IMG/VR virus record: IMGVR_UViG_3300028886_000028
Location: 96,001 to 160,000 of that record
Reading direction: 5' to 3' (one strand)
DNA: 64,000 nt
From: a virus
Lineage: Duplodnaviria; Caudoviricetes
Shown: positions 1-64,000 of the stretch, piece by piece
Layout: every line of letters begins with the position of its first letter
Position numbering within the stretch: the stretch's first letter is position 1
The notes under the pieces: generated by a model
Told to the model about the DNA's origin: nothing
The model's input: only the letters and a program-made list of their open reading frames with translations
Databases searched by the model: none
Made by a program: the position numbers and the translations under genes

Positions 1-48
1 AAAACCTTTCTTGAATGGAACGATATTGTTTTCTGGAATATCGCCTGA
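1..48 (+). CDS. 3' end of probable tail assembly chaperone / baseplate-hub assembly protein (partial, not in ORF track)
   Basis: Frame 1 reads KTFLEWNDIVFWNIA then TGA at 46-48. It lies two ORFs upstream of the tape measure gene and overlaps the next ORF in the +1/-2 frame. Confidence 0.6.
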   Translation, partial: KTFLEWNDIVFWNIA

Positions 49-292
49 TTCAGAAAGACTTCTTAAAGAAGAATTGTTTGGGTGCTTCAAGCATATAAAA
101 ATACCTTTTGACGAACTTTTAAAAATGCCAACTAGAGATAGGAAATTTTATATTTTAAAGCATAATGAAGCAACAGATGCTGAAAGACAAGAATATGAAA
201 ATCTTCAAAAAGGTGGAAGCACAAAAACAGAAGCAATTGATGCTTATACAGATATTGACCAACAAAATCTTAAAAACGCTACTAGTAGATAA
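11..292 (+). CDS. Tail assembly chaperone second ORF (gpT-like / T4 gp51-like), probably expressed as a frameshift fusion
   Basis: Only a TTG start, inside the upstream ORF. 'FDELLKMPTRDRKFY' motif is typical of myophage chaperone extensions. Immediately precedes the tape measure gene. Confidence 0.6.
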   Translation: MNGTILFSGISPDSERLLKEELFGCFKHIKIPFDELLKMPTRDRKFYILKHNEATDAERQEYENLQKGGSTKTEAIDAYTDIDQQNLKNATSR

Positions 293-324
293 TGGGAACT
301 TAAAAAGAGTTCCCATTTTTATTT
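291..324 (+). terminator. Rho-independent terminator
   Basis: AATGGGAACT-taaaaag-AGTTCCCATT hairpin followed by a T-rich tract. Confidence 0.8.
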
Positions 325-344
325 CAAAAAAATAATATATATAG

Positions 345-352
345 TATTTATA
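345..352 (+). promoter_or_regulatory. Putative phage late promoter (TATTTATA)
   Basis: Same motif recurs about 15-40 nt upstream of several virion gene starts. Here it follows a terminator and precedes the tape measure gene. Confidence 0.6.
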
Positions 353-391
353 AGTAATTAAATAATTGCATAATATTAGTTTCTATTAAAT

Positions 392-3300
392 ATGTCACCA
401 TTAATAGCACAATTGGCAGCAAAAGGAGGAAAAATAGGAGCATTGGCAAACACTTATATGGAAGCCAGTGCGTGGAAAGATTTTTTTAAACAAATTTCAT
501 CTGATGCCACTTCCATGTTTAACAAGTTAACCGGTCAATGGATTGAAATGCAAGATATAGCATTCCAAACCGGACGTTCTATGGCCATGAGCCGTGAAAT
601 GGCTATGCGTTATGACCGCCAATTAATGCAAACCACAAAAGAGTTAGCGAGACAATATGGCATAACTGCAAAGGAAATTGCTGATTTCCAAAAATCATAT
701 ACAGAAGCCACGGGACGTAATATAATGCTAACTAAGCAGCAAACGGAATCAATGGCTGCTTTGCAGAAAATAGCAGGAGAGAATGCAGGAACACTTATTG
801 ATGAGTTTGATAAAATTGGTGTTGGCATTGAAAGGGCAACTGCATATACTGGGAGATTCCAAGAAAGGGCAAAGGCATTAGGCGTTAGCCCGGCGAAGGC
901 AACTAAGATGATGGCTGATAATATTAAATTGGCAGCATCTTATTCATTTAGAAATGGCGTTTCTGATATAGAGAAAATGTCATTGAAAGCATCATCCATG
1001 AGAATGGATATGCAGGCTGTTATGAACGCTACTGAAAAGTTTGCAGATATTGAAGGTGCTATAAGCAATTCTGCAAATATTCAGATGCTTGGCGGAAGCT
1101 TTGCTAGAGAGTTCAGTAACCCTATGGGCGCTATGTATGAAGCAATGGCTGACCCTAAAGCATTCCAAGATAGAATCCTTAGAACAATACAAGGAAAAGG
1201 TAAATATGATACGAAAACAGGAGCAGTAACATTTGACCCTGTTACCATGCGTATGATGCGCGAAATGGCCAAAAATCTTGGAATGACAGTTGACCAAATC
1301 ACAAACCCTGCAATGGCTCAAGTTCAAAATGATAAAGTAAAACAAGAACTACAAGCAGCAGGAAAATGGGATAAATGGTCTGATATAGAACAAGAAGCAA
1401 TACAAAATCTTTCTAGAACTAATGTAGATTTAGAAACAGGAAAACATCAAGTAGTATATAGGGATGTTAATGGAGAAGAACATAAAGTTGACATTGAAGA
1501 TTTAACAAAAGACCAACTTAAAGTAGCTTTAGACCAACAGAAAACAGAAGAAGAACTATTTGGCGACGTACAAGAAATTAAAGAAATACTTCAAGACACT
1601 TTAGGTCGTGCTAGGGGAACAACATCAACAAAGGAAAATATTAAAGGATTTGGGGAAGAAATAAATTCTTTTATTGCTCAATTCCAAAATATGTGGGCTG
1701 GTAGTTTGTCCGGTTTATTAAATGGTCAACATTTTATGCCTTGGGATGCTATTAGAACTTTAAGTTGGCCTACAGGACAAATGGATGTTGGAACTCACGC
1801 CACTGAAGGTTTGTGGGAAGATTTTTTTAGTGGGACCGGAAAATACTCATTCAAAGAAGGAGGAATTGTTAAACCTGTTAAGCATGCATCATTAGGGACT
1901 ATAATTCCTGGGAGTTCAAGGATGGGTGATAAAACTCCGATAATGGCTAACGCCGGAGAAATGGTTTTAAATCCTCGTGAACAAAAAGGACTTTTTGACT
2001 TACTTAAAGATATTGCAACAACTGGTTTATTAGCATATGGAGGCAATAAACTTGGCAAAAGAATGGGGATGAAAGGAATTGGCACTAATTTAGCTATTGG
2101 CAATTTATTCTCAGGAATGAATATGGGTGTCGGTAGTATGTTAGGAGCAGGCGCAGGGTTAATGATGAGTAATAGAATGATGAGAAGCATGATGCCTATG
2201 GGAATGGGCATAAGCCCAGTTGGTAGAATGGAAGGCTCTATTACACTTATGAATCCTACTGTATTAATGAATGGCCAAACTATCATGAATGGCAGTATTA
2301 GAAATGGAGAAATTGTTGAGCAATTGGAAAACGTAGCAGAAGCAGCAGCTGACGCAAGTAAAAAAACAAGAGGATTCTCATCTAGATTAATGTCTCTTGC
2401 AAGAAGAAGAACAATGATGGGTGGCATAACAAGGTTTATGCTACATGCAGATAGAAAAAGAAGAGCATTTGGAAGTAGAATATCTAACGGTTGGCTTGGA
2501 CATTTTTACAGAACTAGAGCAGCTGAAGTAAAAATACTAAATGCTAAAGCATTAGATAAACTATCAGACTTAAAAGTAGTAAAAGGTGCTAAAAACCTTA
2601 AAGCAGATATTAAATCTTTGTTTGCTTCTCCTGTTGTTGAAGAACAAATAGAAAATGCATCTATAGAAAATGGCGCAGCAAATGTTAAAAATAAGCCAAA
2701 AAAAGGTAAAAATGCTAAAGCCACAAAAACTCTCAAAGATGTTAAAAAATCAAATGCAGTGGCGAAAGCAGCAAAGGCATCAAATGAAACAACAAAGGCT
2801 GTAAGTAAAGTAGGCAAAACTATTGGAGGAATAGGAAAAGTAGGGAAAATATTAGGCAAAGCAGCCGGCCCAATTGGTGCTATAATGGCTATAGGTAGTG
2901 CTGTTGGAGATATTTCATCTGCATCAAGCCAATATGATGCAAAAATTGATGAGATAAACAATAGTGGAATGTCAGAACTTGACAAAGCTCGTGCCAAAGA
3001 TAGAGCATCTAAAGAAAAGAATGCAGGTTATGGAATTTCTATAGGAGACGCTGTTGGCGCAGCTGCCGGTGCAGCATTAGGTTCTGCATTGGGTCCATTG
3101 GGCATGATTGCCGGTGGTTGGTTAGGAGAAAAAGCAGGAAGTTTTATAGGAAAAGGAATTGGAGGATTATTTGGTGGCGGAGAAGAAAGGAAGTTCAAAA
3201 AGGAGCAAAAAAAACTATTTGGAGAAGAAAGAATCAAATCAAACGGAGAGGCTGTTAAAATATTAACATCAATAGACCACAAACTTTCTATTATTTCAAG

Positions 3301-4048
3301 TAAGTCAATAGGCGTTACAAAAACTCATTTAGCATCTCCTTCATTGCCGGACATTGGTAAAAAAATATTTGGTTCTGCTACTGATGAAGTTACTAATGTT
3401 ATCAATAATGTTAAAGAATCGTCAATAGTAAAAACTTTTACAAGTCAGGCTAAAGAAAAGATAAAATATTTGTCAAGCGATGGAAGTTTTTTTCAAAGTA
3501 AAAAATCTCCAATGGACGAAATGTATTCTGCTATGAAAACACCAATTTTAAATGATAGATTGAAAAAATATGGTATAGATAATAATACAATAAATTCTAT
3601 AGCAGAACCAGTTGATTCATTAAAAAAAACAGCACAAAAGCAAGTAATACAGAACATTGATAATAAAATAGCAAGTCCTACAGTACAACCTATTGAAAGG
3701 CTTAAAACAAGTTTTTCTTTAGAGCCTTCTTCAACAAAAGTACAAGCAATACCTGATAAAACTACATATTTAAGAGTTAATCCTTCAAAACAAGAAACAG
3801 TAAACGGTAATTCTGTTAATTTAGGAAAAGGCGACATAAATTTAAATGTTAACGGTACTATTAAACTTGAAGGTGGCAATAAATCTGTTGACCTTGATTT
3901 AAATAAATTATTGGATGACCCTTCATTTAGAAGACAACTTACAGATGTTATTACTAAAATGTTAAATGAAAATAGCAATAGTGGTAAGAGAAATATGGAG
4001 TCAGAAAGAAATAATATGGCAAGAATATATAATAGGTCGGGCAGTTAA
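392..4048 (+). CDS. Tape measure protein
   Basis: 1218 aa, Ala/Met/Gly-rich helical protein with a 'GGIV...GDKTPIMANAGEMVLN' motif and a glycine zipper (GAAAGAALGSALGPLG). Sits between chaperone and baseplate genes. Confidence 0.85.
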   Translation: MSPLIAQLAAKGGKIGALANTYMEASAWKDFFKQISSDATSMFNKLTGQWIEMQDIAFQTGRSMAMSREMAMRYDRQLMQTTKELARQYGITAKEIADFQKSYTEATGRNIMLTKQQTESMAALQKIAGENAGTLIDEFDKIGVGIERATAYTGRFQERAKALGVSPAKATKMMADNIKLAASYSFRNGVSDIEKMSLKASSMRMDMQAVMNATEKFADIEGAISNSANIQMLGGSFAREFSNPMGAMYEAMADPKAFQDRILRTIQGKGKYDTKTGAVTFDPVTMRMMREMAKNLGMTVDQITNPAMAQVQNDKVKQELQAAGKWDKWSDIEQEAIQNLSRTNVDLETGKHQVVYRDVNGEEHKVDIEDLTKDQLKVALDQQKTEEELFGDVQEIKEILQDTLGRARGTTSTKENIKGFGEEINSFIAQFQNMWAGSLSGLLNGQHFMPWDAIRTLSWPTGQMDVGTHATEGLWEDFFSGTGKYSFKEGGIVKPVKHASLGTIIPGSSRMGDKTPIMANAGEMVLNPREQKGLFDLLKDIATTGLLAYGGNKLGKRMGMKGIGTNLAIGNLFSGMNMGVGSMLGAGAGLMMSNRMMRSMMPMGMGISPVGRMEGSITLMNPTVLMNGQTIMNGSIRNGEIVEQLENVAEAAADASKKTRGFSSRLMSLARRRTMMGGITRFMLHADRKRRAFGSRISNGWLGHFYRTRAAEVKILNAKALDKLSDLKVVKGAKNLKADIKSLFASPVVEEQIENASIENGAANVKNKPKKGKNAKATKTLKDVKKSNAVAKAAKASNETTKAVSKVGKTIGGIGKVGKILGKAAGPIGAIMAIGSAVGDISSASSQYDAKIDEINNSGMSELDKARAKDRASKEKNAGYGISIGDAVGAAAGAALGSALGPLGMIAGGWLGEKAGSFIGKGIGGLFGGGEERKFKKEQKKLFGEERIKSNGEAVKILTSIDHKLSIISSKSIGVTKTHLASPSLPDIGKKIFGSATDEVTNVINNVKESSIVKTFTSQAKEKIKYLSSDGSFFQSKKSPMDEMYSAMKTPILNDRLKKYGIDNNTINSIAEPVDSLKKTAQKQVIQNIDNKIASPTVQPIERLKTSFSLEPSSTKVQAIPDKTTYLRVNPSKQETVNGNSVNLGKGDINLNVNGTIKLEGGNKSVDLDLNKLLDDPSFRRQLTDVITKMLNENSNSGKRNMESERNNMARIYNRSGS

Positions 4049-4092
4049 TTTTCTATTTAACATTTACAAATTAAAAATATATTTTAAACATT

Positions 4093-7000
4093 ATGGGTTT
4101 TTTAGATACAACATCAAAGATTCTAGATACGGCTTCAAAAGCTTTAAATGAAGCAGCATTTGGGGATATTAGAAATATCTTCAATAATGGAGAAATGTAT
4201 ACTTTTATGATGCGCCCTATAGGACTATATCAGAAAAGTTATGGGTTTATGCTAAATCATATATATAGGAATATAGGAAACACTGAATACACATTTGATG
4301 GCTATAGTACACAAGTTGGAGAATTAGCCAATCCATTTTATAATACTCTTACACGTATTCCCTGGTTTTATTTAGATGATTTTAAAAAAAGTACTTCTAA
4401 TTATCTTGAATATATAAGGGAAACATATGGGGCAGCGCTTAGTGTGGAAAACATAAATACAAATGATATATTCCACATAAGTGACAAAGCATCAGAAGTT
4501 GGGTCTGTAGATGGCATATATGCTATTGATAATATGGTTAATGACGGTCAATTATTGCCAAATAAAAATGGAACCGGCGCTGATACACATATGGCTATTG
4601 AAAGTGGTTATTATAATAAAGAAACGCTAAAGAATGCTGTTGTAACAAATAACACTAGATACGAATATGGTAATAATATAACATCAAATCTTGGCGATTA
4701 TTTAGGATTAACTGCAAATAATGTCACTAAAGAAAAAACATATTATGCAAAAGTAGATACAGAAACAGGAAGATTAGCAGATGGAGTATTTAATCCTTTA
4801 TCTAATGTTGAAGGACCTATAGGAAAAAATAATTGGGGCAAAAATATTGATAATTTAAATGGAACTAATGGTTTTTATGATGGCATTTATAAGGCAACTA
4901 GTAAAAAATCAAAAGGTTTTTATAAAGAAGCAATATCAAAAAACAAATATTATTTTAATGTAGAAGATTCTGATGCTAATACTTATTTTTTAGATACTTC
5001 TATAGTACCTTCAATTGATGAACAAAATATAAGATATATATTTAAAACAGTTTCTGGTGAACATTCAAATGTTAGTGATATAAAAAATGGTGGCGTATAT
5101 GTTTACACTGAAAATGAATATGGGGTTTCAACTAATATTACGTATGCTAGTTTTAACTCAGGCACAAGATTTAGTAGATACACTTCTTACAATACAGGAT
5201 TAACAGCAAATGATTTATTAAAAAAGACTAATGAACGTTTTAAAAAAGGCAATTACAAAACCATAATTGCAAGATTCCATACTGATGCAGATGAAGCTGA
5301 AAATACAGATACAACACAAACTGCTATAAGCGAAAAATTTGGTTTGTCACATGGAAGAAATCTTTTAAAAGTCACACCTGATAAATCTGAGGAATATGAT
5401 AATCCATATTGTAGGGTGTGGACTTTCCATCATCAATATCATAGATTGGCTGATGCTATAAGGCCGTTACCATATACTGCTGAAGAACTATATAATAAGT
5501 ATAATTTTAGTGCATTTACTGCTGACCATTCTGAAAAGGGGTTTGAAAACGGTAGAGTAAGATTAAAAAGATTTGGCACTTTAAATAAGAATAATGGACT
5601 GGTAAATATTACGCCGATTGAAAGTGGTGATGAAAAGAAAAGGGTAGACATAAAAAATTGTATGTTTTCAATTGAAAATCTTGCATGGAAAGATGCTTTT
5701 AGTACTGATGCTACGTCAAGAAAAACTTTTCAAGCAGGCGGCTTATCTCCAGAACAAAAAGGCCCATTTGGCGGAAGAATTATGTGGTTTCCACCTTATG
5801 ATTTAAAATTTAATGAAAATATTAGTGTTAATTGGAATGAAACTAATTTCATAGGGCGTGGAGAAGGCATATATACATATACTAATACTACAAGAAGTGG
5901 CAATTTAAGTTTTAAAATATTGGTTGACCATCCTTCTGTTATAAACTATTGGGAAAATAGAGGTAAAAGTTATAGCAATTCAGTAGATGAAGTTAATGAC
6001 CCAGAACAACAGTTATTAAGATTTTTTGCAGGATGCGATATGTTAACAGCAAAATCAGGACCAAATCCTGAACCTCAACCTGTGATTAAAGAAAATGCAC
6101 TACCTTCTCCCGATACACAAGTTATAAAATTTTTTGTGTTTTATCCAAACAATTATAGTGGCATTTATGATGATACTGATTTTGCAATGAAATATTTGAC
6201 AAATGGTTTGGGAGCAGGTAAAATTAAAAATAATAGCACAGGTAAAACTGTAGATTATAATGTTCCTTATACAAATGCAGAAAATGGTTTTGGAGGATAT
6301 GAAATGATACCGGGTAAACCTATCAGTATAGTTAAAACTCAAACAGATAATAACCCTCACATAGCAGATACAAATGTTGGTAATACTGAAGTAAAACTTT
6401 ACGTACAAGAAGGTGATAACACTAATACATGGTGGCAAAGGAAATGGTATTATAGAGTAGATAAAACATATAAAAATCAGCTTCTTAAAAAAGAAAGTTA
6501 TATTGATAGGGAAAGCTATGGCTTAAATTCTACGGTAGGACTAACTAAAATAATTGAGCATTTTGGAATTAAAGATAGTAACAACGTTTATAGTTTTGCT
6601 GACGTTTATGCTGCGCTTGAAGGCGGAGAGGCTAGAACTGTTTTATCCGGTTTATATGATGTATCGAAGGTGAATGAATTCATAAACGCCATAAAACAAT
6701 ATGGTATTGACCATGTTGAATGTATAGGAAGAGCATCTACACAAGGCCATAGCAATTTAAATGTTGATTTACAATTAAACAGAGCAAGGAATGTACAAAG
6801 ATGGCTAAGTAAATGTTCATATTTTGATGCAAATAAAATTTCAGCAGTTACAGGTGGAACTGGTGGCGATGGCGTTGGCATTAATTCTGGTGATGAAAGC
6901 GCGATTTCTAATAAATTATGGCGTTGTGCTGAAGTTAATATATATTTGAAAAAATCAGCATCTAAAACTGTTCAATCGTCACTTACTGAGAGGCAAACAA

Positions 7001-8052
7001 ATATTAAAGAAGAAGAAGGGCATCCAGTTAATATATTAAACACTCCTCAAAATACAATTTCTAATTCTCAAAATATGGGAATAGAAAGAATAAAAAATTT
7101 TAATGACTTATCAGGAAACAAATTAATAGAAGAAAAGGTTATTAAGGATAGAATAACAAGTATTAGATTGAATAATTTGAGCGACAATATAAATGGTTTG
7201 GCTTTAAATTTAAAAAACAGTGTTAGAAATGGTAATGTTAATGTAAATAGTGTATTTGATGCTGTTGCTGATTTTTCTGAACATTCTAAACATTTCCAAT
7301 ATGACAGTTTAGGGTACATAACAAATGGATTAAGAGGCAAGAGTACATTTAATTATGCCCTTAATGAAATGCACGATAATTCAGCCCAAGATGAAGTTGC
7401 AGGATATAACAATACTGTTAGTGATAAAACAGAAGTTGCAACTGTTAATGGCAAAAATAATTATTCTACAAGAGAGGGTACTAACAATAATAGTGTTACT
7501 AGGTATGATAATGAATCAAAGTTCTTCTCTATGTTAGAAAAAGAAGAGCCATTTTTACATCATAAGATAAGTGATAAAATTAAATATTTTGACCCTGCTT
7601 TTCATTCAATAAGTCCTGAAGGGTTTAACGCAAGATTAACATTCTTACAGCAGTGTACAAGACAAGGGCCTACTATTGGAAGTAGTGATAATTATACAGA
7701 AAACAACACTGCTAATAATTTGGCTTTTGGAAGGCCCCCAGTATGCATATTAAGAATTGGTGATTTTTACTATACTAAAATATTAATAGAAAGTATGTCA
7801 TTCAATTTTGACCCTTTAATGTGGGATTTGAACACAGAGGGTATTGGAGTTATGCCAATGATTGCAAATGTTGATATTAATTTCAAATTCATTGGCGGAA
7901 GTAGTCTTGCCGGTCATATCACAAGGCTTCAAAATGCTCTTTCGTTTAACTATTATGCTAATACTGAGGTTTATGATGATAGGTCTGAACTTGCTGATTA
8001 TGACGAGAATGGTAATATTGAAAGATTAGGAGTGCAAAATTCAAATAATTAA
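4093..8052 (+). CDS. Baseplate tube-initiator-like protein (gp48/gp54-like fold) with inserted OmpA-like domain
   Basis: Tube-like segments 'FPPYDLKFNENISVNWNETNFIGRGEGIYTY..TRSGNLSF' and 'PPVCILRIGDF...DINFKFIG'. OmpA-like 'GRASTQG..LNVDLQLNRARNV...R'. Follows the tape measure gene. Confidence 0.6.
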   Translation: MGFLDTTSKILDTASKALNEAAFGDIRNIFNNGEMYTFMMRPIGLYQKSYGFMLNHIYRNIGNTEYTFDGYSTQVGELANPFYNTLTRIPWFYLDDFKKSTSNYLEYIRETYGAALSVENINTNDIFHISDKASEVGSVDGIYAIDNMVNDGQLLPNKNGTGADTHMAIESGYYNKETLKNAVVTNNTRYEYGNNITSNLGDYLGLTANNVTKEKTYYAKVDTETGRLADGVFNPLSNVEGPIGKNNWGKNIDNLNGTNGFYDGIYKATSKKSKGFYKEAISKNKYYFNVEDSDANTYFLDTSIVPSIDEQNIRYIFKTVSGEHSNVSDIKNGGVYVYTENEYGVSTNITYASFNSGTRFSRYTSYNTGLTANDLLKKTNERFKKGNYKTIIARFHTDADEAENTDTTQTAISEKFGLSHGRNLLKVTPDKSEEYDNPYCRVWTFHHQYHRLADAIRPLPYTAEELYNKYNFSAFTADHSEKGFENGRVRLKRFGTLNKNNGLVNITPIESGDEKKRVDIKNCMFSIENLAWKDAFSTDATSRKTFQAGGLSPEQKGPFGGRIMWFPPYDLKFNENISVNWNETNFIGRGEGIYTYTNTTRSGNLSFKILVDHPSVINYWENRGKSYSNSVDEVNDPEQQLLRFFAGCDMLTAKSGPNPEPQPVIKENALPSPDTQVIKFFVFYPNNYSGIYDDTDFAMKYLTNGLGAGKIKNNSTGKTVDYNVPYTNAENGFGGYEMIPGKPISIVKTQTDNNPHIADTNVGNTEVKLYVQEGDNTNTWWQRKWYYRVDKTYKNQLLKKESYIDRESYGLNSTVGLTKIIEHFGIKDSNNVYSFADVYAALEGGEARTVLSGLYDVSKVNEFINAIKQYGIDHVECIGRASTQGHSNLNVDLQLNRARNVQRWLSKCSYFDANKISAVTGGTGGDGVGINSGDESAISNKLWRCAEVNIYLKKSASKTVQSSLTERQTNIKEEEGHPVNILNTPQNTISNSQNMGIERIKNFNDLSGNKLIEEKVIKDRITSIRLNNLSDNINGLALNLKNSVRNGNVNVNSVFDAVADFSEHSKHFQYDSLGYITNGLRGKSTFNYALNEMHDNSAQDEVAGYNNTVSDKTEVATVNGKNNYSTREGTNNNSVTRYDNESKFFSMLEKEEPFLHHKISDKIKYFDPAFHSISPEGFNARLTFLQQCTRQGPTIGSSDNYTENNTANNLAFGRPPVCILRIGDFYYTKILIESMSFNFDPLMWDLNTEGIGVMPMIANVDINFKFIGGSSLAGHITRLQNALSFNYYANTEVYDDRSELADYDENGNIERLGVQNSNN

Positions 8053-8064
8053 AAAAATATATTT

Positions 8065-8388
8065 ATGGCAACATACGACCGTTATTATAAATTTAGAAGG
8101 GATGGTAAAATATTACATGTTCCTTTCATAGAAATACCTAAAAGGGAAACTGATTATTACACATATTATGTTGCTGGTAAGACAAGACTTGATTTATTGT
8201 CTTACCAGTATTATGGCGATGCCAATTATGATTGGCTAATAATGCAAGCTAATCCTGAATATGGCTCATTAGAGTTTATGATACCAACAGGGTCTAGGAT
8301 TAGAATACCTTACCCTTTAGAGAATGTTATTGCTCAATACAATAACGATATAGATGTTTACGAAGAATTATATGGTTTAACAAATTAA
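8065..8388 (+). CDS. LysM-like baseplate wedge protein (T4 gp53 / P2 gpX-like)
   Basis: 'RLDLLSYQYYGDANYDWLIMQANP...GSRIRIP' signature. Confidence 0.8.
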   Translation: MATYDRYYKFRRDGKILHVPFIEIPKRETDYYTYYVAGKTRLDLLSYQYYGDANYDWLIMQANPEYGSLEFMIPTGSRIRIPYPLENVIAQYNNDIDVYEELYGLTN

Positions 8389-8392
8389 TTAA

Positions 8393-11300
8393 ATGAAAAG
8401 GACTAAAGTAGGTAATATAGAGAATAACATTATATATGTTGAGCCTAATTATGTGTTTTCTACAGAGGAATATGGAATAAATGGGCTTAACACATATGAG
8501 TTTGCGCCTCCGCTTGAAGATTATAGTATTTTTGTAAATCTTGAAGTTGAAGTAAGAGGTAGAAATGTACAGTCTAGTAAATCATCTAATAATAGAAAAC
8601 TTATATTAAGTTTTGTAACAAACACAGATGGTTCTAGTGCTGTTAATTTCATGCAAGGTTCTAAAATTCCTATAGGAGAAAAAGGAGCTTCAATTAATTC
8701 TTTAACTACTAACTATACTGATATATTTCTTGGAGATTTAAAAAGAAACGGGCCTTCAACAGAAACATTCGGAATACAGTCAATTGATATTTCTTATAAT
8801 TCTTATATGGTTCCTGAAGTGACAATTGAATTCATAGATGTTCGTGGAGTTGCACTTTTTGCACAAAAAGAATATTATGAAACCAATAAAAATATAGATG
8901 AAGCCATAAACAGCAATAATAAAGAAGATATTGCAAATACTTTTTTCCAATGTTTTTTTACTTTCCCATATCCTAAATTTACTATATTAGTGAAAGGATT
9001 TTATGGGCAACCAGTTTCTTACGAATTAACTTGTGCTGATTTTAGAGCCAGATTCGATTCTAAAACAGGTAATTTCGCATGCACTGCAAAATTTGTAGGT
9101 TATCATTTTTCATTCCTTAATGACGTAATGATGAATGGTATTGTGGCAGCACCTTATTCTGATTACATAGGAGCAAGTTATTGGGAAGAAAGGAATTTTA
9201 AACTTATAGGAAACTCAGGCCAAGAAGTTAACTTGCCAAAAATAGGCTGGTTGCTCAATAAAATGAAAGATATTGAGGCTAATGCTATTAAAATGGCTCA
9301 ATCAGACCCGGCAGCACAAGAAAAAATAGAACTTGATAATAAAACTAACAGATACCAAAATATTGAAAGCGCTTATAATAAATTTGTTAACGAAATAGAT
9401 AGATTAGTTTTAGAGAAAAATGAAAGAGAAGATTTGTATTATAGAGTTAATACAGATAACGGTGCTTTAAGAGGCGCAGTAATGCTAACACCTACTGAAA
9501 ATGGTAAAGAATTTAGAGTGCATTTTGCTGATATATCAGGCCAAATAAAAGGCGTATATGATAGGCTTGAAAGTTTATTGGACGAATATAATAACGAATT
9601 TCCAAATGAGAAATTACCAAAACCAGACAGATTTTATGATAGCACACCAAGTCTAAGAATAACTGACCAAGGAAATGATGGTACTAAAGCCACAATGTAT
9701 ATTAAGGGTAATGAAGACATTAAAAATGACTACAAAAATCTTTTTGATGCTTTCAAAAAAGGCGTAGATGACGGTAATTTACAAGGCTATAATCCATTAT
9801 TAGATTATCGAAGTGTTTATTATTACAAAGATAATAAATTCGCGTCAACTCTTGAAGAATACAAAAAAAACAATGCAGAAAAAACAACAGATGTAGAGAA
9901 AAAAATAGAAAAAATAGTAGACACTGCTATATCTGAAGCATTGGGTTTTCATCCAACTGTAGAAAACATGACAAGAATTGTAATGGCTCATTTTGAGACA
10001 TTCGCAAGAATGATATTTAAAACTGCACAAATTATTTGTGATGAAAAACCATCTAGAACAATTAGGTCTTTAGGAGTTAGCGACGCTCGTGATATTAATG
10101 ATGTGCCAAATAAAGGCGGAAGTTACGATATTGTTGTGCCTCCATTCCCTAAAGTAGTCACTGAAGTCAAAAGAGAAAACTCAACAATTAGAGAAGAATC
10201 TTGGGTTGGAGATTATCCTGGAGATTTTAGAGAAAAAGATTTAGTACACGGCATTATTAATGGAGTTAAAGAGGTTGCAAAAGACATTGCCACATATGAA
10301 TCAACAGGAGATACGCCTTCTTATGGCGGTTCTGAAACCTCAAAAAACGCTGTTATGAGATTTCCACTATCACCAATTGATATGGTTGCAGATAGTAATC
10401 CTTATTTATCAGGTGGATACGACCCAAATGATGTTTCTTCATTGTTAGGACTTGTTGCTTTGAGAGCAATAAACATTTTTGGAATGACCAATTTTAAAGA
10501 TTGGGATTCTAATGCCAAGACAATTGGAGTAGCAGAAGCATATAATTTCCTTGATGACCATAAACTTAGTAAAGAAATGTTACAAAAACTTTCTAACATT
10601 TCTGGCGGCGATGTGGTATCTATGCTACAAGGTAATAGTAATGGTTTAATAAAGCGTCCTGGAGACGGTACTAAGCCTTGGCCTTGGAGTTTAGAGGTCA
10701 ACATAGGAAAAGATGGTATAATAGCCTCAAATGGCGATTTAAACGCTTGCAGAGTTAAGGCTGAGAAAAATGCTAATGGTACTGAGGTAGATGGCTTTTC
10801 TGTACCTTATCAAAGCCTTTCTTGGACTAATTACAAAAATGAAGTTTTAAGTTTTAATGGAAATAAAGCAGCTTGGTCTAACAATTACATTAACAGCAAG
10901 GGGTATGCTAATTTAACTAAAAATAATATTTTCACATTTGATACAAATATAAGTAGATTTTCTGCTATAGCAGAAGACCAATTAAAAGGATTAGATGGAA
11001 TTGATGTTTACCAAACAAAATTCACAAATGAATGTAAATACGATAAAGAAAAATACGAAAAAATTTTAAAAAATGCTGATAATGTTATTTCTTATGTCAT
11101 AGAGAATGCTTCTTCAATAGTTCCTTCTGATGGCTCATGTATGCTTCCAACATCAAAAAATGTATTTTCTAACAAATCTTTCGAGCATGGGTATAATTTA
11201 GATTATTTTAATGATGAATATCCCGGAGAAGGCTCAAGTGGACAATGGTGGTGGAAAGATGGATGGAAAGATAAAGATGGAAATGAAGTTAAAAGAAAAG

Positions 11301-14300
11301 CATCTGATGGATACGAAAAGTATTTGGATGTGTTAAACTCAAGAGAATTTACATTTACTGAATTTCCTGGCGTTAATAACGATTTAAGTATTTTAACAAG
11401 AGGACTCAGCAGTAGTCCTGCTAATTCAATTTTTGGAGAATTGCTATATTATAAACAAAAAAGCAAAAAAGATAAAGCATTATTGTTTTTAGCATCTCTA
11501 GGCTATGCTTTCGATTATAAAAAAATAATAGAGGACTATATCACAAATGATGATGTTACAATGTGTATTATTCCTTTGCCAGCAATAATGTTTATTGGCG
11601 CATTACTTTGGTCTGATACAGAAAAAAGTATAGTAAAACATTATAATACAAACTATTATAAAGAATCGTTAGAGTTATTAAACAATTTGAGGGGAGATGT
11701 AAAAAGAAGATTTATTGAAATTTTTGAAAATTGGGTTTTTGATGGTGTTGAAAACGATTCACTTTTACGTTCATTTGATGAAATGAGAGAAGGGTTGGAG
11801 TTATCATTTGAACATAAAGATAGAACTTATAGTGATTTTTTTAGGCTAATTCCGGAAATTGAAGATAAAGGATTGTTTGGAAATTCAAGAAGCGGAAAAC
11901 TTCGCTATTTAAATGAATCATATGATTCTATAATGGATTTACTAAAAGGTGAATTAAAAGATGATTTTTTTAGAAATTATATTACAATAGATGAAGATGT
12001 ATGCGGCAGTTCAGAAGATTTTACAAGGGGTATAAGATTAGGCAATAGGGATGGCGGACCAAGTTCTGTTCACGCCATTAATTTTGCTTTAGCCGGATGT
12101 GTTTTTTCTAAGAATAGTAAATATTTTAAAAACAATTCAAACACAAACGTTAATGTAAATATAGGCACTTTAGAATCGTTTTTTGATGGCTTTTTAGAAA
12201 AAATACATGAAGAAAACATATATGAAAATAATGAAACTAATTCACAAATATCACAAGCAAAAGAGCCTGATGACTCTAATACCGATATAAAAATAGGTAT
12301 ATACAGGTATTGTAAGATGATATATGATAAATGGCTCGCCGGGTTAACTGATGAGGAATTTGAAGAACAATGGACTATGAAATCTTTTTTTTCAGGAGAA
12401 GATAAGTATTTTTATTTCATTGATGCATTTTATAATATTACTGATTTCATACCAATCAATATTGGAGATTTTTGTGACCAAATAGTAAGTTGTTACAGGG
12501 ATGACCAATTTTCATTATTATCGTTTTTATCTAGCGTATATGCGAAGAATAAATTTAATTTCTTATGCGTACAAAATTTTATTGATTTAGGTAAAAGGGA
12601 AAACATGGAAAAAATGTTTGATACGGTTCCATATACAGAAAATTGGAGCATTAAAAGACATCCTAATTTCATAGTTATGTATCCATATGAATCATCTAAT
12701 TATCTTGATATTGAAAATGGAGAATATGAAAATGATGGCTTTTTAATTAATCAGCCTAATAGTGTTAGAAATAAATGGCCTGAACCTTTAACTTCAAGGA
12801 ACGCTAATTCAAGTATAAGGTATAGTATTCCTGCATTTGGTGTGTCATATGGAAAAATGTATCAGAGTTATTTCAAAGATATAGATATATCTATGGATAA
12901 CCCTACAGTAACTGAACAATCTATAAAGGCTCAATTTGCTATAGCTTGTCAGAATAATACAGGAGAACAAACCGGTGACCGTGCTAAATTGTACACATAT
13001 GGTCAAGATTTATATTCAATATATTCAAACAACTCTTACACTTGTAACGTTACTATGATGGGCTGCGCTTGGATTCAGCCACTTATGTATTTTGTTTTGA
13101 ACAACATACCAATGTTTAGAGGAACATATTTAATAGAAAAAGTCACCCATCATATAGAGCCCGGAAATATGATTACTAAATTTATGGGGGTAAGAATGTC
13201 TAACGTTTGCACAAGAATAGCTCGTGAAGAAGCAATAAGAGAAAGGAATAACCAAACAGGCAATGGAGAAGCCAATGGCACATATACATCAGTAAGGGAA
13301 AAAATGGCAAGCGTAGATAATGATTGCCCATATAAGGAATATCCTTTAACATTTGATGAAGGTTATCTTGAATTATCTGAAGATGTCGCATCTAACGCAA
13401 ATCAAATAATGAAAGCTATTATGCTAAGAGGCTATACTAAAGCACAAGCGGCAGGGATAGTTGGAAATATGCAAGTTGAATCTCCCGGTTTAAACCCAAA
13501 AACTGTTGTTTGCGACACATCAGGATATTTAAGCGGAGGATTGTGTATGTGGCACAAGCATTCTTTAGCTGCTTTAATTAATAGAGACCCTAAAAATGTA
13601 TCACAAGTTGTTCATGGGGAAGGTTATCCTTGTGATAGTACCGATAAAAATGAAATATCAGCAAACTTACCTGATGGAGCATATCAAGTGAAATTCCTTT
13701 TAGACTCTTTAGAAGAAAATTCTTATCTACTTATAAATAGAAATGTTAAACCTTTATTAGAAGCAGAATCTTCCCCAGAAGGAGCAGCGGCTGTATTTGC
13801 AGACAAATTCGAAGCTTGCGGCGGGTGCAGTAATACTAATAGCAAAACTGTCAAAGAAAGAATGAAAAATGCCAGAATGTTTTATGATAATTATAGTGAG
13901 CCTAATGCGCCTAAAATTGAGAAAAACTCTGACAATCATATATCAGATTTAGCTAATGGATTTTTACACGCTTTAAATAAAACGGCAGCAGCATCTTCAA
14001 ATTCAGTAGAAATTGGAATTGATTCTAAAAAAAGTAATGGAGATACCATATGGTTGACTAACGCGAAAAATAGTAGTGATTTCAGTTCAGTATTAGATAT
14101 GATATTATCTGCATACAGTGAAAAAGTTTCTAACATTAATTGGATTTTACCAGGTGATGGACAAACTCAAAATTCTATACCGTCTGCTTATTTGGTTACA
14201 GTTAAAGAAGGAAGTAAATCTGTTAATATAAAAGTAACATCTGAAAACTATCCAAATACTGAAATTAAACCTAAAGGCAGTAATGCGGCAGGAATACACA

Positions 14301-15019
14301 TTTCAAAAGGTAATGATAATGGAGGTATTCATCAACATTTTTGTAAGGCGCTTGTTAAAGCATATAAATCGCCAACAGAAGAACTTAAAAAAGACACTAA
14401 CAATAATATTGATGATTATAATGCATTGTTTATTGATGAAAAATATAAGTTACAAAATTGTAATGAAGCAATGGCAAACGCAGGATTAATTGAAGGAAGT
14501 ACAGGTGGAGAAGAAAATGAAACCGGCTATATTGGTGATTGGAATGTTGGTTTGTTTGTACAAAAGTTGTATTATTGGCAGGCTAATATATGCGAAAAAA
14601 GAGAAGATGGTAAAAGAAAAAATAGAGTAAGTAGAAAGAAAATATGCTCACCGCATTCTGAAGACTGCGGTTGTGGATGGTGTACAGGAGCAGTTAATAG
14701 AGCATTACGTGATTCTGGTTTTGGAGATAAATATTGGGCAGAATTCCCTTGGCAAGTATATGAAAAAATGAAAAGTGAAAATAGTGATTTTGTAGAAGTA
14801 AGGGGTGCTCAGTCTGTTACCAATAAAACTGAATTCCAACTTGGAAAAATTAATAAAGGAGATATATGTGTTATGTGGTCTAAAGATAAATCTACACATT
14901 TCCATACTTGTGCATATGATGGCTCTAATTGGTATTCTGATTTTAAACAAAATTCATGCAACGTATATAGAAGCAGTAATGCGTGTTCTATGGAATGGCA
15001 TCTTTTCAGACACAAATAA
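8393..15019 (+). CDS. Baseplate hub (gp27/VgrG-like) fused to tail lysozyme and C-terminal CHAP/NlpC-P60-like amidase
   Basis: Hub motif 'CNVTMMGCAWIQP...GTYLIEKVTHHI'. Phage tail lysozyme 'QAAGIVGNMQVES...AAAVFADKFE...RMKNA'. Papain-fold amidase 'GWCTGAVNRAL...GDICV...HTCAYDGSNWYSDF'. Confidence 0.75.
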   Translation: MKRTKVGNIENNIIYVEPNYVFSTEEYGINGLNTYEFAPPLEDYSIFVNLEVEVRGRNVQSSKSSNNRKLILSFVTNTDGSSAVNFMQGSKIPIGEKGASINSLTTNYTDIFLGDLKRNGPSTETFGIQSIDISYNSYMVPEVTIEFIDVRGVALFAQKEYYETNKNIDEAINSNNKEDIANTFFQCFFTFPYPKFTILVKGFYGQPVSYELTCADFRARFDSKTGNFACTAKFVGYHFSFLNDVMMNGIVAAPYSDYIGASYWEERNFKLIGNSGQEVNLPKIGWLLNKMKDIEANAIKMAQSDPAAQEKIELDNKTNRYQNIESAYNKFVNEIDRLVLEKNEREDLYYRVNTDNGALRGAVMLTPTENGKEFRVHFADISGQIKGVYDRLESLLDEYNNEFPNEKLPKPDRFYDSTPSLRITDQGNDGTKATMYIKGNEDIKNDYKNLFDAFKKGVDDGNLQGYNPLLDYRSVYYYKDNKFASTLEEYKKNNAEKTTDVEKKIEKIVDTAISEALGFHPTVENMTRIVMAHFETFARMIFKTAQIICDEKPSRTIRSLGVSDARDINDVPNKGGSYDIVVPPFPKVVTEVKRENSTIREESWVGDYPGDFREKDLVHGIINGVKEVAKDIATYESTGDTPSYGGSETSKNAVMRFPLSPIDMVADSNPYLSGGYDPNDVSSLLGLVALRAINIFGMTNFKDWDSNAKTIGVAEAYNFLDDHKLSKEMLQKLSNISGGDVVSMLQGNSNGLIKRPGDGTKPWPWSLEVNIGKDGIIASNGDLNACRVKAEKNANGTEVDGFSVPYQSLSWTNYKNEVLSFNGNKAAWSNNYINSKGYANLTKNNIFTFDTNISRFSAIAEDQLKGLDGIDVYQTKFTNECKYDKEKYEKILKNADNVISYVIENASSIVPSDGSCMLPTSKNVFSNKSFEHGYNLDYFNDEYPGEGSSGQWWWKDGWKDKDGNEVKRKASDGYEKYLDVLNSREFTFTEFPGVNNDLSILTRGLSSSPANSIFGELLYYKQKSKKDKALLFLASLGYAFDYKKIIEDYITNDDVTMCIIPLPAIMFIGALLWSDTEKSIVKHYNTNYYKESLELLNNLRGDVKRRFIEIFENWVFDGVENDSLLRSFDEMREGLELSFEHKDRTYSDFFRLIPEIEDKGLFGNSRSGKLRYLNESYDSIMDLLKGELKDDFFRNYITIDEDVCGSSEDFTRGIRLGNRDGGPSSVHAINFALAGCVFSKNSKYFKNNSNTNVNVNIGTLESFFDGFLEKIHEENIYENNETNSQISQAKEPDDSNTDIKIGIYRYCKMIYDKWLAGLTDEEFEEQWTMKSFFSGEDKYFYFIDAFYNITDFIPINIGDFCDQIVSCYRDDQFSLLSFLSSVYAKNKFNFLCVQNFIDLGKRENMEKMFDTVPYTENWSIKRHPNFIVMYPYESSNYLDIENGEYENDGFLINQPNSVRNKWPEPLTSRNANSSIRYSIPAFGVSYGKMYQSYFKDIDISMDNPTVTEQSIKAQFAIACQNNTGEQTGDRAKLYTYGQDLYSIYSNNSYTCNVTMMGCAWIQPLMYFVLNNIPMFRGTYLIEKVTHHIEPGNMITKFMGVRMSNVCTRIAREEAIRERNNQTGNGEANGTYTSVREKMASVDNDCPYKEYPLTFDEGYLELSEDVASNANQIMKAIMLRGYTKAQAAGIVGNMQVESPGLNPKTVVCDTSGYLSGGLCMWHKHSLAALINRDPKNVSQVVHGEGYPCDSTDKNEISANLPDGAYQVKFLLDSLEENSYLLINRNVKPLLEAESSPEGAAAVFADKFEACGGCSNTNSKTVKERMKNARMFYDNYSEPNAPKIEKNSDNHISDLANGFLHALNKTAAASSNSVEIGIDSKKSNGDTIWLTNAKNSSDFSSVLDMILSAYSEKVSNINWILPGDGQTQNSIPSAYLVTVKEGSKSVNIKVTSENYPNTEIKPKGSNAAGIHISKGNDNGGIHQHFCKALVKAYKSPTEELKKDTNNNIDDYNALFIDEKYKLQNCNEAMANAGLIEGSTGGEENETGYIGDWNVGLFVQKLYYWQANICEKREDGKRKNRVSRKKICSPHSEDCGCGWCTGAVNRALRDSGFGDKYWAEFPWQVYEKMKSENSDFVEVRGAQSVTNKTEFQLGKINKGDICVMWSKDKSTHFHTCAYDGSNWYSDFKQNSCNVYRSSNACSMEWHLFRHK

Positions 15020-15043
15020 TTTCCTTTTTTAAAAATTTTCTTG

Positions 15044-15051
15044 TATATTTG
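15044..15051 (+). promoter_or_regulatory. Bacteroidota-type -7 promoter element (TATATTTG)
   Basis: Matches TAnnTTTG within the recurring TTGTATATTTG. The -33 element is imperfect. Confidence 0.65.
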
Positions 15052-15068
15052 TTGAAAAACATAAGAAA

Positions 15069-15662
15069 ATGAAAAAATTAGGATATATTGTTTCCGATAG
15101 AAAAATTAATAATGCAAAGGATTTCGTTGAGGTGGTTAATGATATTTCATTAGTGGACTCAACGAAACCTGTTTTATTAGTTGGCATCGAAAATGCCAAG
15201 AAAAATATAAAAAATTTTTCTATTTTAGAAAAAAAAGTTAATGATAATCTTTTTTGGACATTTAAAAAAATAGAAAAAAGGGTTGACTTTGAAAATGATA
15301 TAAATTATTTTTATAAATATATTATATATAATATTACTAGTAATATAAAGTATTATTATATTAATATATTAAATTTAAAATATAATAAAATAAAAAAATT
15401 ATATAATATATTATTTTCTAGTGAAAAAAAATATATTTATATTAGTAATAATATGCTTTATGTATTATATAACGGAAGCGTTTTAGGTATATCAATTTCA
15501 ATTCTTGAATACATTAATATTGATATTAAAAAATTCTTTAGGAAATTATATTCAAATAAAGAAAATATAATTTGTACAAACGCATCTGAATGCGTAAAAA
15601 GCATTAAGTCTGAAATAGGAAATAAAAAATACGTTATACCGTATTTTATGTCAATACTTTGA
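15069..15662 (+). CDS. Hypothetical protein
   Basis: 197-aa ORF downstream of a host-type promoter, with an extremely AT-rich central part. Confidence 0.6.
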   Translation: MKKLGYIVSDRKINNAKDFVEVVNDISLVDSTKPVLLVGIENAKKNIKNFSILEKKVNDNLFWTFKKIEKRVDFENDINYFYKYIIYNITSNIKYYYINILNLKYNKIKKLYNILFSSEKKYIYISNNMLYVLYNGSVLGISISILEYINIDIKKFFRKLYSNKENIICTNASECVKSIKSEIGNKKYVIPYFMSIL

Positions 15663-15666
15663 AATA

Positions 15667-16080
15667 ATGTTAACAAAAAAAGGTGTTATAATAAGTACAT
15701 TTGTAGCAAAAAACAGAATACTTTCGTTTTTAGAAATGCTTAAATACAAATTTGGGATAAAATTAGATAAAACTTTTGTATATTCTATAAGTACAAATGA
15801 AAAAGAATATCTAGTCACATTCAAAACATTTAATAAAAATAAATTTATAAAAAAACTTCCAAATTCAACTATTATGCATGTAAAAAACGGATGTTTGTTC
15901 TCAATTAATGCACTTAACAGGTTGATTGAAATTGATAATAATTTTGATAAAGATAAGCCTTACAATGAAGTTGAAATAGATTGGGATTTTTATAAGGATA
16001 AACTTATAATTTTAACAAATGGTATTCTAAATATCTACAGTTTGTCAAAAATAGAGGATAAATGCTCTTTTTTGGCTTAA
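15667..16080 (+). CDS. Hypothetical protein
   Basis: 137-aa ORF, 4 nt after the previous gene. Contains a 'FSINALN..I' motif. Confidence 0.65.
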   Translation: MLTKKGVIISTFVAKNRILSFLEMLKYKFGIKLDKTFVYSISTNEKEYLVTFKTFNKNKFIKKLPNSTIMHVKNGCLFSINALNRLIEIDNNFDKDKPYNEVEIDWDFYKDKLIILTNGILNIYSLSKIEDKCSFLA

Positions 16081-16084
16081 AATG

Positions 16085-16093
16085 ATATTTATA
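16085..16093 (+). promoter_or_regulatory. Putative late promoter (ATATTTATA)
   Basis: Recurring motif about 20 nt upstream of the ATG at 16113. Confidence 0.65.
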
Positions 16094-16112
16094 TATATAA
16101 ATTATTAATATT

Positions 16113-16424
16113 ATGGCTTTTATAATTAAGAAATCTCAAAGCGTCAAACCACAGCAAAAAAACGCTAGCAGAAAACGCGAAGAAATTATTAAAAAAGAAA
16201 CAGTTAAGCCAATAGAAAAAAAAGAGGCAACTGTTGAAGAAAATAAAGACAAAAAAAAAGAAATAATTAAAGTTATGGATAAAATTTCAACTATAGAATC
16301 AATAGTAAATAACACCCCAAATAAGGATGTTAAGAGAATAAAAAGAGATAAGGGATTAATAGAAAGAACAGAAAGTTCAAAAACAATTTTAACTGAAGAT
16401 AATAAACAGCTTTTAGTGGATTAA
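16113..16424 (+). CDS. Hypothetical Lys/Glu-rich protein (possibly head-associated)
   Basis: 103 aa, highly charged, C-terminal 'ILTEDNKQLL'. Follows a late promoter. Confidence 0.6.
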   Translation: MAFIIKKSQSVKPQQKNASRKREEIIKKETVKPIEKKEATVEENKDKKKEIIKVMDKISTIESIVNNTPNKDVKRIKRDKGLIERTESSKTILTEDNKQLLVD

Positions 16425-16436
16425 TAGCATATAATA

Positions 16437-17267
16437 ATGGCAAACTACAAGTATTTAAAAGAAAATAATCTTTTTGAGGCTCATATGAGATATATGAGAG
16501 CATTGGGAGAATCATTTGCGCCTATAGAAGAAGCTGATAATGACCAAAACCAGCAGCAAAACCAACAAGGAGCAGGAATGCCACCGGCACCTGGGTCTGA
16601 CCCAATGGGTGGCGGACAAGACCCAATGATGGGTGGAGTTCCCGGTGGGGCAATGCCTGGACCTGACCCTATGGCAGGAGGAGCACCTGGTTCAGATAAC
16701 GGTGGTATGCCAGACCCAAATGCAGACCCAAATGGAGCAATGCCTGGTGCTGACCCAATGGGCGGTCCTGACCCTATGGCAGATGAAGGGATAGAAGAAG
16801 ACGAGCCTAAAGAGGATGATGAAGTTATTGATGTTGACGATTTAACTGATGCACAGGAAAAGGTAAATGATAAGGTAAATTCTGTTGGAAGAGATTTAGG
16901 AAAGGTAGACGCTAGAATAGAAAAACTTATAGGCGCAATAGAAACATTGCAAAGTATGTTTGACAAGAACAATCAAGAAATTGCAGACCTTAAAACAGAA
17001 TTTGAAAAGAGAAACCCAACGCAGACAGAAAAGTTAAATCTTCGCTCATTAGATTCTTATCCATTTAAAGTTAGGCCTACTGATTATTGGAAAGATAAAG
17101 CCGAAAATAGTAATTACTCTGCATATGCAGATAATCAGGAGCCTACAACTCAAGAATATGTAATAACAAATGATGATGTTGATGATTTTAACGAAAGAGA
17201 AATAGCAGATACTTTTTCTATTACAGATGATTTGGAACAAAACATAAAAAAAATATTTGGCATATAG
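16437..17267 (+). CDS. Putative prohead core / scaffold-like protein
   Basis: N-terminal LKE/LFE/LGE/IEE sites, Pro-Gly-Met-Asp low-complexity linker, acidic stretch, then a coiled coil. Confidence 0.5.
   Translation: MANYKYLKENNLFEAHMRYMRALGESFAPIEEADNDQNQQQNQQGAGMPPAPGSDPMGGGQDPMMGGVPGGAMPGPDPMAGGAPGSDNGGMPDPNADPNGAMPGADPMGGPDPMADEGIEEDEPKEDDEVIDVDDLTDAQEKVNDKVNSVGRDLGKVDARIEKLIGAIETLQSMFDKNNQEIADLKTEFEKRNPTQTEKLNLRSLDSYPFKVRPTDYWKDKAENSNYSAYADNQEPTTQEYVITNDDVDDFNEREIADTFSITDDLEQNIKKIFGI
16576..16790 (+). repeat. Intragenic DPM(G/A)G-type repeats
   Basis: Repeated GACCC(A/T)ATG units encoding GSDPMGG / QDPMMGG / PDPMAGG / ADPMGG / PDPMA. Confidence 0.75.
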
Positions 17268-17270
17268 TAA

Positions 17271-17756
17271 ATGAAGATTATAATTAATGAAGAACAAGTA
17301 AAATTTTTAAATGAAGACATAAGCACCATTGGCGAAGTTTCTTATAATTTAAAGGAATCTATTGCTATATGGTGCTTAATGAATGATTTTAGGTTTTTTA
17401 TTCCTAACAATATTTTTGGCAGCAAAATAAGTGTTGCCAATAGCGAACAAATTAATAGGGAAATTTGTTCTGATATTATGAATGGAGAAATTATGCCGGC
17501 AGATGATGAAAAAGAACTGTTTGGGCATAATGATTATGATGATTTTGAAGATGGTGACGATGAAAGAGAAGAATTTATGAACAGCAATAAAATATATAAA
17601 GTTCAATATGGTGAAGAAGAATATTATATAGAAGTTGCTAGCGATATATATGAATATAGTGGAGAAATGATTTTAGAAAAATATATTGATAAAGAATTAG
17701 ATGATACTGTATGGTATTATGATTCTATTGACTGGTTTTTTAAAAAATTTAAATAA
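17271..17756 (+). CDS. Acidic hypothetical protein with 'IINE...LNED' leader
   Basis: 161 aa, starts MKIIINEEQVKFLNED. Confidence 0.65.
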   Translation: MKIIINEEQVKFLNEDISTIGEVSYNLKESIAIWCLMNDFRFFIPNNIFGSKISVANSEQINREICSDIMNGEIMPADDEKELFGHNDYDDFEDGDDEREEFMNSNKIYKVQYGEEEYYIEVASDIYEYSGEMILEKYIDKELDDTVWYYDSIDWFFKKFK

Positions 17757-17783
17757 AAGTTTTTATTTTTAACATTTTTTTTG

Positions 17784-17791
17784 TATATTTG
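17784..17791 (+). promoter_or_regulatory. Bacteroidota-type -7 promoter (TATATTTG) for the ssb-tdk-recA operon
   Basis: TAnnTTTG match within TTGTATATTTG, 50 nt before the SSB start. Confidence 0.7.
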
Positions 17792-17841
17792 TAATATAGA
17801 ATTTAAGTGCCGCATGGCACATTTTTAATAATTTTTAATTT

Positions 17842-18831
17842 ATGGAAGAAAAAGTTTTAACAGCAAACATTGATGCAGATGCTGTAGCAGAGCAGTATGA
17901 AAAAGAACACACAACTACAGTTTCAACAAAAAAGAAAACAGAATTTAATGAAAAAAATTATCTTCAGGCAAGATTAAAACCTGGAGAAAAATCAAAATCT
18001 TTAACAATTAGGTTATTACCTTTTTCCACAGAAGGCGGTAGCCCTTTCAAGAAAGTTTTTATTCATACAGTTAAAGTCAACAAGGAATTAAGTCCCGGAG
18101 GTTGGCGTACTTTCGTATGCCCCACTAATAACAAGATGGGCGATAGATGCCCATTTTGTGAAGTTTCTGCTGAAGCTAAAAAATTGAGATTTGAAGCATC
18201 AACAGAAATTGAGAAGAAGAAATTTGGTGACGTTGAATTTATGAACAGGGCAAAGGCTGCATGGATTGTAAGGTGCGTTGAAAGAGGTCATGAAGATGAT
18301 GGGGTTAAGTTTTGGCTTTTTAATGATTCTAAGTCTCAAAAAGGCGTTTATAACGACATTATGAACATTTATTTTGAAAGGAAAAAAGCAGCAGAGAGAA
18401 AAGGTAAAGACTGTAATATATTTGACCTTAATGACGGCAAGGATTTAATAATTACTCTTTCAAAAGATGAAAATGGTAAAACTGTAACTAAGGTTGTTGA
18501 TGATGACGAAAGAACGCCGTTAAGTGAAAGTTATGAGCAATCAATGGCTTGGATTACTGATTCTAAGCAATGGAACGAGGTATATACAGTTAAACCATAT
18601 GAATATATGGAAATAGTTGCAAAAGATGGAGTCCCGGTTTTTGACAAAAATAAAAATAGATACGTTGATAAATTTGAAAAAATAGAAGAGGACAAAAAAG
18701 CAGCAGAAGAAGAACTAAAAGAAAATTTAACTGAGCATACAAAGGATTTTTCTGATTTCCCAAAAGAAGAGCAAAAAACAGATGATTTTGGAGGTATAAT
18801 AATTGATGGCGAAGATGATTTGCCGTTTTAA
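17842..18831 (+). CDS. Single-stranded DNA-binding protein (T4 gp32-like)
   Basis: 'IRLLP', 'CP...CPFC' Zn motif, 'GVKFWLF', 'IFDLNDGKDLII', and acidic tail ending DDLPF. Confidence 0.85.
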   Translation: MEEKVLTANIDADAVAEQYEKEHTTTVSTKKKTEFNEKNYLQARLKPGEKSKSLTIRLLPFSTEGGSPFKKVFIHTVKVNKELSPGGWRTFVCPTNNKMGDRCPFCEVSAEAKKLRFEASTEIEKKKFGDVEFMNRAKAAWIVRCVERGHEDDGVKFWLFNDSKSQKGVYNDIMNIYFERKKAAERKGKDCNIFDLNDGKDLIITLSKDENGKTVTKVVDDDERTPLSESYEQSMAWITDSKQWNEVYTVKPYEYMEIVAKDGVPVFDKNKNRYVDKFEKIEEDKKAAEEELKENLTEHTKDFSDFPKEEQKTDDFGGIIIDGEDDLPF

Positions 18832-18847
18832 AAAAAAATCATTTTAG

Positions 18848-19453
18848 ATGAGTAAATTGTATTTCTATTTTGGGGTAATGAATTCATCAAAATCTTTAAG
18901 ATTGTTAGCCACAGCACACGATTTTGATGAAAAAAATATACCTATATTAGTATTAAAACCATCTGCCGATACAAGAGACGGGAAAAATATAATTAAGTCA
19001 AGGGCAGGGCTAGAAAGAGAATGCGTTTCAATAGATGCAGATGTCAACATATTTGATATTGTTAACGATTATAAAAAAATAGCAATGGCAACTCAAGCTA
19101 GGGGAATAAAATGGATTCTTATAGATGAATGCCAATTCTTAACAGAAGAACAAGTTGACCAATTAACAGATATTGTAGATTATCTAGACATCAATGTAAT
19201 ATGTTATGGTTTGAGAACTGATTTTAAATCGAAATTATTTCCGGCTTCAAAAAGACTTTTTGAATTAGCAGATGATATTGAAGAAATAAAGACTACATGC
19301 GATTGCGGAGAGAAAGCATCCATAAACGCTAGATTTAGTAAAGATGGTAAAATAATAACTGAAGGCAGTCAAATTTTAGTTGGAGGCGATGATTTATATC
19401 ACGCGATATGTAGAAAAGATTGGAAAAATCTAATAAGAGAAATTGTAAAATAA
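18848..19453 (+). CDS. tdk: Thymidine kinase
   Basis: 'LYFYFGVMNSSKS', 'ILIDECQFL', 'CYGLRTDF', 'GGDDLYHAICR'. Confidence 0.95.
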   Translation: MSKLYFYFGVMNSSKSLRLLATAHDFDEKNIPILVLKPSADTRDGKNIIKSRAGLERECVSIDADVNIFDIVNDYKKIAMATQARGIKWILIDECQFLTEEQVDQLTDIVDYLDINVICYGLRTDFKSKLFPASKRLFELADDIEEIKTTCDCGEKASINARFSKDGKIITEGSQILVGGDDLYHAICRKDWKNLIREIVK

Positions 19454-19460
19454 AAATGTT

Positions 19461-20663
19461 ATGAAACAAGCAATAAGGAAAAAGGTTTTTACAAAACCAA
19501 GTATTGATGAATTAAAATCTGAAATGGGCTTTGAAACTAAAGCGTCAGATGAACCCATTAAGAAAAGCGAACTTAAAATGTCTAGTGCTGAGAAAGAAAC
19601 AGAATTTATAATCTTGCCTAAAGCATTTGAAAACGCACTAAAATTACCAGGAATACCTAAAGGCTACCTTACTATAGCAACAGGATGGTCTAATACCGGC
19701 AAATCTACTATTAAAAATTGTTTAATTGCTGCTTGTCAAAGAGAAGGCATTGTTCCTGTTATTTTTGAAACAGAAGGAAATTTTGATTGGAAATATGCAA
19801 TAGATTGTGGAGTAGAGGCTGAACCTATATATGGAAATGTGTTGGATGAAGAAACCGGAGAAATAACCGAACAAATTATTAATTATAAAGGCTTCTTTTA
19901 CTTTTTAGACAATAAAGCTTTAGCCGAAAAATATGGAAAAATGGATTATTCAGCAGGCAAAGAGGGTTCTAAACAAAGAAAAGAGGCTGTTTTGGAAGAT
20001 ATAGCATATTGTATAAATGATTTTCTAGATAGGCAAGAAGATGGTAGATTTCCATATCCATTATGCTTCATATGGGATAGTATAGGTTCAATTCAATCAT
20101 TTAAGTCTTACACTAGCAAAAGCGGTAATAATATGTTTGATGCAGGTGCAATTTCACAAGCATTCAATAACATTATAAATAATAGGATTCCTTCTTCAAG
20201 GAAGGTAAGTGAACCTTATACTAATACGTTTTTTTGCATTAATAAAATTTGGAATGATTCTATGAATGGAATGCCTGGAGTTCCTTCTATTGAATTAAAA
20301 GGAGGAAAAACTATGTATTATGGCGCAAGATTAATAATGCATTTAGGAGGCGTTGCAAAAGCAGCAACAAAGGTTTTAAAGGCTACGGCAAAAGGAGAAA
20401 ATTTCAATTATGGAATTGTGACTAAAATTAAGGTAACTAAAAACCAACTTCCGACTCCTTACAATGTTACCTATGAAGGTACTATGTGCTGTGTACATAA
20501 TGGAATTATTTCAGAAACTGATATTGATACTTATAAAAAAGAAAACATTAAGTTAATTCTTGAAAATTTAGAAAAACAAAGGAATAAAGAAGATAAAACA
20601 ATAGTAACAGAAATAACAGAAGCAGATTTACAATATTCTGAGGAAGAAACATTAGATGAATAA
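19461..20663 (+). CDS. RecA/UvsX-like recombinase
   Basis: 'PGIPKG...GWSNTGKS' Walker A, 'FETEG', 'FIWDSIGS', 'KGG' and 'KVTKN' RecA motifs. Confidence 0.9.
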   Translation: MKQAIRKKVFTKPSIDELKSEMGFETKASDEPIKKSELKMSSAEKETEFIILPKAFENALKLPGIPKGYLTIATGWSNTGKSTIKNCLIAACQREGIVPVIFETEGNFDWKYAIDCGVEAEPIYGNVLDEETGEITEQIINYKGFFYFLDNKALAEKYGKMDYSAGKEGSKQRKEAVLEDIAYCINDFLDRQEDGRFPYPLCFIWDSIGSIQSFKSYTSKSGNNMFDAGAISQAFNNIINNRIPSSRKVSEPYTNTFFCINKIWNDSMNGMPGVPSIELKGGKTMYYGARLIMHLGGVAKAATKVLKATAKGENFNYGIVTKIKVTKNQLPTPYNVTYEGTMCCVHNGIISETDIDTYKKENIKLILENLEKQRNKEDKTIVTEITEADLQYSEEETLDE

Positions 20664-20688
20664 AATGGGCGGTTAATACCGCCCATTT
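20663..20688. terminator. Hairpin terminator between convergent recA and glycosyltransferase genes (probably bidirectional)
   Basis: AAATGGGCGGT-taat-ACCGCCCATTT perfect 11-bp stem. Confidence 0.8.
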
Positions 20689-20718
20689 ACATTGAATATA
20701 AAGTTAATTCAGTGGTTT

Positions 20719-22269
20719 TTATTTTTTTTTTAAATATTTTGAATTAGCCCCTATGTTGCATAGCTTTGTTTTATTTTCTATTTTTTCTTTGCTTAATATT
20801 CTTGACCTGAGCTTTTCTATTTTTTCTCTGTGTTTATTTTCAATATTTATAATTTCATTGTTAACAGAGTTTTGCATATTTTTTTTCGTATGCTTAGTTT
20901 TCCATAAAAACCATTTAGAATTAAACAATTTCTTATCCAAATATTTTACCTTAATATCAGGTAATTTCCAAGAAACATAATTAAATGACAATTGGTCTCT
21001 GTGAGAGCCATTTTTAATTTCTTCCCACCATTTTTCCATTAATTTTATGCAGTCTTCATTGTTGTGCTTTCTAAGCAAAATGCCACTTTGAAGTAACCCA
21101 TTTTTTTTGGGAAATTTTTCTTCTTTATAACGATTTATTTGTTTTTCAGTATTTTCTTTTGTGTCTTTTTTTAAAGATATTACTGCTCTTTCTTCGTCAT
21201 AAATGCATTTTCTAGATGGATGCTCAGGAACAAAAACAGAGCAACCAATTTCGTCATTTTGTTCAATAAAATCGTTTAAATCATTTTTAATCTCTATATT
21301 ACCATCTACCCATATTGAAATATCGTAATCACTAAGTAATAAATGAGGGAGGGTTTTTACAAATCTTTGTTTTTTAACTTGTGATAGCTCATCAGTTTCA
21401 TTTGGTAATGGCTTTATTTCCCACACATCACTTTCTATTGCTAAATCATCAGTAAAACAAATGTAATCGAACCCTTCAGTTACGTATTTAGGTTCTGTTA
21501 AAGTATCATATCCTCCAGTTATACAAGTGTATACGACTTTTTTGTTTTTTTCCATAATATTTTTATTGCCATCCCAATATTTTTTATTAATTTTTAACCA
21601 ATCGTTAGGCGTGTAATTATGAACATACCCTTTTTTAACCCAAGACCCGTGTCCATAATGTAAAGCATATTCATTTATTTTAATATCTTTATGACTTAAA
21701 TTTGATGTATTTAAATAAAATGATGCACCAGTATCATATCCATCTCCACCTGGTATACAATTAAGCCCGTGCATTTTTTTTTCATTAAAATACTTTACGT
21801 TTTTTTCATTGCATTTTTCTACATTAATAAAACACAAGTAAGGTAAAACTCTTTTAATTGTAGAATTTGGCTGTGCCTTTATTTCCGCACAGTAAATGTA
21901 GTTATCATCAAATAAATCAGATATGTCTTTTTTTATTAGCACGTCAGAATCAATTAAAAGGAAATTTTGGTTTATAATATCAATACATTTTTGAACTGAT
22001 ACGCAATGTTTTGCGCTACCCCAATTATTAACTTTGCCATTGGAAAATTTTTTCTTTGGGTATTTTTCTAGCCACTTTTCGAAATCAATTATTTGCCCTT
22101 TAGTATTGTCTAAAATAGTAACATTATCAAATTTGGCAGTGAATGGGTATTTGTCGCTATTATCAAATATATAGATAATAGCGTTTTCGACAAATTTATT
22201 TATGCTCATAACCAAATGCTCAGTAAGAACAGGAGTATTGTAATGTATTATAACAATATTTTTTTTCAT
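20719..22269 (-). CDS. Two-domain glycosyltransferase (GT-A/GT2-like + DUF616/TOD1-MUCI70-like)
   Basis: N-domain 'IVIIHYNT..IFDNS..LLIDSDV'. C-domain 'VVYTCITGGYD', 'CFTD', 'SIWVDGN', 'RDQLSFNY'. Confidence 0.8.
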   Translation of the reverse strand: MKKNIVIIHYNTPVLTEHLVMSINKFVENAIIYIFDNSDKYPFTAKFDNVTILDNTKGQIIDFEKWLEKYPKKKFSNGKVNNWGSAKHCVSVQKCIDIINQNFLLIDSDVLIKKDISDLFDDNYIYCAEIKAQPNSTIKRVLPYLCFINVEKCNEKNVKYFNEKKMHGLNCIPGGDGYDTGASFYLNTSNLSHKDIKINEYALHYGHGSWVKKGYVHNYTPNDWLKINKKYWDGNKNIMEKNKKVVYTCITGGYDTLTEPKYVTEGFDYICFTDDLAIESDVWEIKPLPNETDELSQVKKQRFVKTLPHLLLSDYDISIWVDGNIEIKNDLNDFIEQNDEIGCSVFVPEHPSRKCIYDEERAVISLKKDTKENTEKQINRYKEEKFPKKNGLLQSGILLRKHNNEDCIKLMEKWWEEIKNGSHRDQLSFNYVSWKLPDIKVKYLDKKLFNSKWFLWKTKHTKKNMQNSVNNEIINIENKHREKIEKLRSRILSKEKIENKTKLCNIGANSKYLKKK

Positions 22270-22277
22270 ATGCTTAT

Positions 22278-23027
22278 TTAAAAGTCATCATCGTCAATTC
22301 CAACGAAGTTAGTTATATTATTTGTTTCCTGATTATAAAATAGTTCCGGTTTACAGTTTATTCCCTTTTCTATTTTCTTAGTTTCTTGATTTATTTCATT
22401 CATAAAGAAATTAAGTTGCCTATATTCATCCATAGGCAAAAGCTGTGAATACAAATCTTTATTTGTTTTCATAACATTAGTTATCTTCATTCTAATGTCA
22501 TCATATTTCTTTTTTTCATTTGAGAAAAGAGGATTGAAAAAGAAATCATTCCATATTGCTGGGTTTTGGAACAATTTTAAAACGGTTGTATAAAAACAAT
22601 GGAATTCATCGCCCCCTTCGCCACTATTTAAATCAGAATATTTCCAATCAGGCTTACCATTTAAAGATGATACCCATTTTGGGTCTAATAAAAGAGAATG
22701 TAAAGGCCCATTCAGTCTGTCGCCGACATATGATAAATTCCTTAAGAAGCCTCCAGAACCAAGCATGAAATTTTTAAATTTTGAAATATATATAAAATAT
22801 TCTTGGCAATTTTTATCATAACCGGTTTTTTTCCAATTGTTCCATGCCTCATCAAGTTCGTAATCTTTATATCTGTCTGTGTGAAGATTTTTAATTTTAT
22901 TTATGCTATCTATATACGGCTTATAGTTTATAGAACGTGCGCCATTGCCAAATACTGGGTAATTGGCTTCATTTAGCATTTGTAAAAAAAATACGTCAAG
23001 CTTTTGCTCATTTATTTTAATTTTCAT
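22278..23027 (-). CDS. Hypothetical protein with 'IKINE...MLNEA' leader and DDDDF C-terminus
   Basis: 249-aa ORF within the minus-strand operon. Confidence 0.7.
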   Translation of the reverse strand: MKIKINEQKLDVFFLQMLNEANYPVFGNGARSINYKPYIDSINKIKNLHTDRYKDYELDEAWNNWKKTGYDKNCQEYFIYISKFKNFMLGSGGFLRNLSYVGDRLNGPLHSLLLDPKWVSSLNGKPDWKYSDLNSGEGGDEFHCFYTTVLKLFQNPAIWNDFFFNPLFSNEKKKYDDIRMKITNVMKTNKDLYSQLLPMDEYRQLNFFMNEINQETKKIEKGINCKPELFYNQETNNITNFVGIDDDDF

Positions 23028-23040
23028 GTTGTTTTAATTT

Positions 23041-24075
23041 TTAAAAATCGTCATCTGAATCATCAAAAGAAAATGTCATTAATGAATTTGTATTTTGGTC
23101 AACAAAGGATGCTAAGTCATCCAATTCGCATAAATAAGTTCCATCTTCATAATAAACATAAAATTTTTTATTTTTATCATCAAGATGTAATATCAATCTA
23201 TCCTTACCTAGTGTCACTAAACAATTACCTTTATTGTTGAAAGTTTCAGGGGCCTCATTAAACCAAACAGGACTAATTGGGCCTTCTTCAAATGGTTTGC
23301 CTCTAAAAAGGAAATTACATTTACCGTCTTTAACAATACGTGCAAAATTATTAGTGTAATGGAAAGGCATTTCATCTAATGATTTATATAGTTCGTAATT
23401 TCGTTTTCCTAATTGCCATTTTATATCAACATCATTTTTTGCGTATTTGTCGAATGTTTTACCGCCGCTAAATGGTTGAAATGTTTTACCTCCGTCTGTA
23501 GTTATAGCAACAGGATATACGTTTTTAAAGTCTTCTATTAGGCATACATATCCATCGTTATGGCCAAAGAAAATATAGCCATTTATACAATAATACAAAC
23601 TAGGGTGATTATTTTTTAATGCATGTATTAAGTGCAATGCACATGTTGAAGTATATAAATCTCCTCTTGTATTACATACCTTATCGTAATCAATATATCT
23701 TGAATTTCTTAATTCTTGATACTGTTCAGGCGTGAAAATTTTTCTTAATTGAAAATCAATATTTGTGTTTTTATATACTTTTAACGCAATATCATTATCA
23801 TATATTATGAAGTTTCTAAGACTTTTTACTTTCATTTTAAGCAAGCATCCGCCATATGTTCCATTTGTGTTCTGATAGCCGGCCGCCAATTTATATGTGC
23901 TATACACTCCTGCGCCATACATATTGCCGCCATTAGAATCAGTAAATATCCTTTCAAGTCCCGCTTCCCCTAAACCGTCTAATGATTCTGCTTTTGTTCC
24001 ATGATATACGTAAAATCCATCATGCTCAAAATCTTCGGTTAATATTTTTTTGTATGCTTCGTTAATTAAACTCAT
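23041..24075 (-). CDS. PARP/diphtheria-toxin-class ADP-ribosyltransferase-like protein with WG-repeat-like C-terminus
   Basis: 'VYHGT' and 'GNMYGAGVYST' H-Y motifs. 'FARIVKDGKCNF...WFNEA..F' resembles WG beta repeats. Leader MSLINE...ILTED. Confidence 0.7.
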   Translation of the reverse strand: MSLINEAYKKILTEDFEHDGFYVYHGTKAESLDGLGEAGLERIFTDSNGGNMYGAGVYSTYKLAAGYQNTNGTYGGCLLKMKVKSLRNFIIYDNDIALKVYKNTNIDFQLRKIFTPEQYQELRNSRYIDYDKVCNTRGDLYTSTCALHLIHALKNNHPSLYYCINGYIFFGHNDGYVCLIEDFKNVYPVAITTDGGKTFQPFSGGKTFDKYAKNDVDIKWQLGKRNYELYKSLDEMPFHYTNNFARIVKDGKCNFLFRGKPFEEGPISPVWFNEAPETFNNKGNCLVTLGKDRLILHLDDKNKKFYVYYEDGTYLCELDDLASFVDQNTNSLMTFSFDDSDDDF

Positions 24076-25619
24076 TTTAATAACTTGTTAAAATTTCTTA
24101 TAAACGTTTCCTTTACATAATTTAATTCGCCTAATGCTTCTTCCTCTGTGTCCGGCATCATTTTATATTCTTCTACAGACATTCCTAATTTGTCTAACGC
24201 CCAAACAAATAAATCGCTAGCTGTGTCTTCAGCAAGTCCAACCATAATAAAGTATATGTTTTGGAAATCTGAAATAACTGAATTGAACATATTTTTATTA
24301 AAAGACCCGTCTTTCTTTTTAATGATGTTCATATTATTTGCTATTATTTGCTTAGCTTCATCCATAAACATGCCAAACCTCATAAAAATCAATGCTTTTG
24401 TTAAATCCGCATATATTTTTCTTTTATTGGCTGCGTCTCTAATTGCAGTATTCCATCCTGTATAATTTTTACCTCTCAAACGCCTTATTGTTTCAGATTG
24501 GTCAACAAGGTAAGAAATACATTTTGATAAGTTTCCTCCATTTGCAGCATATTTTTCCAATTCAGTATCTCCAACATTTGCTGCGAAATTTGCAATATTT
24601 GATAATATGGTTTTTTCATCAAATTTATTGGAGTCGTCATCAGGCTTTAATACATCAAATCTTGATGCATCATCATCTTTTTTTGCAGCGGCATTAATAT
24701 TGGTGATTGATTTATTATTCACAATTGCATAGAAATCATAATTATCTTGCATTCCCTGTATTAATTGCGTTTCACTTAAATCATAATAAGGGCCATCAAC
24801 ATTAAATTTACCGCCAGTGTTATTATTACTATCTCCATAGTTAATGTCATTCATTCCTTTTTTAACAAGTAATCTTGACATCGCGTTACTGTCATAAGTT
24901 TGTTGGTCAACACCAAACTTATTCATTGCAGCAGACTTACTACCTTTTTGCGTATTTGAAGGTCTAACTGCATAAATAGGCTTTGCCCCTTGAACAGGCT
25001 CTCTGTTAAATATTCTCCATTGTACAGCAGTAGCTAAGAATCTAGGAATGCCTTGATGACCACTTTTTAGCCATTGAGTTAAAATCATTGCATTGTTCAA
25101 TGCAGAGAAACTTATAATTTTTTCATAATCATCAGGGTCAAGTCTTCTAATCGCTCCAATAGAATTCAAATATTGCATAAAGTTTGGGTCATTAAAATTC
25201 TGTTCCAAAGCTTTCAGAATATCGTCAATATAAGCACCCCTATCTATTTGTAGTTTGCTTGATAAATCAGATGTCACAACATTATTTATTGTTTGCTCCA
25301 CTTGTGCTTCAAGATTAGGTAAATCGTTTATATCATAAACATATCCGCCAACTTGTTCAAGCGCAGATAGTATTTTTGAAAAAGCATTTTTACCATAAAT
25401 GAATTTTTTATAATCATCTACTTTAACTGCCCTGACTAGTGAATCTCCATCTACACTTAAACCCTTTGCGACACCTGAACCAGCAACAACGTTTGCTGTT
25501 TTATTATCGCAATTAAAATAGAAAAAAACCGTTGGAGTCAAAATGGCCTTTCCATTAGGGTCAATGCCTGTTTTCGTGTTTGGTGAATATTTCGAACCAA
25601 TTGTTAATAATTTTGCCAT
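24072..25619 (-). CDS. Protein with ArdC-like N-type ssDNA-binding domain
   Basis: 'FSALNNAMILTQ...ATAVQWRIFNREPVQGAKPIYAVRP...YYDLSET' resembles the ArdC-N pattern YS..N..LI..Q...W...R.V..G.K.I...P...FD.SQT. Confidence 0.6.
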   Translation of the reverse strand: MAKLLTIGSKYSPNTKTGIDPNGKAILTPTVFFYFNCDNKTANVVAGSGVAKGLSVDGDSLVRAVKVDDYKKFIYGKNAFSKILSALEQVGGYVYDINDLPNLEAQVEQTINNVVTSDLSSKLQIDRGAYIDDILKALEQNFNDPNFMQYLNSIGAIRRLDPDDYEKIISFSALNNAMILTQWLKSGHQGIPRFLATAVQWRIFNREPVQGAKPIYAVRPSNTQKGSKSAAMNKFGVDQQTYDSNAMSRLLVKKGMNDINYGDSNNNTGGKFNVDGPYYDLSETQLIQGMQDNYDFYAIVNNKSITNINAAAKKDDDASRFDVLKPDDDSNKFDEKTILSNIANFAANVGDTELEKYAANGGNLSKCISYLVDQSETIRRLRGKNYTGWNTAIRDAANKRKIYADLTKALIFMRFGMFMDEAKQIIANNMNIIKKKDGSFNKNMFNSVISDFQNIYFIMVGLAEDTASDLFVWALDKLGMSVEEYKMMPDTEEEALGELNYVKETFIRNFNKLLK

Positions 25620-25632
25620 ATAATATTTTTAT

Positions 25633-26451
25633 TTAAGGGTGTCTTCTGTTATTATTTTGTCCTGATAATCTTGCAAATCTTGCATCTTGTTTTCCATATC
25701 CTTGTGGCTTTAAAAACGCATATAAAAGAGTGGATTTATCAATTTCAAGACTTACCTTAGCGTTCATTTTAGCACGTCTTCCGAGACCTTGTAAATTACC
25801 AGTTATAGGAGTAAAATCTAGTTTTTTAGCCGCTTCTTTGTCAGGTAATATAATGTGTATGCCGTTATTCATACTTCTATAGGCAAATAATGGTTTAATT
25901 CCTGCTTTTTGTATAATACTCATTGTCATATTTATGTCATTTTGGTCAGCAGAATCAACATCAACAAAACATATAGAACGTTCAGGGCCCTCTAAAACTT
26001 GGTCAAATGACCTACCAGCGGCTATAGCCATAGCAGTTTCTCTATTGCCACGAACCCTTTTTAAATAATTTGATGTATATTTATCAATAACAGCTTTTGA
26101 ACGAGGATTAAGGAAAATGCAAGCTCTTGCCCTTTCTGATGCACATAAATATTTTATTTCTTTTTCAGCAGCATTGAATTCATCAATACTTTTGAAAAAG
26201 TAATTTTTTATGTATTGAGCAGCATTTCTTGGAGAATGTTGACCGGGATTGTCTTTATCTCGTTTCATTAATTGAACAAAATAAATAGTATCACCAGGCT
26301 TGTCAAATTTAAGCATTTCTCTTATATTGTCAAAATTGTCAATCTCAACAGCACCATTTGAAAGCTCAATCCTATCTTCATCCATCATTTCATTAATTGA
26401 TTGCCTTAAAGCATTTTTTATAACAGATTCACTAATTATTACGTTTCTCAT
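25633..26451 (-). CDS. Archaeo-eukaryotic primase (AEP/PrimPol)-like protein with 'IISE...INE' leader
   Basis: hhhDhD motif 'CFVDVD' and S..G.H motif 'SMNNGIHII', plus 'ARACIFLNPRS'. Confidence 0.55.
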   Translation of the reverse strand: MRNVIISESVIKNALRQSINEMMDEDRIELSNGAVEIDNFDNIREMLKFDKPGDTIYFVQLMKRDKDNPGQHSPRNAAQYIKNYFFKSIDEFNAAEKEIKYLCASERARACIFLNPRSKAVIDKYTSNYLKRVRGNRETAMAIAAGRSFDQVLEGPERSICFVDVDSADQNDINMTMSIIQKAGIKPLFAYRSMNNGIHIILPDKEAAKKLDFTPITGNLQGLGRRAKMNAKVSLEIDKSTLLYAFLKPQGYGKQDARFARLSGQNNNRRHP

Positions 26452-26466
26452 TTATTTTTAATTTTT

Positions 26467-26482
26467 ATATAAATATTTATAT
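26467..26482. promoter_or_regulatory. Bidirectional late promoter: perfect palindrome ATATAAATATTTATAT
   Basis: Contains ATATTTATA on both strands, in the 53-bp gap between divergent starts at 26451 (-) and 26505 (+). Confidence 0.7.
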
Positions 26483-26504
26483 GTAATTAATAAATATAAA
26501 AATT

Positions 26505-27671
26505 ATGACAATAACTGATGAAATAAAAGACCTTTTTCGTAAAGTGCGCACAAGCTGTGGAGCTCCTATAAGGCCAGTTCAGTTGGAAGATGAACAATTA
26601 TGCGACCTTCTCGAAATGTGCGTTGGAGATTATGCTTCTTATGTACAAAATTGGGTAATCGAATCTCAATGGCTTAATATGATGGGAAATAATCAATTAT
26701 TAGATAATCCAGCGGATTTGGCTTTTGCATTAAGTACTAGAACTTTAGATTGGAGTCGTTCGTGGAGTGAGTGGTTTTCTAAGGAAGTAGGACTCCAGCA
26801 ACGTGGAACAAAATGGGAATTAAAAAAAGATTTTTTCACTATTGAAAAAGGAAAACAAGTATATGTCATACCAGCAGGTAGGGAAATAAATAGAGTGATG
26901 TATGTGACTCCTTCAACTACAAGGGCTGCTTTGTATGGAAACATTGGAATGTTAGATAGTGGAATTGCTGGAGGATATGGCCAATATGGGACATTTCAAA
27001 ATGGAATGGGTTTAATAGGCTTTTATGTTGGAAGTGCATATGACACAGCACTTATGGCAGCAGATTTAAAATACAAAAATTCTCTTTTACGTGGAGATTT
27101 GGCTTATAAAGTAACGGCAGGTCCTAATGGAACTCATTTAGTTCATTTGTTGTCCACTCCAGGTTCTAAGAATGCACTAGGTGGATTATCAGCAGATGAT
27201 TCATATGGATGGGGTAGATTCATAAATTGTGTTTGTTGGTATACGTACTACGACGTTTCTACCGGTGAAGATGGAAACACAACTGAACAATGTATGCTTG
27301 ACAATAAAGATACTTTATTGATTACTCCTGACCAAGTTCCATTGAGCAAGATGCATTATGAATTGCTTAATTATCCAACGCAACAGATTGTTAGAAGATT
27401 GTTAATAGCGGAAGCTAAGATATTGTTGGGTAATATCAGAGGTTATGCTAGTGGTGTAGTTAAAATACCAGAAGCAGAAATGCAACTTGACTATTCAATG
27501 TTGTTAGACCAAGGTAAGCAAGAAAAAGAGGCTGTACTAAGCGAATTAAAGGAGCGTTTAGATAGAATGCTTCCTTGGAATCAAATGAAGAACCAAGCCG
27601 ATATGAACGAAAGCCTTATGAATGTTCTTAAAATGAAAGCTATGCCTTACAGTGGAATAATGGTAAGATAA
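26505..27671 (+). CDS. Neck / head-completion protein (T4 gp13-like)
   Basis: 'GAPIRPVQLEDEQL' N-terminus and 'AKILLGNIRG...GVVKIP..EMQLDY..L' C-terminus, typical of gp13-like adaptors. Confidence 0.7.
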   Translation: MTITDEIKDLFRKVRTSCGAPIRPVQLEDEQLCDLLEMCVGDYASYVQNWVIESQWLNMMGNNQLLDNPADLAFALSTRTLDWSRSWSEWFSKEVGLQQRGTKWELKKDFFTIEKGKQVYVIPAGREINRVMYVTPSTTRAALYGNIGMLDSGIAGGYGQYGTFQNGMGLIGFYVGSAYDTALMAADLKYKNSLLRGDLAYKVTAGPNGTHLVHLLSTPGSKNALGGLSADDSYGWGRFINCVCWYTYYDVSTGEDGNTTEQCMLDNKDTLLITPDQVPLSKMHYELLNYPTQQIVRRLLIAEAKILLGNIRGYASGVVKIPEAEMQLDYSMLLDQGKQEKEAVLSELKERLDRMLPWNQMKNQADMNESLMNVLKMKAMPYSGIMVR

Positions 27672-27686
27672 TTTTTCATTTTACTT

Positions 27687-27694
27687 ATATTTAT
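27687..27694 (+). promoter_or_regulatory. Putative late promoter (ATATTTAT)
   Basis: Recurring motif 25 nt upstream of the ATG at 27720. Confidence 0.6.
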
Positions 27695-27719
27695 TAAGAA
27701 AATAAATACGTATTATAAT

Positions 27720-28307
27720 ATGAATAAGAAACTTATAAGATTAACAGAAAGTGACCTTCACAAAATTGTGAAAGAGTCAGTTAGGAAAGTGTTGGCAGAA
27801 GCAGACCCACGCTCATGGGATGCGGTTGCAAGAAGATATGACCAAACAGACCCACAGAAGGCTGCGTATGCAAGACAACGTGGAGTTCAACAATGGAATA
27901 AACAGTTCGGAGGCGATGTGAGGATGAATAATGATGGAAGCCTTGAAGATGTTGGAGAAATACATCCAGTTCCATTTCGTGATTCTGAAGTCAATGCCCC
28001 ATTTAGTATGAGTAGATTTCAAAGTGATGTAGTTTCAAATGAACCAAAATATAGTGGGTGGGGAAGAACAAAATATACTCCAAATATGGATGGGACATTT
28101 GATTTAGAGCATAATGACTACACAAGATTATCAAAAAATGGTATGGAAAGGGAATTTGATGGTACAAGAGTAGCAAAAGAAAATCCTACTAAAGTAAATT
28201 ATCAGCAAGACGTGCCATTTGGTAATTATAGCAGACGTTTTAATGTTGCAAGTCAAATGAAAACAGGTAATGGTGTTTACGACAAAACAAGAGGTGGATG
28301 GCAATAA
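27720..28307 (+). CDS. Hypothetical protein with MNKKLIRLTESDLHKIVKESV leader (candidate internal head cargo)
   Basis: 195 aa, with its own late promoter and terminator, and visibly higher GC than its neighbours. Confidence 0.75.
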   Translation: MNKKLIRLTESDLHKIVKESVRKVLAEADPRSWDAVARRYDQTDPQKAAYARQRGVQQWNKQFGGDVRMNNDGSLEDVGEIHPVPFRDSEVNAPFSMSRFQSDVVSNEPKYSGWGRTKYTPNMDGTFDLEHNDYTRLSKNGMEREFDGTRVAKENPTKVNYQQDVPFGNYSRRFNVASQMKTGNGVYDKTRGGWQ

Positions 28308-28403
28308 TTAAGCAGCCACAAGTCCAACCTTAATCTCATACCACTTACGAACTAAGCCAATCGACTTGTCGAACATATGGGCGAATCTCTCTGATTCGCT
28401 CAT
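28308..28403 (-). pseudogene. Probable 3' remnant of an IS1595-family transposase
   Basis: Minus strand reads (K)MSESERFAHMFDKSIGLVRKWYEIKVGLVAA*, resembling IS1595 transposase C-termini (..NTRKMSESERF..). Its stop abuts the cargo gene stop (TAA|TTA). Family recognised from memory only. Confidence 0.5.
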
Positions 28404-28409
28404 TTTTTT
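28377..28409 (+). terminator. Rho-independent terminator of the 27720 gene
   Basis: ATGGGCGAATC-tctct-GATTCGCTCAT followed by a T-tract. Confidence 0.8.
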
Positions 28410-28455
28410 ATGTTCTAACGATAATTGGGTCAAACCATATATAATTACCGATAAT

Positions 28456-28486
28456 TTTGTTTTTTTAACATTTTTTTGTATATTTG
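28456..28486 (+). promoter_or_regulatory. Bacteroidota housekeeping-type promoter
   Basis: TTTG (28456-59), 19-nt spacer, TATATTTG (28479-86): exact -33/-7 consensus. Confidence 0.85.
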
Positions 28487-28501
28487 TAAAAAAATATATA
28501 C

Positions 28502-29158
28502 ATGATTAATAATAGAAAAAATGATATGGTTATTGAAAGAGAAATAGCCGTGTTTTTAGACGAACATCTTTATAACAATGTTGATGTTTTTACTGAGTTT
28601 GCAAGAACTGACACATTGGATGAACAGATTGCTGGTTCTGACTTACTATTATCTACTGCCAATGGGAAATTAAATAGGTCTATAGTTGACGAAAAAGTTG
28701 CAAGTAGATATGCAAACAAAAATTTGGAAACATTTTCGCTTGAACTTTCTTTTTTAGGTAAAAAAAACGAAAAAAGATGTGGGTGGCTTTTAGACGATAC
28801 TAAAAAAACAGAATATTATTTGTTAGGATGGATAATAGAAGCAGATATACCTTATATAGAAAATAAAAAGAGATATGATACCAACCAAATTAATAGGAAT
28901 AACATAAAAAAACTTCAATGGGCATTAGTTAAAAGAGATAAAATTGTTAAATTCTTGGAAAAGAAAGGTTGGACTATTGAAAAACTTGCAAAACAAGATG
29001 AAAAAATAAGGAAACAAGGGTATGTAGCGACAAAAGAGTTTATAGATGGGATTTCTTTCAGGTATAGTGACGCTTATATTGAAAAACCAATTAATTTATT
29101 ATTAAAAAAAGAAACATATTTGGAATTAAGTGAGTTAAATGGAATTGTTTATGGATAA
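28502..29158 (+). CDS. PD-(D/E)XK nuclease-like protein
   Basis: 'E...Q.AGSDLLL...IVDEKVA' fits an E..D..D-E-K catalytic arrangement. Confidence 0.55.
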   Translation: MINNRKNDMVIEREIAVFLDEHLYNNVDVFTEFARTDTLDEQIAGSDLLLSTANGKLNRSIVDEKVASRYANKNLETFSLELSFLGKKNEKRCGWLLDDTKKTEYYLLGWIIEADIPYIENKKRYDTNQINRNNIKKLQWALVKRDKIVKFLEKKGWTIEKLAKQDEKIRKQGYVATKEFIDGISFRYSDAYIEKPINLLLKKETYLELSELNGIVYG

Positions 29159-29444
29159 ATTTAATTATAAAATTTACGATTATTCAAAAATTGGTATACC
29201 TAAAGAGAGAGTTTTCTATAGAAGGGCATATTCTGAGTGGGAAGTAGATTATTTGAAAAGGAATTGTTTTAATAATTTGTCTAATCAACAAATTGCGGAA
29301 AAACTAGTAGAATCTTTAAAGGATAATTTATATAATAATGGGCCTTGGGTTTATAAAGATAGCCCAAATTTTGATTTTGAGTGGGAAATAATAATGCCGG
29401 AAAAAACATTTAATTTTCATGATACAAGTAGTAAAGAAAAATAG
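29139..29444 (+). CDS. Hypothetical protein
   Basis: 101-aa ORF overlapping both neighbours in the operon. Confidence 0.6.
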   Translation: MELFMDKFNYKIYDYSKIGIPKERVFYRRAYSEWEVDYLKRNCFNNLSNQQIAEKLVESLKDNLYNNGPWVYKDSPNFDFEWEIIMPEKTFNFHDTSSKEK

Positions 29445-30588
29445 AGCAGACGCAAATGGCGTTAAATCTGAACAAAACATTTATACATTATTAGTTGATG
29501 GTAATTCATTGCTTAAAATGTCTTTAGTTGATAAAAGAATGAATTCAAAAGGAGAAGAATATGGGGCTGTATTTTTATTTTTGAAGCAATTAGGAAATAT
29601 TTTACAAAAAAAAGACTTTAATTTTTGCGTATGTGTATGGGATGGATATAATTCTGGTGTTTTAAGATATAATATATACAATGATTACAAAGCAAACAGA
29701 GACAAACATTACGAATTAGCTTCAGGCGTTTCTGATTATGACAAAGCAATAAATGATTATGTCAAAAAAGTTTTGAAATATAATAAATCTAGCAAAAAAG
29801 AAGTAAAAAGGATAGAAACTGACGATGAATTATTTCAAAGGCAACGTGAGATACTTCAAAACATATTAGAAAATCTTTTTGTTAGACAATTTATATATGA
29901 TGAAGTAGAAGGCGATGATTTGATAGCATATTATGTTTTACATAAAAAATCAAATGAAAAAATTGTAATTGTTAGTGGCGACAGGGATTTGACACAGTTA
30001 ATTAATGATGATGTATGCCAATATATTCCGTCTCTTAAAAAATTTGTAAGCCCAAAAAATTCAATTGAAGAGTTAGGAATTACTCACGAAAATACACTAC
30101 TTAAAAAAATACTATGTGGAGATTCATCTGATAACATAAAAGGGATAAAGGGGATTGGTGAACAAACTCTTATTAAATTGTTTCCTGAGATAAAGGATAA
30201 AAAAACCACATTAGAGGCAATTGTAGAGCGTTCAAAAGAGATACTGGAAGAGAGAAAGGCTAATAAGAAAAAACCTCTTAAATCGCTTGAAAATATTGTT
30301 AATTGTATAACTGATGGAATTCAGGGGGAAGACATTTATGAAATAAATAAGAAAATAATAGATTTATCAGAGCCATTATTAACTAAAGAAGCAATTGATG
30401 GGCTAAATGATGAAATGTATGCTCCTATGAATGTTGAAGATAGGGATATAAAAAACATATATGAGATTATAGAAGGAAATGGTATGAGTGATTTATTAGA
30501 TGAAACTAAATTCGGAAGTTTATTTGGCCTGTATGAAAGAATTATTGTAATGGAAAAAGAGTATTTTTTAAAAAATGTGAAATATTGA
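29419..30588 (+). CDS. 5'-3' exonuclease / flap endonuclease (T4 RNase H / PolI N-terminal-like)
   Basis: 'LLVDGNSL', 'YKANR', 'EGDDLIA', 'SGDRDLTQL', 'GDSSDNIKGIKGIGE'. Confidence 0.93.
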   Translation: MIQVVKKNRADANGVKSEQNIYTLLVDGNSLLKMSLVDKRMNSKGEEYGAVFLFLKQLGNILQKKDFNFCVCVWDGYNSGVLRYNIYNDYKANRDKHYELASGVSDYDKAINDYVKKVLKYNKSSKKEVKRIETDDELFQRQREILQNILENLFVRQFIYDEVEGDDLIAYYVLHKKSNEKIVIVSGDRDLTQLINDDVCQYIPSLKKFVSPKNSIEELGITHENTLLKKILCGDSSDNIKGIKGIGEQTLIKLFPEIKDKKTTLEAIVERSKEILEERKANKKKPLKSLENIVNCITDGIQGEDIYEINKKIIDLSEPLLTKEAIDGLNDEMYAPMNVEDRDIKNIYEIIEGNGMSDLLDETKFGSLFGLYERIIVMEKEYFLKNVKY

Positions 30589-30598
30589 GTTAATTTTT

Positions 30599-30629
30599 TT
30601 TGTTTTTTAAAAAAAGTTTTGTATATTTG
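30599..30629 (+). promoter_or_regulatory. Bacteroidota housekeeping-type promoter
   Basis: TTTG (30599-602), 19-nt spacer, TATATTTG (30622-29). Confidence 0.85.
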
Positions 30630-30656
30630 CTTTGTTAAATAAAGTTAAATTTATTT

Positions 30657-30899
30657 ATGGACAGAGAAGAAATATTGAAAAAATATCAAGAAACGATTTC
30701 TTTATTATATTATAGGAATCCAAGGTTTTCTTATCATGGAGATTTTATCACTAATGAAAATGGAAAGATAGCGTTTAGGCTTATATATTACGATATTATT
30801 GATTCAGGTTATTATAAAAGTGAAATATTTAAATACGTTGATACTAAAGAGAAAGCGGTTGAATATTTTATTTATATGGCGCAGAATAGATTTTTTTAA
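30657..30899 (+). CDS. Hypothetical protein
   Basis: 80-aa ORF directly after a host-type promoter. Confidence 0.55.
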   Translation: MDREEILKKYQETISLLYYRNPRFSYHGDFITNENGKIAFRLIYYDIIDSGYYKSEIFKYVDTKEKAVEYFIYMAQNRFF

Positions 30900-30934
30900 A
30901 AAATATGTTTAACATTTAATTTATTATTTAGTTT

Positions 30935-31684
30935 ATGGCTAATTTAAAAGAACAAAGTTACAAAGAAGAAAGATTTGAGTTTGCACTTTATGTTAACAAC
31001 AACATCATTTGTAAAAGGAATTTTAAAATCAATGATTTCATTGAGCATAGTATGGAATCTTTAGAATTTAAAGAGAAAGTAGATGATATTGTTAATATGG
31101 TTGACAATGATTTAAAATCTAAAAGTAGAGTTTATACGTGGTATTTCTTTAATCCTATGGAGCCTGAGTTATTTGAAGAATATGCAGGAAAACTTATTGA
31201 GCCTTGGGAGTGTACTTTTAAGTTTGAAGTATCTGACAGAAAAAAGGTAGTAATAAGTAAGATTTGGGATGGGTACGCATATCCAAAGGCAGTTAGGGAT
31301 AAAGTGGATATTAGCAACAAAGCCGTGAAGATAACATCTAAAGATGGAAGAGTTTATACTTACGACAAGGAATCGTTTTTCAAATCTAATGAAGATAGGC
31401 TATCATTTGAGCATCAGGTTTTAAAAGGAATGATTATGGATAAGTCTGATTTGTTGGCGCAAATTACAAAGCAAATTTGTGAAACATGCTCTGTACATGA
31501 TGATATGTTTAATAAGATTGGTGACTACACCATGACAGAATATTATGGTAAAGATAAGGATGGCAATCCTGTTTCTTATAATTTTAACATAGAAGCACAG
31601 AATAGGAAACTTGAAAGAAAGTGGATGAAACTTTCAGCAGAGAACGCAAAAAAGAAATTAGAGGAAGATAATAACAATAAATAA
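30935..31684 (+). CDS. Hypothetical protein upstream of helicase
   Basis: 249-aa ORF ending 3 nt before the helicase start. Confidence 0.7.
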   Translation: MANLKEQSYKEERFEFALYVNNNIICKRNFKINDFIEHSMESLEFKEKVDDIVNMVDNDLKSKSRVYTWYFFNPMEPELFEEYAGKLIEPWECTFKFEVSDRKKVVISKIWDGYAYPKAVRDKVDISNKAVKITSKDGRVYTYDKESFFKSNEDRLSFEHQVLKGMIMDKSDLLAQITKQICETCSVHDDMFNKIGDYTMTEYYGKDKDGNPVSYNFNIEAQNRKLERKWMKLSAENAKKKLEEDNNNK

Positions 31685-31687
31685 ATT

Positions 31688-34216
31688 ATGGCAAAAGACG
31701 CACAAACAAATAAGCTTGGTTTTCTTGGAGAAGATTTTCAATATAAATTAGTCCATGAGTTTATAGAAGATAAAGAATTTTTCAAAGATTTGTGCGACAT
31801 AATAGACCAAAACCTTTTTACTGACCCCAACCTTAAAACATTGGTTGGGGTTATGAGAGAATATTATAAAAAAGAGCAAGTGCCAGCAAATTATGATATT
31901 CTTAAAATAGCACTTGCTAATAAATCTCATAATGAAACTGAAAAGGAATATTATGATGCCATAATTGATAAAATTCATGGATTATCTTCTGAAGGTTCTA
32001 ACTACATAAGAGAACTTGCCGAAAAGTTTTTCAAGCAGCAAAATATGATTCGTGTTGCTAATGAAATAATAAAAATAGCTGGAAAGGGAGATATTGAGAA
32101 TTATGATAAATGTGTCGATATTTTAAATAAAGCATTAATACAAGGAACAAATGAAGATTTAGGATATTGTGTTTTTGATAACGAAAATGAAACATTATCT
32201 GAGGAATATCGTGTGGCCATACCAACAGGAATAGGCAAGATTGACGAAACGCTTGAAGGTGGACTTGGAAAAGGAGAATTAGGAGTGATAGTTGGCTCTT
32301 CTTCATTTGGTAAAGCCCAACCACTTGATGCTAGAATATTAACTCCAAATGGATATAAACTAATGGGAGAAATGTCTGTTGGCGATTATGTAATAGGTTC
32401 TGACGGCAAGCCTCATGTTGTAAGTGGTATATATCCTCAAGGTAAAAGGCCAATATATAAAGTTTCATTTTCAAATGGCACTTCATGCGAATGTGATATA
32501 GAACATTTATGGAATGTAAATTCTCTCTATCAAAGATGTGGTAAAAAATATGTCGCAGGAATTTCCAAAAACAGAGACGATAAAAGATATGTTCCTGACC
32601 ATTCATTTAAAACTTTGTCTTTAAGAGAAATATTAGAAAAAGGACTAATTAAAAAAAGTTCTTCAAGATATAACTTCAAGGTTCCTGTGGTTAAACCTAT
32701 TGAATTCGCCGGACAAGAAACTAAGTTTGACCCATATTTAGTAGGCTATTATATTGGTGATGGTTCTTTTAAAAGAGTTGAAATAACAGTTGGAAAAGAC
32801 GATAAAGAATGTGTTGAATCAATTTTGAAACCAATTTTAAATGAAGATTTACATATTTTTTATAGAGAAAAAAGAAGCATCTATCAGTTTGATATTATAG
32901 GGCAAACAAAAAAGAATTTAAAAGAATGTTTTTCTACAGAATGCAAGTCAGATGGTAAATTTATACCTAGAGAATATTTGTTTAATTCTATCGAAAAAAG
33001 AATTGCTGTTTTACAGGGTATAATGGATTCTGATGGCCACGCAAACAATAATGGTTCTTGCGAATTCTGTAGTAAGAGTAAACAACTCGCATTAGATGTG
33101 CAATTTCTTGTTCGTTCCCTTGGAGGTTTTGCAAGTTTAATAGAATCAAGTTCTTCATATTTTTCTAAAAAATATAATAAGAGAATAGATTGTGGCAAAC
33201 GTTATAGGGTTACTATAAGTATGTGTAACAACTCAATTCCATTATTTAGAATGGAAAGGAAACAAACAAGAGTTAAATATCGCACACGTGGGGCTGATGC
33301 TTTGTTTATGACAAACGTTGAATATGTTGGAGAAAAAGAAGCACAGTGTATAATGGTAGATTCTGATGAACATTTATATGTTACAGAAGATTTTATTGTA
33401 ACGCATAACACATCTTTGACCACAGCCATGTCGTCATTTGCTGCTACTTATCGTTCTCCGCAAAATAACAATGATGGGTATAAAGTTCTACAAATTGTTT
33501 TCGAAGACAGAGTTAAACAGATTCAAAGGAAACATTTTGGAAGAATTACAGGTTTTGAAGCAAAAGATTTATCAAAGCCGGGAATCATAGAACAAGTTAG
33601 AGAACAATTATCTAAATATCCTGATAGAGATTTATTGCAAAAAAATTTAAGGATAATAAGACTCCCAAGCGGAGAAAAAACTGCTGATGATATTAAAAGG
33701 CTTATTATTAAGCTTAAAAATAGTGGCTTTAGCCCAGACCTTGTTATTGTTGATTATTTCGAATGTTTACTTTGCAAAGGAGACTCAAGTGATGATAAAT
33801 GGGAAAAAGAAGGAAAAACCATGAGAAAGTTTGAGTCAATGGCAGGAGAACTTAATATAGGAATTTGGATACCAGTTCAAGGAACTAAAGATTCTCTTAA
33901 TGTGGAAGTTGTTACGATGGATAAAGCAGGAGGCTCTTTTAAGAAGATTCAAATTGCGCACATTGTTATGTCAATAGCAAGAACTGTTGCAGATATTGAA
34001 GAAAGTAAAGCAACAATAGCAATATTGAAAAATAGAGCAGGAAAAGCAGGAAAAGTGTTTAATAATGTGGAGTTTAACAATGGAACTTGCAGGATTAGTA
34101 CTGATAATGTTGATGAATTTAATGGCTTGTTGGCGTTCAATAAAAGCAAAGAAGAAGAAACAAAAAATATTCAAAAAACAATAGTTCAAGCAATAGCTAA
34201 TAGACAACAAAAATAG
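31688..34216 (+). CDS. Replicative DNA helicase (DnaB / T4 gp41-like), intein-containing
   Basis: 'IPTGIGKIDETLEGGLGKGELGVIVG..FGK|T' Walker A, 'LVIVDY', 'ILKNRAG'. Confidence 0.92.
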   Translation: MAKDAQTNKLGFLGEDFQYKLVHEFIEDKEFFKDLCDIIDQNLFTDPNLKTLVGVMREYYKKEQVPANYDILKIALANKSHNETEKEYYDAIIDKIHGLSSEGSNYIRELAEKFFKQQNMIRVANEIIKIAGKGDIENYDKCVDILNKALIQGTNEDLGYCVFDNENETLSEEYRVAIPTGIGKIDETLEGGLGKGELGVIVGSSSFGKAQPLDARILTPNGYKLMGEMSVGDYVIGSDGKPHVVSGIYPQGKRPIYKVSFSNGTSCECDIEHLWNVNSLYQRCGKKYVAGISKNRDDKRYVPDHSFKTLSLREILEKGLIKKSSSRYNFKVPVVKPIEFAGQETKFDPYLVGYYIGDGSFKRVEITVGKDDKECVESILKPILNEDLHIFYREKRSIYQFDIIGQTKKNLKECFSTECKSDGKFIPREYLFNSIEKRIAVLQGIMDSDGHANNNGSCEFCSKSKQLALDVQFLVRSLGGFASLIESSSSYFSKKYNKRIDCGKRYRVTISMCNNSIPLFRMERKQTRVKYRTRGADALFMTNVEYVGEKEAQCIMVDSDEHLYVTEDFIVTHNTSLTTAMSSFAATYRSPQNNNDGYKVLQIVFEDRVKQIQRKHFGRITGFEAKDLSKPGIIEQVREQLSKYPDRDLLQKNLRIIRLPSGEKTADDIKRLIIKLKNSGFSPDLVIVDYFECLLCKGDSSDDKWEKEGKTMRKFESMAGELNIGIWIPVQGTKDSLNVEVVTMDKAGGSFKKIQIAHIVMSIARTVADIEESKATIAILKNRAGKAGKVFNNVEFNNGTCRISTDNVDEFNGLLAFNKSKEEETKNIQKTIVQAIANRQQK
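32315..33409 (+). mobile_element. Class 3 intein (365 aa) with LAGLIDADG homing endonuclease in the helicase P-loop
   Basis: Starts AQPLDA after GK and ends VTHN before T. W-C-T triad (EHLW, QCI, VTHN). LAGLIDADG helices LVGYYIGDG and LQGIMDSDG. Confidence 0.92.
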
Positions 34217-34242
34217 AAAAAATATTTTTTTAGCGGAAAATA

Positions 34243-34283
34243 TTGGCTGTCATAATGTTATGCATGACAGCTAATTTTATTTT
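34243..34283 (+). terminator. Terminator after helicase
   Basis: TTGGCTGTCAT...ATGACAGCTAA stem (one G-U pair) followed by a T-rich tract. Confidence 0.7.
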
Positions 34284-34391
34284 AATAAAAACTAACAATT
34301 TTATAAAAAATTAACATATTTATTCTTACATCAAGATGATAAATGGTTAACCGAAAAATGTAAAATAATGAAAATTTAAAGTTTTGCTTTA

Positions 34392-36587
34392 ATGGAAGTA
34401 AGAAAAAATGACAATTCTTTTGAGGATTTTGATGCCTCTAAGATTAAACGTGGCATTTGCGAAGCATATAATGCTGCAAAAGAAGTTTGCCCGGATGGAC
34501 TTATAGAATCGTTGGTAAAAAATTTATTTATTTACGACAAAATCAGTTCTCAAGAGATTAGAAGGCAAGTTGAAGAGGCTCTAATGTCTGTAAATAAGAA
34601 AGTTGCTAGAATATATATCAGAGCATATGAAGAAGAAGAAGGGAAAAATAAAACGTTAAAAAAAGATAGTGATTTTATAAAAGATTACATTAACGCATCA
34701 AATGCTTCTACTGGTTCCAAATATGACTCAAACGCAAATGTAGAAAACAAAAATGTTGTAACTCTTGGTCAAGAGCTTCATAAAGGTAAAAATATTCAGC
34801 AAAATAGATATATAATGCATAATAAGATTAAAGCGTTATATTCAAAAAGACTTGCAGACCAATATATTAAAGACCTTGAAAGTCATATACTTTATAAACA
34901 CGATGAAAGTGGTACACCTGGATATCCGTATTGTGTTGCAATAACAATGTATCCATTTCTTATTGATGGCTTAAAGAGTTTAGGCGGTCAGTCAAATGCC
35001 CCAACAGACCTCAAGTCATATTGTGGAGAGTTCATCAATTTGGTTTATTCCGTGTCATCACAATTCATGGGGGCTGTAGCTACACCAGAGTTTCTCATGT
35101 ACATGGATTACTTCATTAGAAAAGATTATGGTGACGATTATTTGAACAAATTAGGAGAAAAAGTTGAAATAAATAGAAAGGGAAGAACACTTGAGCAAGT
35201 AATAGAAAATTGTTTTCAACAAGTTGTCCATTCAATGAATATGCCGGCTGGTAATCGCGGCTACCAAACTGTTTTTTGGAATGTTGGCTATTTTGATAAA
35301 AATTATTTTGAAGGAGTTTTTAGTGGGTTTAAATTTCCGGATGGAACAGAACCAAAGTGGGAAACATTGTCTTGGCTTCAGAAGAAATTTATGAAATGGT
35401 TTAACGAAGAAAGAACAAAATATATTTTAACATTTCCTGTTGAAACGATGGCAATGCTTACTGATGGCCATGATATAGTTGATAAGGAATATGCAGATTT
35501 TACAGCAGAAATGTGGTCTGAAGGTCATTCATTCTTTTGTTATTTAAGTGATTCTCCCGATTCTTTGAGTTCGTGTTGCAGACTCCGAAACTCTCTTAAA
35601 GACGGCGAATTAGACGATGAACACAACCATACGACACATCAATTTTCTATGGGTACTGCTTCTGTGGCAACCGGTTCTAAATCTGTTATGACCATTAACC
35701 TTAATAGGGTCATTCAGAATGCTACAAGAATTTATTTCAAAGAGATAGAAAATATTGATATTGAAAATGGTGGGCAAATAGATATTAAAAATGTTAAAGA
35801 CAAAAAGTTGCTTTATTCATTCATTCAGGATGGTATTACTGAAATAACGGAAAGAGTTCATAAATATCAAAGAGCATTTAATGAAATTATAAAGGATTTT
35901 TTCAACGCCAATATGTTAGATGTTTATAGAGGTGGTTTTATAAATATGAAAAAACAATATTTAACTGTAGGCGTAAATGGATTAACAGATGCGGCAGAAT
36001 TTCTTGGTATAGAACCAAATATTAACGATGATTATAAAGAATTTGTAAATACTGTTCTTGAAACAATTAATGTTTCTAATAAAAAGGATAGAACAAGAGA
36101 TTGCATGTACAACACAGAATTTGTGCCAGGCGAAAATCTTTCTAATAAAAATTACAATTGGGATAAGAAAGATGGGTATTATGTTTCACCAAAGCATATA
36201 ATGTATAGCAGTTATTTCTTTAATCCTGAAGATGATAGTTTATCATTACTTGACAAAATGAAATTGCACGGAAATGATTTTGTTAAATATCTTGATGGGG
36301 GCCAAGCTGCGCATTTAAATATAAATGAGCATTTATCATTTGACCAATATAGGCAATTATTGAGAGTGGCTTCTGAATATGGCTGTAGTTATTTCACATT
36401 CAATTGCAGAAATACAGTTTGTAATGATTGTGGCTATATAAGTAAAGATACATTAGATGCTTGTCCAAAATGCGGAAGTAAAAATTTAGATTATCTTTCC
36501 AGAATAATTGGGTATTTGAAACGTATAAGCTCTTTTAACGAAGCAAGACAAGTTGAAGCAAAAATGAGATATTATAATAAAGAATAA
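34392..36587 (+). CDS. nrdD: Anaerobic (class III) ribonucleoside-triphosphate reductase
   Basis: N-terminal ATP cone, 'YC' and 'SSCCRL' active-site motifs, CxxC...CxxC Zn ribbon, glycyl-radical loop 'RIIGYL'. Confidence 0.95.
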   Translation: MEVRKNDNSFEDFDASKIKRGICEAYNAAKEVCPDGLIESLVKNLFIYDKISSQEIRRQVEEALMSVNKKVARIYIRAYEEEEGKNKTLKKDSDFIKDYINASNASTGSKYDSNANVENKNVVTLGQELHKGKNIQQNRYIMHNKIKALYSKRLADQYIKDLESHILYKHDESGTPGYPYCVAITMYPFLIDGLKSLGGQSNAPTDLKSYCGEFINLVYSVSSQFMGAVATPEFLMYMDYFIRKDYGDDYLNKLGEKVEINRKGRTLEQVIENCFQQVVHSMNMPAGNRGYQTVFWNVGYFDKNYFEGVFSGFKFPDGTEPKWETLSWLQKKFMKWFNEERTKYILTFPVETMAMLTDGHDIVDKEYADFTAEMWSEGHSFFCYLSDSPDSLSSCCRLRNSLKDGELDDEHNHTTHQFSMGTASVATGSKSVMTINLNRVIQNATRIYFKEIENIDIENGGQIDIKNVKDKKLLYSFIQDGITEITERVHKYQRAFNEIIKDFFNANMLDVYRGGFINMKKQYLTVGVNGLTDAAEFLGIEPNINDDYKEFVNTVLETINVSNKKDRTRDCMYNTEFVPGENLSNKNYNWDKKDGYYVSPKHIMYSSYFFNPEDDSLSLLDKMKLHGNDFVKYLDGGQAAHLNINEHLSFDQYRQLLRVASEYGCSYFTFNCRNTVCNDCGYISKDTLDACPKCGSKNLDYLSRIIGYLKRISSFNEARQVEAKMRYYNKE

Positions 36588-36590
36588 GTT

Positions 36591-36869
36591 ATGGTTAAAA
36601 AAGTTTTAAAAATGTCAGCAAGCTGGTGTATGCCTTGCAAAGTTTATTCAAAAACGTTTAATGAAGTAAAAAGTGAAGAAAAATACAAAGATATTACTTT
36701 TGAAGAAATTGATGTGGAAGAAAATGAAGATTTAGCAATGAAATATGGCGTTAGAGCAGTACCGACAACAATTATACTTGGCGAAGAGGATAAAGTATTA
36801 TCTATGTTTAATGGCAACGTTCCAAAATCGTTTTTAGAAAATAAAATAGAGGAATCGAAAAATGGTTAA
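36591..36869 (+). CDS. Thioredoxin
   Basis: 'ASWCMPCK' and 'GVRAVPT'. Confidence 0.9.
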   Translation: MVKKVLKMSASWCMPCKVYSKTFNEVKSEEKYKDITFEEIDVEENEDLAMKYGVRAVPTTIILGEEDKVLSMFNGNVPKSFLENKIEESKNG

Positions 36870-37371
36870 GTATTATAATGCTATGGTGGTATTCGAAGAA
36901 ATACCAAATGAAATAACATTGGCTATTAATATTACCAATTGCCCCTGTAAATGTTCAGGGTGTCATTCAAAGTTTTTATGGGAAAATATAGGAACTGAAC
37001 TTACAGTAGAAGAGCTTGATTTGTTAATTGAAAAAAATGACGGTATAACTACAGTATGTTTTATGGGTGGCGATGCTTCTCCTGATACAATATGCGCATT
37101 AGCTGAATACGTACACGAAGTTAAAAAATTGAAAGTTGGTTGGTATAGTGGTAAAGATGAATATTATAAAAATATAGAATTTAATTGGTTTGATTATATA
37201 AAATTAGGCCATTATGATGAAAAATTAGGGCCATTGAATAAAAACACCACAAACCAAAGGTTATATAAATTAAAACACGAAAAAGTACAAAATGATTCAA
37301 CCGGTGATAAATTAACTAATGTAAAACGTATTTTATTTGAAGATATAACTAATTTATTTTGGAAAAAGTGA
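36862..37371 (+). CDS. nrdG: Class III RNR activating radical-SAM enzyme
   Basis: 'CPCKCSGC' CxxxCxxC, 'FMGGD', 'TNQRLY'. Adjacent to nrdD. Confidence 0.92.
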   Translation: MVKYYNAMVVFEEIPNEITLAINITNCPCKCSGCHSKFLWENIGTELTVEELDLLIEKNDGITTVCFMGGDASPDTICALAEYVHEVKKLKVGWYSGKDEYYKNIEFNWFDYIKLGHYDEKLGPLNKNTTNQRLYKLKHEKVQNDSTGDKLTNVKRILFEDITNLFWKK

Positions 37372-37394
37372 CCATGTTTATGGCCACTTTTTTT
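37363..37394 (+). terminator. Terminator after nrdG
   Basis: AAAAAGTGACCAT-gttt-ATGGCCACTTTTT stem (1 mismatch) plus T-run. Confidence 0.7.
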
Positions 37395-37401
37395 GTTTTC
37401 T

Positions 37402-37409
37402 ATATTTAT
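37402..37409 (+). promoter_or_regulatory. Putative late promoter (ATATTTAT)
   Basis: Recurring motif 15 nt upstream of the ATG at 37425. Confidence 0.6.
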
Positions 37410-37424
37410 TAAAAAAACAGTAAT

Positions 37425-37754
37425 ATGAAAAAGTTAGTAGGTTTCTTATTAAGTATTTTAATTTTATCTTGTACTCCCAAAAAAATAATCACTGATGATG
37501 CAAAATATGGCGTTATGATTAATGAAATGAACGGGGTTTATTCTGTTGTTCAATTTGATTCTATGTGCATTGCAGATGCATTGCCAAAAGATTTTTCTAA
37601 ATGGGAAACTATTTTTATTGTAGATTATGAAACAAAAGAGAAGTACACATTATACCTTTATGTGAAAGAATATGGTATGTCAGAATCTGTGTATAAAGTA
37701 GAAAGTGTTTCTCAGGATAGCATAAAAATAATTAAAAGAGTAATTTCTGAATAA
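37425..37754 (+). CDS. Lipoprotein of unknown function
   Basis: Signal peptide II MKKLVGFLLSILILS-C (lipobox). Confidence 0.75.
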   Translation: MKKLVGFLLSILILSCTPKKIITDDAKYGVMINEMNGVYSVVQFDSMCIADALPKDFSKWETIFIVDYETKEKYTLYLYVKEYGMSESVYKVESVSQDSIKIIKRVISE

Positions 37755-37756
37755 CT

Positions 37757-38380
37757 ATGAATTATGGTTTTATACCGTCAAAAATAGATGGAACTGAGTT
37801 GGAATATAAGGAAGAAAAAGGAATGAAGATTCCTGAGTCTTATAATTATAAAAAATATTTACCGAAGGTAATTAATCAGGGTTCTAGGCCAATATGTGTT
37901 CCTTGTTCTATATCTGCATATATAAATTGGAGCAAAAATTTAGAAACAGGTGATAATAAAAAAGATAATAATGTTAATTTGAATGAAATATATAAAAGCA
38001 GAAGCAATGATGATGATAATGGTATGTCGTTCAAAGATGCATTTAAATTTTTAAGGCACGAAGGGGTTAATACAAGTAGTGGTATATATAAAATAAAGCG
38101 TTATGCTAAAATAGGCTCAATATTGGCTTTAAAACAAGCATTAATTGCTAATGGCCCATGTGTTGGTGGCTTGCCTGTTTACTGCACATATAATTGCGAA
38201 TTTTGGTATAAAATTCCCAGGGAAAGTTTTAAAGGAGGCCATGCTGTTTCTATTGTTGGCTATAATGAAAATGGTATAATTATAAGAAATTCATGGGGAG
38301 AAAGCTATTGTGATGATGGGTATGCTGTAATACCTTACGATGAGTTCCAAACATTTACTGAGTTATGGACAGTATTTTAA
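37757..38380 (+). CDS. Papain-family (C1) cysteine peptidase
   Basis: 'NQG...CVPCS', 'GGHAV.IVGY', 'IRNSWG'. Confidence 0.9.
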   Translation: MNYGFIPSKIDGTELEYKEEKGMKIPESYNYKKYLPKVINQGSRPICVPCSISAYINWSKNLETGDNKKDNNVNLNEIYKSRSNDDDNGMSFKDAFKFLRHEGVNTSSGIYKIKRYAKIGSILALKQALIANGPCVGGLPVYCTYNCEFWYKIPRESFKGGHAVSIVGYNENGIIIRNSWGESYCDDGYAVIPYDEFQTFTELWTVF

Positions 38381-38404
38381 TGGGTGGCGTTGCTACCCAT
38401 TTTT
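38379..38404 (+). terminator. Terminator after peptidase
   Basis: AATGGGTGGC-gtt-GCTACCCATT plus T-run. Confidence 0.75.
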
Positions 38405-38462
38405 GTTTACTAGGAAATGTAAAAAACTATTTTTTAAATAATTATATAGTAAAATTATTTTA

Positions 38463-38852
38463 ATGGCTAAAAAACAATTTTTTAATATAAAGTATCCTTT
38501 CACAACGAACGATTATCAAAATTTTTTCGTTGATGTTAACATGTCTGAAAAGGATAAAATAAGAAGTCAAATAATGCATGTTGTATTTACTCCTAAAGGG
38601 CAAAGAATAAGAAACCCTGAATTTGGAACTGACCTTATTAAATATATTTTCAGCCCAAATGATTCTCAAACATGGGAGGGCGTTAAAAATGAAATCATTT
38701 CTTCAGTTCAAAGGTTTGTGCCTGGTTGCGTAATAAATGACATAAGGGTTGTTCAAAGCGATGATGAGAGGGCTGAAATTTTTGTAAGGATGGATTATTC
38801 TATAAAACAAGGTAATAAAATAACTAATGACAGCATAATAACTCAAATATAA
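38463..38852 (+). CDS. Baseplate wedge protein, T4 gp25-like
   Basis: 'IKYPF', 'FTPKGQRIRNPEFGTDL'. Confidence 0.9.
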   Translation: MAKKQFFNIKYPFTTNDYQNFFVDVNMSEKDKIRSQIMHVVFTPKGQRIRNPEFGTDLIKYIFSPNDSQTWEGVKNEIISSVQRFVPGCVINDIRVVQSDDERAEIFVRMDYSIKQGNKITNDSIITQI

Positions 38853-40870
38853 TGGAAAAAAAAATAAATTATTTATCAAAAAACTTTGACGATTTTAAGT
38901 CGGAATTAATAAATTTTAGTAACAAGTATTATCCGGAATTATCTGATAGTTACAATGATTCAAGTGTAGGCGCTTGGTTCATTGATTTGGTTGCTGCTGT
39001 TAGTGATAATTTATCTTATCACATTGATAGAATGTATCAAGAGACAAATGTTAATAGCGCAACTTTAAAGAGCACAGTATTAAATATAGCTCGTACAAAT
39101 GGTTTAAAAGTTCCTGGCCCTAAGGCAAGCACTTGTGAAGTAGAATTAAGTTGTATTCTTCCTGTTGGAAATATAACAACTGGAAGCATATCTCAACCTA
39201 ATTGGAATTACGCCCCAATAATTAAAAGGAGCACTATAGTGTCAGCAGGAAATCTTAATTTTCAATTAATGGAAGATGTTGATTTTGGTGAACAGTTTAA
39301 TAGTGAAGGATATTCAAATAGAACTTTTGTTCCGATGAGGGATAGTAATAGTACTATAACGGCATATACTGTTACTAAATCAACTTTAGCTGTTAATGGT
39401 AGTACTAGAATTTATAAAAAGGTAATTCTTAAACAAGATTTAAAACCTTTTATGGAAGTTGTATTACCTGAAAAAGATGTTATGAATGTAGAATCAATAA
39501 TTTTTAAAGAAACTTCTAATTTTAAAAAAGAGCCTGAGGTTTCTGAATTTTATATTGATGCTGAACAATATAAGATGACTGAAGAAGCTGCTGATACGTT
39601 TAGGTTTTTCGAGGTTAATTCTTTAGCAGAACAGTATAGGTTTGCGACAGAAACAAAAATAGATAACGGTATTTTACAGGATTATTTTAACCCTGAATGG
39701 TATGATGATTATACAGAAAGTAATGATAGTGAAACTGGGTCAACAAGAACTACAAGATATTATAGAGGAAAGTGGAAGCCAATAACACAGAAATTCATTA
39801 CTGAATATACAGACAATGGGTACATGAAAATTATTTTTGGCAGCGGAGTATTATATGATGAACTTCCTAAAGTTAAAGAAAAATTTTCAGAGAGGATTAT
39901 GTCTAAAATCATTAATAATGATATGCTTGGAGTATTGCCAAGAGAAGGATGGACTATGTTTGTTCTTTATAGAGTAGGCGGCGGCGTATCAAGTAATATA
40001 GGAGTTGGTGCTATAAATTCTATAACTCTTACCGTAGCAGAATTTAAGCAAAACGTTACTGATGAGGAAGACTCACCTTCTATAAGGGGTCAAGTGCTTA
40101 ATTCTTTATCTGTTACAAATACAAGCCCTGCTGTTGCTGGTAAAGATGCGCCATCTAGCGAAGAAATAAAGTATCTTACAAAATATAATAATTCTTCTCA
40201 AGAAAGGTGCGTTACATTGAAAGATTACAAATATAGACTTATGATGATGCCTCCTAAGTATGGAGCACCTTATAGGGCAGCAGTAATAGAGGATAATAAT
40301 AAAATAACTATTAGTATATTAGGATTAAATGCTAATGGTAAATTAACTAAAGAATTGCCAGAAACGCTAGTAGAAAATATAGAAGAATATATGTCTCATT
40401 TTAGAACCGTTAGTGACTATATAGAAGGTAAGAGTGGAAAAATATACAACTTAGGTTTTTCTATAGATTTATTTGTCAGTAAAACATATGACGCTCCTAC
40501 TGTTTTAAGTAATGTTATAGAACGAATTAAAGATTATATGTCAGTTGACAAACATGATATGGGAGAAGATATTTTCCTAGGAGACCTTGAAAAGGAAATA
40601 ATGCTTGTTGATGGAGTTGTATCATTAATAAACTTTGATGTGTATAGTTTATATAACGGAGCATATAGTTCAGACAGATGCCCTTATCCAGAAGCAGATG
40701 TTACTGGATTGTGTGCAACTGCTGCTGTTGGTGTTTTTAAAGTTGATAACAGTGCTGATTCGTTTAAAATAAATCTGGATGCTATAGACCATGTGTTGTA
40801 TAGTGATTATAACAGTTGTTTTGAAATTTTCTCAGATTCAGATATTCAAATAAGATGTAAATTGATATAA
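38852..40870 (+). CDS. Baseplate wedge protein, T4 gp6 / P2 gpJ-like
   Basis: 'YLSKNFDDFKSEL', 'LSYHID', 'YRVGGG', 'SSQERCVTLKDY'. Confidence 0.9.
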   Translation: MEKKINYLSKNFDDFKSELINFSNKYYPELSDSYNDSSVGAWFIDLVAAVSDNLSYHIDRMYQETNVNSATLKSTVLNIARTNGLKVPGPKASTCEVELSCILPVGNITTGSISQPNWNYAPIIKRSTIVSAGNLNFQLMEDVDFGEQFNSEGYSNRTFVPMRDSNSTITAYTVTKSTLAVNGSTRIYKKVILKQDLKPFMEVVLPEKDVMNVESIIFKETSNFKKEPEVSEFYIDAEQYKMTEEAADTFRFFEVNSLAEQYRFATETKIDNGILQDYFNPEWYDDYTESNDSETGSTRTTRYYRGKWKPITQKFITEYTDNGYMKIIFGSGVLYDELPKVKEKFSERIMSKIINNDMLGVLPREGWTMFVLYRVGGGVSSNIGVGAINSITLTVAEFKQNVTDEEDSPSIRGQVLNSLSVTNTSPAVAGKDAPSSEEIKYLTKYNNSSQERCVTLKDYKYRLMMMPPKYGAPYRAAVIEDNNKITISILGLNANGKLTKELPETLVENIEEYMSHFRTVSDYIEGKSGKIYNLGFSIDLFVSKTYDAPTVLSNVIERIKDYMSVDKHDMGEDIFLGDLEKEIMLVDGVVSLINFDVYSLYNGAYSSDRCPYPEADVTGLCATAAVGVFKVDNSADSFKINLDAIDHVLYSDYNSCFEIFSDSDIQIRCKLI

Positions 40871-41100
40871 TGAATTGTAATTGTAAAGAATTAAAGAATG
40901 GAAATGATATTGATGCGGAAATTATAAAACGAATTGAAAGTAAAGAATTAACATTTTTCACAAAACTTACTATAATTTACAATTTTTTAGAATTTTATTT
41001 TTATTTCGTCGCCACATCAATATTAAATTTTATGGCTACAGATAAGTTAGAGCCAAGCATACCTAAAAGGTTACTTAAGAAGTATAAAAGCAATGGATAA
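40870..41100 (+). CDS. Small hypothetical protein with hydrophobic segment
   Basis: 76 aa, MNCNCK start, possible TM segment. Overlaps both neighbours. Confidence 0.55.
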   Translation: MNCNCKELKNGNDIDAEIIKRIESKELTFFTKLTIIYNFLEFYFYFVATSILNFMATDKLEPSIPKRLLKKYKSNG

Positions 41101-44100
41101 AAGTTATAGAATTAAAGCCAATGTTGGTATTGACCAGGTTTTAAATGTTAACCTTAAACAAGATATAGATATATATGAAGTACTTTCGCTTAAATTAAAG
41201 CAAGAGAATTTATATAAATTACACTCTGCTGATTATGGTGTCATAGTTGGTAGAGTTCTTGCTAATGATGCGTTTGGAGTTCCTAATGCAAAGGTAACTG
41301 TGTTTATACCTTTGTCAGATGTTGACAAACTTAAAAAGGGTATTAGAGACATATACCCATATGATTTTGTAACGGACGTTGACAATAGAAATGTAAAATT
41401 CAATGCTTTACCTAACTATAAAAAATTTAGTTGCCATCAGGAAGTAGGTTCTTTCCCTAAAAAGCAGTTAGTTCTTGATGAGGACACTGTATTGGAAGTT
41501 TATGACAAATATTATAAATATACTACTATTACAAATAAATCTGGAGACTACATGATATTTGGTGTTCCAACAGGCGAACAAATTTTGCACGTAGATGTTG
41601 ATTTATCTGATATTGGTATAATTTCTCAAGAGCCTAGGGATTTTATTTATAAAGGATATTCTATTGATTTATTTGAAAGCCCAACTCAATTTAAAAAAAG
41701 TACTAATTTAGATGATTTGCCACAGATTCAGACTCAAAATGTATCTGTGACTATATATCCATTGTGGGGTGATAAGACAACAAATGAAATAGCAATTACA
41801 AGAAAAGATATAAATTTACAATATAAATTTGAAACCACTTGTGTATTCATTGGCTCTGTCATAACAGATAATGGCCCTAATAGTATGGGGCATAGTTGTA
41901 TTCCTGATGCAAATGTTGGAGAAGCTGGGCAGTTATCTCCAAGTAAGGGTAATATAGAAATGATTCGTAAAACCGTTGATGATAAAATTGAGGAATATCC
42001 TATAAAGGGAAATCAATTAATTGATGGCGATGGAACATGGTGCTACCAAATACCGATGAATTTGGACTATGTAGGAATGGATGAATATGGCAATATCGTG
42101 CCAACTAACAATCCAAATAAAGGTATACCAACTAGAGCAAGGGTAAGATTTAGATTTACATTAGACGAAACAGGCGAAGATGATTTAACAAGGCATAAAG
42201 CAAGATATTTAGTTCCTAATAATCCTGATATGTATGAAGGCCATCGTGAACCACATATGTATGATGATGTGATGGATAAGGATTTATATTATGAATTTGG
42301 CACTTTAACGCCTGAAGATTGCTTTAGAGATTTGTATTGGAATAAAGTTTATTCTGTTAAAAACTATATACCAAGAATACAAATGAGTAAGCATGAAAAG
42401 TCAGAGAATTATTTGGCTATTAAGGGTGTTAATAAAAAAGATGCGATGAAAAATAACCCTATACCTTTTAACAAATTAAATCTTAATATGAGCATACCTG
42501 CATATTATATGATTTATAGGTATAGTACTGGTGATAAAGGAGTATCGGGATTTTGGAGATTTTTAAGAACTTACTCAATTCTTTATAATGTTGATAATGT
42601 TAGAGAAAGAATAATAGAAGATTTAGATGCTATTGGCCTTGATTTTTATAATGATTGGCTAAATGGGTGTTTATATTTTCCATCTTGGTTTTGGCATATA
42701 AGGCAAAAGAAAAAATATAAAAAAGGAGAATCTGAATATGATAGTGTTTTTTGTGAGTGTAAGAATGTAGCTGATGATAATATACCTGATAGACTATATC
42801 TTTACAATAACTGTTCGTTAGTTTATGAAAACGACAATATGGTTATTAAAACATACAATAAAGTAACTGACAGTTATTTATATGATTCTTTTTATGACTT
42901 GTATACTGGAATACCATTCGGAAGCAAACAATTTTTTAGCGGTATCATTAAAAAAGTGAAAAATAAGGATGGAGCATATGCATATTATTATACTTTTGGA
43001 AATAAATTAGAAAATGATAAAGTTGAAGGTAATCCAGACTTTAATAAAAAATTTCCTGAAGAAATTAGGCCTAAAGATGGGGTTTATTATTATAGGTACG
43101 CAAGGCTTTATTCTACAGATATTATTTTACTTGGTAGTTTAAAAGATTGTGACTTAGATGGTGTTCCTAAAGTAAGTTATTCAATTCCATCCACAACCTC
43201 TAATATACCACCTATGGGTAGATATAAGCCTCAAAGTGAAGAGGTGCAAGGAGAAGCGAAAGAACAAGAACCGGATTACGATGCTGAAGATATTGAATCT
43301 AATTTAGTATCTCATAATGGCATGAGCTGGGGTTCTCATTGGAGGTCTAAGGGCGGTTTTTGGCAACAAATAGCTAAAAGCATAGTAGGAGGGTTTCCTA
43401 CTTATAAATACTATTTAGGAAGTGGCTTATTTTTTGGTTTATCAATACATAAAGTGTATCATGGAAGTGACTGGGCTACAATTGGGCTTATTGCCACATT
43501 GGGAGCATTTGGGGCACTTTTAAGTTCTATTTTTGGAACAGGAAGGCACCTAGATAGAATTGACATTGTTCCGTATAGTGATTTGAAAACTTGTGTTAAC
43601 GCTGAAAGAATAAGTGAACTTGGAGTTACGTTGGATAGTGAAGTGAATATAGAATATGACAGTATTGATGATTCTTCTGGGTATAGTTTTGTGTCTGAAA
43701 TTGATGGACTTATAACAAAGCGAGAAATAGAAGATATAGATACAAGAGCATTATTTGCTACATTGAATTTCAATAAACTTGTAGGGACTTCTGAAAATTA
43801 TATTACTGGTTATAAAAAATATGATTTAAAATATTTTTACCCAACAAACTTTGACGGAAGAATGGGCGATGAAATACGTTTAAAGAATAAAGATAATAAT
43901 AAATTTAACGTAAAATCAGCAATATCAGAATATTATACAAATAATGTTACAACAGATGATAGGAATAAAGATTATCTAGACTTTAGATTTGGCAATAGAA
44001 AAGAGAAATACAATCAAAATTATAGAACTCTTTCCGTTGGGTTTGATGGAAAACAAAGATGGGTATCGCCTTCGTTTAGTGACTTTGTAAAAACAGTAAA

Positions 44101-47100
44101 AAAAGTAAGCAATGATGAATATAATGAATATCGTATTGGCGATGGTTTTACTACTATTACTCGTTTTTGCAAACCAAAAAATAGGCATTTTTATGGGTAT
44201 TCTAAAAATACTGATGCAGTTTATCCTTTGAGAAAAAACCGTTTATATTTTGAGGACTATCCTTATTCATTTCCGTTATATGATAATTCTTTTTATTTTT
44301 ATTTTGGTATGAATCAAGGTAGTACTGCTATTGATAAATTTTATGAAAAATTTTATTCAGAATGCCCTGATAAAAATACCTCTCCATTTATTATGAATGT
44401 TTCTACTACTGCCGCAACTGCTTGTAATAGTAAAAGTGGTTCAATAAGGATTAATGTTGAAGAAATTAATATGCCATATTCCATTTTTCTATGGCATGGT
44501 GATGAAATTAGTGAAGAATATAGAGGCTTAAATGTTTATACTCATACATTTACTAATTTATCAAATGGCGAATATAGAATTGATGTAAAAGATGTATACG
44601 GAACAACTTTATCTGAAAATGTTGTACTTAAATATCAAAAAATATCCCTTAAAACAACTGTTGTTAGAGGAATAACCACGGAATATATAAATCAGGATTG
44701 TGAAGAAATATGTTCAAATGATTATTATGGTAAGTTAAGTATTGATTCTTATATTAATTACGGAACCAAATATAATGCAAATTTATCAAAAATAAGGGAA
44801 GGCATTTATAAAATTGGCGATGGGCAATATGGAGATATTAGAATAGAAATAAAACCAAACATCGGTAGCAATTTTTCAGATTATGTTTGTAAAAATGAAT
44901 GCGGAAAGCCTGAGTTTGAAGGCAATGTGATAAACATTAGCAAACCAGGCACATTTACTATTAGTGTATATGAAATGTGCAATGAAGAAATATCATCTAA
45001 CATATCTTATTATACAGTAACAATACCTGACACTAAGGGTCTTGAAATGTATATTAATGGAGTGCCATTGAAATATATTGTAGGTAGAGAAGAAGATTTA
45101 TTGCCTTACAACAAATGGTTTCATAATAATGGAGAACGAGTAACAGGAGTAACAGATACCTCAATAAAAGGATGGTTTGGAGTTCATAATCCTAAGTCAT
45201 ACGATGAACTATTTCAAACGCCACTTTCTACAGATGCAAATAAATTAACATGGTTAATTGATATTGTTAATGGAGGAAATCTTGATATAATTCATGAAAA
45301 GTTCAATTATATGTTTAACCTATCAGAAGGCGCATATGTTACTGCTAATGAACAGAGTTCGTTCGTAGTTAATATTGATGGTGCTTCTGGTGAATTGTTA
45401 TTAAGAAGTGCCGCCCCGGAATATAGTAAATTTAGCGAATATAACACTGAAATTTGCCCAAATAATTGTTTTAAAAGTTATCTAACTAACGAAAATAAAG
45501 AAGTTATTTGTAATGAATTTAATGCAAACATAGTTTCTGAAAATTATAGGTATGTTAATGACGATAAATTTCCAACAGGAAATCCAGTTCCAAATGGATA
45601 TGATTTCAATCCAAAATATAAAGATTCATTAGATAAAGCAGCAAACTATTTTGCTGGTTTTTCTAATAATGCTAATATTGTGCAATTAACAGAAAATGAA
45701 TGCGAACAGAGAACTGACTATAAGCCATATCAAGTGATACCTTATAAAGCGCATGACCTTTATAAGGAATATGGAATGTGTGTTTATGACGAAAAAGATG
45801 ACATTTTGCAAAAAGTGTATACTCCTGACAATTCATTAGGTACTAAAAGATATTTCAGAACAGAATTTATCGACAGAAGGTTTGATTATGATTTTGTGTA
45901 TATAACTGGAAGGAAGCCCAATCACTACGATGTTGAAAATTACGAATATGAAAGTGATGGTATTTGGAGAATGGCAAGAATTTCTGCATTAACATATAAT
46001 GGTATAGAAATGGAATATGATTCTTCAAAGAATATTATTTCTAGTAATAGTATTGATACAGAATATAATTACAACATTGATGATTGTACAGTCAAATTAA
46101 ACGATGGTATTAAAAGATTTTATGAATCTAAACTTTATTATGGCGATGGAAAATATGTTGATTTAGTGGATGGGTTTAAATCAACTAAAAATACAAACCC
46201 TAAAGCATATTATTATAACAACGATAATGCAAATGATAAAGTAACATGTGATTATTTAGTTTCAAACGATAATGATTCAAAAGTAAACGGAAATTTTGGG
46301 TTAAACGTTGATAATGGTAACGTAACTTATCCTACTTTGAGAAGTATTAGTTTCAATAATATACCTTATGGGGATAATTACACTTTTACAAATGTAAGTT
46401 GTTCGTATAATAAAATTGATATAATTCAAAATACACAATCAATTTTAGCAAAGGCTGCATATGGAGAAGAAGTATCTCATTCAATTGAAGGCGGAGAATT
46501 AGTAAAGATAGTATGTTCTGATTTTGAAAAATATTGCACAGATGGAAATTATAATGTTCATTTCATTGGAAGTTCAGGCACAAGTTCAGAACTTTATTGT
46601 GATAGAATAAATAGTATAGATTTTGTTATAGATGCAAAAAGCACTACTGGCTTTAGAAGTAAATTTGGAGAAATAGGAATAAAAATATGCGGTGATGATA
46701 TAAACCATACTTTTTTAAATGAAATAAAATCTAATGCATTAACTTCTTATCAATCAGTAGTAAATACCATTAACAACGCCCAAAAAATGTCAATACCAAC
46801 AGATACAAATTTCATGGATTCTGATATTGTAAGGAATAAAATTTATAAAATATCTTGCGATTGGAGTTCATCAAAATTTTTAAACATAGTGTTTGATAGA
46901 GAGTATTTTAGTCAAGCAGCAGATTCTTTAATGAAGAAAATAAAAGTAATAAATACATCGACAGTGTTTAACGTTAATAATTTTACTTTTTCATATGTTA
47001 GTCATCAAATAGTTAGGGACGAATTTGTCATACCAGGAGAAGACGTAAATATTGATGTGTCAGGCGATGTTACAATATGTGGAAATACTTCTAACTTGGA

Positions 47101-47479
47101 GAACACTGAGGTTGATGTACAAGATATTACCGGAGGAACTGAACGAGATTATACTGTTTTCGAATTTTCTTCTTCGAGTTTCTTAGTGCATTGTTTGGAT
47201 AATATATGTTTTAACGTTACTTATAAAGGAACATCTGTTAATTATATGCTAACTGACGATAATTTTGAAATTATACAAAGAACTTCTGATTCTATTAAAG
47301 TTGGCGTAAAATGGGATAGACACAATGTTTTATTAAAAAATGGTGGCGGTGACTCTGCTGTTGTTAAAGTATTTTTGAAAATAAAGAATGAAATAAAATC
47401 TCAAAACGGAGAAGGACATTTAGTTTTTGGGTATAGTTTTAAGATTACTGGCGAAAGTTTAAATATGAATTTTAATTAA
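41093..47479 (+). CDS. Large virion (baseplate/fibre) protein with carboxypeptidase-regulatory-like and SprB-like beta domains
   Basis: 'GRVLANDAFGVPNAKVTVF', 'SGDYMIFGVPTG', 'FTNLSNGEYRIDVKD'. In the baseplate operon. Confidence 0.65.
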   Translation: MDKSYRIKANVGIDQVLNVNLKQDIDIYEVLSLKLKQENLYKLHSADYGVIVGRVLANDAFGVPNAKVTVFIPLSDVDKLKKGIRDIYPYDFVTDVDNRNVKFNALPNYKKFSCHQEVGSFPKKQLVLDEDTVLEVYDKYYKYTTITNKSGDYMIFGVPTGEQILHVDVDLSDIGIISQEPRDFIYKGYSIDLFESPTQFKKSTNLDDLPQIQTQNVSVTIYPLWGDKTTNEIAITRKDINLQYKFETTCVFIGSVITDNGPNSMGHSCIPDANVGEAGQLSPSKGNIEMIRKTVDDKIEEYPIKGNQLIDGDGTWCYQIPMNLDYVGMDEYGNIVPTNNPNKGIPTRARVRFRFTLDETGEDDLTRHKARYLVPNNPDMYEGHREPHMYDDVMDKDLYYEFGTLTPEDCFRDLYWNKVYSVKNYIPRIQMSKHEKSENYLAIKGVNKKDAMKNNPIPFNKLNLNMSIPAYYMIYRYSTGDKGVSGFWRFLRTYSILYNVDNVRERIIEDLDAIGLDFYNDWLNGCLYFPSWFWHIRQKKKYKKGESEYDSVFCECKNVADDNIPDRLYLYNNCSLVYENDNMVIKTYNKVTDSYLYDSFYDLYTGIPFGSKQFFSGIIKKVKNKDGAYAYYYTFGNKLENDKVEGNPDFNKKFPEEIRPKDGVYYYRYARLYSTDIILLGSLKDCDLDGVPKVSYSIPSTTSNIPPMGRYKPQSEEVQGEAKEQEPDYDAEDIESNLVSHNGMSWGSHWRSKGGFWQQIAKSIVGGFPTYKYYLGSGLFFGLSIHKVYHGSDWATIGLIATLGAFGALLSSIFGTGRHLDRIDIVPYSDLKTCVNAERISELGVTLDSEVNIEYDSIDDSSGYSFVSEIDGLITKREIEDIDTRALFATLNFNKLVGTSENYITGYKKYDLKYFYPTNFDGRMGDEIRLKNKDNNKFNVKSAISEYYTNNVTTDDRNKDYLDFRFGNRKEKYNQNYRTLSVGFDGKQRWVSPSFSDFVKTVKKVSNDEYNEYRIGDGFTTITRFCKPKNRHFYGYSKNTDAVYPLRKNRLYFEDYPYSFPLYDNSFYFYFGMNQGSTAIDKFYEKFYSECPDKNTSPFIMNVSTTAATACNSKSGSIRINVEEINMPYSIFLWHGDEISEEYRGLNVYTHTFTNLSNGEYRIDVKDVYGTTLSENVVLKYQKISLKTTVVRGITTEYINQDCEEICSNDYYGKLSIDSYINYGTKYNANLSKIREGIYKIGDGQYGDIRIEIKPNIGSNFSDYVCKNECGKPEFEGNVINISKPGTFTISVYEMCNEEISSNISYYTVTIPDTKGLEMYINGVPLKYIVGREEDLLPYNKWFHNNGERVTGVTDTSIKGWFGVHNPKSYDELFQTPLSTDANKLTWLIDIVNGGNLDIIHEKFNYMFNLSEGAYVTANEQSSFVVNIDGASGELLLRSAAPEYSKFSEYNTEICPNNCFKSYLTNENKEVICNEFNANIVSENYRYVNDDKFPTGNPVPNGYDFNPKYKDSLDKAANYFAGFSNNANIVQLTENECEQRTDYKPYQVIPYKAHDLYKEYGMCVYDEKDDILQKVYTPDNSLGTKRYFRTEFIDRRFDYDFVYITGRKPNHYDVENYEYESDGIWRMARISALTYNGIEMEYDSSKNIISSNSIDTEYNYNIDDCTVKLNDGIKRFYESKLYYGDGKYVDLVDGFKSTKNTNPKAYYYNNDNANDKVTCDYLVSNDNDSKVNGNFGLNVDNGNVTYPTLRSISFNNIPYGDNYTFTNVSCSYNKIDIIQNTQSILAKAAYGEEVSHSIEGGELVKIVCSDFEKYCTDGNYNVHFIGSSGTSSELYCDRINSIDFVIDAKSTTGFRSKFGEIGIKICGDDINHTFLNEIKSNALTSYQSVVNTINNAQKMSIPTDTNFMDSDIVRNKIYKISCDWSSSKFLNIVFDREYFSQAADSLMKKIKVINTSTVFNVNNFTFSYVSHQIVRDEFVIPGEDVNIDVSGDVTICGNTSNLENTEVDVQDITGGTERDYTVFEFSSSSFLVHCLDNICFNVTYKGTSVNYMLTDDNFEIIQRTSDSIKVGVKWDRHNVLLKNGGGDSAVVKVFLKIKNEIKSQNGEGHLVFGYSFKITGESLNMNFN

Positions 47480-47491
47480 TTTTTTTAAAAA

Positions 47492-50400
47492 ATGGAATCA
47501 ACACAAAATATTTTACTTAATAGTTCAAAAAACAAAAAAGAAACTAATGAAAATGTTTCATTACAAATTGAATTTTCCGGTAATATGAAATTATTGCCGG
47601 AAGATACTGTTGAGGATTCACTAAATTCATACGATATATACCTTAATGAACGAAAGGAAAGTAATAAATTTAGATTAGTAGTTAATATCAATCCGTTTTG
47701 CAGTAATGTTCTCTTTAACCCATTTACTGAAATAGTAAAAAACGAAGGAACAGAATCTGTAGTATGTTTGAACTATGAAGATGGCTATACAGAAAATAAA
47801 AATAATTTAATAGGAAAAAGTGAATATTTTGTGTGGCATCAATATGATGCAATTAGAGACACGCAGCTTTCTAATGAAACTTGTGGATTTGAATATCATT
47901 GTGGAATTGATATTTTTAATAATCATATTTTAAGAAATAAAACTTTAAAAGCTGTTAATTTTAACGAAACTAATTCCCTAAAAACTTTAGGCATGTTAGA
48001 TTACACTACAGATGGAGATAAAATCTATGGAAAATCTTTTAAAAAAGTTAAGGTTAATGAATTAGGGGATACACCAGGCCATCAATGGCAATATTTCATA
48101 GAAACAGATTTTAATACAATAGATGATTATATGCGAGATAAAGATGGGTGGGTTATTTCTGAGCATTTTCCTAAGATAGTTAAAAAAGATTCTGTACGTA
48201 GTAATTTAGAGACAATTATTATGCCTCTTCATCTGTACCAAAATTATGACATACTTAGTTTTAGAGATTGCATTAAAGAAAAATTACTGGAGAATAATGG
48301 ATGGTATGGATTTAGTAACCCATCTACTCTTGGTATTACTGAAACAAAAAATGGAACTCATCAATCAACCACAGTAAATTCTACGTTTGATGTTGATAAA
48401 TTATCACTAAAAATTTGCCCTCCTGATACAAATGGCAATGTAAGCATAACTGCAATAAAAACAACGAGCGTTGATAATATAGATGCGTCAAGACTCGATA
48501 TAAATAAAACAATTAACAATAAGGAATATTGTGATTATATTGATATGTATCCAGGAAGAGATTTATACTCTTTCACCCCCAAGTATAACGAAGGCAGAAA
48601 ACGAATTGAAAAAAATTGGAATTATTGTTTAACTTATCCTAGTAAAAACGTCATTAAAAATGATGATATTGACTTTCCATTTTTTAGAATAGATGATAGA
48701 GGAAATACGTCTTTGAAAGTTTATATGTTTGATGAGGGAACTGTTGACGATGATGGTACTCAACTTTTGACAATATATACTGTATGCCAGCATGGACTTA
48801 TGGAAGGTGATGAAGTTAATATATACAAGTCGAATGATATATTTTACGATTCAGCTGAGGTTATTCATGTAATTGATAAATATATTTTTCAAGTTTTTAA
48901 GAATACTTCTAACATGTCAGATTATTGGATTGAGGTAGAAAATAGGAATGTTGTTGGAGTAGATATTCTTAACCCTTTTCAGTATAGTCCTGAAGAATCT
49001 CCTATTTTGCCTCAGAGAATATTAGACGGCATATTGCAAGTTGGTGGAAATTATTTTCCTATATGCGAAAGTAATAGATGTAATGTTGACCCTAACGCTC
49101 AAGATATTCACATAAGAAGGGTTGTTAGTGGTGTAGAATGTAAGTACTATGTAAGAAAATTTTCGAGATTGCCTAATTTTAAATTTAGGGATGAAGAGGT
49201 TAATGATTATACTTTATATGATGATTCGCACAATAAAAAGAAAAATAAAAAAGGAGAACTTACTTTAATAGAAAAATTTTCAAAACCAGGTGATAAAAAG
49301 ACAGAATTTGAGAGCCATATTTCTAAATTGGGATTTGCCAGCACATCATATGGCGATGATTCCACTGAAATAGTATTTACTGATGATATTAATACTTCAT
49401 TTATAAGAGATAATTTGGGCAGGCCGTTAAGTGATATATTTCTTACTATTATTAAAAATAACAAAGGATATAAAGAATGGTATGGAATTGGAAAGGGAAT
49501 AACAATTAATAGTATTGATGTAGAATATTCTCATTGTTTTGGTAAGGTTAATGGCAGTTTTTTGCTTTCAGATTATTACAGGGAATATTATTTAAATGGT
49601 AATAATAATGTAAATTTATATGATGTTAGGGATATAACAGCAAATAGTTTTCATAGCCTTCTAATTACTAACAAAGTTGATAAATCAACAAGTCCTGATT
49701 CTGACGAAATAGAATTTAGCAAGGATTGGGAGTATTATGGGGACATATGCTGTTTTTCTCCTATAGATTGTGATGAACAAAGTATTCAATATGCTATGCA
49801 TAGATTCAATACAGTCCAAAGAGAACTGGTAAATTATGATGCCGAAGATGCAAATAGAAAATTTAATAATGGCAAAATGTATTATGATGAAATACTTCAT
49901 GTAGAGAATTCATTACCATTTAGTAAAGCATACGATGGAGACCCGTATGAGCCATTTAAACGAGGTTCTTTACAAAGGAAAAAGAAAAAAGAGATATTAG
50001 CAACAAATCTTTATCACACTACTAAAGAAGAACTTAATTCTATGCTTAATTTCCAAGAAGGATATTATTATCAGCCTCATTATAGAATATCAGTTAAAAC
50101 TATATCTAGTGAATTAAGTAAAGATGAAAATGTAGAGTATGAGATTGTAGAAATTAGAGACCCATCTGCTACTACAGAAAACGATAGGACATTATATGAG
50201 TTAAAAACATCTGTTGATAACTTGTTCAGTGAAAATGAAAAAGCGGTATTATATAAAAAATCAATAAATAAATATTATTTTATAACTGTATATGCCATAA
50301 TAGATTTTAATAGATTTATTTGCACTATTTCTGATGAATCAGGTAATCATGATATAACAATTGATGGTATTTTTGATATTGAAAACATTAATGATTATAC

Positions 50401-50728
50401 ATTAGTGAAAAAACACGATGAAACTCCTGATTATGCAAGATTAATTAATGATGGTTCTTGCAGATATGTTTGGAGAAAAATACTTTCAAATGGCGTAGAG
50501 GATGGGGATTATGTATATCCATTTACTAATGGGGCATTTTACATTAATAGGCAAATTAATTTCTTTTTGAGAAGGCAAGACCCTAAAAAATTTAATTTAG
50601 GCTTTACCGGAGGAAACGGAGAGGAACATATAGACTTTGTTCCAGATGGAGAAAGTATAAGCAATTATCCTAATTTTAATGTAAACGAACAAACTAATTA
50701 CGAAGCAAACGAAATTAAAGAATGTTAA
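47492..50728 (+). CDS. Large virion structural protein
   Basis: 1078 aa in the contiguous baseplate operon. C-terminal 'YPFTNGAFY..FFLRRQDP'. Confidence 0.6.
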   Translation: MESTQNILLNSSKNKKETNENVSLQIEFSGNMKLLPEDTVEDSLNSYDIYLNERKESNKFRLVVNINPFCSNVLFNPFTEIVKNEGTESVVCLNYEDGYTENKNNLIGKSEYFVWHQYDAIRDTQLSNETCGFEYHCGIDIFNNHILRNKTLKAVNFNETNSLKTLGMLDYTTDGDKIYGKSFKKVKVNELGDTPGHQWQYFIETDFNTIDDYMRDKDGWVISEHFPKIVKKDSVRSNLETIIMPLHLYQNYDILSFRDCIKEKLLENNGWYGFSNPSTLGITETKNGTHQSTTVNSTFDVDKLSLKICPPDTNGNVSITAIKTTSVDNIDASRLDINKTINNKEYCDYIDMYPGRDLYSFTPKYNEGRKRIEKNWNYCLTYPSKNVIKNDDIDFPFFRIDDRGNTSLKVYMFDEGTVDDDGTQLLTIYTVCQHGLMEGDEVNIYKSNDIFYDSAEVIHVIDKYIFQVFKNTSNMSDYWIEVENRNVVGVDILNPFQYSPEESPILPQRILDGILQVGGNYFPICESNRCNVDPNAQDIHIRRVVSGVECKYYVRKFSRLPNFKFRDEEVNDYTLYDDSHNKKKNKKGELTLIEKFSKPGDKKTEFESHISKLGFASTSYGDDSTEIVFTDDINTSFIRDNLGRPLSDIFLTIIKNNKGYKEWYGIGKGITINSIDVEYSHCFGKVNGSFLLSDYYREYYLNGNNNVNLYDVRDITANSFHSLLITNKVDKSTSPDSDEIEFSKDWEYYGDICCFSPIDCDEQSIQYAMHRFNTVQRELVNYDAEDANRKFNNGKMYYDEILHVENSLPFSKAYDGDPYEPFKRGSLQRKKKKEILATNLYHTTKEELNSMLNFQEGYYYQPHYRISVKTISSELSKDENVEYEIVEIRDPSATTENDRTLYELKTSVDNLFSENEKAVLYKKSINKYYFITVYAIIDFNRFICTISDESGNHDITIDGIFDIENINDYTLVKKHDETPDYARLINDGSCRYVWRKILSNGVEDGDYVYPFTNGAFYINRQINFFLRRQDPKKFNLGFTGGNGEEHIDFVPDGESISNYPNFNVNEQTNYEANEIKEC

Positions 50729-53700
50729 AGTATTCCATTAAACCTAATAAAAATATAGAATTGAAAGACTTTCCAATTAGAGAAATATTTGTTTCTCCTG
50801 ATTTAACATACATATCAGGCGTTACAGATATAAATAACGGTTTAGTAAATGGAGAAAAAATTCTCATTAGAAGTCCATATCTTATTGGTAATGAAATCAA
50901 TACTATAAATGTTGAAACCGTTAAAAGACAAGGTAGAGTAAATATTACTATTAAATTGCCAATAAAAAAAATCACTTTGCCGTTAAATTTTCAGATATAT
51001 AGTGATGATAATGGTGACAGTTATATATTAGCATTTAATAAAAAAACAATAGTTAATGATATTTCAGGTGATACTGTGGTAAGCAGTATTACTCAAAATT
51101 ATGTTGAATATAAAGGAGATATTTGTTATTTTTTTCATGGAACACCAAGTGGCTATTTAATTGACCATAAATTTTACGAGGCAAATGATAGTGATGAGTA
51201 TATTGAACTTGAAACATATACTTACATAGAAAATGGAAAAATGCAAATAGGAGATTATACATATTATGCTGATTATTCTAAAATAGATTCAGAAACTCCA
51301 CCTGAATTAAAATTAGGTAAAAATCATGAACCAATAAAAAAAGAAGATTTAATAGGCCTTATTGATGGTTGCGAGTGTTATATGGGTGATGTTTTAGATT
51401 ATGAGCCTATAAAATGGGAAAGAGTCGATAAGTTTTATATTCAAAAGGTAAAAAACCCAACTTTTAATGTGGATGATGTATTATACGGTGGCTATAAACA
51501 TTATGTGACATATAATGACGAAAATTATTATTTTAGGGACGTATATCAATATGATAAAGAGTTAGGAGAAGATGTATATATGGGGTATGGCACTGTTATT
51601 AATGATATGTTTCGTGAAGCATTATCTAATTATGGCAGCAACCTATATAAAACTTATCACGATGAACCTTTTATTGGAAGTTATTTATATATTGGAGAGT
51701 ATGAAGAATATTTAGAAGTGCATGATAGTTTAATAAGTCCTATTAATGGCGGCAGATTCGTAATTTTAATCGGCGCAGACGGCGGAAGTGATGTGTCACC
51801 TGGTAATTTTATAATAGCTGAAAGCAATTCTCCAATATCCATAAAAAGATATGTGGAAGAGGATAGCGATGTTGTAGAAAAAAACAAATATATTGTTTTT
51901 GGAGGAAAGAAATATTTAGTTGAAGCTCATTTGTGCGACACAGTTAATATATCAGATGAAGATTATGTTTTAACATATTTAAATGAAGAATTAAGTAGTG
52001 CTAGTACTGTTATAAATGGAGAAACAATGTATTTTGATATAGATGATAATAAAGCAGTTTTAAGCAATAAAATATATTACAAATCATCTAGTGAAGAAGA
52101 AGAAATTATAAAAGTTAAGTACGGCATTAAAGAAGAAGGGTATGAGATAACAGAGTCAAGTGGAGTAACAATAGGTGATAGAAAATATCCTGTTGTTACC
52201 GAAAGCGGATATACTAATGATGGAGAGGAAATTACATTTGATACTGTAACATTAAATGAAAATATAAAAATAACTTTAGAAGTAACAGATAAAAATGGCA
52301 TAAGTACTTATTTAGCATATCCCGTTACTGATGATGATTTTATTGATGAAACTTCAAATATATTATTACAAAGAGAGTATAGTGATGTGATAGTAAGCAA
52401 CTGGAAATCGTTTAATTTTACACTTAGAAAAGACACATTTGGAAAACGTCCTTTAACTGTTGAAAATGGTTTAATGGATTCTATGTCATCAATGTTTCCG
52501 TATTCTATTTCAGATGCTTATTTACTGGAAAATAAAATAGAATTATTAAGAATGCAAGATTATTTATCATTTAATTTTCCTTTACTTAATAAAATAGGTA
52601 CCGATATTAGACGTGAAGATATAATTAAAAATGATTTTGTTGACTATATAAAAAAGGAATCAATAAACACAATAGTCGATATGGAAAAGGACGTATATTA
52701 CCCAGTATGGATTAATAATGGGAAATATAGTCCTATACAACAAATTAGATTCAATTTGCATTTTAGAACAAGAAATTTTGATACATGGAAAACATATGAA
52801 GATGATAGGGAGTTTAAGGGGGTAGAGACACCAAACCATTTAAAATCAAATTGGTTCGTTACTGATTTAAGTTATTATAATGATATGGTTAATCAAGCAG
52901 AAAGTGCGGAAGAAAGAAGAGTTATTTTATCTAAATTACACGATTCTTCTGATTTACTAGGTTTGATGAACTTTACAATGGATGAAATTAAAAATCAAGC
53001 AACTAAAATAGGAAAATCTTTTTTAAGGCTTTCTTTTTATAGCACAAATGACCCTAAAACACAAGTATTACTTGCGACTTCAACAATTTTTTTAGACGAA
53101 AGTTTTTTATATAAAAAATATATTAATTCAAAAAGAAATTCAGACTTAACATTTGCGGATGTAAAAGTAATGCAACAATCAGGATATGAAACGTTTGCAA
53201 GTTATGCGGCAGACGCAGCGATAGGAAGAAGTGATTTTCAAGTGTCATCAAATACAATAACAGATGCTTCAGAAGTTTATATGGATAAATTTTTTAATGA
53301 TGATACAAGGTTAAGTAGTAGATTAGTTGTTAATGATAAATATAATACAGATACTTCATCAGAGGGATATTATATATATATGTTCAAAGAATACGCTAAA
53401 AAAATGCGTGAATCAACAATTTATATGAAAGTAGATTTTAACCATGCCGGTATTGGTCAGACAATGAGTTTTATGCTTCCTAGGACAATATTAGATAACG
53501 ATGTAGATGGTATAGGTAGCCCTTTGTATTTATATAATGATAATGACGTGAAAATTTTAAAAAATGGTTTCAATTTAACTGATATTTATAAGCAAACTCA
53601 TATCCCTATAAGAATAATTTACGATGAAGAAACAAATAAATATGTTTATTATTTACCAAATGAACTTAGAGAAAATAGCAGACTAGGGATAGATAATGAA

Positions 53701-53766
53701 ATAATGGAATTTAATTTATTCGAATTGAAATTTTCTAACGAATCAATAGTAGAAAACGAGTCATGA
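50722..53766 (+). CDS. Large virion structural protein
   Basis: 1014 aa, overlapping its neighbours, with beta-rich 'v.yng..y' repeats. Confidence 0.6.
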   Translation: MLKYSIKPNKNIELKDFPIREIFVSPDLTYISGVTDINNGLVNGEKILIRSPYLIGNEINTINVETVKRQGRVNITIKLPIKKITLPLNFQIYSDDNGDSYILAFNKKTIVNDISGDTVVSSITQNYVEYKGDICYFFHGTPSGYLIDHKFYEANDSDEYIELETYTYIENGKMQIGDYTYYADYSKIDSETPPELKLGKNHEPIKKEDLIGLIDGCECYMGDVLDYEPIKWERVDKFYIQKVKNPTFNVDDVLYGGYKHYVTYNDENYYFRDVYQYDKELGEDVYMGYGTVINDMFREALSNYGSNLYKTYHDEPFIGSYLYIGEYEEYLEVHDSLISPINGGRFVILIGADGGSDVSPGNFIIAESNSPISIKRYVEEDSDVVEKNKYIVFGGKKYLVEAHLCDTVNISDEDYVLTYLNEELSSASTVINGETMYFDIDDNKAVLSNKIYYKSSSEEEEIIKVKYGIKEEGYEITESSGVTIGDRKYPVVTESGYTNDGEEITFDTVTLNENIKITLEVTDKNGISTYLAYPVTDDDFIDETSNILLQREYSDVIVSNWKSFNFTLRKDTFGKRPLTVENGLMDSMSSMFPYSISDAYLLENKIELLRMQDYLSFNFPLLNKIGTDIRREDIIKNDFVDYIKKESINTIVDMEKDVYYPVWINNGKYSPIQQIRFNLHFRTRNFDTWKTYEDDREFKGVETPNHLKSNWFVTDLSYYNDMVNQAESAEERRVILSKLHDSSDLLGLMNFTMDEIKNQATKIGKSFLRLSFYSTNDPKTQVLLATSTIFLDESFLYKKYINSKRNSDLTFADVKVMQQSGYETFASYAADAAIGRSDFQVSSNTITDASEVYMDKFFNDDTRLSSRLVVNDKYNTDTSSEGYYIYMFKEYAKKMRESTIYMKVDFNHAGIGQTMSFMLPRTILDNDVDGIGSPLYLYNDNDVKILKNGFNLTDIYKQTHIPIRIIYDEETNKYVYYLPNELRENSRLGIDNEIMEFNLFELKFSNESIVENES

Positions 53767-56700
53767 AAGTAATTAGCAAAAAAATAGCATTGAATACTTT
53801 TCCGTCTAAACTTCCAGGAGTTGTATCATCAATAATGAATTCTTGGATTATACCACCTTTATATAATTGCGGAAAAATTGATGGTAGTGGTGAAACATTT
53901 TTCAGTTATGATTCAGCAGTTAAAAGGGCTTCTGAATATAATATAAACCCATCACAACTTGTGCATAAATCTCAATTTATTCAGTTTGATAAAAACAATC
54001 TTATAGAGTTTAAAGTGGGAAATTACGGACTTATACCAAGTGACGTTATAATACCAATTGATATAGCAGAAAATGTTACTGATTATACTGACTTTTACGT
54101 AAATTTGCCAGTAACAGATGATTTTTTAGAAACGTTGGATGATGAAGAAAAAAAATTGTACAATGAATTTTTTGATTTAACTTGGCCAATTAATAAAGAA
54201 AGAGACCCTCATTATGAAGGAAGAAATATAATAAGTGGAGATACAGAAATAAAGATACTTACTTACAGTACTCTTAATAAATGGTATTCTTTTTTCAAAA
54301 AATATTACAATTTAATACATAACCCTAGCAGCGCAAGGATTTATGAAACTGCGATTGATTATTATAATAAAGAAGTGTCGGTTAAAAACGAAGAATTATT
54401 AAATTATTATCAATCGCTTGATGACACGTTTGTCTCTCGTGGAGGCAAAGACATGTATAATTGGATTTCAAATAATTGTATTATACAATATCAAATACCT
54501 GAAAAATTTGTAGACGGATGGAATACTACTTATTTATATTATCCGGATGCTATTAAATGGTATCATTGGTTTAAAGAAAGAAGTGAAAATTACGAAAATG
54601 TTAGTATATTAGAAGATTGTGCAATAGTTGATTTAAAAGATGGCAATTGTTGCGATTGTACTGAATTTGTTAAACTAGGAGGTCATGAATTTTATGAAGG
54701 CTTGAAAGAATGGGTTGATAACGTTGAGATAGACAACAGCTCGTTCACAAATGCCGCTTCAATTACTATACCTATTAGTATTTCAACTTCTATTGATGAT
54801 TTAGGGGAAATGACTATTTTTTCTAATAAATGGAAAGATGAAGAAGATTACCACAATACTTTAAACGACAATGGTTTTGGGACAGTAGTTGATAGGCCAC
54901 ATATTAAATATTGTAAATGCAATGAGTGTGGATATAGTGCATCTGAAAATGAGTTTGAAAATGGTTGCCCTAAATGTGGAAGCAATAGTTTTACTCCTTT
55001 TGATGCAACGTTATATGATGTTTATATGATTAAACCTGGCGAAGAAAGAAAAGGATATGAATATAACAGATATTATGAAAATGCTTTCAAATGGAATGAA
55101 AATGATGAAAGCGAATGCATAGATGGCGTGTTTAAAAATGAAGATAATGAAACTGATTGGGTGAATTACACAGATTATTATATGTGTACTCATCCGGAAG
55201 AATTTATAACTCAAAATGAAAATTCTGAACAAGTTACAGCCTTTACTTATTCTCCCATCAATGGCAAAGTTATATATAATCCAACAGATGACGATTTAAT
55301 TAAAGATATAAAAATTAATGAAATTCCTAACGTTTGTATAAACGGTATAACATATAACGTAATTGATGGAAAATATGTTGAACTTTGTTATCCAGAATCA
55401 ATTACAGCAAATATAAAATATAGGAAAAACATTAAATTACAAATATTCAAAGATGGAGATATTGAATATACAGTTTTAAATGGAAAAAGAAAATATGTTG
55501 AAACTGACCCAGAAGACCCATCAAAAGAAATGATTTATTTCTTTAAAGAGTCAAATTGCAAAGACGAAGGATGCAAAGTTGATGAGGGAAAATATGTAAT
55601 ATACGATAATTATTTGTATTTAGTTGACGATAATAAAATTACAATAGAAGAAGATGAAACAAAAAAAATATATCCAGTTTTAGATGGATATTTTGATATA
55701 GGCGGTAGTAGATTTTATATTTCTGGTGATAGTATAGTAGTTCAAGATAAATGCGAGTACGAATCTGAAACTTACACTTTTAAGTTTAAAGAAATTAGCG
55801 AAGAAGAACTTGTACTATTTGGCGTAACAAGAATTATTATTAGTGACGATAAAACAAACGTAAAATTATATTATGACTATACTATAATCCCATTCGATGT
55901 GGTTAGTGGATATACTGATTCTAAGTTGAGCATATTAAGAAGAAAAGAAATAACTACTGATGATTTAGGTAATGAATTGCCTGGATATTTTAAATCTATT
56001 GTAGATATTACAAAAGGAGAAGGTCAATCAAAATATAATTTACCGTATGACGAATGTACGTTAGATATTCTATACAAAGTTGGCGAAGTATCAGGCTTAA
56101 AACAGATTGATTATGAAGAAAATAAATTTATAGGCAATATTATTACGGATATAAAGTTTTATTATGCAGATGATAATAGAACGCCAATTGAAGAAACAGT
56201 AAAACACGCTTTAGAAGACGATGCACTGAAAGCAATAGAAGATTGTGAAAATGCGTTTATTGAATTGGATGATGATACGATACCAGATATAATGTATTGC
56301 GACATTACTTATTACATTGGATGCGTCATAAATAAGCAAAATGACGAAAATAGTGGAGGAAAATATACATTAAATGAAACATTACATAAAGGAGTGAAAT
56401 ATGTAGATACAGTATATGTCTCAAAAAAAGTGGGTACATATTATTTAAATGATGATAAATATTTTACGTTTAAATATTATTTACTATCGCAAGGAATAAA
56501 TACAATTTCTATTACAGACTTTAATACTAATACAGTATGGGATGCTTCTACATATTTTGAATTTGAACCTATGATATATACTAAAGAAGGATTATATCAT
56601 GAAGAAGAATTTAATGGGTTTGAAAAAAATAATGGAATAGTATCTTCTCCATTAATAAGAACAGAATTTAATTTATCTTCATCCATGCCCCAAAATGTTG

Positions 56701-56828
56701 ATGCTGATATTTATATAGATAGAGGAATAAATGCTGCATTTGAAAAACTTTTAAAATTACAAGAGTTTAGAACAATGGAAGCACTTGAAAACTATGGAAA
56801 TGGTTGGTTTAAAATAAACAAATATTAA
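53763..56828 (+). CDS. Large virion structural protein with zinc-ribbon insert
   Basis: 1021 aa. C-terminal 'DIYIDRGINAAFE...LENYGNGWFKI'. Internal CNEC...CPKC. Confidence 0.6.
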   Translation: MKVISKKIALNTFPSKLPGVVSSIMNSWIIPPLYNCGKIDGSGETFFSYDSAVKRASEYNINPSQLVHKSQFIQFDKNNLIEFKVGNYGLIPSDVIIPIDIAENVTDYTDFYVNLPVTDDFLETLDDEEKKLYNEFFDLTWPINKERDPHYEGRNIISGDTEIKILTYSTLNKWYSFFKKYYNLIHNPSSARIYETAIDYYNKEVSVKNEELLNYYQSLDDTFVSRGGKDMYNWISNNCIIQYQIPEKFVDGWNTTYLYYPDAIKWYHWFKERSENYENVSILEDCAIVDLKDGNCCDCTEFVKLGGHEFYEGLKEWVDNVEIDNSSFTNAASITIPISISTSIDDLGEMTIFSNKWKDEEDYHNTLNDNGFGTVVDRPHIKYCKCNECGYSASENEFENGCPKCGSNSFTPFDATLYDVYMIKPGEERKGYEYNRYYENAFKWNENDESECIDGVFKNEDNETDWVNYTDYYMCTHPEEFITQNENSEQVTAFTYSPINGKVIYNPTDDDLIKDIKINEIPNVCINGITYNVIDGKYVELCYPESITANIKYRKNIKLQIFKDGDIEYTVLNGKRKYVETDPEDPSKEMIYFFKESNCKDEGCKVDEGKYVIYDNYLYLVDDNKITIEEDETKKIYPVLDGYFDIGGSRFYISGDSIVVQDKCEYESETYTFKFKEISEEELVLFGVTRIIISDDKTNVKLYYDYTIIPFDVVSGYTDSKLSILRRKEITTDDLGNELPGYFKSIVDITKGEGQSKYNLPYDECTLDILYKVGEVSGLKQIDYEENKFIGNIITDIKFYYADDNRTPIEETVKHALEDDALKAIEDCENAFIELDDDTIPDIMYCDITYYIGCVINKQNDENSGGKYTLNETLHKGVKYVDTVYVSKKVGTYYLNDDKYFTFKYYLLSQGINTISITDFNTNTVWDASTYFEFEPMIYTKEGLYHEEEFNGFEKNNGIVSSPLIRTEFNLSSSMPQNVDADIYIDRGINAAFEKLLKLQEFRTMEALENYGNGWFKINKY

Positions 56829-56843
56829 TAAAAATATAGTAAA

Positions 56844-57752
56844 ATGAGTTCAGGAGTTTACGGAACAACAATACCGGCAAGAATTACAAGCGATGATATT
56901 GATATATTTTATGCTTATCATGAAACAAGGAATAGTGATAGCATAGAAAATTCAGTTTTTACAAAGTTACCATCATCTATTTTAAGCGATGTTGTTTACG
57001 ACGGGGAGACTGGGGCAACTGATAATATACTTGAAGGTTTGTATAATTTAAAGTTACCTTTGCAATATTTTAATAGAAAAGGTTTTTATACTGTTTATAT
57101 TAAACCTAAAGAGATACCAGCTGTTATAGCAGATGTTAGTACTCTTACGGCCTTTCCTAATATTAGAGGTATTGTTTTAGATAGCACAGCAAATGATATA
57201 GATAATTCATTGAAAAATAAAATCCAAACTAATAATGCATTAGTTGGCTATAGAGTTATATATCTTACCGATAATGGCGATAGAGAAGATTATTTTAGGT
57301 TAATAACAAGTAATAATAAGTGTGAACCAATTATTCAAACTTCTAATGATTCTAGCAATAAATCATACACTTACAGATATAATGAGAGTTCTACTTTATC
57401 GTTTTTAACTCTTACGCCATCGTCAGCCCCTAGTTTTAAGGCTAATTCATCGCCATTTATAGGAAAGCCAACACAAAGAATAATATTAGTCAATACACTT
57501 TTCGAACCAGTTATGCTTGATATAGAAATGACGGAGCATGATTTGGAAACAATGGCTTATATGCTTGAAGGCTCTCAATTAAGAGATTTGGATAATGGAT
57601 TGGTTACTACTTACGACGAAAATAACCAAATTTATCATCAGTCAGAACATTATACAGTTAAAGATGCAACAACAGGTAAACCAGTATTTGAAGTAAAAAG
57701 AAATAAGAACACTTCAATTGATTTTTCACAAACGCTAGAGGATAAACTTTAA
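56844..57752 (+). CDS. Virion structural protein
   Basis: 302 aa within the structural operon ('GLYNLKLP...KGFYTVYIKP'). Confidence 0.6.
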   Translation: MSSGVYGTTIPARITSDDIDIFYAYHETRNSDSIENSVFTKLPSSILSDVVYDGETGATDNILEGLYNLKLPLQYFNRKGFYTVYIKPKEIPAVIADVSTLTAFPNIRGIVLDSTANDIDNSLKNKIQTNNALVGYRVIYLTDNGDREDYFRLITSNNKCEPIIQTSNDSSNKSYTYRYNESSTLSFLTLTPSSAPSFKANSSPFIGKPTQRIILVNTLFEPVMLDIEMTEHDLETMAYMLEGSQLRDLDNGLVTTYDENNQIYHQSEHYTVKDATTGKPVFEVKRNKNTSIDFSQTLEDKL

Positions 57753-57757
57753 TAGAA

Positions 57758-60700
57758 ATGGCAAAAAAATATATAAAATCACATAGCAATTATGTTTTAA
57801 AAACAAAACATCAACAAACTAATGATGGTATTATTTATGAAAGAGATATTACCACCATTGGAGGGCGTGACCAATTTGCAAAGGGCCAAGTACCAATTTA
57901 TCGTACTGGTAATTTTGTCATTACCACAAATAACGATTCAAACACATATAAAAAGGTTACTGAAAGAGATTGGCATAGGAGTGATGAAGGAGAAATATGG
58001 ACAATTAATACTCTTAAAGGATTTGAAAAAGATGAAAAATCCTCTTATGATAAAAAAATTGTAATTAAAAAAGATTATTTAGACCTTCGTGATTATGCTT
58101 ATTATGGTTCATGCTCTGAATTAATGAGAGTTTCTATTGAGGATATACTTAAAAATTATCCTGGAGAATTATTTATTCCTTATGAAACAATATATACAGG
58201 CACAACCACTGTAGATGAACAAAGCATCACCGGAGTTCAATATACAGAAGAAGCAGCTGAAGCTGCATTTGATAGTTACGCTTCAGTAAATACAGGTATT
58301 AAAGGATATTATACATCTTTAGAAGAAAGAAAATCACGTGTTGTTACAGATAGCTGTGGCAATGACATGATTATTAATTCAGTTTCTCTTATTGACCCTC
58401 TTACCGATGAAGAAAAGGAAGAATTAAAACAAGGAATACCTTATACAAGAGAATTTAAATACATTACAGATAAAAATGGTAATATAGTAGAAGAAAAAAG
58501 TCTTTCTTTGATTGATAATCCATTTGAAATAAATATACACGATAGGTCTATTCAAGATAAAGATAATCCATTGAAGTATTTTGCAAATGGAGGCATAGAT
58601 AATTATGTTGGATACCTTAAACTAGATGAAAACGACGAAATAAGCATTGATGGAGAATGGAAAATGGATTCTAAACATGAATATGCCATTTCCATAGAAG
58701 ATATTACTCTAGATGGATTAGGAGAACAAACCCAAGATACTGAAATATTTGATTACGAAGATTTAAGGCCAACAATTCAATGTAATGATGGAAGCTATAT
58801 TGTATCTGATGGCAAAATTCATATTTATGCATCTAGGAGCAAAAAAACAACAAACTCTTGCCTTCAAACTTGTATAGACCCTGGTAAATATATAGGAAAA
58901 GTTAAGTTATGCTTTAGAAAAATAGATTATTCATTTAAAACAACACCAGGACTTAAAAGAGACGATGATGGCAATCCAATGGAAATGTGCTGCAATGGTT
59001 CATTAAGTTTTCCTCCTGGAGGTGGAGAAGGAAAATTCCCATCATATAATGGAGGATTTGACACTCAAATTGATTCATATAGTACATCAGAGTGCAAATA
59101 TGAATTAACTATATATATGTTCATGGGAAATAATAACGAGATTAAATATCTTGTTGAAAATGCTGATTCTAATGGAGAATTTAAATGGGAAAATTTCGTA
59201 GCAAGAATAAGGCCAAACAAAAAAGTTATAAATGAATATTTCGATAAACTTGATTTATTCGAAAAAGTACTGTTAAATAGAGACACAGACCCTATATATA
59301 CAGCAAATTTTGAACTCATCAATGATGATGATTATGGCGCATATACATATACAAAACAATTTACATTCCCAACAACATATGGCGGATGGAATTTAGGGTC
59401 TAATAATCAAGCATTTGCCGAATATGTTTCTAGTTTATCAGATATTGGAGAATATTATGATAGTAAATTTACTGATAATTTATGGCGTTCTATGACGCAT
59501 GAATCAATAAAGAATTTTGATTGGACATATACAAGACATTATACGCCAGGAGAAGAAGAACCATTTATTGAAGGCGGAAACAAAATCAAAAAAACTATTA
59601 GAATTTACGGCAGAGAATTTGATGAAGTTAAGTCATATATTGATGCTATTGACGATTTAAATACAGTTACATACGATAATATAAATAATATTCCTGATTA
59701 TTTCTTTACAGATAAACTTGAAGAAAGCGGTTGGGATGTAACTTTAGTATACCCTCTAGAATTATCAGAATTTGTTAATGGGCATGATAACGTTCCTATT
59801 GATATACACCAGTTATTCGAAAATAAATATGATGAAGATGGTAATGAAATTACTACAGAAGATGCAGAAAAATTAAATTATTTCTATGATACAAAGGATG
59901 AAAACAAAAATAAAATAACAATACAAAGAGTTTTTAATCAAAAAAATACACACGTATTCCCTTATTCTATTTCTAATATTTCATCAGATGATACAGGAAA
60001 TACAGGCACTTACGAAAATGATTGCGGAGAAACCATAAAAATATATTCTGATGAAAATGATTATTCTTCTGCAAAGGTGAATAATGAATTCATAAAGAGA
60101 TTATATCTCAATAGTAAAGAAATATGGAAACATAAAGGAACTATTGAAGGAATAGAAATGCTGCTTTCTATTTTTGGCTTAAGGAGCAAAAGTAGAATTT
60201 ATACAGATGAAAAATATTTTGTAACAAAAAAAGATGAAGAAGGTGGTGACTGTCTGTCTTTAACGGAAAATGGAGAAAAATATTATAAAAATTATGAAGA
60301 TAAATTGTACAATCTTTATGATTATGATGTAAAAGAATATACTTTGTTTACCACGAGAGAAGAAGACGAATGGCTACCAACCAAAAACATGTATAAACTT
60401 GATTGGGTTAACTCTACAAAATTAGTTACTTATGCCAATGATAACGGTACTTATGAATCGTATAAAGGATTACCAGTTTCATATAGAGAAACTAAGGATT
60501 TAAACGAGAATAAAATAAGATATATATACCCACACTTCAATTCATATGTTGCATATGACGGAAATCCATATTATCAAATGGATGGAGGATGGATGCAGAA
60601 AAAACCATTTATGTTTGATAGCAAAAATAATATAGTTGTAGAAGATTCAGAAGCAGAAAATAGAAAAAATAAATCATTGTTTACTGAAACAATTAAAAAT

Positions 60701-62053
60701 ATTAAATGCGTAAACACTATTCAAGATTTGCTTTCAAATCCATCGTTAGCAGATAAAAGTGGAGATATATGCCAAGTAACAGATTTATCAGGAAGATTTG
60801 CAGTTATTGATGGTTTCGTATACCCACTGTTATCAGAAATAACAGAAAGCGAAGGAAGTGGAAATACATTCTTTTACGCAACAGTGCATAATAATTCGTT
60901 GTCAGTAGGAAATGCTTTGTTTACAGACTATGTTATAATCAGCAATCCTTATTTCCCTAATAATAAACAAAAAATTGATTTAACAAACGATTATTATTCA
61001 GACAGGGAAATTAAAATATATATACTTGAAAAAACTGATGAAGAAGAAAACGAAGAAACAGTAACAAATGAAAATGAAGAAGAACAAGAAACAGAAAAAA
61101 TAAAATATGATATTGATGTGTATTCTAAAAATATTTCAATAAGCACATTTACTGTTTTTGAAAATGGAAAATATATGGATGGCGATAATTATACCAACTA
61201 TTTCAGAATTAATAACGTAGATTTTTATAATGAATTAAGCGTTTTAGGCTGGCAACAACTGAAAGATGATGAATATGAATATTATAGAATGAATACATTA
61301 ACTGATTATAGAGAAGGTAATAATCCGCACACCGGCCATATGTCATATGATAATGGACATAAATATTTGACATATTTTCAAAGAATTTTTAAATATGTAA
61401 GCGATAATGATTTAATAGATTATAGGCAATATGACGAAAATGACCTAGAATATATTGATGATATGAACTCTTTCGGATTTAAAAACCTTATTGATGAAGA
61501 TGATTGTGAACCAGATTATGATAAATTCTTAAGAGAAGATAATAAATGCCACTTCTTTGGAACTATAATGTCTAAAATTAATGATGAATGCAATGATGAT
61601 AGAAAAGGCTTATCTTGTTTTGCTAAAAGAGAACTTGCAAATTCAGAAAAATATGAAAAAATAGATGATAAATGCGTAGAAAAACCAGACTCATATAAGA
61701 TTAGTGACATATTTAGAAAAAATGTAATATTAGACAATGAAGGAACTCCAAAAATTGAAAACCTTAAATATGGCGAAATATACAGCGGTTTAGGAGAGTC
61801 TATAGAAGAAGAGGTAAGCAAAGATAAAATAGATAACATTACAGACCAAATCGTTAATACAAAAAGAATGGAAATAGAATTTTTCATTCATAACGGTAAA
61901 GAATATTCAAAAGAATGGCTGGAAGAAGTTAAATATATTGATTCTGTAATATTGCCTTATTTAACTCAAATTATTCCTTCTTCAGTAATTTGGAGAGTTA
62001 AATACACAACAAGAGATAAAGAAGGTTGGAATAAACAAGAAAAAGAATGTTGA
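57758..62053 (+). CDS. Baseplate wedge protein (gp7 / P2 gpI-like motif)
   Basis: 'IWKHKGTIEGIEMLLSIFG' and C-terminal 'YLTQIIPSS' fit the gpI/gp7 pattern. Confidence 0.65.
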   Translation: MAKKYIKSHSNYVLKTKHQQTNDGIIYERDITTIGGRDQFAKGQVPIYRTGNFVITTNNDSNTYKKVTERDWHRSDEGEIWTINTLKGFEKDEKSSYDKKIVIKKDYLDLRDYAYYGSCSELMRVSIEDILKNYPGELFIPYETIYTGTTTVDEQSITGVQYTEEAAEAAFDSYASVNTGIKGYYTSLEERKSRVVTDSCGNDMIINSVSLIDPLTDEEKEELKQGIPYTREFKYITDKNGNIVEEKSLSLIDNPFEINIHDRSIQDKDNPLKYFANGGIDNYVGYLKLDENDEISIDGEWKMDSKHEYAISIEDITLDGLGEQTQDTEIFDYEDLRPTIQCNDGSYIVSDGKIHIYASRSKKTTNSCLQTCIDPGKYIGKVKLCFRKIDYSFKTTPGLKRDDDGNPMEMCCNGSLSFPPGGGEGKFPSYNGGFDTQIDSYSTSECKYELTIYMFMGNNNEIKYLVENADSNGEFKWENFVARIRPNKKVINEYFDKLDLFEKVLLNRDTDPIYTANFELINDDDYGAYTYTKQFTFPTTYGGWNLGSNNQAFAEYVSSLSDIGEYYDSKFTDNLWRSMTHESIKNFDWTYTRHYTPGEEEPFIEGGNKIKKTIRIYGREFDEVKSYIDAIDDLNTVTYDNINNIPDYFFTDKLEESGWDVTLVYPLELSEFVNGHDNVPIDIHQLFENKYDEDGNEITTEDAEKLNYFYDTKDENKNKITIQRVFNQKNTHVFPYSISNISSDDTGNTGTYENDCGETIKIYSDENDYSSAKVNNEFIKRLYLNSKEIWKHKGTIEGIEMLLSIFGLRSKSRIYTDEKYFVTKKDEEGGDCLSLTENGEKYYKNYEDKLYNLYDYDVKEYTLFTTREEDEWLPTKNMYKLDWVNSTKLVTYANDNGTYESYKGLPVSYRETKDLNENKIRYIYPHFNSYVAYDGNPYYQMDGGWMQKKPFMFDSKNNIVVEDSEAENRKNKSLFTETIKNIKCVNTIQDLLSNPSLADKSGDICQVTDLSGRFAVIDGFVYPLLSEITESEGSGNTFFYATVHNNSLSVGNALFTDYVIISNPYFPNNKQKIDLTNDYYSDREIKIYILEKTDEEENEETVTNENEEEQETEKIKYDIDVYSKNISISTFTVFENGKYMDGDNYTNYFRINNVDFYNELSVLGWQQLKDDEYEYYRMNTLTDYREGNNPHTGHMSYDNGHKYLTYFQRIFKYVSDNDLIDYRQYDENDLEYIDDMNSFGFKNLIDEDDCEPDYDKFLREDNKCHFFGTIMSKINDECNDDRKGLSCFAKRELANSEKYEKIDDKCVEKPDSYKISDIFRKNVILDNEGTPKIENLKYGEIYSGLGESIEEEVSKDKIDNITDQIVNTKRMEIEFFIHNGKEYSKEWLEEVKYIDSVILPYLTQIIPSSVIWRVKYTTRDKEGWNKQEKEC

Positions 62054-62059
62054 TTAAAC

Positions 62060-63007
62060 ATGGAAACACAAGGATGGAGAGCAATTATATACGATGCTCC
62101 TTGGGCATTTTTTAAATCAGGGCAAACAGGAGTATATGTTTCAGAAGATGGGAAAGCATGCGAAACAATGAATGATGATAAATCAAACATAATAGTTTTC
62201 GCAGACCCTAACATGGGATTTACGGGCAGAGAAAATGGGCATATACTTTTCAGACAAAAAGGAAGCGATTTGTTTGATATTGTATGCTTAAGCCAAGACG
62301 AAGGAGGAACTTATAGTCTTGAAGTTGATAATTTGGAAATAGATGGCTGCGTAGGAGAGCCTTATGAATCATTTATTAGAAGTTTAACAATTCATGAAAT
62401 AATAAATGGAGAAAAAAGGCTTGTAACTAAATATGAAGACAAAAAACAAATGGTTACAAGCCCAACCGCAAACGATGATATAAGTAAAAATAAATTCAAA
62501 AATGACACAGATAGTGACATACCAGTTACTATAACAGTATCACGAGGAAACGCTACAGCCACAGCAACATTAACAATAATGTCAAGTGATAGCCAATCAG
62601 AGCAATATACAGGTACTGATATAGAAGGCGTTGATAATATTACTATAACTAAAAATAAAGATGAAGTCTATACAATTAGCAAAGAATCGGGAAATTTAAA
62701 TGGAGATTGCGAAGGTGGAGAATTAGTTATTAAACTTACAGAAGAACCTGCACAATATTTAATAGATTTAAGCCCCGTACAAATAACAAATAATTATAAT
62801 GTAACAAAATGTGGGGAAATAATAAGCACTACATCTTATACAGATACTATGTCTTTTGAAGTGGAAAATAAAACCGGCGTTGAAGTAGTTGATAACACTT
62901 CCAATACAGTGACAATATCAGTAAAAAGCGGTATAAGTACAGTTAAAATTATAATTACAACTACAAAAGGAATAAAAAAAGAAAAAACATTAACAATACC
63001 TTCTTAA
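62060..63007 (+). CDS. Ig-like / BACON-like beta-rich virion protein
   Basis: 'DPNMGFTGRENGHILFRQ...VCLSQ' BACON-like motif and Thr/Val-rich strands. Confidence 0.5.
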   Translation: METQGWRAIIYDAPWAFFKSGQTGVYVSEDGKACETMNDDKSNIIVFADPNMGFTGRENGHILFRQKGSDLFDIVCLSQDEGGTYSLEVDNLEIDGCVGEPYESFIRSLTIHEIINGEKRLVTKYEDKKQMVTSPTANDDISKNKFKNDTDSDIPVTITVSRGNATATATLTIMSSDSQSEQYTGTDIEGVDNITITKNKDEVYTISKESGNLNGDCEGGELVIKLTEEPAQYLIDLSPVQITNNYNVTKCGEIISTTSYTDTMSFEVENKTGVEVVDNTSNTVTISVKSGISTVKIIITTTKGIKKEKTLTIPS

Positions 63008-63010
63008 AAT

Positions 63011-63535
63011 ATGTATGAATTTAGCGCAATAGTTAAAAACGATTATACGATAGAAATTAAATCTAATACCTACTGGAATTGTAAAGCAGTTGGTAATTTC
63101 AAATTGTCACAATATGATGGAAGTGGAGATACACAAATAGATATTGTAATACCAGAAGATGTGATGATAGCAGAAGGAAATGTGTATTTTTCATATGGCG
63201 ATGAACGATGCGAGTACCCGGTTGTCAGCGTAATGCTATCAAATCTTTGCTATATAACAACAAATCCAAGCTATACAATTTGTGACACAGAAGATGATAA
63301 TGAGGAAAAAGTAATAACATTTTTCTATAAAGAGCCACGAGAAATATTTAATGCATCAATATTCTGCTTCGATGGATGGACAGTAGAAAGTGACGGATTG
63401 AAATATATAACAAATAATAATGATGTTATGATAATTTCAAATGAAGAAGATGGGGAAATTAGAATAATACCAAATAACGAATGCGAAGACACAGATAATG
63501 TAATACATATAAAACTTGTTAAAATGCAGTCCTAA
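63011..63535 (+). CDS. BACON-like beta-rich virion protein
   Basis: 'IEIKSNTYW...SQYDGSGDTQI' BACON-type start. Confidence 0.5.
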   Translation: MYEFSAIVKNDYTIEIKSNTYWNCKAVGNFKLSQYDGSGDTQIDIVIPEDVMIAEGNVYFSYGDERCEYPVVSVMLSNLCYITTNPSYTICDTEDDNEEKVITFFYKEPREIFNASIFCFDGWTVESDGLKYITNNNDVMIISNEEDGEIRIIPNNECEDTDNVIHIKLVKMQS

Positions 63536-63551
63536 AACGGCTGCATTTTTT
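63521..63551 (+). terminator. Terminator closing the baseplate operon
   Basis: AAAATGCAGTC...GGCTGCATTTT hairpin plus T-run. Confidence 0.75.
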
Positions 63552-63561
63552 GTTGTCTTAG

Positions 63562-63570
63562 ATATTTATA
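63562..63570 (+). promoter_or_regulatory. Putative late promoter (ATATTTATA)
   Basis: Recurring motif 21 nt upstream of the ATG at 63592. Confidence 0.65.
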
Positions 63571-63591
63571 AAGAAAGATATTATAAAAATT

Positions 63592-64000
63592 ATGGCAAAA
63601 TATTTAAAATTATTTAGTGCTCATACTGATTATGAAGCTGCTAAAAGTAGTTTAATCCTACCAAATGTATCAATATGCTCTGATGTGCCTGATGAGGTGC
63701 ATTATAATCCACTTAGATGCGAAGAAAGGAGTGTATATGAGGTTGTAGGTATGCCATATTATCCGGCTACTGTTGATGGTGCTGATACATCATTTGACAT
63801 TACCGTCAATTATATAAGAACTGACATTAGCTTGTATTGTCAAGAGACAGTTACAGAAGGTACAGATACTGTAACTGTTGAGATTGGTGTGAATCCAAGT
63901 ACAAGTAATACGAGGACTGTAACGGGTACAGTTGATTATTACGGTAATGAGATTGAGTATAGTGTCACTCAGAGTAAGTTTGAGGCAAAGGTAACAGCTA
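63592..64000 (+). CDS. Partial ORF (not in track): virion surface/adhesin-like protein with BACON-like segment
   Basis: MAKYLKLFSAHTDYEAAKSSLILPNVSICSDVPDEVHYNP...NPSTSNTRTVTGTV...YSVTQSKFEAKVT, open to the window end. Confidence 0.7.
   Translation, partial: MAKYLKLFSAHTDYEAAKSSLILPNVSICSDVPDEVHYNPLRCEERSVYEVVGMPYYPATVDGADTSFDITVNYIRTDISLYCQETVTEGTDTVTVEIGVNPSTSNTRTVTGTVDYYGNEIEYSVTQSKFEAKVTA

Follow-up and report, generated by a model that had tools for sequence, protein, structure and literature searches.

Five proteins encoded in a 64,000-nucleotide stretch (hereafter, the window) of the 401-kb genome of a T4-like rumen phage, namely those with ORF starts at 27720, 26451(-), 23027(-), 17271, and 24075(-), where (-) marks the minus strand, begin with leaders that, judged by sequence and homologues, are variants of one portable family, and the new observation is that its forms, types A, B, and C, constitute a single interchangeable family on the same grounds. 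The leader is an amphipathic helix of ~14–27 residues with an (I/L)-x-E site near residue 5–10 and a second site at the end; I/L at P3 and Glu at P1 are invariant, and P2 varies. It probably serves as a propeptide that targets proteins to the capsid and is then cut away by the head protease, which would make it a larger version of the capsid targeting sequence (CTS) of T4. By analogy with T4, the leader would dock late proteins, once synthesised, onto the prohead core, the gp21-type prohead protease would cut the leader off after Glu, and the mature cargo would stay inside the head; we further infer that the cargo could be delivered with the DNA into the next host. The cargo includes a predicted PARP-like ADP-ribosyltransferase (ART), a predicted archaeo-eukaryotic primase (AEP)-like enzyme, and uncharacterised small proteins. 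Coordinates are given in Table 1.

Table 1. Leaders, cargo domains, and regulatory elements in the window.
Feature	Coordinates	Strand	Basis or remarks
N-terminus of 276-aa protein 16437-17267, doubtful member	16437..16478	+	L-K-E, L-F-E, then A
Type B leader, residues 1-15 of 161-aa protein 17271-17756	17271..17315	+	two orthologues
Type B leader, residues 1-20 of 249-aa protein 22278-23027(-)	22968..23027	-	49 full-length homologues
Short leader, residues 1-14 of 344-aa protein 23041-24075(-)	24034..24075	-	15 homologues
Putative ADP-ribosyltransferase-fold cargo domain, residues about 20-198 of 23041-24075(-)	23482..24018	-	structural matches, weak Pfam PARP
Type C leader, residues 1-21 of 272-aa protein 25633-26451(-)	26389..26451	-	N-terminal scores, homologues
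AEP-like cargo domain, residues about 37-252 of 25633-26451(-)	25696..26343	-	AF2 pLDDT 91
Type A leader, residues 1-27 of 195-aa protein 27720-28307	27720..27800	+	HMM E 1.5e-15
ATATTTAT promoter-like motif	16085..16092	+	21 nt before 16113; operon 16113 > 16437 > 17271
Divergent intergenic region, ATATTTAT on both strands	26469..26497	both	between 26451(-) and 26505
ATATTTAT, minus copies	26469-26476, 26490-26497	-	towards 26451(-)
ATATTTAT, plus copy	26473-26480	+	towards 26505
ATATTTAT motif	27687..27694	+	26 nt before 27720 start
Hairpin and T-run, possible terminator	17807..17820	+	weak, 5-bp stem
Terminator-like hairpin after type A cargo gene	28377..28403	+	11-bp stem, T-run

Leader family and its variants

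The sequence-only reading of the window had claimed that six proteins, these five and the one starting at 16437, share a similar leader with two or more (I/L)-x-E sites. All six ORF starts and the reported N-terminal residues were verified, and at least two sites within residues 1–30 were found in each protein (four in 17271, three in 16437, and two each in 27720, 23027(-), 24075(-), and 26451(-)), whereas none of the other long ORFs among the 39 of the window has as many in its first 30 amino acids. The similarity itself stood by sequence for 27720 and 26451(-), was borderline for 17271, 23027(-), and 24075(-), and failed for 16437. According to the all-against-all comparison of N-termini, 15 paralogous leaders reach scores of about 100 with that of 27720, and the leader of 26451(-), clearly a divergent relative, reaches 40–58 against the type A/C cluster; the three borderline N-termini score only 30–38, the 99.5th percentile being 33, and these scores rule out that the six are equally good members. 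We retain 17271, 23027(-), and 24075(-) in the family since their homologues show types A, B, and C in register, with the sites kept and x variable.

Type A, represented by 27720 (terminal site L-A-E, then A), is strongly conserved over 27 residues; the HMM scan finds 16 copies in the genome, and metagenomes hold 948 protein clusters with this leader, behind which stand varied protein bodies. In 132 full-length copies, retrieved by leader similarity, so that P1 conservation is partly selected, P1 is Glu in all 132 and never Asp, P3 is L or I in 117, M in 13, and V in two, and P2 is spread over nine residues. The positions invariant outside both sites are R7, L8, T9, L13, and S20. The codons vary between copies (e.g., Ser AGT vs TCA), and as the differences are synonymous or two-step, selection acts on the leader peptide and not on RNA; mRNA-level conservation as the cause of the leader is ruled out by the same differences. 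Internal leader copies are present in 51 of the 132 metagenomic proteins, and fit polyprotein processing and a repeated structural helix equally well.

The type B leader of 23027(-) has sites I-N-E and L-N-E, then A. On the same cargo, its full-length homologues display a type A, a type B, or an intermediate leader, all aligned in register, with [IL]xE at the first site in 49 out of 49 and at the last site in 45 out of 49, a variable x, and Ala at P1' in 32 out of 50 aligned rows. The sites of 17271 are also I-N-E and L-N-E, then D; its two orthologues retain the two sites with a different x (L-T-E in place of L-N-E). These orthologues were found only as neighbours of homologues of 16437, and peptide patterns retrieved no relatives of 17271-17756 from viral contigs. 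Related phages either lack a gene in the 17271 slot or have a different cargo there, with a type B or a type A leader; the 27720 slot likewise varies among them, containing other leader-bearing cargo or nothing.

The portability suggested earlier is seen in four ways: one leader stands on unrelated cargo, one cargo has different variants of the leader, the AEP-like cargo has none in most of its distant homologues, and cassette slots are swapped between relatives. The cargo proteins are indeed otherwise unrelated, as had been claimed: when the first 32 residues were stripped from 33 leader-bearing proteins, a single pair matched (BLASTP E <= 1e-3).

The membership of 16437 is doubtful on sequence grounds. 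Its sites are kept in 10 relatives, but the entire N-terminus is equally conserved; in the all-against-all comparison it shows no similarity to the leader cluster, its best partners being other N-terminal families, and the gene is a syntenic core gene adjoining gp32.

Genome-wide frequency of (I/L)-x-E sites

Over 457 crude ORFs of the genome, two or more sites in residues 1–30 occur in 59, compared to 25.9 ± 4.5 in composition-preserving shuffles, so two-site N-termini exceed chance in this genome. The excess shrinks in residues 31–60 (34 vs 18.9), and beyond residue 60 the ORFs show no significant excess over the shuffles. With type A removed, it persists (47 vs 25.6). An [IL][NTS]E pattern starts within residues 2–10 of 34 ORFs, whereas 10.9 would be expected (P about 1e-8). 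The background density of (I/L)-x-E is 1.37 per 100 amino acids; the motif is short and common, and therefore its mere presence says little, which counts against reading it as a cut propeptide. In this genome, K, I, L, and E are also more frequent at the N-termini than in the remaining protein. The replication and nucleotide genes of the window (gp32-like, TK, RecA/UvsX-like, 5'-3' exonuclease, DnaB-like helicase, NrdD, thioredoxin, and NrdG-like) have zero or one site each, in line with the earlier statement that they lack the leader.

Cargo proteins

The leader sites of 24075(-) are I-N-E and L-T-E, then D-F. The 15 homologues, with identities as low as 38%, all have E14 and, at -2, I/L; x is T, K, N, or A, and the upstream segment is of variable length. 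In the model, residues 1–17 have pLDDT < 50 and lie outside the ART fold. The Pfam PARP match of 23041-24075(-) (E 0.0047, 16.9 bits) is under the curated cut-off of 26.7; nearly all domain-length structural matches of residues 20–198 are ART folds with modest Z of 4–5.5, namely, MbcT, RCD1-PARP, ParT, PARP1/2/3/4/10, and cholix and diphtheria toxins. H25 and Y58-S59-T60 are invariant among homologues. Taken together, the modelled fold and the motifs suggest a PARP-like ART of the H-Y (PARP/diphtheria) type.

The sites of 26451(-) are I-S-E and I-N-E, and the whole extension over leaderless homologues is about 35 residues: in most of the more distant homologues among those listed (~200 aa), which have no leader, residue 2 aligns to query residues 36–37, and the match of PHROG 14949 likewise begins at residue 36. 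Other homologues carry type A-like leaders. The best full-domain structural match of the cargo domain is the RepB' primase (Z 8.2, 134 aligned), with Z 6.8 for the S-2L PrimPol and 5.8–6.8 over 135–163 residues for PrimPol, PriS, and LigD-Pol; D164 and D166 (DxD) are invariant, and H199 is conserved in at least 90%. With the modelled fold, DxD, and the conserved His, the protein is predicted to belong to the AEP superfamily. Its leader is modelled fairly confidently as a helix (pLDDT about 80), which could be retained after maturation.

The ART and AEP themes emerged only from an exhaustive structural aligner, Foldseek against PDB giving no clear match for either model. Sequence comparison with solved structures yielded nothing for 25633-26451(-), 26505-27671, and 24072-25619(-), and PHROG and Pfam have no family for most cargo proteins. 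In 50,697 GenBank phage records no match was found either for the locus (megablast) or for the type A protein and the ART (tblastn).

Promoter-like motif and operons

The claim that all six genes lie downstream of ATATTTAT holds if operons are taken into account. The motif lies 21–46 nt ahead of the starts at 16113, 26451(-), 26505, and 27720, two of which, 26451(-) and 27720, are among the six; 16437 and 17271 follow 16113 within its operon with gaps of 12 and 3 nt, and 24075(-) and 23027(-) come after 26451(-) in a tight minus-strand run. Most type A genes have their own ATATTTAT, arranged as before 27720. The overall count of the motif in the window shows no enrichment (30 vs 24.9). In the genome, 73 out of 198 copies stand in the sense orientation no more than 80 nt ahead of an ORF, compared to 29 for the reverse complement, and the proposed co-occurrence with the leader was borne out genome-wide: leader genes are enriched behind the motif (odds ratio 5.9, P 5e-6). 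As ATATTTAT also precedes portal, protease, scaffold, sheath, and fibre genes, it may mark late transcription. The hairpin that follows 17271-17756 and precedes the gp32-like gene possibly terminates the leader operon ahead of the replication genes. Contigs from one bovine gut metatranscriptome are identical to the locus over parts of 24719-26012 and 27832-28371; such contigs carry no information on transcription, timing, or 5' ends.

Head module

The idea of leader cleavage calls for a gp21-type protease, and a T4 gp21-family prohead protease is indeed present (Peptidase_S77, PF03420, at C1:25035-25733(-), E 5.8e-23; 33% identity to T4 gp21 over 153 residues). The same genome has a T4-type head module of terminase, portal, protease, acidic scaffold-like protein, and gp23 capsid protein (match to the gp23 family with E 4.7e-65). 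The capsid protein has I-Y-E then A at residues about 57–60, by-eye placement of which apparently puts it where T4 gp23 has L-T-E|A. Type B-leader genes stand between the portal and protease genes, where T4 has gp67 and gp68, and in four relatives type A genes are 0.1–5 kb from the protease gene. The S77 protease is found in three out of three complete and five out of five largest leader-bearing IMG/VR records, and three incomplete ones gave no S77 match; this co-occurrence is not independent evidence, since the records represent a single phage lineage. The complex prediction for a type A leader and the scaffold-like protein gave a score of 0.00, uninformative on binding either way.

Function of the leader

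Several lines of evidence point to a capsid-targeting propeptide. The conserved positions, I/L at P3 and Glu at P1, fit the L/I-x-E specificity of gp21 cleavage. The leader is also separable from the mature domain, given the leaderless AEP homologues, the disordered ART leader, and the leader swaps on one cargo. The ~25 conserved residues of type A exceed the needs of a cut site or of the 10-residue CTS of T4, and thus another binding partner may exist. This excess, with its invariants along the helix beyond the sites, is what one would expect if the leader were a permanent N-terminal helix of a large multigene family, serving, for instance, docking or oligomerisation with a partner other than the prohead core and never removed; the internal copies in multi-module proteins and the fairly confidently modelled helix of the AEP-like protein agree with that, and the adhesin N-terminal tag family of the same genome probably mounts proteins on the virion with no cut site. 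Still, we consider a permanent helix unlikely, as a plain helix would tolerate Asp at P1, P2 varies freely while P3 stays I/L, the length and sequence between the sites vary freely on the same cargo, the ART leader is disordered in the model, and the AEP-like cargo appears to work without a leader in most of its more distant homologues. Even less probable is a tag for some phage machine other than the capsid, such as a modifying enzyme, a chaperone, or an export route: in the loci read, no candidate partner enzyme adjoins the leader genes, the recurring neighbour is the head protease, and the charged, amphipathic leader is unlike a Sec or Tat signal.

Chance, together with K/I/L/E-rich N-termini in an AT-rich genome, might alternatively account for the resemblance of the weaker members (chiefly 16437, perhaps also 17271 or 24075(-)). 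The borderline scores of 17271, 23027(-), and 24075(-), the unlinked 16437, the compositional bias, and the about 26 two-site ORFs expected anyway would be explained in this way; but the orthologues keep both sites while x changes, a single alignment of the 22278-23027(-) family connects type B with type A, relatives fill the 17271 slot with type A or type B cargo, and the excess over shuffles survives without type A, so that we regard chance as improbable.

A propeptide of this kind might be more general. The two-site leader of ~25 residues, at the N-terminus or between modules, would then be the loading code of rumen T4-like jumbo phages, through which each genome would load dozens of interchangeable proteins, among them the primase-polymerase-like enzyme and the PARP-like ADP-ribosyltransferase, into the head for release by the prohead protease, with the cassettes, each with a late-type promoter, swapped at hot spots; we offer this broader proposal tentatively, as possible rather than probable. 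If the leader does load the capsid, a simple sequence rule would list the proteins co-delivered with DNA by an uncultured gut and rumen jumbo-phage lineage, likely counter-defence and take-over factors, type A alone spanning hundreds of protein families in metagenomes. The T4 CTS principle would scale to dozens of cargo types and polyproteins, the repertoire of injected effectors would greatly exceed that of T4, with its three internal proteins and Alt, in both size and modularity, and a second, longer tag would be available for loading foreign proteins into phage heads. The principle is established for T4, and what would be new is the scale, the sequence, and the type of cargo rather than the kind of system.

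Comparison with known systems

T4 gp21 cleaves after L/I-x-E, and T4 Alt is a packaged ADP-ribosyltransferase (PMC9026906); the diverse internal proteins of T-even phages have only the capsid targeting sequence in common (PMC3012670, PMC9026906). The idea of a packaging tag is itself already in print for T-even phages and is not new; the literature searches turned up no description of this particular leader. Like the T4 CTS, the leader is a short portable N-terminal peptide on unrelated proteins, ending in L/I-x-E, in a genome with a gp21-family protease. Among the T4 N-termini of Alt, gp24, gp67, gp68, gp22, and gp21, those of the clipped proteins Alt (M-E-L-I-T-E) and gp24 (M-A-K-I-N-E) resemble the starts of the ART (M-S-L-I-N-E) and of 22278-23027(-) (M-K-I-K-I-N-E) here. 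The leader is longer than the CTS (up to 27 residues vs 10–19) and has two conserved sites, its genes number dozens per genome compared to three internal protein genes and Alt in T4, and, unlike the CTS, it also occurs inside multi-module proteins. As a counterpart to T4 Alt, one cargo is a putative ADP-ribosyltransferase by its predicted fold; T4 Alt is of the R-S-E type, whereas the fold and motifs suggest the H-Y type here. The internal proteins of T4 are basic, whereas the pI of the cargo here is mixed, and basic pI was dropped as a trait resembling T4 internal proteins.

In the phiKZ-like giant phages 201phi2-1, phiKZ, and SPN3US, N-terminal propeptides of head and ejection proteins are cut by a diverged gp21 homologue (PMC9026906, PMC10052503). 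Many head-internal proteins of these phages are cut after Glu, with multi-site propeptides as a safeguard, and the leader here also has two sites. The phiKZ-like propeptides follow S/A-x-E, whereas the leader follows (I/L)-x-E and reuses one recognisable sequence. To our knowledge, the phiKZ-like propeptides are not one conserved, portable sequence.

The internal-protein loci of T-even phages are polymorphic, encoding diverse defence-countering proteins with the CTS alone in common (PMC3012670). The slots at 17271 and 27720 are similarly variable loci with exchangeable cassettes behind a constant leader. The differences from the T-even loci are the rumen jumbo-phage lineage, another leader sequence, the dispersal of cassettes over the genome, and the promoter-like motif that each type A gene has of its own.

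Enrichment of (I/L)-x-E sites at N-termini

Each of the six ORFs proposed to carry a common leader (16437, 17271, 23027(-), 24075(-), 26451(-) and 27720, named by window start, with (-) for the minus strand) has the N-terminus given in the sequence-only reading, with two to four [IL]xE sites in the first 30 residues; the remaining 33 long ORFs of the window have at most one each. Throughout the genome, 59 of 457 crude ORFs have at least two sites at residues 1–30, vs. 25.9 ± 4.5 when each N-terminus is shuffled. The excess is smaller at residues 31–60 (34 observed, 18.9 shuffled), vanishes further in, and persists when the strongest leader family is left out (47 observed, 25.6 shuffled), and thus the N-terminus-specific enrichment is real. 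In the window, genes for replication, described as leaderless in the sequence-only reading, and for nucleotide metabolism carry zero or one site each.

Leader forms

The type A leader, 27 residues long in the 27720 protein, heads 16 ORFs of the genome (HMM E 1e-12 to 1e-16) and, within a narrow length band, 948 metagenomic protein clusters, none with a Pfam domain or name. Its copies differ synonymously and draw on both families of Ser codons, which makes the peptide the conserved level. In the all-vs-all comparison of N-termini, 27720 and 26451(-) (type C) share one cluster, and 17271, 23027(-) (both type B) and 24075(-) are borderline.

Judging from sequence, the three types (A, B, and C) are variants of a single leader that can replace one another, because homologues of the three short-leader proteins link the forms and keep the sites. 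Among 49 full-length relatives of the 249-aa protein 22278-23027(-), the same body, beginning near a conserved P-x-F-G, follows a type B, an intermediate or an evident type A leader, always in register, with [IL]xE at the first site in 49/49 and at the last in 45/49, x being six or seven different residues. Fifteen relatives of the ADP-ribosyltransferase-like protein (ART), 24075(-), as little as 38% identical, all keep the Glu that precedes D/E-F, with I/L two residues ahead of it, while the upstream segment varies in sequence and length. Both 17271 orthologues keep the two sites with x altered. The proposal of one similar leader on six proteins is thus upheld for 27720 and 26451(-) by clustering and for 17271, 23027(-), and 24075(-) via homologues, and is not supported for 16437, which showed no relation to the leader cluster in the all-vs-all comparison and has nothing tying it to the family; its N-terminus is conserved in full across ten relatives, and the gene is syntenic core, beside gp32.

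Separately, about 25 small ORFs (90–190 aa) share an N-terminal block, F/L-K/L-R-F-L-K-E-x-G-x-Y, 10–20 residues from the start, which could be a further tag or the start of a paralogous domain.

Features of the window and the whole genome (C1)
Feature	Location	Strand	Remark
Large terminase and portal	head module, outside window		
Peptidase_S77 (gp21-family) prohead protease	C1:25035-25733	(-)	E 5.8e-23
Scaffold-like protein	head module, outside window		acidic, 521 aa
gp23-family capsid protein	head module, outside window		
Cassette hot spots	window 17271-17756; 27720-28307		loci L004, L005, L010-L022 in related phages
515-aa protein and ART	window 23041-25619	(-)	gene pair conserved to 38% ART identity (L007, L009)
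C-termini of 249-aa protein and ART	window 22278-22300; 23041-23065	(-)	acidic run, then terminal aromatic residue
220-aa ORF	C1:168773-169435		leader copies at residue 1 and about residue 62
Small ORFs with N-terminal block	C1:265000-350000; 382000-384300		
First type A gene	C1:81-173		recurs at contig end (401070-401138)
DnaB-like helicase gene	window 31688-34216		LAGLIDADG domain at residues 438-506
TnpB/Cas12f-like (OrfB_IS605) gene	L009:656-1816		related phage contig

Portability and cargo

Once the first 32 residues are removed, 33 leader-bearing proteins yield one BLASTP pair. The archaeo-eukaryotic primase-like (AEP-like) protein 25633-26451(-) has 563 relatives in a library of 1.84 billion proteins. 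Among the closer ones, some have type C or type A-like leaders and others carry the domain after further modules, a leader-like helix intervening; in the majority of more distant relatives (~200 aa) the domain starts at their residue 2, equivalent to residue 36–37 here, where PHROG 14949 also begins. One leaderless relative, a single case, is found on an 85-kb phage contig, surrounded by small early-type genes. Of the related phages, five have nothing in the slot 3' of the 16437 gene, two have a 17271 homologue there, one has other type B cargo and one type A cargo; at the 27720 slot, one relative has a different type A cargo and another has nothing.

The AEP-like model (pLDDT 91) matches RepB' primase (Z 8.2) and other AEP enzymes across the whole domain; its DxD is invariant and a His is conserved. 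In the ART model (pLDDT 81; residues 1–17 under 50), almost all structural neighbours of residues 20–198 are ADP-ribosyltransferases, with modest Z (4–5.5); the Pfam PARP match is sub-threshold, and His and Tyr-Ser-Thr are invariant. The leaderless 515-aa protein 24072-25619(-) precedes ART even in distant relatives, and the two may act together. Cargo pI is mixed. ART homologues keep the D/E-rich C-terminal run plus F, Y, or W, and these C-termini resemble SSB-type tails; C-terminal clipping is known from T4 Alt too (PMC9026906).

Link to head genes

The genome has a T4-type head module. Its protease is 33% identical to T4 gp21 across 153 residues, and its capsid protein has I-Y-E then Ala near residue 60, equivalent to L-T-E then Ala of T4 gp23 when matched by eye, without formal alignment. 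The stretch from portal to protease, occupied in T4 by gp67 and gp68, contains two type B-leader genes here, and in four related records type A genes lie 0.1–5 kb from the protease gene. The protease is present in 3/3 complete leader-bearing records and in the five largest, and absent from 3/5 leader-bearing fragments.

The promoter-like motif ATATTTAT is not enriched across the window overall. Genome-wide, 73/198 copies lie in sense, at most 80 nt upstream of ORFs, mostly 20–45 nt from the start; its reverse complement occurs 29 times in the same stretches. It precedes most type A genes as well as those for the portal, protease, scaffold-like, sheath, and fibre proteins, and stands ahead of 16/34 ORFs that carry [IL][NTS]E at residues 2–10 vs. 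55/423 others (P 5e-6). A weak hairpin with a T-run separates 17271-17756 from the gp32-like gene.

Proposed mechanism

T4 gp21 cleaves after L/I-x-E, T4 internal proteins bear capsid targeting sequences (CTS) of 10–19 residues, and the N-terminal propeptide that Alt loses has 7 residues (PMC9026906). By analogy, the reading with most support makes the leader a CTS-like propeptide: it would be an amphipathic helix, would dock late proteins onto the prohead core and would be removed by the gp21-type protease at the terminal, perhaps also the first, I/L-x-Glu. Such targeting plus cleavage is fairly probable for the five members and unlikely for 16437; delivery into the host is a more tentative proposal.

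The strongest single argument for a CTS-like propeptide is the constraint on type A copies, where P1 Glu is never Asp in 132 copies, P3 is mostly I/L, and P2 is free. Exchange or loss of the leader without touching the cargo also supports it, and the T4 substrates Alt and gp24 start much like ART and the 23027 protein. Type A conservation extending well past a cut site counts against it, as do the internal copies (51/132), which are equally compatible with a repeated helix and with polyprotein processing. The 220-aa ORF is an in-genome example of such copies, common in metagenomic proteins.

The packing by T-even phages of diverse proteins with the CTS alone in common is already known (PMC3012670; PMC9026906). 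Unlike the T-even CTS, the leader here is longer, has two sites, differs in scale (per genome, 16 type A copies and no fewer than 30 leader-type N-termini; in metagenomes, hundreds of clusters), is also used inside multi-module proteins, and has AEP-like and PARP-like enzymes among its cargo. The literature search found no paper describing it; new are the A/B/C forms as one family, the leaderless relatives of the AEP cargo, and the cassette hot spots.

The record is single (401,138 bp, 31% G+C; the window is its bases 96001–160000), and since the first type A gene recurs at the contig end, the assembly is self-closing or terminally repeated, despite its "linear" label. The TnpB/Cas12f-like gene and a ClpB-like AAA+ gene lie near the ART locus of a related phage. 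The LAGLIDADG domain of the DnaB-like helicase gene precedes the helicase C-terminal domain and is probably an intein.
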